Shown here piece after piece: positions 1 to 52,902 of a DNA stretch of 52,902 nt. The stretch lies in the IMG/VR virus record IMGVR_UViG_3300021335_000025, positions 1-52,902 of that record; one strand, written 5' to 3'. The notes below the pieces were generated by a model. It was not told the origin of the DNA. It saw nothing but the letters and a program-made list of their open reading frames with translations, and ran no database searches. A program made the translations under genes and the position numbers. Numbering within the stretch: the first letter of the stretch is position 1; the number at the start of each line of letters is the position of its first letter. The DNA comes from a virus (taxonomy: Duplodnaviria > Caudoviricetes).

Positions 1-478
1 TGGTTCCTTGGATACCTTGAGTTCCTTGAGTTCCTCCACCAGTACCAACACCAGCAGCTCCTTGAATACCTTGAGTTCCTTGAGTTCCTCCACCAGTACC
101 AACACCAGCAGGTCCTTGAATACCTTGAACACCTATTCCGGTAGTTCCTTGGATACCTTGAACACCTATTCCGGTAGTTCCTTGGATACCTTGAACACCT
201 ACAGAACCTACAGAACCAGTAGTTCCTTGGATACCTTGGATACCTTGAATTCCTTGAGTTGCGGCACCAATACTGGTCCAACTGACTCCAGTTCCAGTTG
301 ATGTTAAAACATCTCCTACTGTACCCGCATATCCTAAATGATCAAGTAATTCTTTTTCTATAAATAACGAAGTCGAAGATTCTGTTTTTCCAAAAGAAAC
401 AATAACTTCTTCTGAAGATGGTGTAGTACTAAATCCAATGTATTGACCAAGTTTTGAAATTTCTCTATTAAATGTCAT
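1..478 (-). CDS. Collagen-like (Gly-X-Y) tail fibre protein, 5' part only (runs off window start)
   Basis: Not in ORF track. ATG at 478-476 overlaps the TGA of the upstream gene (ATGA). Reads MTFNREISKLGQYIGF...GDVLTSTGTGVSW...QGIQGIQGIQGTTG...TQGTQGIQG, open to the window edge. Confidence 0.85.
   Translation of the reverse strand, partial: MTFNREISKLGQYIGFSTTPSSEEVIVSFGKTESSTSLFIEKELLDHLGYAGTVGDVLTSTGTGVSWTSIGAATQGIQGIQGIQGTTGSVGSVGVQGIQGTTGIGVQGIQGTTGIGVQGIQGPAGVGTGGGTQGTQGIQGAAGVGTGGGTQGTQGIQGT
12..200. repeat. In-frame tandem repeats in the collagen region (54 bp x2, 33 bp x2.5)
   Basis: 54-bp unit at 12-65 and 66-119; 33-bp unit ataccttgaacacctattccggtagttccttgg at 120-152, 153-185 plus a partial copy. 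Confidence 0.85.
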
Positions 479-837
479 TGCTTAGCAGTCTCCAGAACAC
501 TGAGTAAAAGTTCAAGAACTCCATTCTCACTACCCTGAATTTTTAAAGAATCGTTTGTTTCTAATGCCAATCTGCCATCAGGAATCAGAACAGCACTATC
601 GTTTGGTGGAACATGGAAATTGTTTGCAAACTTATAATCTCCTGGATCAATAGTAGTATTTCTAGAATGAACTGCGCTAACAGTATGAACAACTTCTGAT
701 ACACCAGTACCAATATTGGTTACTTGTGCCAAAATAACAATTGATGCAACACCGATGGGGCAGGTATAGATGCCAACCATTTCTGTGGTGACACCTACCC
801 TAATTGTTCGGAATTTATTAAGAGCTACTGCTGCCAT
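475..837 (-). CDS. Conserved cyanophage tail-region protein (120 aa, beta-rich)
   Basis: Clean ORF tightly coupled to both neighbours; ends ...LELLLSVLETAKQ as in small structural-region proteins of T4-like cyanophages. Confidence 0.75.
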   Translation of the reverse strand: MAAVALNKFRTIRVGVTTEMVGIYTCPIGVASIVILAQVTNIGTGVSEVVHTVSAVHSRNTTIDPGDYKFANNFHVPPNDSAVLIPDGRLALETNDSLKIQGSENGVLELLLSVLETAKQ

Positions 838-839
838 TT

Positions 840-3800
840 TTACTTACCTAATGCGATAATGAGTGGAGTTACTGTATTTAACAAACTTTGATTAAATGCT
901 CTACCTGTAACAGTTCCAGTCAATTGATTAACTGTTACACCATCACCAATCTTGAAGTTACCTGCTTGGTCAGTACTTGTGTATACAATCTCACCACCAC
1001 CAATTTTAACAACTTCATTCTCTTGAATAACAACACCGCCCAGAGCTGGTTTTGCTCTATTAATGTCATTACCAGCACCAACCCATTCAAATGAGTGAGA
1101 AGATGCAATCTGAAGACTTAATCTAGAGAAGTAAACCGTAGTTCCAACACTAACTGTATTATTTAGATTTGTGTTTAATACAATAGTTGAAATACCTGCA
1201 TCTGGTTTTGTGGCACTCTCAATTGTATAATAAATCGGTGTCATAATTGAAGTTGCACTAGCACCAATACCTGGACCAGAGAAACTAATACTTGGTGCAG
1301 TTAAGTATTGTGTTCCAGTGCTAACTAGATCAACAGAAACAACTTTTCCATTTTCAACTGTAGCAATTCCTTCAGCAGTAATTCCATTTTCACCCGTAGG
1401 ATCATCAAATGTAACCACTGGTGGATTATCTTCGACATATCCACTACCACCTTCAGTAATTTCTACTCTTTGAACTGTTGAATAAAGTTCTCCGAAGTAA
1501 ATTGCCTGACCATCATAAGGTCTGTATGAACCAATTCCAGAAACAGTAATTTCTGCCTGCTCTGCACTAGGAAGATTTCCATCACTATTTAAAATTGTTT
1601 TGCCAGTATATCTATAAACTGATTTACTTGTATTATCACCAACACCAACTGATACGAGACCCAATCTTCCAAATGAAGAGTTAGAGTTTGTAATATCACA
1701 CTGTCCACCAGTTGCAGTATAAATTGCAGTGTCATTGCAGATAGTAAAAATGGAAACCAACTGACAGTATGCACCATTGGTGATTGAAACTCCAATACCA
1801 CCTTGATTGTATTGAGTATATGAGTCAACACTCATTGCACCAGTAACACCAATGTCATCTTTATCTCCAGGTTCTGCATTCACACCATCAACAAGCATTC
1901 CAATACTTTTTGGAATAAAGTTTGTGCAGTTTCTTACATATGGTCCCTGTGTGATTGGTCCAACACCCTTAGAATATGGTGGATAAATTACTCCACCATT
2001 ACTATAAGTGTGTGGAATTGTAGTCTTTCCAACTCTTACTGTAAATGTATCTGAACCATCAGCATCTCCACCAGTAATAGATTCAACTTTGAATATAAAT
2101 CCTTCATTTCCAGTTGGATATATTGTAGTCGTTCCAGCACCACTTGGACAAATAAATTCAAGATCTCTTAGTGTTACTAAATCACCAACCTTTACCCTAG
2201 CACCAGGTGCAGTAATTGTTGTAATACCCGTAGTTTCTTGATAAAATGCTGTTGAAACTCCAATTGATCTATCAACAATAAATCCACCACTAACATAAGT
2301 GTGCTCAAGAGTTGAAACTCCAACATTAATTGTAAATGATCCATCTGGATTGATTTTATCAACATTAAAATCATAACCAAATTTTCCTGATGGGAACTTT
2401 TGGGTTGAAGGTGCTCCTCCAGAAGAGCAAGAGAATAATAAATCTCTAATTTCAATTAAATCACCTTTTTTAACATTAAAACCTGGAGAAGTAATTGTTG
2501 CTATTCCAGTTAAATTATTATATTCGGCATCATCAACTAATGCTGTTGTATTAAATCCATATCCACCATTGCCTGGGTAAGTTGTACTGAATCCAGAGAA
2601 TGCTGCAAAACCATTTTGAACAATTGATGTTACAACTCCAATGCAAGAGTGAATTGCTGAAACTACATTTTGACAAGAAGCAACACTTTCATTGAATCCT
2701 GTTGCCGGATCAGGTTGAATTCCCAAATCTTTAATTTGACTGAATTTATTTTGGAAATTCTTAAGTTTTTGAATGGTTCCACCACTATTATAAATATGTG
2801 GAAGCGTTGATGCTACACCAATAAATGTAAATGTATTTAAACCAACTACGGATTGAACTTGATAAACAGTTCCAAAATCAGATTCTCTTGGGAATACAAC
2901 CGGAACAAGTGGATCATATGCACAAGTCCATGCTAATCCAACGATCTTTGTTGGATCATCTATTGACAAACCATGAGGTCCATCAGTTGTAATTGTAGTA
3001 ATTCCAGTTACATTATCATATTCTGCACTCAAAACATCAATTGGCAATTGTGATGAGTCTGCAGCAAATCCACCCCAAGTTACGTTATTGATAACAGATC
3101 TGGCAATTTTAAATGAGTGTTGAAGAGTTGCAACAGTTTGTGCTTGTTCTTCTGGATTTTTAAGAATGCCTGGCAATAAGACACCGTCTTCATCATAATA
3201 TGCTTTTCCTGAAGCAACTGATCTGGAATTTCCGCCTCTCGTTATATCAAAACAAACACCTTTCCAAATATCCTTAATATCATCCGCACAATCTTTGGAA
3301 TCTATATTTACTCCATAAATTGTGGTAATACCAGCAAGATTTGCATAATCACCAAGAATTGATGTTATAATTCCAGCGCGATTTACAATTTTTTCTCTTA
3401 CAGCGGTACATCCACCACCAACAATTATTGGTGTGTAGCTGAAATCTTGAGTTAATGTACTGTAAGTTGTGATTCCTGGTTGAGTGGAATAATTGACATT
3501 GTCAATAATGTATGTTGCAATTCCGACAGCATATTCAATTGCATCTATTGTTGCAAATTTTATGCTATTATTACTGGCATCAATTCCAGTTACGTGTAAA
3601 AGAGATCCTCCAGCATCATAATAAGAAAGTCCTGCTCCTATAGAATTCCTATTACTTCCTGATTTAAGATCTTTAGATAGTGTGCGAACAATATCTTTAA
3701 TATCATCTTTACAACTTCTTTTAATATAAGTCTCTAAAGTGTCATCTGGCAATAAATTATTTAAATCAACATTAACTCCTGTTGTAGTCAAAGCTGCTCC

Positions 3801-6314
3801 AGTTGAATTTCCTGCAAGATCCTTTCCAGTATAATCAGTATAAAGATACCCAATAGTTTCTTCTGCAATAAAATCTAGATTCAAATCTAAAGTTCTTGCT
3901 CCATCTTGTTCTCTATGATTTCCTGCAAAACCACTATATCCACTAGTCAAGAAACCAACTGCTTCTTGAGCAATATAATCTAAATTATATCTAATTAATC
4001 TCGCAGCATCAAAATACCTTCCAGTTGAAACACCCAGAAGACGCTCAAAAGAAACAATAGCAGCGCCATCAGTCATATCTGGACCAATGAAACTTAAATC
4101 TGTAATATGACATCCATTATTAACAAAGAATAAGTCCTGATTTGGATACTTTGGAGTTACAACACAATTTCTCAATTCTGTACCTTCAACGGAAACAGTT
4201 TTCTTGAGAAGAATTGGATTTTCTTCGACATAAACACCGGGATAAACTTTAATTGTATCACCAGTCAATGCGGCCGCTGCAGCTGCCTTAATTGTTCTCT
4301 TTGGATAATTTTCTGCTAAACCAGTATTATCATCATTACCAGTTTGTGCAACATAAATTGTTTTTCCAATTGGACGATATGCATCAATCTTAACAATACC
4401 TTTTCCTGGACCACTGGTTAAATCTTGAGTTCCAAAAACATCAACTCCAATTCCGGGAACAATTTGAGTTACGATCCCTACAAGAGTATCGCCATTTCCA
4501 AAGTAATCATTTTCTACTGTTAAAGAAGAACCTATCGTAATTCTATCTGTAGAAGCTGAAGAAACTGATGATCTTTGTGGCTCTATTGTTGCTTTGCCAC
4601 TTATATTATTTGTTTCTAATCTAATATTGCCAATATGTGCACTTGTAGAAACAGTTAGATTTGAATCAACAAAAGTAACTCCAATACCAAACTGTGAACC
4701 TAATGGATAATAAATTAATCCGCTTGAATCTATATCAACAAAAGTTTCCTTGTAAGTGCTTATGCCGCCAGTAATGTTTGTAAGATTTACTGCATAAAAT
4801 GTATTTGCAATAGATACTGGATTAATGAAAGTCCTATCTGCATTGGAACTAATTCCCAAAACATTAATATCATAAGTTCCAGTCAATGCAACACCAACTG
4901 TCGTAATGCCATTGCCACCTTGACCAAGAACAAACATGTTGTCTGTAAAGTCAATATAACTAGAAATGCCAGGACTTGCTCCTCTTTCACTAACAGTAAT
5001 TGTTGCACCATCAATTAGAATTAAATCATTATCAATAAGAGCATTTAATTCTAATTGATCACCGGCAGATGTTGGTGATGTTAAAGTTATTCCAATACCA
5101 TTATTAGCAATATAATCGACACCTTGAATTAACTTAACACCATTTAAGTAGACATCTAAGTACAATGCTTCGGGATTTGTTCCAATTCCAACTCCTGGAG
5201 GATCCCCTAAAGTACTTAAATCATATTGGAAAGCAAACTCAGTATCACCTAATCCAGTAGAAATTACTTCTCTATTTCTTAAAACACCAAAAGATTCCCA
5301 CTCTACACCTGCTGGACCTTTTGATTTTAAGTATTGACCAAAGTTACCATATGCTGGAGGATCTAAAGGAGTTCCATTACCAGAATCATATAGTTTTTGA
5401 ATGTAGATGGAATCTGTAACAGTTGCAATTCCAACATTCAACTCATTAATAAGTGCACTATTAATTGTACCAATTCCGATATCGATTTCACTTACATTTG
5501 CTTGAATATCGACATTAATGGTGTCAAATTGACCTTGATTGTATATAGCTGTAGATCCAGTTGCAACAGTAATTGTGCCAATAGCAACTTGAAGTTTATC
5601 AATCGTTCCTTGATCATAATCAAGACTAAATCCCCTAAGATCATCAATTACCGCAAAAGATCCTGGATTTGCAGTCGTAATTGCTAAATTATTGGTTACA
5701 ACGAATTGAGTAGCAAATCCAGTTGTTGCAACAAATCCTACAACATTAAAATTGGTTGCAAAACCAGCAGTAATACGTGCCGTTGATATGATACCTACAT
5801 CATAATTAAATTCTTTACCTCTCAAATCATCAATTACTGCATATGGTTTTACTGAACCAATTCCAACATCTTCACTAAGATCTAATTTTTCAGTTACTGT
5901 TAAAATACCAGACTTAACTAATGGTATTGATGCAATTCCAGGACCAGCATTGATTGATTTAACATTTAGTGTATCAATTCCTGCAATTGTTGAATTAAAA
6001 TTAGTTATTGTGCCAATATTATAATTTACCTTTTCACCAATCAGTGTTGTTAAATCTGCAAAATTGACATTAATCTCATCATCTGCAACGTCAAGATTTC
6101 CTTGAATAGTGACATTACCTCTGAAAAAAGCAACTGTTTGAGTTGAAACTCCTGTTGTTGCTGCAATTCCTGGCAAAGGAATTTCCCTAACATCCAAAAG
6201 ATATTCTGGAATATCTGTTCCTATGCCAATCTTGTTTGTTACTGGGTCAGCGTGTAACAGAATATCATTAACTTCAAGACCATTTTTAACGACGAAATTC
6301 TTATCGATGGCCAT
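840..6314 (-). CDS. Giant virion structural / tail fibre-like protein (1824 aa) with interrupted pectin-lyase-like beta-helix
   Basis: N-term KNFVVKNGL, IGIGT fibre motifs, beta-helix cap IYVAQTGNDDNTG...KRTIKAA, PYVRNCT, SHSFEWVGAG; late promoter upstream. Confidence 0.8.
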   Translation of the reverse strand: MAIDKNFVVKNGLEVNDILLHADPVTNKIGIGTDIPEYLLDVREIPLPGIAATTGVSTQTVAFFRGNVTIQGNLDVADDEINVNFADLTTLIGEKVNYNIGTITNFNSTIAGIDTLNVKSINAGPGIASIPLVKSGILTVTEKLDLSEDVGIGSVKPYAVIDDLRGKEFNYDVGIISTARITAGFATNFNVVGFVATTGFATQFVVTNNLAITTANPGSFAVIDDLRGFSLDYDQGTIDKLQVAIGTITVATGSTAIYNQGQFDTINVDIQANVSEIDIGIGTINSALINELNVGIATVTDSIYIQKLYDSGNGTPLDPPAYGNFGQYLKSKGPAGVEWESFGVLRNREVISTGLGDTEFAFQYDLSTLGDPPGVGIGTNPEALYLDVYLNGVKLIQGVDYIANNGIGITLTSPTSAGDQLELNALIDNDLILIDGATITVSERGASPGISSYIDFTDNMFVLGQGGNGITTVGVALTGTYDINVLGISSNADRTFINPVSIANTFYAVNLTNITGGISTYKETFVDIDSSGLIYYPLGSQFGIGVTFVDSNLTVSTSAHIGNIRLETNNISGKATIEPQRSSVSSASTDRITIGSSLTVENDYFGNGDTLVGIVTQIVPGIGVDVFGTQDLTSGPGKGIVKIDAYRPIGKTIYVAQTGNDDNTGLAENYPKRTIKAAAAAALTGDTIKVYPGVYVEENPILLKKTVSVEGTELRNCVVTPKYPNQDLFFVNNGCHITDLSFIGPDMTDGAAIVSFERLLGVSTGRYFDAARLIRYNLDYIAQEAVGFLTSGYSGFAGNHREQDGARTLDLNLDFIAEETIGYLYTDYTGKDLAGNSTGAALTTTGVNVDLNNLLPDDTLETYIKRSCKDDIKDIVRTLSKDLKSGSNRNSIGAGLSYYDAGGSLLHVTGIDASNNSIKFATIDAIEYAVGIATYIIDNVNYSTQPGITTYSTLTQDFSYTPIIVGGGCTAVREKIVNRAGIITSILGDYANLAGITTIYGVNIDSKDCADDIKDIWKGVCFDITRGGNSRSVASGKAYYDEDGVLLPGILKNPEEQAQTVATLQHSFKIARSVINNVTWGGFAADSSQLPIDVLSAEYDNVTGITTITTDGPHGLSIDDPTKIVGLAWTCAYDPLVPVVFPRESDFGTVYQVQSVVGLNTFTFIGVASTLPHIYNSGGTIQKLKNFQNKFSQIKDLGIQPDPATGFNESVASCQNVVSAIHSCIGVVTSIVQNGFAAFSGFSTTYPGNGGYGFNTTALVDDAEYNNLTGIATITSPGFNVKKGDLIEIRDLLFSCSSGGAPSTQKFPSGKFGYDFNVDKINPDGSFTINVGVSTLEHTYVSGGFIVDRSIGVSTAFYQETTGITTITAPGARVKVGDLVTLRDLEFICPSGAGTTTIYPTGNEGFIFKVESITGGDADGSDTFTVRVGKTTIPHTYSNGGVIYPPYSKGVGPITQGPYVRNCTNFIPKSIGMLVDGVNAEPGDKDDIGVTGAMSVDSYTQYNQGGIGVSITNGAYCQLVSIFTICNDTAIYTATGGQCDITNSNSSFGRLGLVSVGVGDNTSKSVYRYTGKTILNSDGNLPSAEQAEITVSGIGSYRPYDGQAIYFGELYSTVQRVEITEGGSGYVEDNPPVVTFDDPTGENGITAEGIATVENGKVVSVDLVSTGTQYLTAPSISFSGPGIGASATSIMTPIYYTIESATKPDAGISTIVLNTNLNNTVSVGTTVYFSRLSLQIASSHSFEWVGAGNDINRAKPALGGVVIQENEVVKIGGGEIVYTSTDQAGNFKIGDGVTVNQLTGTVTGRAFNQSLLNTVTPLIIALGK

Positions 6315-6352
6315 AGAAACTCCCTATCCCTAACATCAATCCTTATTATTTG

Positions 6353-6360
6353 TATTTATA
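6353..6360 (-). promoter_or_regulatory. T4-type late promoter TATAAATA
   Basis: Perfect TATAAATA on minus strand ~40 nt upstream of the 1824-aa gene; GGAG RBS before the ATG. Confidence 0.85.
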
Positions 6361-6383
6361 AAACTATCAAATAGGATTATTGA

Positions 6384-9300
6384 CTAAATCGTTATTGCAA
6401 TATTGCAACTATTATGTACCCTTCCTGTCTGAATTCCACCTGGTGGTATCAGTGAATTCTTACTTCTTACTGTCGCAGTTTTAGTAGAGTCACGAGCTCC
6501 AGTATCTCCGTTGATGATAGCATCTATAAGTTCTGTTATATTAGGAATTGGTGTTCCTGCCACCTGCGCCGATGCCATGGCCAACCCAAAAGATTGCAAA
6601 ATGTTTCTAAATTCTTCAAGAATTGGATTTCTATAATATCCTGCATCTGTATTTACGGTATCTGTAGATACTCTCCAAAATTCTTTATTATAAATTTGAA
6701 ATGCTGCATCTATTATGTCAGTCCAAGGGGCAGGGTTAGTACCACCGTCAAATGAGGGGATCACCGTCGGTGGATTGCCAGGTCTCGTAGCCCAATACTG
6801 TCCAAAAGATCCTGATACAGGTATTGGTTTTTCAAAAAGATAATTAGATGCACTACCACTACCCCAATCTACTGGGCTATCTGTTTTTCTATAACTAATC
6901 CTATTAGGATCAGTATCATCAGGGAATAATAATACGCCACTAACTGGAGAAACGCACACTTTTGCGATAACTGTAAAAGTTTTCGTTCCATTTCCATCAC
7001 TAAAAGTGATGGAACCAGTATTAGTTTGTCTCTGTCCAAAGGCATCTAGATAATTAGTATTATTTAAAATCTCCATCGAAATAGTCGTATTATTGGATAC
7101 AGGCTTATTACCATCGGCGTTATACCCTGCTCCACCAACATTGGTACGTGTATTTCCTTCATTAGGAGATACGGTTATATTAGCGGTAATACCAGAAGCT
7201 ATAATTTCTTCGGATTCAACTCTATCTGGACCTCCTATCAATAAAATATCCTCTTCAAGATCCGGAAAAGCATCCGGCGTAAAAGTGGCAGTTAAATCAT
7301 CAGTAACACTAACTGTTGCTGTATCTAGTATATATCTTTCAGTTCCATCTAATGGTAAAGAACCGTAGTTAAGTGCATCTGGATTTGCCCAAAATGATAA
7401 TGTAAATGTTACTTCCCCTGGTGGATTTGGAATAGGAACATTGGCAGGAAGTGTTACATTGTCAGTTCCATTATTTGGCAGCGGACTCAAAGTCCAACTA
7501 GCAGATCTAAATGGATTTGTGGGACGAAGATTTACACTATTCCAAGTAAGAGTTACATTAGTGTTTACTTCTCCAGTTGTTGGACTTGCAGTCAATGTTA
7601 ACTCTGTGTTAGCAGTATTACCCGAATTTGTAATAGACCAAGTATCAGATACTAAAGTATTGTCTGGAGTTGCTGGGTTATCAATCTGCGCATTACTTAT
7701 CGTGACACTTGCTGTTACTACATCCAAAAAATCTAGACCAGATCTAACAGTTATCTCAATTTGTTCTCCGGGTACAAGATTACTCAAAGTTTTAACTGGG
7801 GTAATTGCTGCTATTGGATTACCTCTTCCTGTAAAATTATAATTTGTTCCTATTCCAGTTGCACTTAAAGTTGCTCTCATCTCACAATCAATCTCGAATG
7901 AATCTGGAGTAATTATCTGTTTATAATCAACATTTCGAGTTGCTAAAGTTACGTCTGTAAATGAAGTTCCTCCACCATTATAATCGATAGTGATTGGGCA
8001 AGTTCTGGCAATTGTTGAAACATTCCAAGATGCCCCTATAATATCTGTAATTGTATCAAATCCTGTATTACCAGCACTATCTGGAGTTTCTATACCCTCA
8101 ACGGCAAAATTTATAAAATAAGTGCCCTCACCATTTCCACCTTGTGGATTTGGTGTTGTCATCCTTAGAGTTATTTCATCCCCATTTTGAACAAACAAGA
8201 ATGGTTCTGATGCTGTATATGATTTAACAATAACTCCACCTCTAGAAACTTGGAATCTTGGGTCTATTCCTGGAGAGGCACTAGTAATAAGTGCTGATCC
8301 ATTATCACCAGGATTCATTCCCGAAAGTGTAATAGGATCACTAAAAACATTAAATCCTCTATTCTGACCACTTTTTGCGATAAAGGTAAATATATCTGGA
8401 ATAGAATCTATTGGTGTTGGTCTTGTCGAAACACTAAATGTATCAAGGGTTGAATTGATATCTAGAATTAGATCATTTTTTGAACTATAACTTGTAGGGG
8501 CATCAATTCTAACTTCAATTGTATCATTCAGATATGCATAATTTGTATTTGATATAGGTCCTCCTATAACATTATTTTGAAAATAATTAGGGTTGCCAGG
8601 GTCAATAGGATCTAGGTATCTTAAACTTCCATCCGATTTTCTAATCTCGTATCCACCATTAAATGAAACTGCCCCAAAATTAATTGCAACTGGAACTGCA
8701 GTATCATCTATTGCTGGATTTGGTGGGTCGAGAAGTGGACCTGAATCAATACCAGTAACTGTAATTCTATTTGATGTATAAGCAATACCCAATTGATTTG
8801 CATCTATTATATCAATAAATGTAAATGGATCAACAGCATTATCAACATTTCTTGTTGTTATGCTCCAAGTTGTATTAAAAGTTCCAACAGTAATAGTATA
8901 AGTTTCCGTGGTATTAAAAGTTGGACTAGTTGTTGCTGAAATTTGTAGAGTATCATTATTTGCAATTGTTGTAATTCCAGTAAAACTAACTCCATTCTTT
9001 AAGTAGTCTGTTCCTAAAACTTGAACATTAAAGACAAATCCACTTTCCAATCCAGAAATTGTTACTATGTTACTTAAAGTATTAGGTACATCAAGATCTT
9101 GATCAACTAAATTTGTAAAAGAAAATGCATCTGGAGTATCATCAATAGCTCGTGTTCCAATAATCCAAGTTGCAGATCTTTTACCAATATCAATAGGAAT
9201 ACCATATAAAGTTGAAAAGCTATTAACGTTTATTCTAGGTATTTCAAATATAACTGAAATAGAATCATTATCTCTAACAAATACTTCCGGGTCAGAAGGT

Positions 9301-9539
9301 CCTGCAACAACTGGAGTGTTACCGTTTACTGAAACAGTAGTGTTTGGGTGATCTACAGTTATTCTAGCCTTGTAATTAATTCCGGCAACAGTTAATGATG
9401 CAGTAACAGTGTCTCCAGGATTTGCATCTGTCAAATTTTGTGCTGTTATATCTGCATCAAAAGCAACTGGCCAATCATCCAATGTTCCTCTAAAAGCGTA
9501 TTCGGAAGATCCCCCAGAAGAACCTAATAGTGGACTCAT
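6384..9539 (-). CDS. Virion structural protein with repeated beta-sandwich modules (1051 aa)
   Basis: Recurring DxxPDxFxFxx...SNxxTxxG modules (DDTPDAFSF, NAVDPFTF, DSIPDIFTF); GGAG RBS. Confidence 0.75.
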   Translation of the reverse strand: MSPLLGSSGGSSEYAFRGTLDDWPVAFDADITAQNLTDANPGDTVTASLTVAGINYKARITVDHPNTTVSVNGNTPVVAGPSDPEVFVRDNDSISVIFEIPRINVNSFSTLYGIPIDIGKRSATWIIGTRAIDDTPDAFSFTNLVDQDLDVPNTLSNIVTISGLESGFVFNVQVLGTDYLKNGVSFTGITTIANNDTLQISATTSPTFNTTETYTITVGTFNTTWSITTRNVDNAVDPFTFIDIIDANQLGIAYTSNRITVTGIDSGPLLDPPNPAIDDTAVPVAINFGAVSFNGGYEIRKSDGSLRYLDPIDPGNPNYFQNNVIGGPISNTNYAYLNDTIEVRIDAPTSYSSKNDLILDINSTLDTFSVSTRPTPIDSIPDIFTFIAKSGQNRGFNVFSDPITLSGMNPGDNGSALITSASPGIDPRFQVSRGGVIVKSYTASEPFLFVQNGDEITLRMTTPNPQGGNGEGTYFINFAVEGIETPDSAGNTGFDTITDIIGASWNVSTIARTCPITIDYNGGGTSFTDVTLATRNVDYKQIITPDSFEIDCEMRATLSATGIGTNYNFTGRGNPIAAITPVKTLSNLVPGEQIEITVRSGLDFLDVVTASVTISNAQIDNPATPDNTLVSDTWSITNSGNTANTELTLTASPTTGEVNTNVTLTWNSVNLRPTNPFRSASWTLSPLPNNGTDNVTLPANVPIPNPPGEVTFTLSFWANPDALNYGSLPLDGTERYILDTATVSVTDDLTATFTPDAFPDLEEDILLIGGPDRVESEEIIASGITANITVSPNEGNTRTNVGGAGYNADGNKPVSNNTTISMEILNNTNYLDAFGQRQTNTGSITFSDGNGTKTFTVIAKVCVSPVSGVLLFPDDTDPNRISYRKTDSPVDWGSGSASNYLFEKPIPVSGSFGQYWATRPGNPPTVIPSFDGGTNPAPWTDIIDAAFQIYNKEFWRVSTDTVNTDAGYYRNPILEEFRNILQSFGLAMASAQVAGTPIPNITELIDAIINGDTGARDSTKTATVRSKNSLIPPGGIQTGRVHNSCNIAITI

Positions 9540-9550
9540 TTATAATCTCC

Positions 9551-12500
9551 TTATCTTGTATATTGTGATTGAGAATAAAGAACTGTAAACTGTTGATTAA
9601 TAGCTCCGCCAGAAGAATTTCTTATGATAACATATGTATAAACATCGATAGATGGTTCAGAAACTGTTCCTGCATTTCCAGTATTAATATTCTCTCCACC
9701 ATAATAGTATGGAGTAATAGTTTGACTATCAATATTAACAATATTATTATAGTATGCAGTTGCTCCTTGTTTGGTTATAATAGCAACAGTCATTGATTCT
9801 CCTACATTTAAGAATCCATTAGTTCCTCCAAGAAATAATCCATCCCCTGGATCTTTTGTGCTGTCACCTAAGAAATTCAAAGACCAATTTCCAGCAGCAT
9901 TTTGAGTAAAGTAGTAAACATTATTGTCCGCAAGATAAATGGGTATTGCTGCTGGATCTGCGCCCAATACGCGAGGATCAATTTGTGCTTTTTCAATAAT
10001 TTCAAAAACTCTCAAAGAACCATTGATATTTACAGAACCTTCAACATAAAGTCCATAATCTTTTCTAGGATTAGTTGTATTAATTCCAACCTTAGTAACA
10101 GTAGTAATACCAACTTCTCCTGGTACGAGAATGCCTGCGTTATCAACTACAGGGCTACTAACCCAAATATCAGAAACTCCAGTTAGTCCTGATCCATCAC
10201 CAACAATCTTACCTCTAACAACTAATCCAACATCAGTATCTGTACTTGGATCTGTTCCGATTCCAGCTCTTCCATCATTTGTTACAGAAAATTGATTTGT
10301 TCCTTCTCCAATTACTAAAGGATTAGATCCTGTGTATCCTGGATTATTAACAATAACTTGATCAAAGAATTCTAGATCTGCATCGTCCGAAAGGCTAATT
10401 CCCCCAAATCTTGCCCAGTTCCCTGCAGAAGTGTAAACCCATCCAACATTACCACCAACATTTGGAAAAGCATCAAATACAACATCACCTGGATTTCCTG
10501 CAGATCTTGGTGTGGATAATCCAACAGTAACTTTTCTGGAAATTGTAGCATTACCTTGTAATAAGATATTATTTGCTTCAATACCATCGGAAGAATTTGA
10601 TGTTATTTTTTGATTAAAGATTACTGGACCATTAAATTGGGAAATATTATCTGATTCTGCTCCACCTTCAACTGTAATTGATTTACTTACTGAAACTATA
10701 TCTGGAGTAATATATTCAATTGCTTCATTCGAATTTGCTTCACCAGTAACTGATGGGATTGGAGTATCGAATGTTTCTCCTTTTCCAGTTGCTGAGATTT
10801 TTTTGTTTCCAATATAAAAATCTCCATCATTATTCATTCCAGTGTAGATAACTGCACCTGCTCCAAATTTTGAAGACTGTGAAAGAAGTTCTTCTTGTAC
10901 AGAAAGTTCCCTATCTTGTCTTTCTGGGAATGCTGATGAATAATTTCCTGGTCCAAATCCCAGATATTCAAATGTATGTCCACCTGCCCTGATAATTGAA
11001 TTTCTCCTAAATTCAATTGGGAAAATATTAATTTTTCTGATTAGATCATTGGAAGTATGATTTTGAGCAATTGTTCCAAGAAGTGCTCTATCAACTTCAA
11101 TTGAAGTTGATGAAGTTATAGTAGATCTAACTCTCATAATCTCAGAGTTTATCAACAAGAAATCTCCAATTTGCAAATCATAAACATTAGTAACCGTCAA
11201 TGTCGTTGAAGTAATTAAATCATTAATACTAGAAGAAAGATATGTTGTTACGTTTCCATAATTAAATATCATTCTTCCAAAAACGTTTTCATTTTCAGAT
11301 GATGTTGTTCCAGATCTTGAAGAAAGTCCATCATAATGCAATCTCTTTACACCTGTAGTAACTGCAGATGTTTTAATTCCAACATTAGTTGAAAATGTAG
11401 TTTTTAGTGGTGTTGTTAAAATAATTTTATCACCATTAAACAAATCATCATCTGCTCCAGAAATAACAACTTTATTGTTTCTATTAAGACCATGAGCTTG
11501 TGATGTTGCATAAGTGGCAATTCCAGAAGATGAATCATATTGAAGAGCAATAATTGACAATGATTTTCCAGTCATTGTTAATGATGCTGGTGCTGCTGAA
11601 GTTTCTCCGATACCAACACCAATTTGGGGATTTGAAATAGTTCCTACAGAATGTGCTTCAAATGTTTTAGGTCCTGTAATAGAATTAATTTTATAGAGTC
11701 TATTGTATTTTGTATAATTTTCATTAACAATTCCTGAAATAAGGAAGTTATCATTAGCATTATTGTAAATATTGGAGACTTCAACAACTCCTGGAGTATG
11801 GGAAACTCCTGTAGTTGCAATGCCAACGACAGATAATCTTTCACCAACTTGATATCCACTTCCACCATCCATAATCTGAACGGAACTTAGTCTTCCAAAA
11901 TCATCAACTATAACTTTTGCCGATGCCTCAGAACCAAACCCAGTTTGACTTATTAATTGTGCATTAAAAAATGTTTCAGAAACTCCTAATCCAGTTCCAT
12001 AATTTGAACCAGGATTAAGTGAATCTACAGTAACACTAATTGCTCTGTTTAATCCATGTTCAAGGCTTGTATTAAATTGGTGATAAGTTCCTGCAATACC
12101 AATACTAATAATATTATCAATCTGTTTTGAATTTTTTCCAAAATCCAATAAAGATTTTTGAATGGTTTCTTTTGTAATACTATTTTCAGCTTCGTTGACA
12201 ACAACCTTTCCGATTGGATTCGGAAGTGCAAAAGATTTTGCTGCTATCGGGTCTGCAGAAGGATTGTCTCTATTAGTTCTTGGATAGAGATTTAAAATAG
12301 GTTGACTAATATCTAATTCATTGAATGGTGTAGATGAAGGTGAATTTGAAGAATTTGTTACTGTTAAATGGTAAATACCATCTTGTTCACCTTTAATATA
12401 TTGTTGTATTTCTTCGGAGTTATAAATTGAATAAATTTCATTATATCTTTTCTTAGAAAATCTTGGAAGATTTCTGTCTCTTCTAGAAACGTTATTTAAA

Positions 12501-15211
12501 AATGTTCCTGGATTGCTGCGTAGGTCATAAGTAAATGTTCTTCTCGATAAAACTTCTTTAACAACAAAATTTCCATTAAATCCAATTTTATCAGTTCCTT
12601 CAATATTTTCGGAACTTTCAATATTCTTTATTTCAACTCTACAACCAACAAATAAATCATGAGGAAGTTCTGTTCTAATAGTTACTTTTCCAAGATTCCA
12701 AGATGCTCCAGAAATAAATCTAAAGTTTCTTAGTTCCGATATATTCTGAATAGTTGTTGGATTTAGAGAATCTCTGAAATATTTTGTTACTTCCTCATCT
12801 GTTGAACCAGTAGTTTTATTTGATTCTTGAATAATGAATCCGTCTGTTGGTGGTCTTGAAGTGACATTGGATGATGATGGAATAACATATCTAAATCTAT
12901 AAATTGTATCATCTAAAGTTCTTGGATCTAAAACTCTTCTGATAAAAGTTCTAGATGAAGCAGTTCCGGTTAATCTTGGCGTTATTGTATTATCTGTAGG
13001 ATCTACTGTTAGATACCAATTCCTTTGGATGGAGTCATATTGAATTGGATGACGCTTATCTCCTGGTTTTTTATCGGAAACTCTACTTACAACTTTTAGG
13101 TTTCCACCTCTATTGTTTACATTTAAGAATCTATCATTGAGAGCATCATTAAAACTCTTTGCAAGTTTGAACTGATTATTTCCAGAAATCAAGCTACCTT
13201 CTTTAATAGCATAATATACCGTATCACTTTCAACACCATCAGGTAAATATCCATTTTCACTAATGATTCTTATTTTCTCACCATTTTCTAGACCGTGTGG
13301 CGAATCACAAATAAATACGCTATCTGTAATATTGTTTAAATTTCCACTTTTTGAGATATTGGTACTTTTTTCTTTTGAAATGGAAGTTCCTGGAATTACA
13401 ATTTTAGCAGAATAAGTTGTTCCATCAATAGTTAGGTTCAAATAATCATTTTCTTTTGCTCCTATTCTATATCCATCAATAATATAATTTGGAATAACTT
13501 CTTGTAAAGTTTTATTGTAAAGATAAAGCTTGGAAGAGTCTGCAGTTAATTTTGCATCAATAGAATCGAATTCTAAAGACAATTCAGTACCTTCAATTTC
13601 TTTTGGTGGGATAATATGGGTAATATATCCAACGTCGTCTCTTAAAAATGCTTGATTTCTAAATGCAGATGCTGTTAGTGAGTTAGAACCAAAGTTTGAG
13701 TTTGAGTTGGTGATTGATAAATCTCCACCAGATTCTGCTAAGAAATGTCTTGTAAAACCAATCGCAAAAACAGAAACGACTTGAATGAAAGCATTATTAC
13801 TACACTTAATATGAACACTTTCATACGAAGGTTTATGCTTTGCAAGAGAATCTGAATAAATGTTTTGGTCTCCAGTTGCTATTTGGTCAACATATTCTCC
13901 AGTATTCTTATTATACTTAACAAATGCTTTATTATCTTTTTGTAGACCAATTCCTGTAAATTGAGCAACAACCATACTCTTAAATCCACCTGCTTTATCT
14001 CCATCTGCATGAAGACCATTCATTCCATATACAGATCTTAATGAACAGTTAAAGATGTATGGAGATGCTGAATTTACAGTATCTAAAATAAGACTTACTG
14101 ATGCACCTGATGGTTCTGGGACATTGGGAACAAGGGGTGGAATCTGAACAGTATATTGGATTTCCGTATCACTAATAACTTTACTTACAATTTGTTGTCC
14201 ATTATATCCATTTTCAGAAACACCCTGAATTTGAATTGGTGAATTAATATCTAGATTTGGGAATGGATCTGAAAGTTGAACAGTAATGACATCGCTAGTT
14301 AAAACTCCGTCACCAGATCTAATACTTGTAATTCCAACTTCTTCTCCCCTAGATCCTACAATCTGGAATTCATCAATCTTGGGTTGGATGTCAATCTCCG
14401 AAGATGGATAATCTGGTTCAATACCTCTATCACTTGTTTCACCATAAGCAATACCAATCTTTTCGTAATAGATATCGAGATCAGTTCTATCAGTGGAGAA
14501 ATTTTGAATAAATTCATCATTAATCGCTACTTTATTGACACCATCAGCATATTCAAAGCAAGTCAGTTTGTGGTGAGAAAATCTTGGGAAGAAAGTATTT
14601 GTTGTGTAATCAATATAACAAGGAGTTCCTGGGTCCGCGTCAAAGATTGTAAACTGCCACAAGTAACAAGCACCAGTTACTCTAAAAACAGCAGATCTTT
14701 CAATATTTGCACCATCAACATCATCTGGATTTGGAACATATCTTGGACGAACTTTAGTCTTACGAAGATCATATCCTACGATTGAAGTTCCTCTGGGGAT
14801 AATAACTCCACCATAGATTGAATTTAATTTGTACAGTGCATTATTTTCGGAAGTAATATTAAAATCCGTATTGATATCAAATGGTGAGAAATCATCACTA
14901 GAAGTGCCGTTTCTTAAACGATATTGATTTATTCCCAAAGATGAATCTGGAATCCATCCTGGTCTATTATCAATAATATGCTCTCCGGGATAGAGGAGAA
15001 TAGTTGTTTTTCCAAATCTATCATTATCCTTTCCTCTTTGATAAGAGAATCTCGCAGATTCAATTAATGCCCTTTGTATAGTTTTAAAGGGTCTAGTTAA
15101 AGAGTTGCCTTTGTTTTCTATACTATCGGTTGAATCGATACTTGAAGGATCAACATAAAGAATTTCCCCACGAGTACTCTTCAGAAAATTATCCAGACGA
15201 CTGAGACCCAT
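9551..15211 (-). CDS. Giant virion structural / tailspike-like protein (1886 aa), paralogue of 840..6314
   Basis: MGLSRLDNFLK...ILYVDP...RPFKTIQRAL, SPYIFNCS, GGDLSITNSNSNFG and GHTFEYLGFGPG motifs are shared with the 1824-aa protein. Confidence 0.8.
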   Translation of the reverse strand: MGLSRLDNFLKSTRGEILYVDPSSIDSTDSIENKGNSLTRPFKTIQRALIESARFSYQRGKDNDRFGKTTILLYPGEHIIDNRPGWIPDSSLGINQYRLRNGTSSDDFSPFDINTDFNITSENNALYKLNSIYGGVIIPRGTSIVGYDLRKTKVRPRYVPNPDDVDGANIERSAVFRVTGACYLWQFTIFDADPGTPCYIDYTTNTFFPRFSHHKLTCFEYADGVNKVAINDEFIQNFSTDRTDLDIYYEKIGIAYGETSDRGIEPDYPSSEIDIQPKIDEFQIVGSRGEEVGITSIRSGDGVLTSDVITVQLSDPFPNLDINSPIQIQGVSENGYNGQQIVSKVISDTEIQYTVQIPPLVPNVPEPSGASVSLILDTVNSASPYIFNCSLRSVYGMNGLHADGDKAGGFKSMVVAQFTGIGLQKDNKAFVKYNKNTGEYVDQIATGDQNIYSDSLAKHKPSYESVHIKCSNNAFIQVVSVFAIGFTRHFLAESGGDLSITNSNSNFGSNSLTASAFRNQAFLRDDVGYITHIIPPKEIEGTELSLEFDSIDAKLTADSSKLYLYNKTLQEVIPNYIIDGYRIGAKENDYLNLTIDGTTYSAKIVIPGTSISKEKSTNISKSGNLNNITDSVFICDSPHGLENGEKIRIISENGYLPDGVESDTVYYAIKEGSLISGNNQFKLAKSFNDALNDRFLNVNNRGGNLKVVSRVSDKKPGDKRHPIQYDSIQRNWYLTVDPTDNTITPRLTGTASSRTFIRRVLDPRTLDDTIYRFRYVIPSSSNVTSRPPTDGFIIQESNKTTGSTDEEVTKYFRDSLNPTTIQNISELRNFRFISGASWNLGKVTIRTELPHDLFVGCRVEIKNIESSENIEGTDKIGFNGNFVVKEVLSRRTFTYDLRSNPGTFLNNVSRRDRNLPRFSKKRYNEIYSIYNSEEIQQYIKGEQDGIYHLTVTNSSNSPSSTPFNELDISQPILNLYPRTNRDNPSADPIAAKSFALPNPIGKVVVNEAENSITKETIQKSLLDFGKNSKQIDNIISIGIAGTYHQFNTSLEHGLNRAISVTVDSLNPGSNYGTGLGVSETFFNAQLISQTGFGSEASAKVIVDDFGRLSSVQIMDGGSGYQVGERLSVVGIATTGVSHTPGVVEVSNIYNNANDNFLISGIVNENYTKYNRLYKINSITGPKTFEAHSVGTISNPQIGVGIGETSAAPASLTMTGKSLSIIALQYDSSSGIATYATSQAHGLNRNNKVVISGADDDLFNGDKIILTTPLKTTFSTNVGIKTSAVTTGVKRLHYDGLSSRSGTTSSENENVFGRMIFNYGNVTTYLSSSINDLITSTTLTVTNVYDLQIGDFLLINSEIMRVRSTITSSTSIEVDRALLGTIAQNHTSNDLIRKINIFPIEFRRNSIIRAGGHTFEYLGFGPGNYSSAFPERQDRELSVQEELLSQSSKFGAGAVIYTGMNNDGDFYIGNKKISATGKGETFDTPIPSVTGEANSNEAIEYITPDIVSVSKSITVEGGAESDNISQFNGPVIFNQKITSNSSDGIEANNILLQGNATISRKVTVGLSTPRSAGNPGDVVFDAFPNVGGNVGWVYTSAGNWARFGGISLSDDADLEFFDQVIVNNPGYTGSNPLVIGEGTNQFSVTNDGRAGIGTDPSTDTDVGLVVRGKIVGDGSGLTGVSDIWVSSPVVDNAGILVPGEVGITTVTKVGINTTNPRKDYGLYVEGSVNINGSLRVFEIIEKAQIDPRVLGADPAAIPIYLADNNVYYFTQNAAGNWSLNFLGDSTKDPGDGLFLGGTNGFLNVGESMTVAIITKQGATAYYNNIVNIDSQTITPYYYGGENINTGNAGTVSEPSIDVYTYVIIRNSSGGAINQQFTVLYSQSQYTR

Positions 15212-15242
15212 TTTTATTAATACTTATAGTTCCGTTATAAGT

Positions 15243-15250
15243 TATTTATC
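15243..15250 (-). promoter_or_regulatory. Late promoter variant GATAAATA
   Basis: NATAAATA immediately after a terminator and ~30 nt before the 1886-aa gene. Confidence 0.65.
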
Positions 15251-15254
15251 ACAT

Positions 15255-15280
15255 AAAAAAACCTCCCAGAGGGAGGTTTT
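15255..15280 (-). terminator. Rho-independent terminator
   Basis: AAAACCTCCC-TCT-GGGAGGTTTT stem running into a 7-T tract on the minus strand. Confidence 0.85.
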
Positions 15281-15316
15281 GGTCAGCACATAAAGTGCAT
15301 TTCCTTCACACGGACT
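15255..15316 (-). ncRNA. Candidate ~60-nt small RNA
   Basis: Non-coding stretch between a sigma70-like promoter (15322-15351) and the terminator; contains GTGTGAAGGA and a GCAC-TTTAT-GTGC hairpin. Confidence 0.4.
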
Positions 15317-15321
15317 CTTAT

Positions 15322-15351
15322 ATTTTACCACACTTGAGGTTGCCAAGTCAA
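15322..15351 (-). promoter_or_regulatory. Sigma70-like promoter in the 3' end of the Mom-like gene
   Basis: TTGACT-18 nt-TAAAAT with an extended -10 TGn. Confidence 0.55.
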
Positions 15352-15936
15352 TCGTTTTTTGAGTTCCTTATCAAATACCATCAAGTACCTATGTTTTCTA
15401 CTTCTATCTCTCCATTCACCTTCAGATCCCTTTATAGGACCTCTAGAATGCTTTGTTCCATCAGCATAATAAAAGTCTTTCTTACGATCTGTTAACCCAT
15501 AATAAGTAAAATTACAAGCTCTGTATATAACTCCAGAGTGGTGATTAGAGTCAGCATAACTAAGAATAGCACGAACATTTGCATCTTTACGAAACCTTTT
15601 AATGCAACGACTAACAAACCAAGAGGTTATATTATATTCTTGTTTCTGAACATCTGGATGGATACAAAGTCGGGAAAGCTCAAATAAACCTTCTTGTTGA
15701 TTTCTTTCTAACCCAAATGCTCCTCTGGCAATTTCTGGAACTGGGAGACCAGTAAAAATACAAGCGCCAAGAGACCCGCCAATGTTAAGAGGGCACTCCC
15801 ACTCAGTTCTTTTAAAAAGTCCATAGTTGAAACCTGATTTAAAATCTTTTGATTCATCTTTAAGATAGTGATAAGTATATAAGAGATCTTTAATCTCATT
15901 CTTACCAACTTTATCTATAATAAAATCCGATTTCAT
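15325..15936 (-). CDS. Mom-like (phage Mu) GNAT-fold DNA adenine modification protein
   Basis: Motifs YHYL, FELSRLC, SWFVSRCIK, ILSYADSNHHSGVIYRACNFTYYG, KHRY resemble the Mom family. Confidence 0.7.
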   Translation of the reverse strand: MKSDFIIDKVGKNEIKDLLYTYHYLKDESKDFKSGFNYGLFKRTEWECPLNIGGSLGACIFTGLPVPEIARGAFGLERNQQEGLFELSRLCIHPDVQKQEYNITSWFVSRCIKRFRKDANVRAILSYADSNHHSGVIYRACNFTYYGLTDRKKDFYYADGTKHSRGPIKGSEGEWRDRSRKHRYLMVFDKELKKRLTWQPQVW

Positions 15937-15946
15937 TTAAGTATTT

Positions 15947-16120
15947 TTACTTAGTTTGTTTTGATTCTAAGATATACTCTACGGTATTAGAAATGTCATT
16001 CATAGCAACACGAAGATCTGGTTGTTGTCCCGATTCTTGACGACATATTGGACGACGATTGTCTGTAAGTGTCCAACGCCAAAGGTTCATATCAGTACAA
16101 TACCAAAGATTAATTCTCAT
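15947..16120 (-). CDS. Hypothetical cyanophage protein (57 aa, MRINLWYC...WRWTLTD)
   Basis: Start re-called to ATG 16120 to avoid a long overlap; GGAG upstream. Confidence 0.65.
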   Translation of the reverse strand: MRINLWYCTDMNLWRWTLTDNRRPICRQESGQQPDLRVAMNDISNTVEYILESKQTK

Positions 16121-16265
16121 TTTTGCTATGCTCCAACTTGACCCAGTTAAGGAGAGCATTGATTTCGGCTCTTTTTTCTTCCCCAAAGTCTTCCCCCTTG
16201 CTAAACATGTAGAAGTCTAATGCCTCGATGACATTCTTACGGTCTTTTTGAGATAATAGTGACAT
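16110..16265 (-). CDS. Hypothetical protein (51 aa, MSLLSQKDR...)
   Basis: Start re-called to ATG 16265; the track's start overlaps tRNA-Thr. Confidence 0.65.
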   Translation of the reverse strand: MSLLSQKDRKNVIEALDFYMFSKGEDFGEEKRAEINALLNWVKLEHSKNEN

Positions 16266-16286
16266 TTGGAGTTTAATGAACTCAAG

Positions 16287-16360
16287 AGCCAAATAGCAGA
16301 CTCGAACTGCTGACCTTTGCTTTACAAAAGCATTGCTCTATCCAACTGAGCTAATTTGGC
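16287..16360 (-). tRNA. tRNA-Thr(UGU)
   Basis: GCCAAAT/ATTTGGC acceptor stem, anticodon loop TT-TGT-AA, T-loop TTCGAGT; A27.A43 mismatch; no encoded CCA. Confidence 0.93.
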
Positions 16361-16361
16361 A

Positions 16362-16631
16362 TTAATCAACAGGCAACATTTCTGGATTTTCCAGATCTAA
16401 TTCAAATAAGAGTGGATGACATTGCTCTTCAATCAAATATGAAGAACATTTATACATGTCATCAACTTCGTACCGTCTTTCTTTGTCTGCGATTTTGATT
16501 AACTCCTCATCGAATATAGATTCGTCTGGGAGTTCATCAAAAGTAAAGGGAACACCACTTATAAAGTACATAAGCACTATTTGTTTACCTTCATTGTACC
16601 ATACATATCTGGCATCAATTCGGTATTTCAT
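16362..16631 (-). CDS. Conserved hypothetical cyanophage protein (89 aa)
   Basis: Clean ORF between tRNAs; CTAAATA late-like motif upstream. Confidence 0.7.
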   Translation of the reverse strand: MKYRIDARYVWYNEGKQIVLMYFISGVPFTFDELPDESIFDEELIKIADKERRYEVDDMYKCSSYLIEEQCHPLLFELDLENPEMLPVD

Positions 16632-16675
16632 AAGTAGTTCTCTACTTTTGAATATTTAGGGTATTAAAACCCTAG

Positions 16676-16759
16676 TGCGAGTAGGGAGACTTGAACTCCC
16701 ACGGGATTGCTCCCAACAGATTTTAAGTCTGGTGCGTCTACCGATTCCGCCATACTCGC
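16676..16759 (-). tRNA. tRNA-Leu(UAA)
   Basis: GCGAGTA/TACTCGC acceptor, CT-TAA-AA loop, long variable arm GGGA-GCAA-TCCC; no intron, no CCA. Confidence 0.95.
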
Positions 16760-16766
16760 ATTTGTT

Positions 16767-16841
16767 TGGTAGGACTGGAGGGAATTGAACCCTCTTCACA
16801 CCGTTATAAGCAGTGGGCCTTAACCAATAGGCGACAGTCCC
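16767..16841 (-). tRNA. tRNA-Ile(UAU)
   Basis: GGGACTG/CAGTCCT acceptor, CACTG-CT-TAT-AA-CGGTG anticodon arm, T-loop TTCAATT, encoded CCA. Confidence 0.9.
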
Positions 16842-16858
16842 TTGAAAGGCACTTAACA

Positions 16859-16887
16859 ATTATAAGGCATAAACCCCAGATTGTCAA
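16859..16887 (-). promoter_or_regulatory. Consensus sigma70 promoter driving the tRNA cluster
   Basis: TTGACA-17 nt-TATAAT, enclosed by an 11/12 inverted repeat. Confidence 0.9.
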
Positions 16888-16896
16888 GTGCTTGTA

Positions 16897-17100
16897 TCAG
16901 TCCATTTGGTAAGTTGGTGGATGATACTTAAGATACTCTTGGAAGGTCATTTTCATTTCCTTATGAGTCATACCGCAGTGCTTTGCTGCTGCTGGAAGAT
17001 TCATTGTAGCATAGAATAATGCCTCATTTGATTCTTTTACGTTTTGTGGTGTTGTTTTTACTCTTTGTTCAATTAAAGAGTCGATTTTGATCTGATTCAT
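16897..17100 (-). CDS. Hypothetical protein, possible HTH (67 aa)
   Basis: MNLPAAAKHCGMT resembles an HTH turn; ATGA-coupled to the upstream gene. Confidence 0.65.
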   Translation of the reverse strand: MNQIKIDSLIEQRVKTTPQNVKESNEALFYATMNLPAAAKHCGMTHKEMKMTFQEYLKYHPPTYQMD

Positions 17101-17279
17101 AGTGGACTTGCATAAGCAAGAGTGTCTTCTCCCAGTGTTGCACGAACAAATTTTAGCACATTCATAAATTCTTCTACGGTTTCACAGACCACTTCCTTTT
17201 CTGACCCCTCACTAGAATAGATATGCACAGTGCGCTTGGTAGGATCCACCACACATCGAGTCAGATACTCTTCTTTCAT
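17097..17279 (-). CDS. Conserved hypothetical cyanophage protein (60 aa, MKEEYLTRCVVD...)
   Basis: Start re-called to ATG 17279 because the track's start lies inside the promoter. Confidence 0.7.
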   Translation of the reverse strand: MKEEYLTRCVVDPTKRTVHIYSSEGSEKEVVCETVEEFMNVLKFVRATLGEDTLAYASPL

Positions 17280-17305
17280 CTGGGAACTTTCTTGATTACC
17301 AAACC

Positions 17306-17334
17306 ATAGTAGCATACTGACCAAGGCGTGTCAA
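17306..17334 (-). promoter_or_regulatory. Sigma70 early promoter
   Basis: TTGACA-17 nt-TACTAT with TGn extension. Confidence 0.75.
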
Positions 17335-17345
17335 GAGAAAAATCA

Positions 17346-20300
17346 TTAATTTGAGAAGTAAGTTATCACTGCTCTTCCATCGCCGCCAGTTTGTCCAATA
17401 GAAGTTGAAGTTGCTGAAGTATTTGCGATTATATTACCAGTAATACGCTCACCGCCAACAGCAATTGGAAAATTCCAAAATTCGGAACTCTGGCCACCAG
17501 GACTGGTAAGTATACCAGTTTGTGAGGATATAATAGTTACCCTAGACGGATCAAAGTAACCGCTTCCGCCGCCGCCACCGCCACCGCCTCCATATTGTCC
17601 AGAACCGCCTCCTCCACCACCACGCCATCCTGGACCTCCTGCTCCACCACAATCAGATGCAATAGGAGCATCGGAAACAAAGCTAACAAGTCTAGATGCA
17701 CCACCACCTCTTCCCCCAATATATCCACCAGTTGCATTAGCACCTTGTAATGGAGCACCAGTAGTATTCCATGGAGAATTTCCTCCTCTTCCACCAGTTG
17801 CTGGGTTTGTTGCAGTTGGATCAGATGATGCAGCATCAATTATGAAAGGAAAATATCCATTTTCCCCTTGAGTTGAATTTGCAATGACAACTCCGTTTCG
17901 TATTGAAGCACCTCCTGCTCCACCAGCAGAAGGAATACCACCTCTACCACCCCTTCCTGCTATAGCATATGATCCAGAAAGAGAGAGATATGATAATCCA
18001 TTTCCACCGTTTCTTCCAGTAACAGCTCCATTTCCCCCAACACCACCATCTCCACCTCTTGATCTTGTTGCATCACCTGGAACTGTATTAGCAGCGGCAC
18101 CAATTGGTCTTACAGATGCTCCTCCTCCACCGCCTCCGCCACCTACAATTAAAAGAACTTCGTTTGGAATAGTATCTCCATTCAAAATAGCAGTGTATCC
18201 ACCACTAGATCCTCCTACTGAACCGGGATCTGCTGGATTATTGAAAAACTTTTGGGTAATATTATTTTCAATCAATATTGTTACTGCTTCCCAGGCATCA
18301 TCATTACTTACATTAAATGAACCAGGATCTTCTTCTGGAGTTGTTGGATTCAAATTATATGCACACATTACAGTTGCTTCCTGTGATCCATTAGGATTCG
18401 TTCCAACAGATTGAAGAGCACCTAAAGTGTATCCACCTGGAGCTGTTGCTGTAATGCTTATATCGTCAACAAAAGCAAATGCTGCAACTATATTATTTGC
18501 AGCAACACCATTAATAGGTGGTGGATTTGGATTTCCATTGTTATCTGATGAATCGGCAAAAGATATTGTTGCTGCAGGATCAGCACCTCTAAAAACTTGA
18601 ACAATATGTGCAGTACCTCTTGGTTGTCCTCCTCCACCACCACCAACTTGAGTAGTAGTTCCAGTCAATCCATCAACAGTAGTTTCTAATGTAGATTCAA
18701 CAAACTTATATGAAAGTTGATATGAAGGGTCCTGACCATTAATATTGGTTATTGAAGTATAATTTAATGGTGTGGATAATGTTCCTCCATCAGAAACTGA
18801 AGCAACTAAAACTAAATCACCTACCTGAGTTCCTGTTGGCAATGTAATTGATCCAGTAAATGATGATGGTGTTGCTGTTGGTCTTAATGCAACAGTAACA
18901 GAATTCCAATCAACTCCAGGAGTTGTTATGGTAAAAGAAGTTGGTGTTTCAGTTGGAGTGTCTAGTAATCCACTTTCAAATGCATTGACTAATGTTGCTT
19001 CGGAAATGCCAGTTGAATTGCTTCCAACAGGATAAACTGGTCCTATAGTGTAATTTGGATTGGATATTGAAATTGCTGTCAGTGATACATCTCTAATAAA
19101 AACAAAAGGTACTACTGCATATTGAGAACCATCTAAACTAACAGCACTTGGATTAATTGTAGTATCATTTGTTCCATTGGCTGTTGATATGTTAATAGGG
19201 TCTGTGGTGCTTACATTTCTATAAACATAAGCAACATGTCTAATTAATGCACTATTACCATTATTATCCTCACCAAGCGGAGATAATCCAATTATCGAAT
19301 TATCTGCAGCAGATATCCACCTTTTCCAAGAAAGACTGTACCCAGTTCCAGAGTCAAGATTTGAAAAACCATCTGGTACATTTGGAATTCCAGCGTCAGC
19401 AACAGAAGCAACTATAATTATATCATTTGGTGCAGCTGCTATAGGAACTGTAGGAAGAGTTATAGATGTTGGACTCGCTATAAGATTATTACTACGACTA
19501 AGAAGAACACTAACTCCCCAACTTGGACCTAATAAACCTCCAAGATCAAATGGACTTGGATCATAGTTTACAGCAGTAGGTAATGCCCTGTTAGCTGCCA
19601 TTACAGTAGAATCAATTCTGGCAGGAGTTAATGCTATTGTAATTGCAAACCAGTTATCAGAACCATCTCCACCAAATGCATTAGGATTTATTGCTCCAGC
19701 AGTTGTTTGTAGTAAATATGCCGACATAACAGTTGCATTATTATTATCACCAGGACTACTAGTTGCAGCAACTGGACCTAGAGTAAATCCATCAGGTGCT
19801 GTAACTGATGGTGCTTCAGAATCATCGTCAAGAACTCCCAAAGCAACAATCATACAACCATCTATATTCGGTGTTACTTCGGGAGGATTTGGATCTCCCG
19901 TGTTATTCGTATCTTCGGCAGAATCATTAATTGGTTCGTCAGGATCAACACCCCTAAATGCTAAAACTGTATAAGCAATATTTTCATCGTCATTATCTGA
20001 AGGATCTGATAAATCATTCAAAGTAATTGAAGTTCCTGTAGCAAATGTATATGCTACTCTTCTACCGGGATTGGTTCCTCCTCCAGAAGATAAAGTAACC
20101 CAACCTGTTAAGGGATTAAGGCTTGTGGGAGTCGGAGAGGCAGGAGTTTGACCATCAGAACCAGCAACAACAATAACAAAATCACCTGCTTGTAATCCAT
20201 TTACAGTAAATGATGTATCTGCGGCATCAACCGCGACAAAAGTGTTTCCAGTTAATGTAGTAACTGGAGTCACTGAAGTTGGACTATTTGTAGAATTGGC

Positions 20301-21239
20301 AACTGTAAGATTTGAATGTCCACCTGGCGGAGTAATAGATCCTGGTGGAATACCAATATCATCAAAAAATCCAAAAGATACTCCCATAGATCCCGTTAAA
20401 TTGGCACTGATGAAAGGGGAATCTGGTTGATTAGTAGTAGCAAGCTGATTTACATCAATACCATTAACAGTATCGACATTTGCAAAAACTTGGGCAAGGT
20501 GAGAAACTGGTCTTGCAACACCATTTACTGTTAATGATGGAGTTAATCCTGATACACCTTCATTGGCAAAATCAGCAACTTTATATTGAACTCTATAACT
20601 TGGATTTCCACCATTGCTAAAAGATAATGTTGTATAATTTGTCAATTGTGGAATTGTTCCTTCATCGCAAGAAGATGCTAAAATAATGAGATCCCCTATG
20701 CTGTTTGTTGTTAATATAGATGTATCTCCTGTTGTTGCTGAAACGGAGCTTACATAAGAAACTGCTGGGTTAGATCCTGCAGCTGCTGCGACTGTAGATC
20801 TAAGTGTTGTAACTTCTGCTGGAGTTGTTAAAGTCACCGCACTATTTGCCGATGCTGATCCTACAGGTGTTATATTAGCAATATTTGTTGGAGCAAATTC
20901 TCCAGTATCTGGAACCGAAAAATACTCCGGGATTCCTCCACCTCCACCTCCACCTACCTGGACTCTGATATTATTAATTCCAAGGACATTTACTTTAGCT
21001 TTGACGTATCCCCCTGCTCCACCAGAACCAGATATTCCATCTCTAGCAGATCCTGATGCTCCACCACCACCCCAAAGTTCAACGTCAATAATAGGTGGGC
21101 CAACAATAATACCAGTATCAAATAATGCACTTGTATTCGCACTCTGAATGGTAAATATTGTTTTTATTGAATAATTGGTATTAAAAATTTCATCTTCAGT
21201 TTGTCCACCACCAACAATTAGAGCTTGCATTATAGGCAT
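17346..21239 (-). CDS. Glycine-rich fibre/adhesin-like protein with internal repeated beta-sandwich domains (1297 aa)
   Basis: VELWGGGG...GGAGGYV at the N-term, poly-Gly C-term ending GGDGRAVITY; about five GD(L/F/I)IxV modules in between; GGAG RBS. Confidence 0.75.
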   Translation of the reverse strand: MPIMQALIVGGGQTEDEIFNTNYSIKTIFTIQSANTSALFDTGIIVGPPIIDVELWGGGGASGSARDGISGSGGAGGYVKAKVNVLGINNIRVQVGGGGGGGIPEYFSVPDTGEFAPTNIANITPVGSASANSAVTLTTPAEVTTLRSTVAAAAGSNPAVSYVSSVSATTGDTSILTTNSIGDLIILASSCDEGTIPQLTNYTTLSFSNGGNPSYRVQYKVADFANEGVSGLTPSLTVNGVARPVSHLAQVFANVDTVNGIDVNQLATTNQPDSPFISANLTGSMGVSFGFFDDIGIPPGSITPPGGHSNLTVANSTNSPTSVTPVTTLTGNTFVAVDAADTSFTVNGLQAGDFVIVVAGSDGQTPASPTPTSLNPLTGWVTLSSGGGTNPGRRVAYTFATGTSITLNDLSDPSDNDDENIAYTVLAFRGVDPDEPINDSAEDTNNTGDPNPPEVTPNIDGCMIVALGVLDDDSEAPSVTAPDGFTLGPVAATSSPGDNNNATVMSAYLLQTTAGAINPNAFGGDGSDNWFAITIALTPARIDSTVMAANRALPTAVNYDPSPFDLGGLLGPSWGVSVLLSRSNNLIASPTSITLPTVPIAAAPNDIIIVASVADAGIPNVPDGFSNLDSGTGYSLSWKRWISAADNSIIGLSPLGEDNNGNSALIRHVAYVYRNVSTTDPINISTANGTNDTTINPSAVSLDGSQYAVVPFVFIRDVSLTAISISNPNYTIGPVYPVGSNSTGISEATLVNAFESGLLDTPTETPTSFTITTPGVDWNSVTVALRPTATPSSFTGSITLPTGTQVGDLVLVASVSDGGTLSTPLNYTSITNINGQDPSYQLSYKFVESTLETTVDGLTGTTTQVGGGGGGQPRGTAHIVQVFRGADPAATISFADSSDNNGNPNPPPINGVAANNIVAAFAFVDDISITATAPGGYTLGALQSVGTNPNGSQEATVMCAYNLNPTTPEEDPGSFNVSNDDAWEAVTILIENNITQKFFNNPADPGSVGGSSGGYTAILNGDTIPNEVLLIVGGGGGGGGASVRPIGAAANTVPGDATRSRGGDGGVGGNGAVTGRNGGNGLSYLSLSGSYAIAGRGGRGGIPSAGGAGGASIRNGVVIANSTQGENGYFPFIIDAASSDPTATNPATGGRGGNSPWNTTGAPLQGANATGGYIGGRGGGASRLVSFVSDAPIASDCGGAGGPGWRGGGGGGSGQYGGGGGGGGGSGYFDPSRVTIISSQTGILTSPGGQSSEFWNFPIAVGGERITGNIIANTSATSTSIGQTGGDGRAVITYFSN

Positions 21240-21263
21240 TTTTCAAATCTCCTTAATATAAAA

Positions 21264-23654
21264 TTAGAAAATGCCGACTCCGGCAACAATAAATTCAGTT
21301 CTTCCCACAGCATCAATACATAAAAACGTTGCGATTGCATTTTGAAGCATAGTAAAACTTACAATGCCAATGGTTCCGGGAACTCCTGCAAGTATATATG
21401 ATCCATTTGAAGTGCCTCCTTCAGTCCAACGAACAGTTGAAATGCCATCACCTACAACGTTTCTATTTACAACAGTTATTGCATCACCAACAGCAAAATT
21501 ATTATTTACAAATTCAACAAATGATGAAGTATTAATTACATGTTGTCCAACATAAGTTCCACCTATTGATGCTGTGGTTGGACCTTGAGGAATTGCTCTA
21601 AAATTGCCAATTCCATCCCTTAGAATTTCATTATTAAAATCATATCTTAGTTCTGCAGTAAAAAATGCTGTTGCAACTCCAAGACCGGCATCAAATTCAC
21701 TTATTGTTCCAATTTTAAATTCTCCACTGGGAGCATCAAAAGAATCAATAAAGTTTTCAACTTCAGTATCCGTATCAATTTCAACCCAAGAAAGACCAAT
21801 ACCCGTGGTATTATAAACAGTTGTTCCTGTTGAAACCAGCGCATAACCTTCATTTCCAAAACCACCATTAACAGTATTTGCGTTGATATTAATAGCAGCA
21901 ACAGTAAGGATTCCAACTCCCGGCGCAACCGCAGTTCCATCAGTTCCTTGAATTGTGATGTTTTCTGCTGTTAATCCATTAGTAAATGTTGAAATAGAAT
22001 TTACGGTTAATTTCTCTAATGGTGCTACTATATCCCCGATAGTTACATTATTTTTGAATGTTGTAATGCCTGTAAATTCTGAAAGTAAACTTACAGTGAA
22101 ATTATCTGTCGGCAATGATCTTCCAGGAACTCCAATTGAAGTTACTCCAATAACCTCTAAGTCAATCAGAGTATCTACATTAGTTAAAGAAGAATCCGTG
22201 ACTCCAGAACCAAGAGTTGTGGCACTTAAAACATCTTCTCCATCAATTCTGTAAGTTTTTCCAATACCTAAATCAATATTTTCTGAAGATTTTAAAGAAT
22301 CTGATGCTAAGTTATAAGTAAAACTCTTTTGAATAGTTCCAAGACCAATGGTAATACCACCAGTATCTAATAAAGCATTATCTAAGGATACTGATGTTCC
22401 AATTCCGATTTGAATATCAGCAATCGTAACTACAGTCGAATCAATGATTGTTTGTCTTCCATCTACATACAAATCACCTCTAATTCTAACGAGTCCTCTA
22501 TCATCTAATGTTGGTGCTGGATCAATAATAATCTCAGAAGGACCATAAATCGTGGAAACATTTGATGTTCCACCTAAACCACTGAAAATAGAAATACCTG
22601 CACCAACAGTTTCAAGTCTCTTTTCATTATTATAGAATAACTCTACTCCACTATCAGTAGTGAATTGGGCATAAAGATCTGCTAAAGAAGTATCTCTGAA
22701 TTCAATGTTATCACCAGCAATAACAAGAGAACCAGTTGGATTATCCTCAATAATATAACTATTTTCCGTAACAGGATCATGGAATAAAGTTAAATCACTT
22801 GAGATTCCTAAAGTTATTTCCGACACATCGGGAAGAGTTAATGTTCCGGCAATACCAGCGTTTCCGTTATTATAGAATCTATAATAAGGTATTACTCTAT
22901 CTGTTGCAACTCCAAGTGAAGTTTCTGTTGAGAATGCAACTACAAAAACATCACCTCTATCGGGTGCAATGAATGTATCACCAGTGTCTAAATTGGCAGT
23001 ATATACATTATACTCATCACCAATACTTTCACCAATACCAATTCCCTTAACTGTAAATGAATTAGAGTCTCCAAGAGGTCCAGATTTGCGAGTATCAATA
23101 CGAATAATTCCACCAACTCGACTTGTGTCTACAATTCCTGCTTGAGGAATATTTGCTCCCAGTGAAATTAAAGCGCCATCAACTTCTGTGAAGAGTGCAG
23201 AAGTTACGGAGTTTGCAAGTCCAGTAAATGAAATTCCAGAATCTGTTGCAGAACCAGTATTATCGGGAAGTTCTCCAATTAAAATATTACTATTCTCTGC
23301 ATCAGTAATTAGATGAATTTCTGATAAAGGTTGAGATGTTCCAATACCAATTCTGCCATCATTCTTTATGTTAAGATATGGAGTTGTTGGTGGACCATTT
23401 TGATCGGAAAGATTCTTATTATCAATTAAGAGTGAATCTCCACGACCTTTTTGAATTATTCTAACGGTTGGAGTTTCTCTATCATCAACAATATGAAATC
23501 TTGAATTTACGGGATCTGCCGTTCCTATGCCAACATTTCCCGTAGCACGATCTACTATCCAATATTCTGGATAGTTTCTTGGGAGATTTGGTATTGGTTC
23601 TGAATCTACAAACCCCTCTTCCTCTAGAAGTTCTTCTAATTCTTCTTCCGTCAT
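21264..23654 (-). CDS. Tail fibre-like protein (796 aa)
   Basis: GNVGIGT/GRIGIGT repeats, VELFYNNEKRLET fibre motif, C-term FIVAGVGIF. Confidence 0.7.
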   Translation of the reverse strand: MTEEELEELLEEEGFVDSEPIPNLPRNYPEYWIVDRATGNVGIGTADPVNSRFHIVDDRETPTVRIIQKGRGDSLLIDNKNLSDQNGPPTTPYLNIKNDGRIGIGTSQPLSEIHLITDAENSNILIGELPDNTGSATDSGISFTGLANSVTSALFTEVDGALISLGANIPQAGIVDTSRVGGIIRIDTRKSGPLGDSNSFTVKGIGIGESIGDEYNVYTANLDTGDTFIAPDRGDVFVVAFSTETSLGVATDRVIPYYRFYNNGNAGIAGTLTLPDVSEITLGISSDLTLFHDPVTENSYIIEDNPTGSLVIAGDNIEFRDTSLADLYAQFTTDSGVELFYNNEKRLETVGAGISIFSGLGGTSNVSTIYGPSEIIIDPAPTLDDRGLVRIRGDLYVDGRQTIIDSTVVTIADIQIGIGTSVSLDNALLDTGGITIGLGTIQKSFTYNLASDSLKSSENIDLGIGKTYRIDGEDVLSATTLGSGVTDSSLTNVDTLIDLEVIGVTSIGVPGRSLPTDNFTVSLLSEFTGITTFKNNVTIGDIVAPLEKLTVNSISTFTNGLTAENITIQGTDGTAVAPGVGILTVAAININANTVNGGFGNEGYALVSTGTTVYNTTGIGLSWVEIDTDTEVENFIDSFDAPSGEFKIGTISEFDAGLGVATAFFTAELRYDFNNEILRDGIGNFRAIPQGPTTASIGGTYVGQHVINTSSFVEFVNNNFAVGDAITVVNRNVVGDGISTVRWTEGGTSNGSYILAGVPGTIGIVSFTMLQNAIATFLCIDAVGRTEFIVAGVGIF

Positions 23655-23681
23655 ATTTTATCGCCTATTGTTTTATGTATA

Positions 23682-24488
23682 TTATTTTTTAATGTCGTAA
23701 TTGTATCCAACAATTGACCTTTGATTATTATCTCCAGGATAATCTTCAATATTTCCCTTATACTCTGGAATTAATTTTTCAGTATCAATTCTTTCTGCCA
23801 TAATATAATAGAAACAATCTATAGGAAGTCCTCCATTAGATTGTAAGTATATTTTTTCATTATCCCATCTTTTCACAATAACGTCTTGATGAGACCCAAT
23901 TGGCGTTAAATTCACTGTAATTGTTTTGACATCAACCAAATTTTTCCAATATTCAGGAAGTTTAATTTCTTTTTTATTTTTAACTCTTCCTCTAACATAT
24001 ACTGCTGCTTCAGGTCCTTCGACGCAAGAATGAGTAAGTCTCCAACCTTCTTTTGTTGGATGTTTAATATCAAAATCCTTTTTAATTGATAGTCTATGCC
24101 TTCCACATGCAGCAGTAACGTCTCCAATTGCTTCTAAACCCAAAGCTCTTACTTTTCTTCCAGCAGTAACGTCTTTTGCAACATCTAGATGATTAAAAAC
24201 AACAGCATCTCCCTTTACAGCAAGGGAATATGGGGAGTGATTTACTGGACCAAAACAACTTGGCAAATATCCCGGAACAAATGGTGGAGGTGAGTCGCTA
24301 TTACGCATCTTACCAATCATTACAGTTGCCCAAATATTTGGAAACTGATTTGCTCTTCCAAATACTGCAGGAGATTCGCAGTACATTGACCCCCTGATTT
24401 CAAAAGGTCCTCTACCAAGAAGTTCGGGGTTTCCTTTACCTATAAAAAGTCTCTTTCCTACTGTGACATCATCAAAACTAGCTGACAT
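23682..24488 (-). CDS. Baseplate/spike-associated protein with C-terminal FDIxHP...LxHSCVEGPE domain (268 aa)
   Basis: Lies downstream of gp5; the C-terminal domain resembles those ending phage fibre proteins (possible chaperone). Confidence 0.6.
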   Translation of the reverse strand: MSASFDDVTVGKRLFIGKGNPELLGRGPFEIRGSMYCESPAVFGRANQFPNIWATVMIGKMRNSDSPPPFVPGYLPSCFGPVNHSPYSLAVKGDAVVFNHLDVAKDVTAGRKVRALGLEAIGDVTAACGRHRLSIKKDFDIKHPTKEGWRLTHSCVEGPEAAVYVRGRVKNKKEIKLPEYWKNLVDVKTITVNLTPIGSHQDVIVKRWDNEKIYLQSNGGLPIDCFYYIMAERIDTEKLIPEYKGNIEDYPGDNNQRSIVGYNYDIKK

Positions 24489-24498
24489 TTTTTATATC

Positions 24499-25086
24499 TT
24501 AAACGAAGTTCTTTTTATTATGTATCTTAGCAACGTTAGATGGAAATTTGGACTTCTTAATTTTTTGTGCTGAAGTTGCAACATCAACAAGACCACCGTA
24601 AATATCCATAGAAGCATCAGCAACTAATTGCATTGAACCAGAAGAAAAGAATTTTGCAACAGAGTCGGCATCAATTTTTATATTTTTTGATTTTAAATTA
24701 ATCTCTTCATTTGATTCTAAATTAATGACTCCCGCATTATTTTTAGTTCCTTCCGCAATTAAATCAATATTTTCAGCATCAAGTTTAATTCTTCCATTTT
24801 TTGCTCTAAAAACAATGTCACCATTAATTGCCTCAAAATAAATTCCATACTTATTATAAGGAATATCATCACCCGCTTTTACTTCAAATGCTCCTGGACA
24901 ACGAATAATAGTCCAACCTTGTCTACCTTTATCAGCATCAAGAGTTATATAATGCCTATAATCATATCCACTACGAACCATATATGCCGAAAGAACATTA
25001 TCATTATGAACGTGACCTCTTATAGTTTCACTATCTTTAGTTCCTTTTCTATGAGCGTGATAATTCCTCTGTAATTTATCTGCCAT
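24499..25086 (-). CDS. gp5 C-terminal-like beta-strand repeat (spike) protein (195 aa)
   Basis: TAATG-coupled to gp5; periodic strands GDIVFRAKNGRIKLDAENIDLIA...INLKSKNIKIDA. Confidence 0.6.
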   Translation of the reverse strand: MADKLQRNYHAHRKGTKDSETIRGHVHNDNVLSAYMVRSGYDYRHYITLDADKGRQGWTIIRCPGAFEVKAGDDIPYNKYGIYFEAINGDIVFRAKNGRIKLDAENIDLIAEGTKNNAGVINLESNEEINLKSKNIKIDADSVAKFFSSGSMQLVADASMDIYGGLVDVATSAQKIKKSKFPSNVAKIHNKKNFV

Positions 25087-28000
25087 TAAAATTTACCTAC
25101 ACAATCTACAACAGAAATAATATTTTGACCTGGTGAAATCTCATCTTCAGGAAGATCGCCAATTCTACATACTGAAAATACAGGAATAAGTTTAGCATTG
25201 TACCCAGTCTCACTATCTATAAAGATTTCTGGAAGATCTAGGAAACCTTCTGAGTTCTTGATAATATTAACTTTTGCCAAAGAACCATTTTCATCAAACA
25301 CTGGTTCTAAAACAGCACCATAATTTGGTTCCATTACAATAGTATCTCCAGGACTATAATCAAAACCTGAATCTTTGATATAAATCTCATCTAAACATAA
25401 AACAACTGGATATTGACCATTACCAGAAGTTGGGAATTGTAAAGGAGATTCTAAATCATCGGGAATTTGTGGCGCGGTAATTTCGGCGGGATTTGAAACT
25501 TTATACGATACTCCTCCAGGAATATTTTCTAAAACATTTCCATCTGGTCCAAATATCTTTTCCGAAGTTCCTGCTGGCATACTCACTTCATCACCTGGAT
25601 TAAGTTTGATAACTTGTCCAGGATTATACGGTCTATCATAATCAAAATTTTCTCTTCTTACAGAAGTTTGCTCTTTAGTTTTCCAAATTCTTCCATCACC
25701 ACCTTCATCACCATCAAAACCTGACAAATATCCAGTTCCTGGATCAAGAATTATAACTTTTGCGACTCCACCTGGAGATTCTGTATTTTTATCTAATAAT
25801 TCTAAAGATGGTCCTTGAACTTTTTCAATTCTAAATGTTGCCCCACTTCCATTATCAACTGTTACAATATCTCCAACTTGATAGCCATCTCCAGGATCAA
25901 ATATTTCAATGCTAATTATAGAACCATCAATAATTTCTTCTGGATTAGTTTCATTTCCTTGATAGACAGCAGTAACTTCTTTTTCTTGATATGCGATAAT
26001 AAATTCTCCACCATTATCACCAACAGTTATTCTAGTTCCATCCATAGTAACTATTCTTCCACCAAATGCTCCTGCTTTAACTGGTTCTCCGCCAGTAGCA
26101 CCTGCTCTAATTTCTTTTATACCCGAAGTTAATTTGACATTACTTACTTCACTAACAACAGGAATTCCTCCTATTCCTCCTGCAGTGATAGGAAGTTCTC
26201 CGGCAAATACATTAGTTCCTCCAATACCCCCAACAGTTAAAGTTTTTGTTGAAACATTTGCAACATTACTACGTGGATTTGCAGATGCAAATGTAGAAAT
26301 TAATTGAGAATCAATTGCACCTAAAACTCCATCGTCACTTACATCAAGTATACCTGTTCCACCTATTGTATGAATACCAATATGTGCTAATATTTCGGCA
26401 TTAGTTGTCCTTGTTGCGTCAGGAGAAAGAGGAATTCCACTAAAATCTGTAATACCACTGCTATATGCAGCAAGTAGTGCGGAATCAGTATTCGTAATAA
26501 ATCCATCTCCATCAATATCAATAGCATCAAAATTATTTACAATTCTATCATAATCAGTTTTTGATAAATTTGATGGTTTTGTAAATTCTGGCGTTCCAAT
26601 TTGTATTGGAACTCCTCCTGCAGTTAATTTAATACCTTCAATAATCCGTACTGTTCTATCTTTATTAATATCTGGTGCAGGTGGTTGTCCGATTTCATCA
26701 ACAATTTCACCAATTACTGCATCGATTGTAGTTTCTATATTAACAGTCAAACCTTCACCAGTTCCACCTGTAGTTGAAACGTTAGAACCATCTGCATATC
26801 CTGTTCCTGAAGAAAGTAATACAACTTCTATTGGAGTTCCAGTAAAACCATCATTTCCTGCGAAAGGAACTTGACCACCAACTCCAGTTTGACCAATTGA
26901 CTGATCTGTTGGAGTTGTTTGAGTTTCTGGTAATGTTATTGGTTGACCATTACTTAAACCAGATGCAGAACCAGTTAATAATGTTGAAGCATCTATTAAA
27001 GTAGAATCTAAATCGATACCAGATCCTTGTCCACCTCTATTGTTATTGTTAAGGACAACTTTTGCTACGGCACCTTTTCCTTTTCCGCAAGGATCTCCAA
27101 TACTAATAAATGGTGCTTCTGTGTATCCAGAACCAGAACTTAAAATATCTACTCCGAGTATTTGTCCAGTTTGACTTACAATTGCATTTGCTGCCGCACC
27201 TACACCGCCACCGCCAAAAAATGACACTGTTGGTGGTCCACAAGGAACTGGACCGACTCCGCATCCAGCACCATCAAATAAATCATCAAATCCAATACCA
27301 GAAACTAATCCTGCGACATCTCCAACTGCACCAGTAACTTCATCAACAACTCCAATTCCAGATGCAGCTGCATTTAAAAATTGACCAGTTAATCCTTTAC
27401 CTGCCTTTTTTGCATTTTTAATAATTTTCTTTAAACTTACAGAACCCCCTCCATTATTCCCAGGTCCATCCCAAATACTCCACACATCAACAGATGGACC
27501 TTTTATTTTGGTTTCGCAAAAACTAAACCCAAGAATACCTTTCACAGTATCAAAAATTTCTCCTATTGCATTAAAACTAAGTGAAATTCCACCAATACCC
27601 TTAATTAAATTTGTTATAGAATTTAGGGGTTTGAATAATGCATCTAATGCCCCAGAAATTATTCCAGTAATTTTTCCTAAGAAACCTCCGACAAAATTTT
27701 CAAGCAGACATTCTGTTACATTGACTGCTTTTTTTGCAATATTTTTTAAAAAATTTCCAACTAATTTACCAAGTCCATTTAATGCTTTATTAAAAAGACA
27801 AGAAATTCCAAAGAGTACCTTGTCTCTTGCAGTTTTAACTCTTGGTCTTTCATTTGGCATAAAAAGGAAAGTCAATTTCTTGGAAATATCGTTTGCCTTT
27901 TCTATAACATTTTTTCTCAGTTCTTTAATAATCCATTTTATCTTACCAGAAACAAACTTAACTGCTTCATCTAATGCTTTTTGTATCTTATCCTGAAAAC

Positions 28001-28760
28001 TGTTTATTAAATCTTTTTGCTCTGAACCAAATTTTGAAAGATCTCTAAGAATTAACTCAATTTTACTAATCAAATTTTGTATATCAGTTTTTATTCCCTT
28101 AACTTGATTTGGTCCCTGAGATCTTAATTTTGATTGATGTGTAGGAATTATTGCTTCTTTTCTTTGAGACTCTTCCTGAGCATTTTCTAAATTAGTCGGA
28201 TTTTCTGCTGCAGTACTTATTTTTGGTTGAGGATCTTTTCTTATTCTCCCAGGTGATTTAGTTTGAATACCTTTTACACCTTCTCTATTTTCTTTTACAG
28301 CATATTGAGCTCTTTTGTCAAGTTTTTCATAACCATCAAAAGGAAGAAATGGAACTGGGGGAACATTTCTTTGGACAGCAGTGTATGAGTTATATCCAAT
28401 AACTCCCATAATAACTGGTTGTTGACCATCTTCACCGTCTAAGAAAAATCCAAAGACAAAATTTCCTTGTCTCAATTGGGTATTTTCTGATGCAGAAGCA
28501 CTACCAGCTCCAGCAGTCACTGGATACATTACTGTTGCCCAAGGCAAATCATTATCGGGAAGAGCCTTGTTATCTGCAGTATGGTATCCCATAATGCGAA
28601 CTCTATATCTTTCACCAAATCCCCTATGATCATCAGTCGTATTTGTTCTAAATGCGGGTATATTAGTTTTCCAAATTTTTGAATCAACAATTTGCCCTAT
28701 CCACCAGACAAATCCATCTCTTCCAACAAATTGTTTTTTAAACAGTTCGTGTTCAATCAT
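25086..28760 (-). CDS. gp5: Baseplate hub / spike protein gp5 (N-terminal OB fold; 1224 aa)
   Basis: FVWWIGQIVD...RYRVRIMGYH...LPWATVMYP...VFGFFLDGEDGQQPVIMG is the gp5/VgrG OB-fold signature. Confidence 0.85.
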   Translation of the reverse strand: MIEHELFKKQFVGRDGFVWWIGQIVDSKIWKTNIPAFRTNTTDDHRGFGERYRVRIMGYHTADNKALPDNDLPWATVMYPVTAGAGSASASENTQLRQGNFVFGFFLDGEDGQQPVIMGVIGYNSYTAVQRNVPPVPFLPFDGYEKLDKRAQYAVKENREGVKGIQTKSPGRIRKDPQPKISTAAENPTNLENAQEESQRKEAIIPTHQSKLRSQGPNQVKGIKTDIQNLISKIELILRDLSKFGSEQKDLINSFQDKIQKALDEAVKFVSGKIKWIIKELRKNVIEKANDISKKLTFLFMPNERPRVKTARDKVLFGISCLFNKALNGLGKLVGNFLKNIAKKAVNVTECLLENFVGGFLGKITGIISGALDALFKPLNSITNLIKGIGGISLSFNAIGEIFDTVKGILGFSFCETKIKGPSVDVWSIWDGPGNNGGGSVSLKKIIKNAKKAGKGLTGQFLNAAASGIGVVDEVTGAVGDVAGLVSGIGFDDLFDGAGCGVGPVPCGPPTVSFFGGGGVGAAANAIVSQTGQILGVDILSSGSGYTEAPFISIGDPCGKGKGAVAKVVLNNNNRGGQGSGIDLDSTLIDASTLLTGSASGLSNGQPITLPETQTTPTDQSIGQTGVGGQVPFAGNDGFTGTPIEVVLLSSGTGYADGSNVSTTGGTGEGLTVNIETTIDAVIGEIVDEIGQPPAPDINKDRTVRIIEGIKLTAGGVPIQIGTPEFTKPSNLSKTDYDRIVNNFDAIDIDGDGFITNTDSALLAAYSSGITDFSGIPLSPDATRTTNAEILAHIGIHTIGGTGILDVSDDGVLGAIDSQLISTFASANPRSNVANVSTKTLTVGGIGGTNVFAGELPITAGGIGGIPVVSEVSNVKLTSGIKEIRAGATGGEPVKAGAFGGRIVTMDGTRITVGDNGGEFIIAYQEKEVTAVYQGNETNPEEIIDGSIISIEIFDPGDGYQVGDIVTVDNGSGATFRIEKVQGPSLELLDKNTESPGGVAKVIILDPGTGYLSGFDGDEGGDGRIWKTKEQTSVRRENFDYDRPYNPGQVIKLNPGDEVSMPAGTSEKIFGPDGNVLENIPGGVSYKVSNPAEITAPQIPDDLESPLQFPTSGNGQYPVVLCLDEIYIKDSGFDYSPGDTIVMEPNYGAVLEPVFDENGSLAKVNIIKNSEGFLDLPEIFIDSETGYNAKLIPVFSVCRIGDLPEDEISPGQNIISVVDCVGKF

Positions 28761-28965
28761 CGTAAATTCTGCACTCTAAAGCGTCGGGATTTTCATCGCA
28801 ATAAAGTTCTAATGGTGTTGGATCATGATCATCATCTGGATGATTATTTTTATATTTTTCCAAAGAGTTTAATTCGGACTTTAAATGTCTAACTCTTTGT
28901 CTATTTGTGTTTGAGTCATCTAATTCATCATTAATACTTTGTATGTGCTGATTAATTGATTCCAT
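28753..28965 (-). CDS. cp12: CP12 Calvin-cycle inhibitor (phage AMG)
   Basis: C-term DHDPTPLELYCDENPDALECRIYDD with the CP12 Cys pair; picocyanobacterial type lacking the N-terminal Cys pair. Confidence 0.9.
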   Translation of the reverse strand: MESINQHIQSINDELDDSNTNRQRVRHLKSELNSLEKYKNNHPDDDHDPTPLELYCDENPDALECRIYDD

Positions 28966-28969
28966 AGTT

Positions 28970-30316
28970 TTAATCTATAATTTGTGTGGAATTAAACGAA
29001 TCTCTAATTAAGGTTAAACTAGTATAAGTATCTTCTGGTGTTATCCTATGACACAAACTAGCAATTAAGTATTTTCCTTTTGTCTCCTTATTTGGTTTTT
29101 TGTTTTTATTCTTTGTGAGATCTGGAAAATCGCATTCAATTATATCACCTACTCTAAGACTAAAATCACCTGCTATAATAATATTAGTCTTAATTGTATA
29201 TAGCTGATTATAACGCATGATGGATTGAACCATTAATTTTGGTGCATCATAATTAGCATATTTTGGATCATTTTTCCAGGTTTTCAATTGTGCGTTTGGA
29301 TTATTTCCAGATGGCATAGTTCCATAGTCTAAAACCAAATTCATTAATCTTGAAGGTGCTTCTGTAAATTCATCTGGGACAAATAATACATTTTCTTCTG
29401 CTGGTTTTATTCCATCTATTTGATTGAATTTTAGATTATAATTTCTAACTTCATAATCCATCGCATACAAATCAAAAAATAAGCTTCTGTTTGCATATGT
29501 TCCCATAGAAACATTTTGTTGAAGATCAATGTCTCTATCAATACTCACAGACAATATTTTATCTGTATACTGCGTTGATTTATTTATGTTTGGCGCATTT
29601 GTATATACATATTTTTTTTCATCTTTTGGTTTCTGAGAAAGTAATATATCAATCGATTTAAATTTAAATCCATCATAAGTTTCATAGAAAAAATAACCAG
29701 CAGCACTATTAATCTTCCCAGTTCCTTCTGGAGCTCCCTTTGTTGCTAACCAAGTACAAACATAAAATGGTTTTCGGTCATTTCCAATAAAATTGTATGG
29801 AATAATTGTTGAATCAACTTCAATATCCTTTGTAGTATTCAATCCATTTTTATCTCTTAGTATTTGTATTACATTTTCGGAAATCTTGTTATCATATCTT
29901 TTTACAACTCTTGTCTGTTCATTTGCCAAAAACTCTCTAGTACATAGATCAAGAATAAAAACTTCTTTTTGAGTTCCTGGATTTGCATTTTTAATTCTAT
30001 TCACATAAAAACCTTGAGTTCCAAATTCTAATACATTCTTTTTTTCTTGATTGTCTGAAAATTTTATAGATACTCTTTCACCACCTCTAATGGGCAATCC
30101 ATCCAGAAGACCTATCATTTCATTTTTTTGAAATTCCAATCCTCCAGAATCTGCAACAACAACTCTCATGGTAATTGAATTTGATAACAAATTCTCATAG
30201 TAATTTAATTCAACTATTGAAGCAGCAATGTCAAGACCCTTCTCACTATATTTTCCAGTAGTGGGGAAGATCGTAAATAATTTTATATCCGATGGTAAAA
30301 CTTTCTGGTTAGACAT
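28970..30316 (-). CDS. Baseplate hub protein (gp27-like fold probable; 448 aa)
   Basis: Between tape-measure-like genes and gp5; YFFYETYDGFKFKSID, GDFSLRVGDII and GKYLIASLCH motifs. Confidence 0.65.
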   Translation of the reverse strand: MSNQKVLPSDIKLFTIFPTTGKYSEKGLDIAASIVELNYYENLLSNSITMRVVVADSGGLEFQKNEMIGLLDGLPIRGGERVSIKFSDNQEKKNVLEFGTQGFYVNRIKNANPGTQKEVFILDLCTREFLANEQTRVVKRYDNKISENVIQILRDKNGLNTTKDIEVDSTIIPYNFIGNDRKPFYVCTWLATKGAPEGTGKINSAAGYFFYETYDGFKFKSIDILLSQKPKDEKKYVYTNAPNINKSTQYTDKILSVSIDRDIDLQQNVSMGTYANRSLFFDLYAMDYEVRNYNLKFNQIDGIKPAEENVLFVPDEFTEAPSRLMNLVLDYGTMPSGNNPNAQLKTWKNDPKYANYDAPKLMVQSIMRYNQLYTIKTNIIIAGDFSLRVGDIIECDFPDLTKNKNKKPNKETKGKYLIASLCHRITPEDTYTSLTLIRDSFNSTQIID

Positions 30317-30321
30317 TTAAA

Positions 30322-33300
30322 TTATATTTTATAAAATGCTGAAACAATAACTTGCTTTAAGGATTTATTGTAAATATCTATATTACTATTTACACTACCA
30401 ATCAAACTTCCTCCCGATTTATTAATCCTACCATTAACTGTATTGGGTGATGATGAACCTTGCATTGGTATCATTATAATATTACTAGCACCTTCCTTTT
30501 CATATGATGCTTCTTCTTTTATTGAATTAACACTTGGACCAGTGTAAGAGCCATCTGCTAATGCATCAAGATAAAACTGTTTTACTTTTCCACCTTCTAT
30601 TTTAAAGTTTAGATCATATTTTGCTTGTTCTTTAGATGAAGAACTCGAAGGAGTTGGGGAACTTGAAGAACTCGAAGGAGTTGGGGAACTTGAAGAACTT
30701 GAAGGAGTTGGGGAACTTGAAGAACTTGAAGGAGTTGGGGAACTTGAAGAAGATGATGCTATACTTGGATCTGGTTGAATAGTTCCCCCAAAAGGAGCAT
30801 CAATACCATATTTTGATAATGGATTAAATCTAGAAAGAACTGCTGATTTTGATCTTCCAGTATCACTTGGATTTGTTGCTGTTTCCCAATGTAAGTGAGG
30901 ACCATCAGATCTACCAGTACTACCAAGTTCTCCAAGAATTGTTCCTTTTTTAATTCTTTGACCTTTTCTAACAAATGCTGGTTTATTCATATGAGCATAA
31001 AAATGACCAATCCCATTATCGTCAATCCAACTTACCCAATTACCATATCCACCTGCTTCATAACCAGTATCCTGAACAACTCCATCACTAAATGCTTGTA
31101 ATGGTTCTCCGGTTGTTCCATTAATATCAACTCCCATATGCATTCCTGGAGATAATGCAAAATCTCTCATTCCCATACCAGAAGTTAATACTCTCTTTCC
31201 ACCTCCCATAATAAATTCAGAAGCTTTATGTTTTTTCACAGGACCACCATTTCCTTTTCCTCCTCCCATAGCAGACATCTTTGATTTAATCATATCACGA
31301 AGTTTTGGTCCACCACTACCAAATCTATCAGATTGTGATAACTTATCCAAATCCCATCTTTGAACTGGTGGGGACAGTATTCCCGCTGGAACCGCATATC
31401 TTTCCCATTCACCGTGAGTTTTAACATTGCTATCAACTTTTGCTGGAGTCCATCCCCAACTCTTTGCCAAGTTTGCTGCTTCAGATGTCATAACATCCAA
31501 TTGCTTGGTCGTTGGTGGAGTCTTTAAATTATTTTCAGTTGCTCCTGCTGCAGCAGCGACAGCAAGACCAACCGAATTTGTATTTCCTCCTGCTGTATGA
31601 CCACTCTTGTCCTTATCATAAGGAGTATTTTGAACTTTTTCACCACTACCCAAGACAATACTATGGTATGCTGAAAATGGAGTATTATATCCTCCAGCAG
31701 ACCAATGTAAAAATATTTTTCTATTTTTTACATCTATAGGAGATCCAGCAACAGTAGGTCGATTACTATCTGGAGATTTGCCTCCACCTCCACTCGAAGA
31801 GGATGACGCTTTTGTTATAGATGTAGAAGTTGCTCCAAAATTGGGGATTGCTCCGATAGTATTTCCACTATAATTCCAATCCCATCCAAAATAATTATCA
31901 CCTTTCTTTCTCAATATTTGTCCTTTTCTTTCTGATTTTGGGTAATTTGTAAAGTCAGTTCTTCCTCCAATAAAATCTATCGCATCTTTTTGATACTTTG
32001 GATTTAATATTGCATCTGCCGCACCTTTAACAAAATCTTCAGAAGTTCCTGTGGCAGCAGATGCTGAAGATAAATCTTTAATTTGTAACCACTCTGGATT
32101 TGGTACACCATTCCCCTTTGATGCTCCATTTGGATATCTCCAAGTTGGTTCATATTGCCAAGTTCTCGTAATCAATCCAGATATTGATTTTGTCCCATAA
32201 GCACCAGATGCTGCTCTATTGTAAATTGATTGAGCAACATCTGCTCTTCCTTGAGGATCACCATCTTCTCTTGATGCAACAGCAGCAAGAGTCCAAAAAT
32301 CGGAAGTTCCTCCAGAAATATTAATTTTTGATTGTTGTTGTGGAGTATTGGTAGAGGTTCCTTTATTTGGATTTTCCTTATAAGATTCAGATTTAATTCT
32401 TTTGTCATCATAATCATTGTTTAATGAAACTCTGGTCAAATCATTAAATATTGCTTTTTTTGCCCACTCGGTAAGATCTTCCGAAATTGGTTCTACAAGT
32501 CTCTTATTAAATCCAAAAACTTTACTTTCCGATAAGGCATCACCTACCGAATAACCAATTTGTTTTGCTGCATTATCAGTTCTTGTTTTGTTTATTTTTT
32601 CACCCAATCCAACATCGAGACTAATTTGCATCAGTTCTCCAACAAAAGAACTAGTGCCCAGTTTGCTTCTAATTTCTTTATAAGTCTCTAAAGATTTTTC
32701 ATCTGTAAAAATATTTTTCTTAGCATTACTTTCAGTTGCTGAAGAAACTTTGGAGTTTATTGTGGAAATTGTTCCTGGAGATGAAGTTGAACTACTTCTA
32801 CTAACTACAGATGTGCTTCTTTGGCCAATTCTACCTGCAGAATACTTTTGCTCAACAGGATCAACAGGTGCTTCCTTATCTGCCACAGCTTGGAGACCAA
32901 TTAAATTAGAATATATTTTCTTTCCTGCCCAATCACCAATAGCACCGCCAACCGCACCTCCTACCCAAGTTCCAACAACAGGAATAGGAATTATACCAGT
33001 TCCTATTGCTGCACCAACTGCTGTTCCTAAAGATGCTCCAGCTGCTCCCGCAATTGCCTTATCAACTCTTTCACCCATTGCAAGATCAATACCAATCCCA
33101 ATGAGTGCGCCAATAAAGGGAATTTTTTTAAATAAATTTGAAACAAATTTAAATCTTTTTACAATATTTACTGCATTTCCAGCTGCTTTGATTGCAGATC
33201 CTCCTGCTTTGACAGCACCACCAACAACCTTTCCGACAACTTTAGCAGTACCTTTAACAATAGGAGTAGCTGCTTTTACTGCACCTGGAACAAGTTTTTT

Positions 33301-34200
33301 TGCTAATTTTAGAGCAAGACCTGTTGCCCCTTTTATAAGATTAAAAATTCTTTTTCCGGCAAAACCAAGAACTTTTTTTACAATAGAACCAGATTTCTTT
33401 ATAAGAGGTGCTGAAAACTTTAATATTTTTTTTCCAAGATTAAAAACAAATCTAATTTGTCTCCTAAAAAGAACACTTGCACTGATAATTGAAAGTCTAA
33501 CTCTTTGCCAGACATTAGTTAAACCATTAGCAATTTCCTCAAACATTTCAAGTATTTGAGGAATATACTTCCACAAATAATTGACTAAAGACCCTAATAA
33601 TACGTTTTTAATAAAACCACTAATAAGATCAAGAAAACCTGGAGACTTTTTTCCTTTTTTTGATTTTGGTTTTTTAGTTTTTTCTTTAGTTGCTTCTAAA
33701 TTATCTTCTTTATTTTTTCTTTTTGAAAACTCCTGCTCTCTTCTTCTATTTCTTTGCTCACTTAAAAAACTTGACAAATTACTACTAGAAATTTTCTTTA
33801 TAGTAATTAAATTGTTTTTTATTTTTGTAAGTTCATCTATTAATTCTGAACCATCAAATTTCTTTTGATTGGATGAAGTTTCTTCTTTGTCTATTAAAGA
33901 TAATTTTTTAATATCAATCTTTTTAGTTTTTACTAAAAAACCACCAGATCCTCCACCTCCTCCAAATCCACCACCAAAAAATCCTCCGGAACCTCCTTCA
34001 CCACCATCGCCAGAATCTCGTTTTACTAATCCACCACCTTTACCATCATCCTTTTTTTTAATAAAAGACTGTGCCTTTTTCTTTGCAATATCTTTAACCT
34101 TTTCTTTAGCAAAATTTTTAGAAGCAGTTTTTAGACCTTGTTTTAGACCTTGAGATGCTATTATTCTTCCTGCTCCAAGTAATGCTGCTGGTAGTGCCAT
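30322..34200 (-). CDS. Tape-measure-like tail protein with SleB-like hydrolase, Amidase_2 and M23 peptidase domains (1292 aa)
   Basis: Helical N-term and glycine zipper; LAAVASRED...VAQSIYNR...QYEP; IFLHWSAG...YH...HT...NTNSVG...THGE; HMGVD...YAHM...GSTGRSDGPHLHWE. Confidence 0.8.
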   Translation of the reverse strand: MALPAALLGAGRIIASQGLKQGLKTASKNFAKEKVKDIAKKKAQSFIKKKDDGKGGGLVKRDSGDGGEGGSGGFFGGGFGGGGGSGGFLVKTKKIDIKKLSLIDKEETSSNQKKFDGSELIDELTKIKNNLITIKKISSSNLSSFLSEQRNRRREQEFSKRKNKEDNLEATKEKTKKPKSKKGKKSPGFLDLISGFIKNVLLGSLVNYLWKYIPQILEMFEEIANGLTNVWQRVRLSIISASVLFRRQIRFVFNLGKKILKFSAPLIKKSGSIVKKVLGFAGKRIFNLIKGATGLALKLAKKLVPGAVKAATPIVKGTAKVVGKVVGGAVKAGGSAIKAAGNAVNIVKRFKFVSNLFKKIPFIGALIGIGIDLAMGERVDKAIAGAAGASLGTAVGAAIGTGIIPIPVVGTWVGGAVGGAIGDWAGKKIYSNLIGLQAVADKEAPVDPVEQKYSAGRIGQRSTSVVSRSSSTSSPGTISTINSKVSSATESNAKKNIFTDEKSLETYKEIRSKLGTSSFVGELMQISLDVGLGEKINKTRTDNAAKQIGYSVGDALSESKVFGFNKRLVEPISEDLTEWAKKAIFNDLTRVSLNNDYDDKRIKSESYKENPNKGTSTNTPQQQSKINISGGTSDFWTLAAVASREDGDPQGRADVAQSIYNRAASGAYGTKSISGLITRTWQYEPTWRYPNGASKGNGVPNPEWLQIKDLSSASAATGTSEDFVKGAADAILNPKYQKDAIDFIGGRTDFTNYPKSERKGQILRKKGDNYFGWDWNYSGNTIGAIPNFGATSTSITKASSSSSGGGGKSPDSNRPTVAGSPIDVKNRKIFLHWSAGGYNTPFSAYHSIVLGSGEKVQNTPYDKDKSGHTAGGNTNSVGLAVAAAAGATENNLKTPPTTKQLDVMTSEAANLAKSWGWTPAKVDSNVKTHGEWERYAVPAGILSPPVQRWDLDKLSQSDRFGSGGPKLRDMIKSKMSAMGGGKGNGGPVKKHKASEFIMGGGKRVLTSGMGMRDFALSPGMHMGVDINGTTGEPLQAFSDGVVQDTGYEAGGYGNWVSWIDDNGIGHFYAHMNKPAFVRKGQRIKKGTILGELGSTGRSDGPHLHWETATNPSDTGRSKSAVLSRFNPLSKYGIDAPFGGTIQPDPSIASSSSSSPTPSSSSSSPTPSSSSSSPTPSSSSSSPTPSSSSSKEQAKYDLNFKIEGGKVKQFYLDALADGSYTGPSVNSIKEEASYEKEGASNIIMIPMQGSSSPNTVNGRINKSGGSLIGSVNSNIDIYNKSLKQVIVSAFYKI
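30539..30628. repeat. 90-bp dispersed repeat, copy 1
   Basis: 87/90 identical to 35136-35225. Confidence 0.9.
30638..30750. repeat. 27-bp tandem repeat x4 (SSSSSSPTP linker)
   Basis: Unit gaagaact(c/t)gaaggagttggggaactt. Confidence 0.9.
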
Positions 34201-34213
34201 TTATAATTCCTCC

Positions 34214-37200
34214 TTACATTCCCCAGATATTATAAATTGCGGCAACTGTTACCATAGTTTGTTGATTATCATCAAATGAATTGATAGTTGGTATTGAAGT
34301 TGTTCCAGTTTTTGTCATTCCAGTTTTCATTGTTTTGGATTGATTTTCTCCACCAGGCATTGGTATTATTGTTGTGGATGATCTAGATTGTGGTATACTT
34401 GGAATTGTTGGAGTTTTTGTTGGTGTAATTTGTGGTTGAGTTGGTGGAGTATATGAAGAACCTCTATTTTCTCTTCTATTTTGGAATGTTGTCTGTAATA
34501 ATGTTTTTCTTGGTTGATTCGACTGAGAAGATGTTGGAGTTAATGACTTAAAAGATGGTCCATTTCTTTTTGCATTTTCAGAAGCAACTATAACTCTTTT
34601 TTCAACCTCTTCTGGAGAAAGACCTTCTGCTCTTGCCTTTGCTCTTGCTTCTTTTGCAGCCTCAAATACATGTGGCATTGATGCAGCAGTCTTTGTAGGA
34701 TCCAATATACTTGAACCACTACCTCCCATTCCTCGTACTAACTGTTTAATATTATTAGTATTATTATTAGTATTATTAGTAGTAGTATTAGTAGTATTAT
34801 TCATTGATGCAGCAGTCTTTGTAGGATCCAATATACTTGAACCACTACCTCCCATTCCTCGTACTAACTGTTTAGTAGTATTAGTAGTAGTATTAGTAGT
34901 ATTATTCATTGATGCAGCAGTCTTTGTAGGATTCAATATACTTGAACCACTACCTCCCATTCCTCGTACTAACTGTTTAGTAGTATTAGTATTATTATTA
35001 GTATTATTAGTAGTATTATTATTAGTAGTATTATTATTAGTATTATTAGTATTATTATTAGTAGTATTAGTAGTATTAGTAGTATTAGTATTGGAAATAA
35101 AGTTGGAAGCTGAAGAGGAACTTATATTCCTTTTTCCAGTGTAAGAACCATCTGCTAATGCATCAAGATAAAACTGTTTTATTTTTCCACCTTCTATTTT
35201 AAAGTTTGGATCATATTTTGCTTGTATAGAACTACTTGAAGATGAGGTGTTATCAGAATCTACGGCAACTGTTCTAAGATACTCTGGTGCCGCAGCAGGA
35301 TTATCTGCGCCTGGCATAAGTGTAACTCCCTCATCATCCTTATTTTTTCCGGGCATAGCAAACTCTGCTGCTGCTTTTGCCGCGAAAATTCGTGCTTCTT
35401 TTTCAGTTACATTTAATTTTTTCCAATAATCATAATTTGCTTTATAAGACCTGGAATACCAGAACCAAAGATCTGCATCTTTATGAGATTCTATTTTTAT
35501 TTTTTTAGAATCTAGAAGACTCATATTATCATAATCATTAAACCAGTTTTTTAATTCTATAGAGTTTGTAACCAATTTTCCTTCTGGACTCTGGGGATTC
35601 ACTCCAGTAAATTTATCATTCAATCCTAAGAAAGAACTTTGAACCAACTTATTAATTTGTTTTACAATATAAGTATCTCCAGTTTTTTCATATCTTATGA
35701 CATAATTTTTCTTTTCTTTATCACCAACCTTTATGTGTGTTGTATGTTTTGTATTTTTCACATACTCATCTGGAATTAACTGTCTGCCCTCTTTAGTTTC
35801 AACTTTTGGTGCATTATTGGGAGGATCACTTTTCTTTAATTTATATTCTATTGAACCTTTCGATTCAGACTGTTTAGTTTCATCTTTTGGTGCATTATTG
35901 GAAGAGTCACCTTGATTTAATTTATATTCTGTTGAACCTTTCGATTCAGACTGTTTAGTTTCAACTTTTGGTGCATTTTGAGTGGGAGTAGTTGTTGAAG
36001 AACCTCCGCCTTTGTGAGCATCATTTCTACGACCTCCAACAGAACCACCAGTATTCATTGCCTCAATGTTAATATCACCAATACTTGCTGTTCTTCTTTC
36101 AGATCTTCCACCAAACATATAATTAACTTTATCCAAATATTCTTCTCCACCCAACCAATTAACTGCTCCGGGTTTCAAAACATATTCTCCGAGAGAAAGT
36201 GCAGTTAAATATTGATCTGGTCCTAAACCAGATATTTTTGTATTAACTGTATTATTATTAACTACACCACCTTCAATTGAAACAGTATCATTTCCAATAG
36301 TTGGAGTTTTTCTTTGGGGTGGAGTTGTGGACCCACCCGTATTCTTAGTAAGAACGGGACTAAGTTTAGTAATAGATCCACCCGTATTCTTAGTAAGAAC
36401 GGGACTAAGTTTAGTAATAGATCCGCCCGTATTCTTAGTAAGAACGGGACTAAGTTTAGTAATAGATCCGCCCGTATTCTTAGTAAGAACGGGACTAAGT
36501 TTAGTAATAGATCCACCATTAAACTTTACATTAACTCCAGGAGCAGATTGTTGTTTTTGTTGTGGTTCTGCTGGTTCTGGTTCTCTATTTCCAACAATGT
36601 CCGGTGCTTGAAGTTCGGGTATTTTTGGAATGTTTGGAATAACTCCCTTATCTGGATCATTTGGCAATTGGGGTGCACCAGGAATGAACTTGAGTGCTCC
36701 ATTTATCATATCAATAAATCCACTTATGGCAGAATTTATAGAATCAATAAATCCTCTTACTGGTTGAATAAGTTTATTATCAATAAATTGTAGAATACTA
36801 TTAAAGACTCCAACAATACCATCAAACAAATCTTGTATTGGCTGCAAAAGAATTTTTGGATTTTTGATAACAGAAAATAACCAATTTACTGCAGACCCTA
36901 AAAGAACCATCATAATAAAGTTCTTTATAGTATCAAAAATATTCGTAAATGGTTTTATAACTTTATCGAGTAATTTTGATCCTTTTGAAGATTGTTTTTT
37001 TGATTCTAATTTATTCTCTTTTCCTGCCTTTTTTTGTTTATTTTTTTCAATTCTATTTTTTTCTCCTGATTTTTCGTTTGCCTGTGATTGCTTTTTGAAA
37101 ATATTTACAATATCTTCTGTAAGACTACGAATCTCTTTAACTATACTTAAAAGATCTCCGTTTAAAAATTTGTATAATTTATCAACTGTATTATCTTTTT

Positions 37201-37585
37201 GATCTTCTATATCATCAATTGGTTCTACCCGACTTGCTTTTATTGCTTCTGGAGAACCTGCTAAAAGTTTTGATGAGTCCGTTGGTTTATTTTGTTCTCT
37301 ATTTCTTCTTCCAAAGAAACTATCTACATTTACTGTTTTCTTTGGTGCAGTAGTAAATGTAGATTCCTTTAAATCTCTTATTCTTTTTCTTTCATTGGCA
37401 ATTTTTGCCAAATCTTCTTCGGATAACTTTAACTTTTCATCGAAAGCACCTTTTGCGATTGCTTCCTTCATTAAAGTCATATATTCATCATATTCTAAGT
37501 CAAAGTTATCCTCCAACCCAAGAATTTTGGCAATTTCTGGATCTATGGTTTGGGTTTTAGTTTGGGTTGGATCCTCGGCTGCCAT
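34214..37585 (-). CDS. Tape-measure-like (gp29-position) protein, repeat-rich (1123 aa)
   Basis: Coiled-coil then hydrophobic helices; tape-measure-type motif EGGVV...GPDQYLTALSLGEYVL...AV; follows gp26/gp51. Confidence 0.7.
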   Translation of the reverse strand: MAAEDPTQTKTQTIDPEIAKILGLEDNFDLEYDEYMTLMKEAIAKGAFDEKLKLSEEDLAKIANERKRIRDLKESTFTTAPKKTVNVDSFFGRRNREQNKPTDSSKLLAGSPEAIKASRVEPIDDIEDQKDNTVDKLYKFLNGDLLSIVKEIRSLTEDIVNIFKKQSQANEKSGEKNRIEKNKQKKAGKENKLESKKQSSKGSKLLDKVIKPFTNIFDTIKNFIMMVLLGSAVNWLFSVIKNPKILLQPIQDLFDGIVGVFNSILQFIDNKLIQPVRGFIDSINSAISGFIDMINGALKFIPGAPQLPNDPDKGVIPNIPKIPELQAPDIVGNREPEPAEPQQKQQSAPGVNVKFNGGSITKLSPVLTKNTGGSITKLSPVLTKNTGGSITKLSPVLTKNTGGSITKLSPVLTKNTGGSTTPPQRKTPTIGNDTVSIEGGVVNNNTVNTKISGLGPDQYLTALSLGEYVLKPGAVNWLGGEEYLDKVNYMFGGRSERRTASIGDINIEAMNTGGSVGGRRNDAHKGGGSSTTTPTQNAPKVETKQSESKGSTEYKLNQGDSSNNAPKDETKQSESKGSIEYKLKKSDPPNNAPKVETKEGRQLIPDEYVKNTKHTTHIKVGDKEKKNYVIRYEKTGDTYIVKQINKLVQSSFLGLNDKFTGVNPQSPEGKLVTNSIELKNWFNDYDNMSLLDSKKIKIESHKDADLWFWYSRSYKANYDYWKKLNVTEKEARIFAAKAAAEFAMPGKNKDDEGVTLMPGADNPAAAPEYLRTVAVDSDNTSSSSSSIQAKYDPNFKIEGGKIKQFYLDALADGSYTGKRNISSSSASNFISNTNTTNTTNTTNNNTNNTNNNTTNNNTTNNTNNNTNTTKQLVRGMGGSGSSILNPTKTAASMNNTTNTTTNTTKQLVRGMGGSGSSILDPTKTAASMNNTTNTTTNNTNNNTNNIKQLVRGMGGSGSSILDPTKTAASMPHVFEAAKEARAKARAEGLSPEEVEKRVIVASENAKRNGPSFKSLTPTSSQSNQPRKTLLQTTFQNRRENRGSSYTPPTQPQITPTKTPTIPSIPQSRSSTTIIPMPGGENQSKTMKTGMTKTGTTSIPTINSFDDNQQTMVTVAAIYNIWGM
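34676..35090. repeat. 73-bp repeat x3 interspersed with TAG/TAT microsatellite
   Basis: Copies at 34676-34748, 34802-34874 and 34907-34979 encode KQLVRGMGGSGSSIL(D/N)PTKTAASM; spacers encode Asn/Thr runs. Confidence 0.9.
35136..35225. repeat. 90-bp dispersed repeat, copy 2
   Basis: 87/90 identical to 30539-30628. Confidence 0.9.
35792..35977. repeat. ~81-bp degenerate tandem repeat x2.3
   Basis: Encodes NAPK(V/D)ETKQSESKGS(T/I)EYKL twice plus NAPKVETK. Confidence 0.8.
36333..36517. repeat. 45-bp tandem repeat x4 (NTGGSITKLSPVLTK)
   Basis: Unit cc(a/g)cccgtattcttagtaagaacgggactaagtttagtaatagat at 36333, 36378, 36423 and 36468. Confidence 0.93.
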
Positions 37586-37591
37586 GAATTA

Positions 37592-37765
37592 CTAACTCTT
37601 TTGTTGTTGTTTTTGCCTTTCTTCTTCCAAGTGCTGTTCCAATAATGTAACATATACATCACGTTCCCAAGGCATCATATTTTCAATCTCAGTCAATGAA
37701 TATTTATGATACTGAATCAAGGCAAAATTCAACTTATAATAGTTAGCAAGGTCCATATGGACCAT
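37592..37765 (-). CDS. gp51: Baseplate hub assembly protein gp51-like (57 aa; possibly frameshift extension of gp26)
   Basis: Not in track. MVHMDLANYYKLNFALIQYHKYSLTEIENMMPWERDVYVTLLEQHLEEERQKQQQKS. Confidence 0.8.
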   Translation of the reverse strand: MVHMDLANYYKLNFALIQYHKYSLTEIENMMPWERDVYVTLLEQHLEEERQKQQQKS

Positions 37766-37767
37766 GG

Positions 37768-38490
37768 CTATCCGAAAAAACTAGAAAGTCCTTCAAGAAC
37801 AACCTCACTTTCAACTTTAGTATTTGGATTTTTAATAATAGTTGAATAATGTAGTTTTGGCATAGTTTCAAAGAACTTCTCAATTTGCTTAAATTGGGTC
37901 GAGTTCATCTGTTCTAAGAAATCAACCAGTTCTTTCTTGGTTACATCGGAAGAAGCCCAAACTTCCTCAGAATTGTAAATTTTATCAATACAAGAAACAA
38001 TCAAATCAAATGATTGATCCATATTATTTGCATCTGCAGAAAAATCAAAATTACTCTTGATAAATTGTTCAAGTGATGGATACTTCATTTCCATCATCAA
38101 ATTATCATCAATTTTGATTTGATTTGTATGCTCATCATTTCGTTTAATTTGAATTTCATCAATCGCAATTTCTTTTTTTACGGTTGTATCATTATCATCA
38201 GGACAAATTAGATTGACATCAATCACTTCTCCTACTGATTTTCCACGAATGTTAAGAAAGAGATATTCAATATCAAATGTAGGAAGCGTTTCTACTTTAA
38301 CTCCCCTAGTTTGAATGCAGTTTTTAATAACCGTTTTAATTGCAGTTGTGATTTCCTTTGTGTCTTCACTCTCTAATGCAAGAACTAATAGTTTTTCTTC
38401 CCTAACTAAAAATGGTCTATACTTAATGTTTTGTCCAGTTGATGGCAATTCCAACTCATATGTTGGTGTCGAAATCTTTGGTAATGGCAT
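37768..38490 (-). CDS. gp26: Baseplate hub subunit / assembly chaperone gp26
   Basis: MPLPKISTPTYELELPSTGQNIKYRPFLVREEKLL...FDIEYLFLNIRGKSVGE...LEGLSSFF. Confidence 0.85.
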   Translation of the reverse strand: MPLPKISTPTYELELPSTGQNIKYRPFLVREEKLLVLALESEDTKEITTAIKTVIKNCIQTRGVKVETLPTFDIEYLFLNIRGKSVGEVIDVNLICPDDNDTTVKKEIAIDEIQIKRNDEHTNQIKIDDNLMMEMKYPSLEQFIKSNFDFSADANNMDQSFDLIVSCIDKIYNSEEVWASSDVTKKELVDFLEQMNSTQFKQIEKFFETMPKLHYSTIIKNPNTKVESEVVLEGLSSFFG

Positions 38491-38520
38491 TGTTTATTGA
38501 ATGATGTATTCAGGTTGTTT

Positions 38521-38528
38521 TATTTATC
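38521..38528 (-). promoter_or_regulatory. Late promoter variant GATAAATA
   Basis: NATAAATA 30 nt upstream of gp26. Confidence 0.6.
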
Positions 38529-39393
38529 AACCAATATTTGATGTTCCTCCGAATGGACCAAAATCCCCAATTGATCCATTAATATTTTGCTGTCTTTGAG
38601 GAGGTATATCTAAAAGTGATACATTTGGATTAAAATCAAATCCTCCACCATCTGGTAATGTGTAGGTCGATCCATTCAATGGTTCAATTCCAAAATCAAA
38701 GTTATTACTATTTTGAAATGCTTGTACTTGAGGATTAAAAGGAATATCTATTGCTGATTCTGCTGATGTCGAATAAGGACTAAACTTACTTCTAATCACA
38801 TATCTAGTATATGAAAAGGAAACAGTTACTTTTAATAAATCGCTTTGATCGTAGGAAATTGGAGTTGATGCGATATTGATAGGAAATGCATCTATAAAAT
38901 CATATCCTATTCTATAGTTTGGTGAAGATGTTGAAATGTCCTTTTCAAATTTTAAAAGTTTAATTTTTGTCTTATATGAGAAAGGATAAGTCATTCTATA
39001 AAATGTTGTTGGATCAATATAGTCATTTTGAGTAAAGTAATTTCCTTCACCAACAATAAAACTCATCCAGGCCAAAAAATATTTTAAAGTATTATATCTA
39101 TAATCAATATAAAAAGTTAAATCAATTGTATCGTCATATATTCTACGATATGCCATTTTTTCACTAGTTCCATGATAATCATTATTAGATTCGTGAGTTG
39201 CTAAACTAGATCCTGGAAGACTTGCTTCGCAACAAGATAAATTAATAATCTCCTGTTCCTTTGATAAAGTTACCCCTACAAAACTATTAACCTTTTGATT
39301 TGTTAAAATTTCGACAGAATATACTGAAGTTTGTGCTGGGCGCAATAACTTTTGCTTAATTTCTGACACTTTATAATGTCTAGCTAATCCCAT
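38527..39393 (-). CDS. Tail-tube-fold protein (baseplate tail tube initiator, gp54-like)
   Basis: CEASLPG...YRRIYDDTIDLTFY...DAFPINI...LLKVTVSFSY tube-fold motifs; divergent from gp4. Confidence 0.7.
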   Translation of the reverse strand: MGLARHYKVSEIKQKLLRPAQTSVYSVEILTNQKVNSFVGVTLSKEQEIINLSCCEASLPGSSLATHESNNDYHGTSEKMAYRRIYDDTIDLTFYIDYRYNTLKYFLAWMSFIVGEGNYFTQNDYIDPTTFYRMTYPFSYKTKIKLLKFEKDISTSSPNYRIGYDFIDAFPINIASTPISYDQSDLLKVTVSFSYTRYVIRSKFSPYSTSAESAIDIPFNPQVQAFQNSNNFDFGIEPLNGSTYTLPDGGGFDFNPNVSLLDIPPQRQQNINGSIGDFGPFGGTSNIG

Positions 39394-39438
39394 AGCACTA
39401 AAATAAATACTTTTACTTATATATTATGTAGTAAGGTA

Positions 39439-39885
39439 ATGAGAGATAAATATCATCAAGGAAAATTTCACCCCCAAAATCCGGAAAAATATAAAGGTGA
39501 TGTAAGAAATATAATCTACAGAAGTTCTTGGGAACTTCGTTTTATGAGATATTGTGATAGAAAAGTCAATATTCTAGAATGGGGAAGTGAAGAATTTTTT
39601 ATTCCTTATATCTCTCCAGTTGATGGTAGAGTTCACAAATATTTTCCAGATTTTTTTGTAAAAATACAAGAAAGAAGTGGTGCAATAAAAAAATATGTTA
39701 TAGAAGTTAAACCAAAAAGTCAAACAAAAAGACCAATCAGGACTCCAAGAAAACGAAATAAAACTTTTATTACAGAAGCACTTACATACGAAAAAAATGT
39801 TGCTAAATGGAAAGCAGCACAAGAGTGGTGTCAAGATCGTATGTTAGAATTCAAAATCATAACAGAAGATGAATTGGGCCTATAA
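39439..39885 (+). CDS. gp4: Head completion nuclease gp4
   Basis: GKFHPQNPEKYKGD...YRSSWE...WGSEE...YFPDF...IEVKP. Confidence 0.9.
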   Translation: MRDKYHQGKFHPQNPEKYKGDVRNIIYRSSWELRFMRYCDRKVNILEWGSEEFFIPYISPVDGRVHKYFPDFFVKIQERSGAIKKYVIEVKPKSQTKRPIRTPRKRNKTFITEALTYEKNVAKWKAAQEWCQDRMLEFKIITEDELGL

Positions 39886-39894
39886 ATATAAATA
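39881..39894 (+). promoter_or_regulatory. Two overlapping T4 late promoters TATAAATA
   Basis: TATAAATATAAATA upstream of gp48. Confidence 0.8.
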
Positions 39895-39924
39895 AAGGAC
39901 TTATAGAACTATAAGTAATATCTG

Positions 39925-41337
39925 ATGGCTCAAATAACCAACGATCTGCCTTGGAAAAAAATACCAACAAGAATTTTAGTAAATGTTGATACTGGTCAAG
40001 CTGAAGTTTTTGCAAAAGAAGGTATTTTTGGAGATACTAAAATAGCAGAAGTTGGTGCAAATAATGAATGGACAGTTACTAATATTTCTGCATTAACAAA
40101 AAAATATAATAATTTAAACGGAACAAAATTAACAGAAGCACAAGTTCAAGATATATTTGATGTTGAAGGTGTTAAAACATTTAACATTGAAAGAGCAAAA
40201 ATAATAAATGCCAATTCACCATTTAACACGAAAGTATTTTTAGCAACTAAACAAAATCCAGTTCCTGGAGTTAAAGATCCAAATACAAACGCATTACCAA
40301 CGCAAACTGCCCCAACAGTTGCTACAACACAACCTGAACCTGTAACTGGTTCTAATCCTCAGAATGGTCCGGCATCAACGCCAACAAATGGTGATCCAAA
40401 CACCAATGGAACAAATACAGATATTGGAAGTCGAAAAAATAATTATCCAGATTCATTATTAGTTTATCCGGTAAAAAGAAAAAATGCAAACGGGGGAGAT
40501 TTTATTAAATTTGAAATTTTAAATTATCAAAAATCTGGATTAACAAATTCAAGTACAATTGCTAATGGATCTGTAGCATTACCCGGAATGGAATATAGAG
40601 ATCCTGGAAAACCACTTGCAACGATATATCTTCCAATTCAATCTGGAATTGTTGAAGGTATGTCCGTTGATTGGGGTGGTGGAGAACTAAATCCAATTAC
40701 TGCGGCATTTGCAAGTGCTGCATATTCAACAATAAACGCAGCTGAAAGTGGTAATCTTGGTAAATTTTTTGGTGGAGTTGCAACGGGTGCAGAAACAATA
40801 AAAGATCTTTTTAATAATGCAAGTCCAGAACTTAGACAATTAGCGGTAAATTTTTTTACAGAGCAATCAGTTAAAACAAACGGTCTTTTGTCAAGAACTC
40901 TTGGTGGGGCAATCAATAACAATCTAGAACTTCTTTTCAATGGTCCTATGTTGAGAAGTTTTACATTCAACTTCAAATTGACACCAAGAGAACCCAATGA
41001 AGCAGTAGTTATAAAAAAAATGATCAGATACTTTAAAAAGAGTATGGCACCAGCACTCTCAACAGCTCAACTCTTTTTATTGGCACCAAATGTATTTAAA
41101 ATATCTTATGTTTATACTGGTAAAGGTAATCTTAACGAAGATCATCCATATCTAAATAGAATTAAAGTTGCTGCCTTAAGAGATATTTCCGTAAATTATA
41201 CTCCAGATGGTAATTATATGACCTATCAAGATGGATCGATGACTCAATATGAACTCAATCTAACATTTGGAGAAATTGATCCAATTTATGAGAATGATTA
41301 TGAACTTAACGAAGGAAAAATCGGAACTGGATGGTAA
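39925..41337 (+). CDS. gp48: Baseplate tail tube cap gp48
   Basis: IYLPI...W...NNLELLFNGPMLRSFTFNFKLTPR...ISVNYTPDG...LNLTFGE; synteny gp4-gp48-gp53. Confidence 0.85.
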   Translation: MAQITNDLPWKKIPTRILVNVDTGQAEVFAKEGIFGDTKIAEVGANNEWTVTNISALTKKYNNLNGTKLTEAQVQDIFDVEGVKTFNIERAKIINANSPFNTKVFLATKQNPVPGVKDPNTNALPTQTAPTVATTQPEPVTGSNPQNGPASTPTNGDPNTNGTNTDIGSRKNNYPDSLLVYPVKRKNANGGDFIKFEILNYQKSGLTNSSTIANGSVALPGMEYRDPGKPLATIYLPIQSGIVEGMSVDWGGGELNPITAAFASAAYSTINAAESGNLGKFFGGVATGAETIKDLFNNASPELRQLAVNFFTEQSVKTNGLLSRTLGGAINNNLELLFNGPMLRSFTFNFKLTPREPNEAVVIKKMIRYFKKSMAPALSTAQLFLLAPNVFKISYVYTGKGNLNEDHPYLNRIKVAALRDISVNYTPDGNYMTYQDGSMTQYELNLTFGEIDPIYENDYELNEGKIGTGW

Positions 41338-41340
41338 AAA

Positions 41341-42006
41341 ATGGCACTTTACTTTAGAAATATACCAAATTTAGAATACATCAGTAGAGATGAAAATGCA
41401 ATCTCGGAATATTCTGAAACAAAAAACCTCTTTAAAAGAGGCAAAATAAGAGATGATATATTTGGAAATATTTCATACTTTAATAAGTATATAATAGTTG
41501 GAGATGAAAGACCTGATAATATAGCATTTAAAGTCTATAATGATGAAACATTAGATTGGGTAGTTATGCTGTCAAATAACATCCTAAATCTTTACGATGA
41601 ATGGCCTTTAACTCAAGAATCTTTTGATTCATATCTTATAGAAAAATATGGATCCTATGAAGCACTTAACAATATTCACCATTATGAAACAAAGGAGATT
41701 AAAGATTCTTCTGGAAAAATAATTTTAAAGTCTGGATTAGTAGTAAATCAAAACTTTACTCTTGAGTATTATGATTCTAATACTAAGAGATTATTGTATA
41801 ATATAGATGTTAAACATAGAATCACAAACTATGAGTATGAACAGAATATAGAAAATGAGAAAAGAAATATCTTTCTATTAAAAGATAATTACTTACCTTT
41901 AATTTTAGATGATGTGGAATCTAAATTAAAATATAAAAAGGGTAGTGACCAATACATTAGCCCTACCCTTAAGAGAGTTGATAATATTAGATTATATGAT
42001 AATTAA
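41341..42006 (+). CDS. gp53: Baseplate wedge subunit gp53
   Basis: YFRNIP...DERPDNIAFKVY...LDWVVMLSNNI...EWP...HHYET...TNYEYE. Confidence 0.9.
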   Translation: MALYFRNIPNLEYISRDENAISEYSETKNLFKRGKIRDDIFGNISYFNKYIIVGDERPDNIAFKVYNDETLDWVVMLSNNILNLYDEWPLTQESFDSYLIEKYGSYEALNNIHHYETKEIKDSSGKIILKSGLVVNQNFTLEYYDSNTKRLLYNIDVKHRITNYEYEQNIENEKRNIFLLKDNYLPLILDDVESKLKYKKGSDQYISPTLKRVDNIRLYDN

Positions 42007-42975
42007 TCAATCATCAACTAGTTTTTTAAAGTAACTCATTGCATCATCTTCATCTTCATCATCTTGATGGGATTTGGGAAGACTATTGATTTCCTCACGA
42101 AGTTCTGAAGTAAGTGACTTACTCTTATTATAAGATTCTTCGAGTTCTTTCAGGACATCTTCCTCACTGTTTTTGGGTTGAGAATAAGATTCCAGTGCAT
42201 CTTCTTGTTCATAAGTAGATACTTTTGGAGCAACTTTTCCAATACCAAGAACGTAATTTAGACGCTTTTCAAGTTCTTCATAGGTCTTGAATTGATCAGG
42301 AGCAGCAAGGGCAGCAAGAGAATACTGCTTTTTCCAGATTGTCTCCAGAGCATCGTCGTCATCAAACAGAGCACTAGAACGATCAAATTCAGACTTATCA
42401 TAATTCCAGTAACCTTCAACCTTACGAATCTTAAGGCGGAAGTTTGCACCAGACCAGAAATCAAAAGGATTGATCGGATCTTCATCATCAAACTCTGGTT
42501 GCATAGCATTCATAATCTTATCAAAGATCTTCTTACCATACTTAAACAGGAAAACTTTACCTTCGTTCTGAGGATTTGCAGGATCCTTTACGACATAGAT
42601 GTTGGAGTAATATGATAGTTTACGCTTCTGCTTACGAACAGTTTCCTTATCCTTATCATTACCACTGTTCCAAAGAGTACGATTATACTCAGTTACAGGG
42701 TCTTTCTGACCAAGAGTAGTCAGAGAATTTTCGATATACCAACCACCATTTCCTTGGAATCCGTGAGAAAAGATTTTTGCCCAAGGAAGGTCTTCACCTT
42801 CTGGAGCAGGAAGGAAACGAATAATTGCTGAACCAACACCGCTCTTATCCATTTCGGGTTTCCAATAACGGTCATCTGCGCTGCTAGGACCATTGTTCAT
42901 CTTTTCAACTTCTTTCACCAGTTTGTTGGTGAGAGAACCCAGTTTGGACTGCTTCTTAAGACTTTCGAATGACAT
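42007..42975 (-). CDS. gp32: Single-stranded DNA-binding protein gp32
   Basis: DDRYWKP...IRFLPAP...HGFQG..GWYIEN...YGKKIFDKI...GANFRLK...NYDKSEF, acidic tail. Confidence 0.95.
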   Translation of the reverse strand: MSFESLKKQSKLGSLTNKLVKEVEKMNNGPSSADDRYWKPEMDKSGVGSAIIRFLPAPEGEDLPWAKIFSHGFQGNGGWYIENSLTTLGQKDPVTEYNRTLWNSGNDKDKETVRKQKRKLSYYSNIYVVKDPANPQNEGKVFLFKYGKKIFDKIMNAMQPEFDDEDPINPFDFWSGANFRLKIRKVEGYWNYDKSEFDRSSALFDDDDALETIWKKQYSLAALAAPDQFKTYEELEKRLNYVLGIGKVAPKVSTYEQEDALESYSQPKNSEEDVLKELEESYNKSKSLTSELREEINSLPKSHQDDEDEDDAMSYFKKLVDD

Positions 42976-43046
42976 TTTGTACCTCGTATTTGTTAGTATT
43001 TGGCCTGTGGGGTTTGCTTTGGTGCGGATTCCCTAGCCGCTGACCT

Positions 43047-43075
43047 AGAATAGCACTGAAACTACTCCTTGTCAA
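43047..43075 (-). promoter_or_regulatory. Sigma70 promoter for gp32
   Basis: TTGACA-17 nt-TATTCT with TGn extension. Confidence 0.7.
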
Positions 43076-43394
43076 TAGCCTCTTTCATAGTGTCAATGAG
43101 GCGAGTCATATTACTGAAAATCATATTAATATCAGAAGTTTTAGGGATTCCCATCGCCTCAGCAGATTCTAATACTTTTTCCTTCATATCTTTTGCTTCT
43201 GGATCATCCGATAAACTCAATCTAGTATATAGGATTTGTTGCTTTTCGAGAAGTTTCTGTAGCAAATCAACATGTTGAAGTTTTTCTTCTTTGTTCATCA
43301 TAAAGAATTTATAAACATTGTGATATATTTCTTCTTGTAATTCAGAGATTTCTGCCATCTCTGCTCGTACAACTTCTGAGTCGAAAAAACTCAC
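43062..43394 (-). CDS. DUF1825-like conserved cyanophage protein (110 aa)
   Basis: MSFFDSEVVR...LLEKQQILYTRLSLSDDPEA. Confidence 0.75.
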   Translation of the reverse strand: MSFFDSEVVRAEMAEISELQEEIYHNVYKFFMMNKEEKLQHVDLLQKLLEKQQILYTRLSLSDDPEAKDMKEKVLESAEAMGIPKTSDINMIFSNMTRLIDTMKEAIDKE

Positions 43395-43987
43395 AATACT
43401 ATCTCCTTTAAAATTTTCTTATATTTAAATACATCAATATGTATGAATGGAAAATATTTTGCAATTCTCATTGATACAAATTTCCAAATAGGGTCATCCA
43501 ATTTCTTATCGAAGTTTTTTCTGTATCCAAAAATAGAATCAAGAATAACCATCGTCTCTAAAGATAAATTTCCTTGTAAAAATATCTTTAGTAATCTTGG
43601 ATGACTTCCATTTTTGATAGTAAATAAATCTTCCATTGAATTTTCACTAAAAAGTTTTTCAATTTCTTCTTTAAATACATAAGAAAGAGATTGAGTTCTT
43701 TTTTTCCAAAGAGAAAATCTCTTTTCTCCTTCATTAATTATTTCTCCAATCCATAAAGATTCTGGGTCATTACATAAAACAAAGTTGGCAACAAAAAAAC
43801 TGACAATTTCCTCGTCAGTTTTTTGTCTACTCATTTTTTCAAACCACATTCTATCTTTACGTTTGTAGAATGCTTGCAAAGATGCTTTTACTTTGCCATT
43901 ATATCTCAAATAATCATATTTTGGTTTTGTAAAATGATTCTTGAGGGCAAGGTATGTCTTATAGCAATTCAGGGGATCCAATTTCAA
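43391..43987 (-). CDS. gp59: Helicase loader gp59
   Basis: YKTYLALKNHF...YDY...F.KRKDR..FEK; T4 synteny 33-59-32. Confidence 0.85.
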   Translation of the reverse strand: MKLDPLNCYKTYLALKNHFTKPKYDYLRYNGKVKASLQAFYKRKDRMWFEKMSRQKTDEEIVSFFVANFVLCNDPESLWIGEIINEGEKRFSLWKKRTQSLSYVFKEEIEKLFSENSMEDLFTIKNGSHPRLLKIFLQGNLSLETMVILDSIFGYRKNFDKKLDDPIWKFVSMRIAKYFPFIHIDVFKYKKILKEIVL

Positions 43988-44274
43988 AATACTAAACGTG
44001 CCTTAGATGTTTTTTTCAAAAAGTTAAGTTCCATTGCCTGATATTTAATCTTTTCTTTCAATGGTTTTGAAAGTAACTTTGGAACAGATTCTAATTCAAT
44101 GTTATTTCTTTCACAAAAGATAATAATTGCATCAATATAATTTACATCATCATTCTCTTGGACAATTTTTTCAATTTCTTGAGCAAACTTAGATGGACAA
44201 ACAAATCTTTCTCCCAAAATCTTATTGAACTCTTTTTCTATTTTATTATTCATTATTTCCAGTATTGTGGGCAT
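43984..44274 (-). CDS. gp33: Late transcription coactivator gp33
   Basis: NYIDAII.FCE.NNIE.ESVPKLLSKPLKEKIK..AMELNFLK; start may be 44253. Confidence 0.85.
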   Translation of the reverse strand: MPTILEIMNNKIEKEFNKILGERFVCPSKFAQEIEKIVQENDDVNYIDAIIIFCERNNIELESVPKLLSKPLKEKIKYQAMELNFLKKTSKARLVF

Positions 44275-44298
44275 AAAAATTTTGTAATAGTGAAATCA

Positions 44299-44327
44299 AT
44301 AATACCAAATAATTTAAAAAATGTCAA
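44299..44327 (-). promoter_or_regulatory. Sigma70 promoter upstream of gp33
   Basis: TTGACA-17 nt-TATTAT with TGn. Confidence 0.7.
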
Positions 44328-45001
44328 GAAATATTCGCAAGTTTGTCGTTTAAAAACTTTTTAATATACTTAACAAGAATTTTTAGATATTTTGATTTGT
44401 CATATTCTTCATATACAACACACTCTCCATTCTCGCAAGCCATAATAATCACGAACTTCTTAACAGATATTCCTGTCAATTCGTGTAGCATACAAGCATA
44501 AGCACAGCATTGAACAAAATACCCTTCAATCCATTCTCGCGGTTTTGGTTTTGCAGAAGTTTTGAAGTCAACGATTGCCAATTCTCCATCAAATTCAGCA
44601 ATACAATCCACTGTTCCAGCAATTCCTAAAAATTCACTGTAAAGAGATCCTTCAAGCGCAAGGATATTATTTATCCTGTTTAAAGTTGGTTTGGAAATCC
44701 TAAACAGAATCTCTGAAATAGGTTGAACATCGGATAATTTCCGATTATATAAGTGATCCTCAACAAGAAGGTGGAAATCGGTTCCACGACTTGTTGCTCG
44801 TTTTGTAATCTTATCTGCTTCTTCTTCACCAACCCTCTTTCTCCATTTTTGAAAGAAATCTTTTTTATAGTGACTGATTACAGAAGTGATAGAAACAAGT
44901 CGTAGAACTTCTTCTTTTGTAGGAACTTTATAATAACGAACGCCATCAATCAATTCCCTGGTAAGTGTGGGAAATTCAGTTTCAATGTGATTAAAAATCA
45001 T
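44324..45001 (-). CDS. PD-(D/E)XK exonuclease
   Basis: SITSV, RGTDFH, AGTVDC...IVDFKTS...YFVQCCAYA. Confidence 0.85.
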   Translation of the reverse strand: MIFNHIETEFPTLTRELIDGVRYYKVPTKEEVLRLVSITSVISHYKKDFFQKWRKRVGEEEADKITKRATSRGTDFHLLVEDHLYNRKLSDVQPISEILFRISKPTLNRINNILALEGSLYSEFLGIAGTVDCIAEFDGELAIVDFKTSAKPKPREWIEGYFVQCCAYACMLHELTGISVKKFVIIMACENGECVVYEEYDKSKYLKILVKYIKKFLNDKLANIS

Positions 45002-45771
45002 TAATTAATTCCTAGTTCAAGTTTTGCCAAAATATATTCTTTACAAATACCAGAACGAACAATGTCTTCTGGTCCAAATTCAATAAGATCGAAAGATGGC
45101 ATAATTCTTAAGATCTTCATAAAATCAATAATACCATTCTTTTCGTTTGTCTTGATCAAGTCTGACTGAGTTGCATCTCCACAGAACATAATCTTAGAAT
45201 CTTGTCCAACTCGGGTGATAATGGAATCCAATTCGTGGAAATTAAGATTCTGAAACTCATCAACAATAATAATAGCATTATCTAAAGTTGTTCCTCTAAT
45301 AAAAGAGGTTGACCAGAAACTGATAGTTCCTTGTGCTTTCAGAGATGCATATAGCATTTCAAATGAAGGATCATCAGGCATCTCGAACATAAATTTTACC
45401 ATATTTTTGTATGGTATTTGGTACAGAGATGATTTATCCTCGTGATCTCCTGGAAGAAATCCAATCTCTCTAGTGGCAACAAGAGATCTTACAATATAGA
45501 TTTTATCGTATGGAGACCTTTCATTTAATACCTCACATAATGCATTATAAAGAGTAATGAAAGTCTTTCCAGTACCAGCACATCCATATGATACCAAATT
45601 TTGTCCCGATTTGAAAGATTCAAATAATTTTGTTTGATTTTCTGTTAGAGGTTCAATATCCAACAATTTATCAGAATTAATTTGATTCTTTCTTTTTCTC
45701 AACAACCTAGCATTTGGGACTTCTGACCCCATTGGATGGATGTCTCCACTGCTCTTTCTTTTTCTTGCCAT
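45001..45771 (-). CDS. phoH: PhoH-family ATPase
   Basis: GCAGTGKT Walker A, IGFLPG, FIRGTT, IVDEFQN, RVG, GDATQSDL, DIVRS. Confidence 0.95.
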   Translation of the reverse strand: MARKRKSSGDIHPMGSEVPNARLLRKRKNQINSDKLLDIEPLTENQTKLFESFKSGQNLVSYGCAGTGKTFITLYNALCEVLNERSPYDKIYIVRSLVATREIGFLPGDHEDKSSLYQIPYKNMVKFMFEMPDDPSFEMLYASLKAQGTISFWSTSFIRGTTLDNAIIIVDEFQNLNFHELDSIITRVGQDSKIMFCGDATQSDLIKTNEKNGIIDFMKILRIMPSFDLIEFGPEDIVRSGICKEYILAKLELGIN

Positions 45772-45778
45772 GTGTTAA

Positions 45779-46024
45779 TTAGATACGTGATTTACTTCCG
45801 CCAGCTTTTGATGCTTTCTTAAGAACTTCGCCCCATCCAGGGTTTTTGTTGATGTGCTTGTCTCGCCATTCACCAACTTCTCCCGAACCAGGACAAGTAG
45901 ATGGATCAGACCAATCTCTGTCCCAGTCTGGGTTATCTGTTTTCCATTGATCCCACTCGTGAACGCTTAAAACCACCTCTTTTTGTTCACCAGTATTTTT
46001 GTTAATTACAGGATAAGTTGCCAA
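45779..46024 (-). CDS. Conserved cyanophage hypothetical protein (81 aa)
   Basis: MATYPVINKNTGEQKE...GW.EVL; GAGG RBS; position between thyX and phoH. Confidence 0.75.
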   Translation of the reverse strand: MATYPVINKNTGEQKEVVLSVHEWDQWKTDNPDWDRDWSDPSTCPGSGEVGEWRDKHINKNPGWGEVLKKASKAGGSKSRI

Positions 46025-46049
46025 ATTTCACCTCAATAGCATAGTTTAT

Positions 46050-46691
46050 TTAGACCCATTCAAGTGCTTCTGAAACAGTTGGGAACTGCTCCATAAAGAT
46101 CTTCTTACAAGCATCGGCAATATCCATATGCTCCTTCTGAGTTCCATTGGCCGACCTAAGTGTTATGTAATGAATCCAGGAGCGGCACGATCCACTCATA
46201 TAGATGCGTGTGGGCGTTGCCAGAGGAAGCACAAAACGAGCACATTCTTTTGCGATTCCCATATCAAGCATTGACTGATAAAGAACCATTGAGTCATCAA
46301 AGTGTTTCCGAATCTTACTCTCAAACTCTTGCTTTACAGAATCATCGATATCATCAATAGAGTTCTGACGGTTCTTTGTATCCTGGCGACGCAAGTCAAA
46401 GAGAGGAATGCTATCTCCCAAAAGAGAACTATCAGCATAGCGTTGTGAAAATTCCTGATATGTAAACGAACGGTGTCGAAGAATTTGTGCTGCTATGCCC
46501 CTAGTGGTCTCAATCTCAAGAGTCATGAATGCCTGCTCAAATACGCTCCAGTGCTGGTGTTTCACGCAGTACTTAAGAAGACCCGCAACGTTCGGGTTCT
46601 CCTGGTTGGCGGGGTTGCTAACCCTCGCTACGTAACCCATTGTCTTCTCAGCATCAGGGGTCACAGAAATCAGTTTTACTTGCTCACTCAT
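46050..46691 (-). CDS. thyX: Flavin-dependent thymidylate synthase
   Basis: HWSVFE, QILRHRSFTYQEFSQRY, ECARFVLP, R...TQKEH. Confidence 0.95.
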   Translation of the reverse strand: MSEQVKLISVTPDAEKTMGYVARVSNPANQENPNVAGLLKYCVKHQHWSVFEQAFMTLEIETTRGIAAQILRHRSFTYQEFSQRYADSSLLGDSIPLFDLRRQDTKNRQNSIDDIDDSVKQEFESKIRKHFDDSMVLYQSMLDMGIAKECARFVLPLATPTRIYMSGSCRSWIHYITLRSANGTQKEHMDIADACKKIFMEQFPTVSEALEWV

Positions 46692-46863
46692 TTTCTTTTT
46701 TATAGTTTTTACGTTTCTTTTTGAGTTCTTTTAACTCTGCTTTGATAAGTTGATAGGCAGTCTCTCCATCAATCTTATTTCCCATTTCCATTGCAATAAT
46801 AACATCGGTGCGAGTTCCGAAGTGTTGCAAAGCCCTTTCGAAGGAATCTAAATCTTCATACAT
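46684..46863 (-). CDS. Hypothetical protein (59 aa, MYEDLDSFERALQHFGTR...)
   Basis: Not in track; TGATG-coupled to the upstream gene and fills the gap before thyX. Confidence 0.75.
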   Translation of the reverse strand: MYEDLDSFERALQHFGTRTDVIIAMEMGNKIDGETAYQLIKAELKELKKKRKNYKKENE

Positions 46864-47090
46864 CAGTCTGGGTATCCATCATCGTCATCACTATATAACC
46901 GATATTGATTCTTGGAAGTACTTTCTTCATGATAATCAGGTTCATATGAATCATCAATTTTTTGAATTAAATCCTCAAACTTGATAATGTTTTCTATATT
47001 ATCATCCTTAGAATCTTCCATTTCCAACTTAAGAGATTCAATCAGAAGTTCCATGTTTCGAATTATCAATGAAATTTTTTTCTTGTTCAT
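46863..47090 (-). CDS. Conserved acidic hypothetical protein (75 aa)
   Basis: LIIRNMELLIESLK...DDDDGYPD; own promoter upstream. Confidence 0.7.
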   Translation of the reverse strand: MNKKKISLIIRNMELLIESLKLEMEDSKDDNIENIIKFEDLIQKIDDSYEPDYHEESTSKNQYRLYSDDDDGYPD

Positions 47091-47110
47091 TTTATTCGCG
47101 CAGCAAAAAC

Positions 47111-47147
47111 ATTTTACATAAAAAAAGAGAGGGTGTCAACCCTCTCT
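47111..47147 (-). terminator. Terminator hairpin overlapping a sigma70 promoter
   Basis: AGAGAGGGT-TGAC-ACCCTCTCT plus T-run; the same bases give TTGACA-17 nt-TAAAAT. Confidence 0.85.
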
Positions 47148-47149
47148 AA

Positions 47150-47230
47150 TCACTTAAGTAAATGAACTTCAGCAACTATCAACAACATAAATGCCATTGA
47201 TGCCAAAGTTATTTCTGCTACTGTCAGCAT
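47150..47230 (-). CDS. Hydrophobic microprotein (26 aa)
   Basis: MLTVAEITLASMAFMLLIVAEVHLLK; overlaps the upstream stop and ends just before the terminator. Confidence 0.6.
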   Translation of the reverse strand: MLTVAEITLASMAFMLLIVAEVHLLK

Positions 47231-47325
47231 TTTTTTGCCCCAACAATATGTGCAATTTGTGCTTTATGTAGTCTATTCTGTTTTTGTTTTTGATCTTTAA
47301 TGATCTGCAGGACATTCAGTTTCAC
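47224..47325 (-). CDS. Basic microprotein (33 aa)
   Basis: GTG start in GTGA overlap with GAGG upstream; MKLNVLQIIKDQKQKQNRLHKAQIAHIVGAKKC. Confidence 0.6.
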   Translation of the reverse strand: MKLNVLQIIKDQKQKQNRLHKAQIAHIVGAKKC

Positions 47326-47456
47326 TTGCATACCTCTTTAGTTTCGGTATGCTTCACACCTCTGTAGGTTTCTACAAAGGTTTCTTTTGAACAAACCATC
47401 TTATTCAGACGGTCATTGGTGTCATAAGCGGCACCACGATATACGACTTTAGCCAT
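47322..47456 (-). CDS. DUF4278-like (IF17/GifB N-terminal-like) microprotein, 44 aa
   Basis: MAKVVYRGAAYDTNDRLNKMVCSKETFVETYRGVKHTETKEVCK has two YRG motifs; strong GGAGG RBS; downstream of the riboswitch. Confidence 0.8.
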   Translation of the reverse strand: MAKVVYRGAAYDTNDRLNKMVCSKETFVETYRGVKHTETKEVCK

Positions 47457-47489
47457 GAGATTGCCTCCAAAGAAATGAGTTAATTAAAA

Positions 47490-47542
47490 CCCGTTCCTTC
47501 GGGCGGTTTGCGTTCGCTATTTGCAAATAGCGAATGAACGAT
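47490..47542 (-). ncRNA. Glutamine-II (Downstream-peptide) riboswitch aptamer
   Basis: ATCGTTCA-TTCGCTATTT-GC-AAATAGCGAA-CGCAAACCGCCCGAAGGAACGGG: P1 CGTTC/GAACG, P2 hairpin and CGCAA junction. Confidence 0.8.
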
Positions 47543-47585
47543 CCGTTCCGCCGTCCTACTTGCGACCAGTTACCTGGTTGAACGT
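47543..47585 (-). ncRNA. Upstream glutamine-riboswitch-like aptamer (glnA/Downstream-peptide family)
   Basis: ACGTTCA-ACCAG-GTAA-CTGGT-CGCAAGTAGGACGGCGGAACG: same P1/P2/CGCAAG architecture. Confidence 0.7.
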
Positions 47586-47591
47586 AAGCAC

Positions 47592-47620
47592 ATTATAGTG
47601 CTATCAACTTATGTAGTCAA
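47592..47620 (-). promoter_or_regulatory. Sigma70 promoter of the riboswitch operon
   Basis: TTGACT-17 nt-TATAAT; predicted +1 at ~47585, the first base of aptamer 1. Confidence 0.85.
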
Positions 47621-47627
47621 GTGGTTT

Positions 47628-47643
47628 TGTATTTTATAATACA
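47628..47643. promoter_or_regulatory. Putative NtcA-binding site
   Basis: TGTA-TTTTATAA-TACA matches GTA-N8-TAC, 7 nt upstream of the -35. Confidence 0.55.
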
Positions 47644-47646
47644 GTT

Positions 47647-47886
47647 TTAAATAAGTTCTTGATTTTTAAGGTATTGTAAGGTTTCTTTAATACTGCCAAT
47701 GTGTTTGCTACCAATTGCTACCTGTGGATATGTTGCTTCTTTACCAAACTCCATTTCAAATTGACGTTCACTAAAGTCTATGCCCTCAATATATTCATGA
47801 AACTCACCGCCAATATTTTTAAGAAGCATACTAATACGCTCACACTCCTGACTACCGTTACTATAGATTACTGCCGTTTCATTCAT
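47647..47886 (-). CDS. Glutaredoxin-like protein with degenerate active site (SQEC)
   Basis: VIYS...SQEC...TYPQVAIG..HIG thioredoxin-fold pattern. Confidence 0.7.
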   Translation of the reverse strand: MNETAVIYSNGSQECERISMLLKNIGGEFHEYIEGIDFSERQFEMEFGKEATYPQVAIGSKHIGSIKETLQYLKNQELI

Positions 47887-48005
47887 AGTTGATAAAATTT
47901 AATTAGATAACTTTTAAATTCTGGTACATGTGCTAATGTAGACTGCAATATAAACCATTGAGAAGCAGTGGAAATGATATTATAAGTTTTTATATTATCA
48001 TCCAT
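47883..48005 (-). CDS. Hypothetical protein (40 aa)
   Basis: MDDNIKTYNIISTASQWFILQ...; ATGA-coupled to the next gene and fills the gap. Confidence 0.45.
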   Translation of the reverse strand: MDDNIKTYNIISTASQWFILQSTLAHVPEFKSYLIKFYQL

Positions 48006-48035
48006 AAATTGAATCTCTATAATATAATGTGTCAC

Positions 48036-48353
48036 TCAATCTCTCTGCCTCCAATCTTCTGGTTTATCTTGTGAGAAAAAGTCGATTATATCATCAGCAC
48101 TTGTAAATCCGGTACGATGATTTGATGGATCTGGATCTCCAAGATCCATCGCATTCATAAAGTCATCTAGACTTCCTTCTTTCATCTCTGGATTATTTGC
48201 TGCCCTTCTTGCCTTGCGAAGCATTGCTTCAGCAGATCCATTTGACTTTGCAAGTTTTTGAGCCCAAATCATATCTTCAATTTGAACTTCCTCACGCCTT
48301 GCAATTCTACCACAAATACTCTCCATGCGGAGTCTATATTGAGAAGAAAGCAT
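48036..48353 (-). CDS. Conserved cyanophage hypothetical protein (105 aa)
   Basis: MLSSQYRLR...MIWAQKLAK...LGDPDPSNH...DWRQRD; GAGG RBS. Confidence 0.75.
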   Translation of the reverse strand: MLSSQYRLRMESICGRIARREEVQIEDMIWAQKLAKSNGSAEAMLRKARRAANNPEMKEGSLDDFMNAMDLGDPDPSNHRTGFTSADDIIDFFSQDKPEDWRQRD

Positions 48354-48452
48354 TATATCCCTCGTTTAGTTTTATTTATTAAAAACCCTCATGCGAAAAA
48401 ATTTGCCGGAATTTTTTTCGCCAAAAAATGAAATGCAAAAGTGATTTTTAAA

Positions 48453-48653
48453 TTAGTCAATAGGATTTTCCTTTGACTCCTCAATCAATCCCTTAACATA
48501 TTCCTCAGTACCATCTAAAGTTTTAACTTGGTATAGATGTGATCTCATATACTTTTTGACATTCTTATATTTTTTTAGAAGAGAATTAAGTTCTTTTTTA
48601 TTAACTAAGAATTTAACATCATCTTCTTTTTCTTTTCCAAATCCTTTAGTCAT
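48453..48653 (-). CDS. Hypothetical protein (66 aa)
   Basis: Coupled ORF in a dense operon. Confidence 0.65.
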   Translation of the reverse strand: MTKGFGKEKEDDVKFLVNKKELNSLLKKYKNVKKYMRSHLYQVKTLDGTEEYVKGLIEESKENPID

Positions 48654-48961
48654 TTTTTAGATTTCTTTTCCTTTTTATCATTACCCCACAATTTGGGGTT
48701 TACCATTCCATAACCAAAATCAATTTTTTGAACTGCTCCAGGACCATACTTGTCGTAGTACATATCAAAGAGGTTTACTGTCTTACTACATCTTGTTAGG
48801 TCAATATAAGTTTTTCCATCAACTTTATACCAGATCAATTTTGCATCGTTTGGAAAACTTTTATCTTTTGCAATTTCCAATGTAGTTTTTTCCAAAAGAA
48901 TTTGACACCCATATTCATGTGGCAGAACGTTTTTTGAAATTTTATTTTCTTGTTCTGCCAT
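48650..48961 (-). CDS. Conserved cyanophage hypothetical protein (103 aa)
   Basis: Start re-called to 48961 (GGAGG RBS); FDMYYDKYG...GYG..NPKLWG. Confidence 0.7.
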   Translation of the reverse strand: MAEQENKISKNVLPHEYGCQILLEKTTLEIAKDKSFPNDAKLIWYKVDGKTYIDLTRCSKTVNLFDMYYDKYGPGAVQKIDFGYGMVNPKLWGNDKKEKKSKK

Positions 48962-48987
48962 AACAGTATCCTCCGAAAAAACAACTG

Positions 48988-49566
48988 TCACGAACGTCCT
49001 CCCCAAACAATGTCTGGATAAGACTCTGCAACAATTTCCTTTGTAATTTTATATTTATCTTGAAGTTTTTTATCCTTCACTAAGCACATAAGTTCTGCCT
49101 CAAGTGGATGCAATCCCTTCAACATATTAATAAAGATAGTTTCCTTTCTGACTTGAGAAATTGCGTTACTCCCACCTTTACAAAAGAGATAAAAGTTTTG
49201 ATACTCATTCCTGATAGAAGACTTTGCAGATGCTTCAGCAAAATCTTCTGTTCCATAGTATCCAGTAGTCTTCATTCCATCACTCTTAGACTTACTTTCA
49301 ATCATATCACTAAGATTACCACCAACGTTGGTTTGCTCATCAACGTCTGCATAAGGAACTGGTCCTGAAGGTAAAACACTAATTACGGATTCGTCAAAAT
49401 TCATAATAAAGATGGAAACAAGAGCAGGATTTCTGTACTCTTGCAAAACCTCAATTTTTTTTGCTTTACTTCTCTGCTTAGAAGCAAGTTCTAAAATCTC
49501 ATGTTGAAATGGATTTGGTTGTAGTTTTACAATTGGTTTATTCGTCGTCTTCTTCGTCGTAGTCAT
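48988..49566 (-). CDS. Conserved T4-like cyanophage protein (192 aa)
   Basis: LP.G.VPY, F.KGG, FI.ML.GLHP.EAE...KDK motifs. Confidence 0.75.
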   Translation of the reverse strand: MTTTKKTTNKPIVKLQPNPFQHEILELASKQRSKAKKIEVLQEYRNPALVSIFIMNFDESVISVLPSGPVPYADVDEQTNVGGNLSDMIESKSKSDGMKTTGYYGTEDFAEASAKSSIRNEYQNFYLFCKGGSNAISQVRKETIFINMLKGLHPLEAELMCLVKDKKLQDKYKITKEIVAESYPDIVWGGRS

Positions 49567-49756
49567 AATTGTTTTCAAATCGTACTGCTAAAATTTCATC
49601 AGGTAAAAGATTACCATTCTCATCAAACATCTCCGGATGAGCATATACTGGTGCTGTGCTGTAGAAATGTTCTTTTGCCAACCATCCTACCACACCACCA
49701 ACAAAAAAGAACATTATCGAAATAAGAGTGCTGATCGTTAGAGTTACTGCTAACAT
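49538..49756 (-). CDS. Single-pass membrane protein (72 aa)
   Basis: N-terminal TM helix, then HPEMFDENGN; GGAG RBS. Confidence 0.75.
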   Translation of the reverse strand: MLAVTLTISTLISIMFFFVGGVVGWLAKEHFYSTAPVYAHPEMFDENGNLLPDEILAVRFENNYDYDEEDDE

Positions 49757-49774
49757 TTTCTTTCTCCAGAGAGT

Positions 49775-49906
49775 CTATTTTTTCCTAATGTCTATGTAAA
49801 AGTTCAGGTGTAAAACAATCTCTCTACGAAAAAGAGAAACCATCTTACCAAACTTTAATTGAAAAGATTTTGGTGGTTCTGGTTTACTCCTCCTATTACG
49901 TAACAT
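49775..49906 (-). CDS. Small basic hypothetical protein (start uncertain)
   Basis: MLRNRRSKPEPPKSFQLKFGK...; the frame stays open upstream to 49996. Confidence 0.55.
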   Translation of the reverse strand: MLRNRRSKPEPPKSFQLKFGKMVSLFRREIVLHLNFYIDIRKK

Positions 49907-49940
49907 TAACTCAAATCCCCGATTAATCTGGGGTTCTGTT

Positions 49941-50300
49941 TTATTTAGTTTTCTTTCGTCGGCCTGGTCGTTTGTCATGGCTATACTTCCATGCATCTTC
50001 TAAGATGCCATACAAATAGTTTTTAATTTTTCTTGCTTGGGGTTTTGGAATGTGCCCATAAGCTTCACGAAGCATTTTGTGAGTGTTATCAGAACCTCCT
50101 TCTAGATATTCTCCCAACTCATTTACCAAATCTGAAATTTCTACAGAAGTTTCGCTGGTAATAAACTCTTCAACTTGCTTTCTTGTTACATTTCTAGATT
50201 TCAAATAATCATAAAATTTTAAAACAAACTTGTTTTCAAAAGCAAAGTCAATTGCTTGGTCAACATCATAATAAACTTCGTGAAAATTAGTGTCCATCAA
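49941..50300 (-). CDS. Conserved cyanophage hypothetical protein (119 aa)
   Basis: YLEGG.D..HK.LREAYGHIPKP.ARKI. Confidence 0.75.
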   Translation of the reverse strand: MMDTNFHEVYYDVDQAIDFAFENKFVLKFYDYLKSRNVTRKQVEEFITSETSVEISDLVNELGEYLEGGSDNTHKMLREAYGHIPKPQARKIKNYLYGILEDAWKYSHDKRPGRRKKTK

Positions 50301-50533
50301 ATAATTTTGTTTTCTGAAAGGTACTTTACAGTTTCAGTGCATCCACCGATCAATACATCATCCAAAAGAACCCTTGGAAAAGTTGATCCGTTTCCAAACT
50401 TTGAATAAAATTCTTCTCTTGTAAAATCACTATTTAATTTTTGAATTTCATAATCAAGATTCGCCAGATGCAAAACTCTTTCCACTTTTGTGCAAAATGG
50501 ACAACCTTCTTTAGAATATACTGTAAATTTCAT
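50297..50533 (-). CDS. nrdC: Glutaredoxin
   Basis: CPFC active site, TFPRV, IGGCTE. Confidence 0.9.
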   Translation of the reverse strand: MKFTVYSKEGCPFCTKVERVLHLANLDYEIQKLNSDFTREEFYSKFGNGSTFPRVLLDDVLIGGCTETVKYLSENKII

Positions 50534-50555
50534 TTTGTAATAATAAAACTGAAAA

Positions 50556-50834
50556 TTATTTAGCGTGATATGCTTTTAGATCTGGATTTGGTTGAGAAGG
50601 AACCACGGGGTTCCGACTTACATTTTTGATCACAATAAAAGCATCCTTTTGATAAGTAATAGTTCCAAAAGGTTTTGCCCACTTTGGATTTGCATCAGGA
50701 TTAGTTGCAGTTCCAGTTACAGCAACACCTCCAATATCAACCTTCAGTTCATCTTCATGATCCCATCCAAGTTTCTGAAGGGCAATAGCAAACTGCCCAA
50801 GCATATCAGCACTCGGATTCTTTTTCTCCGTCAT
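50556..50834 (-). CDS. Conserved hypothetical protein (92 aa)
   Basis: Start re-called to 50834 (GGAG RBS, downstream of a promoter). Confidence 0.7.
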   Translation of the reverse strand: MTEKKNPSADMLGQFAIALQKLGWDHEDELKVDIGGVAVTGTATNPDANPKWAKPFGTITYQKDAFIVIKNVSRNPVVPSQPNPDLKAYHAK

Positions 50835-50946
50835 TGATTTCACTCCGTGGTTCTTCATTATACAATGGTTTACCTGGCCTGTAAAGTTGAGGCCAGGTAT
50901 CTATCAGAATTTCTGAGATTTTATATGGTGTTTCAGAGTTAATCAT
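50806..50946 (-). CDS. Small hypothetical protein (46 aa, MINSETPYKISEILIDTWPQLYRP...)
   Basis: Not in track; starts 2 nt after the upstream stop. Confidence 0.55.
   Translation of the reverse strand: MINSETPYKISEILIDTWPQLYRPGKPLYNEEPRSEINDGEKESEC
50857..50899 (-). promoter_or_regulatory. Sigma70 promoter with stem-loop over the -35
   Basis: TTTACA-17 nt-TATAAT; TACCTGGCCT/AGGCCAGGTA inverted repeat. Confidence 0.7.
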
Positions 50947-50948
50947 TT

Positions 50949-51059
50949 CTAGGGATTGTGATTTTTATTTCCCTTTACTTTATTATAACCCCAAACAATA
51001 AGAGCGCCAGCACCGACGCCTACGATACAGCAGATAATCATGTGTCCAAAATGATGCAT
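50949..51059 (-). CDS. Membrane microprotein (36 aa)
   Basis: MHHFGHMIICCIVGVGAGALIVWGYNKVKGNKNHNP: one TM helix plus basic tail; not in track. Confidence 0.6.
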   Translation of the reverse strand: MHHFGHMIICCIVGVGAGALIVWGYNKVKGNKNHNP

Positions 51060-51079
51060 TAGTTTTTGTTTAATTTAAA

Positions 51080-51403
51080 TCAGTTTACGGTAACGTGTCC
51101 AATCATTCCAGCGCCTTTATGAGGATCACACCAAAAGGTATACTCGCCAGGAACATCAAAGGAAACGTCAAAGGATTCTCCAGGAGAAAATGCCAAACCT
51201 GTATGGCTGAGCTCGGGATGACCATCAACAATGACATTGTGAGGAGGTAGCACGTTATTGATAAAGTGGATGCTATCACCAGCAGCAATTGTAACTTCTG
51301 AGGGTTCAAAGACTAGTCCTCCATTATAACCCATCTGAACATCAACTGCCCAAGCAGGGAGAGCGAAGAAAAGAGTTGCGATAAATGCAAAAAAGAACTT
51401 CAT
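51080..51403 (-). CDS. petE: Plastocyanin (phage AMG)
   Basis: Signal peptide ending AWA; Cu ligands PHN...C.PH.GAGM. Confidence 0.95.
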   Translation of the reverse strand: MKFFFAFIATLFFALPAWAVDVQMGYNGGLVFEPSEVTIAAGDSIHFINNVLPPHNVIVDGHPELSHTGLAFSPGESFDVSFDVPGEYTFWCDPHKGAGMIGHVTVN

Positions 51404-51459
51404 AAAAGTTTATGTAACTTCACTATCTATACTCTTTATATTATTATACTTGGGATTTG

Positions 51460-51942
51460 TCAGTTAATCATTACAGAATATAGTCCCGTAATAGTATCAA
51501 CATCTGCAGGTCGAAATGCTTTCACTGGTGCAATCCAGTTGTAGGACATTACAGTATCATTAGTATCAGTATCATACCATACATCACCGTCTCTATCATC
51601 ATGAGGATGCTCAAGACCTAATGCGTGGCCCCACTCATGCAAATACACATACTTCTTATCATTAGCAAATTTCTTAACTAGGATAGTATATCCTTTCTCT
51701 GTTGGTATACACAAACCAGCAGCATAATCATATGGTTCTGGCATACTCTTTCTTTCATAGAATGCAACCTCAGCATGTTTTGGTTTCTTCAACACCTTGA
51801 TGTTGAATGATACCATTTCATCTGTGGTTGCAATCATGTTTCGAGTGAACCTCGTTGGACTATCAACATACACCTTGAGAAGGTTATCATTTAGAAATTG
51901 AGAGGTGTGTTGATAGTTATAAGGAGAAATTAGTTCTTCCAT
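51460..51942 (-). CDS. Metzincin (matrixin/serralysin-like) zinc peptidase (160 aa)
   Basis: HEWGHALGLEH zinc motif plus Met-turn TVMSY; start re-called to 51942 (TAATG coupling, GGAG RBS). Confidence 0.8.
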   Translation of the reverse strand: MEELISPYNYQHTSQFLNDNLLKVYVDSPTRFTRNMIATTDEMVSFNIKVLKKPKHAEVAFYERKSMPEPYDYAAGLCIPTEKGYTILVKKFANDKKYVYLHEWGHALGLEHPHDDRDGDVWYDTDTNDTVMSYNWIAPVKAFRPADVDTITGLYSVMIN

Positions 51943-52172
51943 TACTCTCCTTTTACAACATGAGACCATGCAACTTTATACTTATTATCCCAGTTATCGC
52001 AGTATGGTGGATAAAAAGCATTGAGAGCAGCAGTAGTGTCAACAATGCGTTTCATATCACCAGCATCTACTGCTTCTTGTAGTTTATCAAGAAGAAAACT
52101 AAACGTAGTGATTTGACTAAATGCATCCTCAAGATCATTCATTACTTTCCAAGTTTTGTCTGGCATTGTCAT
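51942..52172 (-). CDS. Hypothetical protein (76 aa)
   Basis: Coupled ORF. Confidence 0.65.
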   Translation of the reverse strand: MTMPDKTWKVMNDLEDAFSQITTFSFLLDKLQEAVDAGDMKRIVDTTAALNAFYPPYCDNWDNKYKVAWSHVVKGE

Positions 52173-52399
52173 TTGTTGCCCTCACAATATAAAAGATATT
52201 TGTATTCTGCTACCTGATGTGGAGCATATCTTACTATATCACATCCTTTGTAGGTGTCAACCACTTCAAATGATGCTTTTAGTTCTGGTGTGTTCATTGA
52301 TAGTGCTCCAACGATTAATATACCAAAACCAACAACACCAAGAGTAACTGCTACACCATTAAGAAACTCTTTGAGAGCATACTTGTCATCTTCAGTCAT
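52169..52399 (-). CDS. Membrane-anchored hypothetical protein (76 aa)
   Basis: TM helix, then FEVVDTYKGCDIVRY. Confidence 0.7.
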   Translation of the reverse strand: MTEDDKYALKEFLNGVAVTLGVVGFGILIVGALSMNTPELKASFEVVDTYKGCDIVRYAPHQVAEYKYLLYCEGNK

Positions 52400-52893
52400 T
52401 TTTGTGCCTCTTCTTGGAATGTCCTTACTCGTTCAAGATAATCTTTTCCTTGTTGATACAACCCATCAATCAGTGCGTTGATGTCAGCAGTAGAAACAAC
52501 ATCAAACTCGTGATTAAGGTTCTCATACCTCAACGCATCAAGCATACACTCTAATGTCATTGCCTGTTGAAACTCTGGTGTGATAGGTGTTCCATGGGAG
52601 AGACCAGAACATTCAGTATTATAGAACATATTGTATCGTTCAAGAATGCGATGATTTCTTACCATACTATTTTCCTCCGCAAACTTATCGGCATCAAATA
52701 CTTGTGATTTGGCAAACTCTTCTTGGAACTTTTCAGTATCCATAAGTTGTCCAGTAGTCATTTCCTTGAACTTTTGTTTGCCGTATTCAGTAAGGGAATG
52801 TTTTTGATTTCGTAGTTGATTGATTTCTTCTTGTGATAAGTTCAACCAAGGAGCATTATCGGGCACTGGAAGATTGTGAGATTCTTGTTTCAT
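52396..52893 (-). CDS. Hypothetical protein (165 aa)
   Basis: Clean ORF, ATGA-coupled downstream. Confidence 0.65.
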   Translation of the reverse strand: MKQESHNLPVPDNAPWLNLSQEEINQLRNQKHSLTEYGKQKFKEMTTGQLMDTEKFQEEFAKSQVFDADKFAEENSMVRNHRILERYNMFYNTECSGLSHGTPITPEFQQAMTLECMLDALRYENLNHEFDVVSTADINALIDGLYQQGKDYLERVRTFQEEAQK

Positions 52894-52902
52894 TTTTTCA
52901 AT

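What the first reader, a model, noticed from the sequence alone, without database searches (positions are those of the whole stretch)
47111..47643. Phage nitrogen-sensing microprotein operon: NtcA box, tandem Gln riboswitch, three tiny ORFs
Seen: a complete transcription unit invisible to the ORF track. In order: TGTA-N8-TACA, a TTGACT-17-TATAAT promoter whose +1 falls on the first aptamer base, two back-to-back aptamers, a GGAGG RBS, three overlapping ORFs (44 aa with two YRG motifs, 33 aa basic, 26 aa hydrophobic), then a terminator. Known: cyanobacterial gifB (IF17, glutamine synthetase inactivator) is controlled by NtcA and a Gln riboswitch, and Downstream-peptide RNAs precede DUF4278 genes, including in cyanophages. 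Inference: the phage copies this dual 2-oxoglutarate/glutamine logic and expresses a three-peptide module acting on host N assimilation. I know of no function for the second and third peptides.
Basis: partly seen in the sequence, partly recalled or inferred. Interest (0 to 1): 0.85.

Follow-up and report, generated by a model that had tools for sequence, protein, structure and literature searches.

The report
Cyanophage glutamine-gated micro-protein operon
A marine cyanophage carries a small, self-contained operon in which a nitrogen-regulator DNA box and a glutamine-sensing RNA precede three tiny conserved proteins, so the phage appears to read the host's nitrogen state, although what the proteins do is still unknown.

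Summary
Comparison with about 100 related phage contigs shows that each is conserved.

- **Promoter and box:** a GTA-N8-TAC (NtcA-type) box lies in a fixed register upstream of a near-consensus sigma-70 promoter.
- **Leader:** it reaches Rfam's Glutamine-I threshold only when read as one composite element. Its two units are interlocked by a covarying inter-unit helix. They are not two independent aptamers.
- **Expression platform:** the 3' strand of the aptamer is complementary to the sequence overlapping the Shine-Dalgarno. This fits a glutamine-ON translational switch.
- **ORF1:** a DUF4278-type peptide with two YRG motifs.
- **ORF2 and ORF3:** these belong to conserved families under purifying selection. 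The ORF2 family also occurs fused to YRG peptides in both orders.
- **Expression:** contigs from four marine RNA libraries cover the unit.

Not supported: any action on glutamine synthetase. ORF1 matches only the IF17 N-terminal part, which a review calls dispensable for inactivation. The direction of NtcA control is also open.

The parts are known from hosts (gifB, PMM1846) and glnA RNAs are already annotated in cyanophages. This scan has noted the same cassette on other DNA (87 notes, at least 71 genomes). I rate it a new variant of a known kind.

The parts
47628..47643 (-). NtcA-type palindrome TGTA-N8-TACA (core GTA-N8-TAC at 47642..47629). It lies 8 nt upstream of the -35 and 31 nt upstream of the -10, so its centre is about -50.5 from the predicted +1.
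   Evidence: The same register is seen in relatives: 55 of 69 distinct upstream regions have the box 57-62 nt before unit 1, with 34 distinct N8 sequences among those 55. Shuffled controls average 1.6 of 69.
47592..47620 (-). Sigma-70-type promoter TTGACT-17-TATAAT. The predicted start is about 47586/47585.
   Evidence: 11 of 12 matches. The same layout occurs in S-PM2 and in many loci. The start site was not measured. An RNA-library contig reaches 47589.
47543..47586 (-). Riboswitch unit 1. P1 5' strand 47584..47580. P2 hairpin 47578..47565. Junction CGCAAGUA 47564..47557. 5' strand of the inter-unit helix 47556..47551. P1-type 3' strand 47549..47544.
   Evidence: (26.1 bits alone).
47488..47542 (-). 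Riboswitch unit 2. P1-type 5' strand 47540..47536. P2 hairpin 47534..47513. Junction 47512..47507. 3' strand of the inter-unit helix 47506..47501. GAAG plus P1 3' strand 47500..47492.
   Evidence: 32.4 bits alone; 41.2 bits for the composite.
47464..47475 (-). Expression platform. UUUCUUUGG (47475..47467) is complementary to the aptamer 3' strand 47502..47494. It overlaps the first two G of the Shine-Dalgarno GGAGG (47468..47464).
   Evidence: minimum-free-energy fold; 63 of 86 distinct leader combinations have such a duplex, against 12 of 86 with shuffled leaders. C in the aptamer strand is always opposite G (10 of 10). U is opposite A in 27 and opposite G in 12.
47322..47456 (-). ORF1, 44 aa. 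A basic peptide of DUF4278 type with two YRG motifs (module A).
   Evidence: (phrog_5049, E 2.9e-11).
47224..47331 (-). ORF2 (module B). 35 aa from the ATG, or 33 aa from GTG 47325, which overlaps the ORF1 stop as GTGA. A strongly basic peptide with a conserved L-Q-(I/L)-I-K motif.
   Evidence: phrog_545, E 6.1e-06, profile positions 1-24 of 55; pN/pS 0.39; the Atlas holds the GTG-start form.
47150..47230 (-). ORF3, 26 aa (module C). A hydrophobic peptide, probably membrane-inserted. Its start overlaps the end of ORF2.
   Evidence: family in 24 of 105 loci; pN/pS 0.51. It is unannotated in phage P-HM2.
47119..47147 (-). Intrinsic terminator: a 9-bp stem with a 4-nt loop, then a T run.
   Evidence: S-PM2 has a terminator at the equivalent place, after its ORF2 homologue.

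Best explanation
This is a stand-alone transcription unit of a T4-like Synechococcus phage, read by host RNA polymerase from a near-consensus sigma-70 promoter. Such a promoter would suggest early expression, but timing was not tested.

A conserved NtcA-type box just upstream of the -35 gives the host's 2-oxoglutarate-dependent regulator access to the promoter. I lean towards modulation or repression, by analogy with host gif genes.

The leader is a Glutamine-I-type riboswitch built from two P1/P2 cores that share one P3-like helix and one GUA/GAAG loop. Without glutamine, the 3' strand of the aptamer pairs with the sequence overlapping the Shine-Dalgarno. With glutamine, that strand is held in the aptamer and ORF1 is translated, so the switch is ON.

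ORF2 and ORF3 overlap the preceding stop codons and are probably translated by coupling. The three micro-proteins would then be made together when host glutamine is high. ORF1 (a DUF4278/YRG peptide) and ORF2 (a basic helix) act together, and ORF3 is a membrane peptide.

Shown here:
- the anatomy;
- conservation of every part;
- covariation of the RNA helices;
- purifying selection on ORF2 and ORF3;
- presence of the unit in RNA libraries.

Inferred:
- glutamine binding;
- NtcA binding and its sign;
- translational coupling;
- partnership of ORF1 and ORF2;
- any host target.
For: Context: the window is a cyanomyophage, since all 146 matching phage records are Synechococcus phages. S-PM2 has the same order of box, promoter, two units, p192 and p193, a terminator and thyX nearby.

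RNA:
- Rfam Glutamine scores 41.2 bits against a gathering score of 35.
- P1 is invariant and both P2 stems covary in 68 distinct sequences. RNAalifold itself pairs the outermost P1 strands and the two inner ones.
- The inter-unit helix covaries. Partner sets differ between classes, including U:A, G:C and A:U at one position. Among 22 classes the paired fraction is 0.674, against 0.615 +/- 0.018 for permuted partners (1 of 2000 reach it).
- The helix is also kept in 28 loci whose unit-1 hairpin is very long.
- Anti-SD duplex: 63 of 86 against 12 of 86 shuffled.

Box: present in 61 of 69 distinct upstream regions, against a shuffled mean of 1.6.

ORFs:
- DUF4278 matches 73 of 74 module-A members.
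- The ORF2 family is found in 42 of 105 loci and the ORF3 family in 24 of 105.
- pN/pS is 0.39 for ORF2 and 0.51 for ORF3. Out-of-frame controls give 0.85 to 1.50.
- The ORF2-type segment is fused to YRG peptides: at their N-terminus in 8 loci and at the C-terminus in 1. It stands alone directly after the riboswitch in 3 loci. phrog_545 is that fusion family.

Expression: contigs of four RNA libraries from four studies cover 47154..47589. One contig spans 47154..47566, which covers all three ORFs.

Host precedent: a glutamine ON switch for DUF4278 genes is described in passages of PMC6212724 and PMC6316151.
Against: - No ligand binding, NtcA binding, start site or translation was measured.
- Each RNA unit alone is below Rfam's threshold, and the Glutamine-II model is not met (20.7 and 21.4 bits against 33).
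- In the window alone the box is no more than chance.
- The box centre, about -50.5, fits neither the class II activator position nor the gifA/gifB repressor positions (PMC6316151).
- About a quarter of leaders (23 of 86) lack the SD-proximal duplex by my criterion. One large class instead has a different candidate anti-SD next to P1.
- The permutation margin for the inter-unit helix is modest, because many classes share the same bases.
- The HMMs for ORF2 and ORF3 were built from and searched in the same set of loci.
- RNA-library contigs cannot show strand, ends or level, and may contain DNA.
- The ORF1 model is of low confidence (pLDDT 67, pTM 0.24).
Confidence: 0.7

Rival explanations
1. 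ORF1 is a phage IF17-like inactivating factor that shuts down host glutamine synthetase when glutamine is high, and ORF2 and ORF3 assist it.
For: ORF1 is of DUF4278 type. The control logic mirrors gifB and PMM1846 (PMC6212724; PMC6316151). ORF1 and ORF2 are basic, with net charges of +3 and +7. The review notes such properties for inactivating factors.
Against: According to the review, DUF4278 covers only the N-terminal moiety of IF17, which is disposable for IF17 function. The short picocyanobacterial DUF4278 proteins lack the C-terminal residues needed for binding glutamine synthetase (passages of PMC6316151, and PMC6212724). ORF1 is 44 aa and has no room for such a C-terminal part. No solved relative was found by sequence. 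I made no direct comparison with an IF17 or IF7 sequence.
Confidence: 0.2
2. NtcA activates rather than represses from its upstream site. Transcription would then need high 2-oxoglutarate and translation would need high glutamine. That combination would mark a blocked GOGAT step or the infected state.
For: The box lies upstream of the -35, not over the core promoter. Sullivan et al. proposed that NtcA sites promote cyanophage gene expression (passages of PMC3037559). NtcA-activated promoters with sites upstream of -41.5 are mentioned in PMC6316151.
Against: The promoter is already 11 of 12 to consensus, so an activator seems unnecessary. In about six relatives the box lies much closer to the -10, with gaps of 8-21 nt. 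In four of these (gaps 8-15) I place its centre near -31 by my own count, which is the repressor geometry of gifA (PMC6316151). Host DUF4278 and gif genes are expressed in nitrogen excess.
Confidence: 0.3
3. The leader is an ordinary doublet of two independent glutamine riboswitches. This is the pseudo-cooperative arrangement, in the way tandem glutamine riboswitches are classed in print.
For: Sherlock et al. list 157 doublets of glutamine riboswitches as pseudo-cooperative systems (passages of PMC9481103). Each unit has its own P1, P2 and CGCA linker. Per the Glutamine-II structure paper, these parts build the ligand site (passages of PMC6698751).
Against: Only 2-6 nt separate the units, so there is no room for a separate expression platform. 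Unit 1 lacks the GAAG strand and unit 2 lacks the GUA strand. The P3-like helix forms between the units and covaries. Neither unit alone reaches the Rfam threshold.
Confidence: 0.15
4. ORF2 and ORF3 are not translated. Their conservation reflects RNA or DNA constraints of the 3' part of the transcript.
For: They are very short, at 33-35 and 26 aa. ORF3 has no PHROG or Pfam match. tblastn finds ORF3 relatives only at E = 3, and finds nothing for ORF2.
Against: Third codon positions vary most, and pN/pS is 0.39 and 0.51 in frame against 0.85 to 1.50 out of frame. Start and stop overlaps are kept. The ORF2-type segment occurs as part of longer ORFs, fused to YRG peptides in either order.
Confidence: 0.07

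Closest known systems
Prochlorococcus MED4 PMM1846 / Yfr6 locus: small DUF4278 protein with a Glutamine-II riboswitch and an NtcA motif (PMC6316151 and PMC6212724, passages read)
   Same: A small DUF4278 protein sits behind a glutamine ON switch, with an NtcA consensus in the promoter. The organism is a marine picocyanobacterium, which is the phage's host group.
   Different: The host uses the pseudoknotted Glutamine-II aptamer, whereas the window fails that model (20.7 bits against 33). In the passages I read, no ORF2-type or ORF3-type genes are described beside it. One pattern-based scan of 185,579 species genomes for the ORF2 family found only a phage-like contig. That scan has limited sensitivity.
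Synechocystis gifB (IF17): NtcA-repressed promoter plus Glutamine-I riboswitch (PMC6212724)
   Same: The aptamer is of Glutamine-I (glnA) type and is a translational ON switch. A DUF4278 domain is in the product, and there is a dual 2-oxoglutarate and glutamine input.
   Different: IF17 is 149 aa and has the C-terminal part that binds glutamine synthetase, whereas ORF1 is 44 aa. The gifB NtcA site is centred at -7.5 (PMC6316151), against about -50.5 here. gifB has a single aptamer and a single gene.
Synechococcus phage S-PM2 p192-p193 locus, and the glnA RNA annotated in S-CREM1 (PMC9964418)
   Same: S-PM2 has the same cassette: box, promoter, two units, a DUF4278-type ORF, an overlapping ORF2 homologue and a terminator, near thyX. 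S-CREM1's annotated glnA element is 99 nt long, like the composite hit here.
   Different: S-PM2 has no ORF3. Its genes are annotated only as hypothetical, and the S-CREM1 paper lists the RNA without its architecture or target genes (passages read).
Tandem (doublet) glutamine riboswitches as classed by Sherlock et al. 2022 (PMC9481103) and Weinberg et al. 2010 (PMC2864571)
   Same: Two glnA-type units lie in a row.
   Different: In print they are treated as separate riboswitches that give pseudo-cooperative control. Here the units abut, split the P3 and E-loop elements between them, and are joined by a covarying helix. I could not read Ames and Breaker 2011 (not held), which may describe tandem forms in more detail.

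Membership tests
Glutamine-I riboswitch (glnA RNA, Rfam RF01739) | Covariance-model score at or above the gathering score of 35 bits | tested here: met
   41.2 bits for 47586..47488 as one alignment with a 52-nt insertion in P3. Unit 1 alone scores 26.1 and unit 2 alone scores 32.4, both below threshold.
Glutamine-I riboswitch (glnA RNA, Rfam RF01739) | P1 (CGUUC/GAACG), a P2 hairpin with covariation, a P3 helix and a GUA/GAAG loop-E junction | tested here: met
   P1 strands are invariant in 68 sequences and both P2 stems covary. P3 and the loop-E strands exist only across the two units, and that helix covaries.
Glutamine-I riboswitch (glnA RNA, Rfam RF01739) | Selective binding of L-glutamine | not testable with these tools
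   Needs in-line probing or calorimetry.
Glutamine-II riboswitch (Downstream-peptide, Rfam RF01704) | Covariance-model score at or above 33 bits, with the pseudoknot helix 3' of P1 | tested here: not met
   20.7 bits (unit 2) and 21.4 bits (unit 1).
DUF4278 (Pfam PF14105) | Profile match at or above the curated cut-off of 25.3 bits | tested here: inconclusive
   The window's ORF1 scores 21.9 bits, E 2.2e-4, below the cut-off. 73 of its 74 aligned relatives match at E <= 0.01, the best at 1.8e-13.
Glutamine synthetase inactivating factors IF17 / IF7 | C-terminal IF7-like part that binds and inactivates glutamine synthetase | tested here: not met
   ORF1 is 44 aa. Residues 3-35 are taken up by the DUF4278 match, which leaves no further domain. 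The requirement itself comes from passages of PMC6212724 and PMC6316151. No IF17 or IF7 sequence was aligned here.
NtcA-regulated promoter | GTA-N8-TAC palindrome conserved at the promoter | tested here: met
   Present at 47642..47629. Found in 61 of 69 distinct relatives, 55 of them in one register.
NtcA-regulated promoter | Class II activator geometry: box centred near -41.5, replacing the -35, about 22 nt before the -10 | tested here: not met
   The gap from TAC to the -10 is 31 nt in the window and in 42 relatives, and a good -35 is present.
NtcA-regulated promoter | Repressor geometry: box over the core promoter, as in gifA (-30.5) and gifB (-7.5) | tested here: not met
   Not met in the window. 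About six relatives (L012, L041, L058, L080, L085, L087) have gaps of 8-21 nt.
NtcA-regulated promoter | 2-oxoglutarate-dependent binding of NtcA | not testable with these tools
   Needs a gel-shift or footprint.
PHROG families 5049 and 545 | Profile match | tested here: met
   ORF1 matches phrog_5049 at E 2.9e-11 over the whole profile. ORF2 matches phrog_545 at E 6.1e-06 on profile positions 1-24 of 55. Both families have unknown function. ORF3 has no match.

The most novel reading that the evidence does not exclude
The cassette is a phage-built two-input sensor. A shared-P3 double glutamine aptamer, an RNA architecture I did not find described, works together with an upstream NtcA site. It releases a three-part effector: the YRG peptide and the basic helix form one functional protein, as their natural fusions suggest, and the small hydrophobic peptide tethers or complements it at the membrane. 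The effector intercepts a host nitrogen-signalling or uptake component other than glutamine synthetase, for example PII/PipX or an ammonium or urea transporter, at a defined metabolic state of the infected cell.
Probability: 0.12. Interest if true: 0.8.

Novelty: new variant of a known kind. Interest (0 to 1): 0.55.

Why it matters
Cyanophages depend on host nitrogen, and their genomes were proposed long ago to exploit NtcA (PMC3037559). Phage glutamine riboswitches are annotated, but their targets are not named in the papers I read (PMC9964418, PMC9004378).

This unit gives a concrete, widespread and testable case:
- It is a defined RNA sensor with an unusual interlocked build.
- It has a conserved regulator site.
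- It has three tiny proteins, two of which are often missed by annotation.

The function of DUF4278 proteins is open in the hosts too. A phage version with natural fusion partners offers a handle on it. S-PM2, a cultured phage with a tractable host, carries the same cassette.

Tried and rejected
**Complex prediction of ORF1 with ORF2.** Alignments A2 and A3 were used. The job returned no verdict (score 0.00, mark 0.32). It is not used as evidence either way.

**Structure of ORF1**. The model has pLDDT 67 and pTM 0.24, which is too weak for a fold search, so none was run.

**Solved structures by sequence.** Nothing meaningful was found for the ORF1 or ORF2 families.

**ESM Atlas for ORF2**. There was no usable hit. 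It only showed that a record of the GTG-start form exists.

**tblastn against phage isolates.**
- ORF2 gave no match.
- ORF3 gave only E = 3 hits in P-HM1, P-HM2 and MED4-213.
- These are credible only because they lie directly after the module-A gene.

**An intrinsic terminator inside the leader.** The hairpin at 47504..47489 followed by UUUU is not conserved in S-PM2, so I rejected it.

**My first reading of 30 loci as 'half' riboswitches lacking the 5' part of unit 1** was wrong. After seeing earlier notes of this scan I looked further upstream.
- In 23 of 28 such loci, CGTTCA lies 196-255 nt upstream and is followed by a strand that pairs (5-6 consecutive pairs) with the bases before CGCAAGUA.
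- The enclosed region holds a 61-69-aa ORF.
- The other 5 loci showed only 3 consecutive pairs by my crude count.

**RNA-library contigs**.
- Parts without cover (47590 upward and most of 46900..47150) prove nothing.
- Adapter sequence at contig ends at 47566, 47566 and 47569, and at 47201, 47226 and 47258, may mark short inserts. I do not read these as RNA ends.

**Literature.**
- I found no paper describing the micro-protein operon or the interlocked build.
Table S7 and Figure S4 of PMC9964418, Supplementary Figure S3 and the tables of PMC6212724, and the additional files of PMC2864571 may bear on this.
- Ames and Breaker 2011 is not held.

**Dropped before counts.**
- 17 of the 120 loci did not fit my stricter pattern. 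They were chance matches, truncated contigs, or variants such as L014 and L117.
- L001 was left out of the alignments handed to the fold tools.
- Seven loci with a divergent ORF2-like peptide were not captured by the ORF2 HMM.
Full report
**What is there.** The element lies on the minus strand. The window is a fragment of a T4-like Synechococcus phage:
- All 146 phage records that match the neighbourhood are Synechococcus phages.
- The flanks hold a glutaredoxin/thioredoxin-like gene upstream and ThyX downstream.
- The record is a 52.9-kb linear viral contig estimated 25% complete.

Reading 5' to 3', the unit consists of:
- TGTA-N8-TACA at 47643..47628;
- TTGACT-17-TATAAT at 47620..47592 (11 of 12 matches);
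- two aptamer-like units at 47586..47488;
- GGAGG at 47468..47464;
- ORF1 at 47456..47322 (44 aa);
- ORF2 at 47331 or 47325..47224 (35 or 33 aa);
- ORF3 at 47230..47150 (26 aa);
- a hairpin terminator at 47147..47126 followed by a T run.

**Is it more than chance?** In the window alone the box is not significant: 1 found against 1.14 expected, and for the core motif 11 found against 7.6 expected.

The case rests on relatives. Of these contigs, together with S-PM2 and the window, 105 loci carry the junction plus a complete second unit.

Among loci with a short unit 1 and at least 80 nt upstream there are 69 distinct upstream sequences.
- 61 of them hold GTA-N8-TAC, against a mean of 1.6 and a maximum of 7 in 500 shuffles.
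- 55 hold it 57-62 nt before unit 1, with 34 distinct N8 sequences among them.
- 42 have exactly the window's 31-nt gap to the -10.

S-PM2 has the same 8-nt spacing from the box to the -35, although the sequence in between differs.

**The RNA.** Rfam's Glutamine model reaches 41.2 bits (gathering score 35). It does so only by aligning the 5' half of unit 1 with the 3' half of unit 2 across a 52-nt insertion. Alone the units score 26.1 and 32.4, and the Glutamine-II model is not met.

In 68 distinct sequences the P1 strands are invariant and both P2 hairpins covary. RNAalifold pairs the outermost P1 strands with each other and the two inner P1-type strands with each other.

Unit 1 has the GUA strand and unit 2 has the GAAG strand of the loop-E junction. 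The bases after GUA in unit 1 pair with the bases before GAAG in unit 2.
- This inter-unit helix changes in a compensatory way between classes. One position runs through U:A, G:C and A:U.
- The paired fraction is 0.674, against 0.615 +/- 0.018 for permuted partners (1 of 2000 reach it).
My test supports it.

Whether one or two glutamines bind is open. Per the Glutamine-II structure paper, the ligand site is built by P1 and the CGCA linker (passages of PMC6698751), and both units have these parts. In print, tandem glutamine riboswitches are classed as separate, pseudo-cooperative switches (passages of PMC9481103; PMC2864571). Here only 2-6 nt separate the units.

**Expression platform.** The minimum-free-energy fold of the window's leader pairs 47502..47494 (the end of the inter-unit helix, GAAG and part of P1) with 47475..47467, which overlaps the first two G of the Shine-Dalgarno.
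- A duplex of at least 5 bp ending 6-11 nt before the start codon exists in 63 of 86 distinct leader combinations, against 12 of 86 with shuffled leaders.
- C in the aptamer strand is always opposite G (10 of 10). U is opposite A in 27 and opposite G in 12.
- S-PM2 shows the compensatory U-A where the window has C-G.

This fits the translational ON mechanism reported for gifB and for a Prochlorococcus DUF4278 gene (passages of PMC6212724). A large minority class has a different candidate anti-SD directly after P1. I did not analyse it further.

**The ORFs.** ORF1 matches DUF4278 below the curated cut-off (21.9 against 25.3 bits).
- It is a full-length member of phrog_5049 (E 2.9e-11).
- 73 of its 74 aligned relatives match DUF4278.
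- Y6, R7, G8, Y11, Y31, R32 and G33 are invariant in the family.

ORF2 matches the N-terminal half of phrog_545.
- Its family is found in 42 of 105 loci.
- pN/pS is 0.39, against 1.24 and 1.50 in the other frames.
- The same segment occurs fused to the N-terminus of a two-YRG peptide in 8 loci and to the C-terminus of a YRG motif in 1 locus. It stands alone directly behind the riboswitch in 3 loci.
- These natural fusions are my reason to think that ORF1 and ORF2 act together.
- The start of ORF2 is ambiguous. The ATG gives 35 aa. The GTG gives the classical 4-nt overlap with the ORF1 stop and a better Shine-Dalgarno spacing, and a public record holds that form.

ORF3's family is found in 24 of 105 loci.
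- pN/pS is 0.51, against 0.85 and 1.08 in the other frames.
- It is hydrophobic: the family's mean best 19-aa window is 2.11.
- In P-HM2 the homologous frame is not annotated.

A pattern scan of 185,579 species genomes for the ORF2 family gave one locus. It is a phage-like contig with the same gene order, binned into an Acetobacteraceae MAG.

**Expression.** Contigs from four RNA libraries of four studies cover 47154..47589, and one contig spans all three ORFs. The tool warns that contigs show presence only, so I use this as weak support that the unit is transcribed in the sea.

**How it compares with what is known.**
- glnA RNAs in cyanophages are in print (PMC9964418). So are glutamine riboswitches in other marine myophages (PMC9004378).
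- NtcA sites were predicted across 16 cyanomyophages (PMC3037559).
- The combination of an NtcA motif, a glutamine riboswitch and a small DUF4278 protein is described for Prochlorococcus PMM1846 (PMC6316151).

What I did not find in eight literature searches:
- the interlocked build of the phage leader;
- the fixed upstream register of the box;
- the ORF2 and ORF3 families and their fusions.

The claim that the module acts on glutamine synthetase is not supported. According to the review, DUF4278 is the part of IF17 that is disposable for inactivation, and the short host homologues lack the interaction residues.

**Relation to earlier notes of this scan.** The same cassette has been noted on other DNA (87 notes in at least 71 genomes). 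Earlier follow-ups also concluded that the cores are interlocked. They reported that in some phages a hairpin of the riboswitch encloses a whole gene. That made me re-examine the loci I had called 'half' forms. In 23 of 28 of them the 5' part of unit 1 lies 196-255 nt upstream and its P2 stem closes around a 61-69-aa ORF. The window has the compact form, with a 4-nt P2 loop.

**Verdict.**
- The regulatory reading is largely supported, with a corrected RNA architecture.
- The functional reading is unproven.
- I rate it a new variant of a known kind.
- It is of moderate interest because it is widespread, testable in S-PM2, and bears on the open function of DUF4278 proteins.

Noticed in passing
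window 47111-47139 (minus strand): A second promoter-like site, TTGACA-17-TAAAAT (11 of 12 matches), starts in the loop of the terminator. It points at the next gene, the 75-aa ORF at 47090..46863. Homologues of that ORF, which end in an acidic D-D-G-Y-P-D-like tail, follow the cassette in most relatives.
   Followed up: no
L002, L004, L008, L010, L021, L023, L025, L030 and others (23 of 28 loci examined): In these relatives the P2 hairpin of unit 1 encloses a complete 61-69-aa ORF with a hydrophobic N-terminus and conserved cysteines. The stem bases covary (for example UCUUAU/AUAAGA, UCCAAU/AUUGGA, UCCUAU/AUAGGA). Earlier notes of this scan report the same on other genomes.
   Followed up: partly
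L014 and L117 (seen): Here the second unit's hairpin region opens into what looks like a coding sequence, so a gene may sit in the second unit's loop instead.
   Followed up: no
L016, L031, L037, L039, L067, L071, L084, L089, L093, L100, L110, L112 and others: A fourth small gene of 51-57 aa, with another Y-R-G-C motif and several cysteines, follows the ORF3 homologue in many relatives. It is absent from the window, where the terminator follows ORF3 directly.
   Followed up: no
L123 (genome contigs, 3.8-kb contig): A contig binned into an Acetobacteraceae MAG carries the same order as the window: module A, ORF2 homologue, ORF3 homologue, the acidic-tail gene and ThyX. It is most likely a cyanophage fragment in the wrong bin. 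No Rfam hit reached gathering level.
   Followed up: partly
window 47566-47569 and 47201-47258: Contigs from three RNA libraries end with sequencing-adapter letters at 47566, 47566 and 47569, inside the 3' strand of unit 1's P2 stem. The lower ends are at 47201, 47226 and 47258. I cannot tell whether this reflects processing or only short inserts.
   Followed up: no
window 16287-16841 (minus strand): Three tRNA genes in a cluster.
   Followed up: no
L007, L025, L051, L082, L092, L107, L118: A divergent 33-41-aa basic peptide occupies the ORF2 position in these loci. It was not captured by my ORF2 HMM.
   Followed up: no
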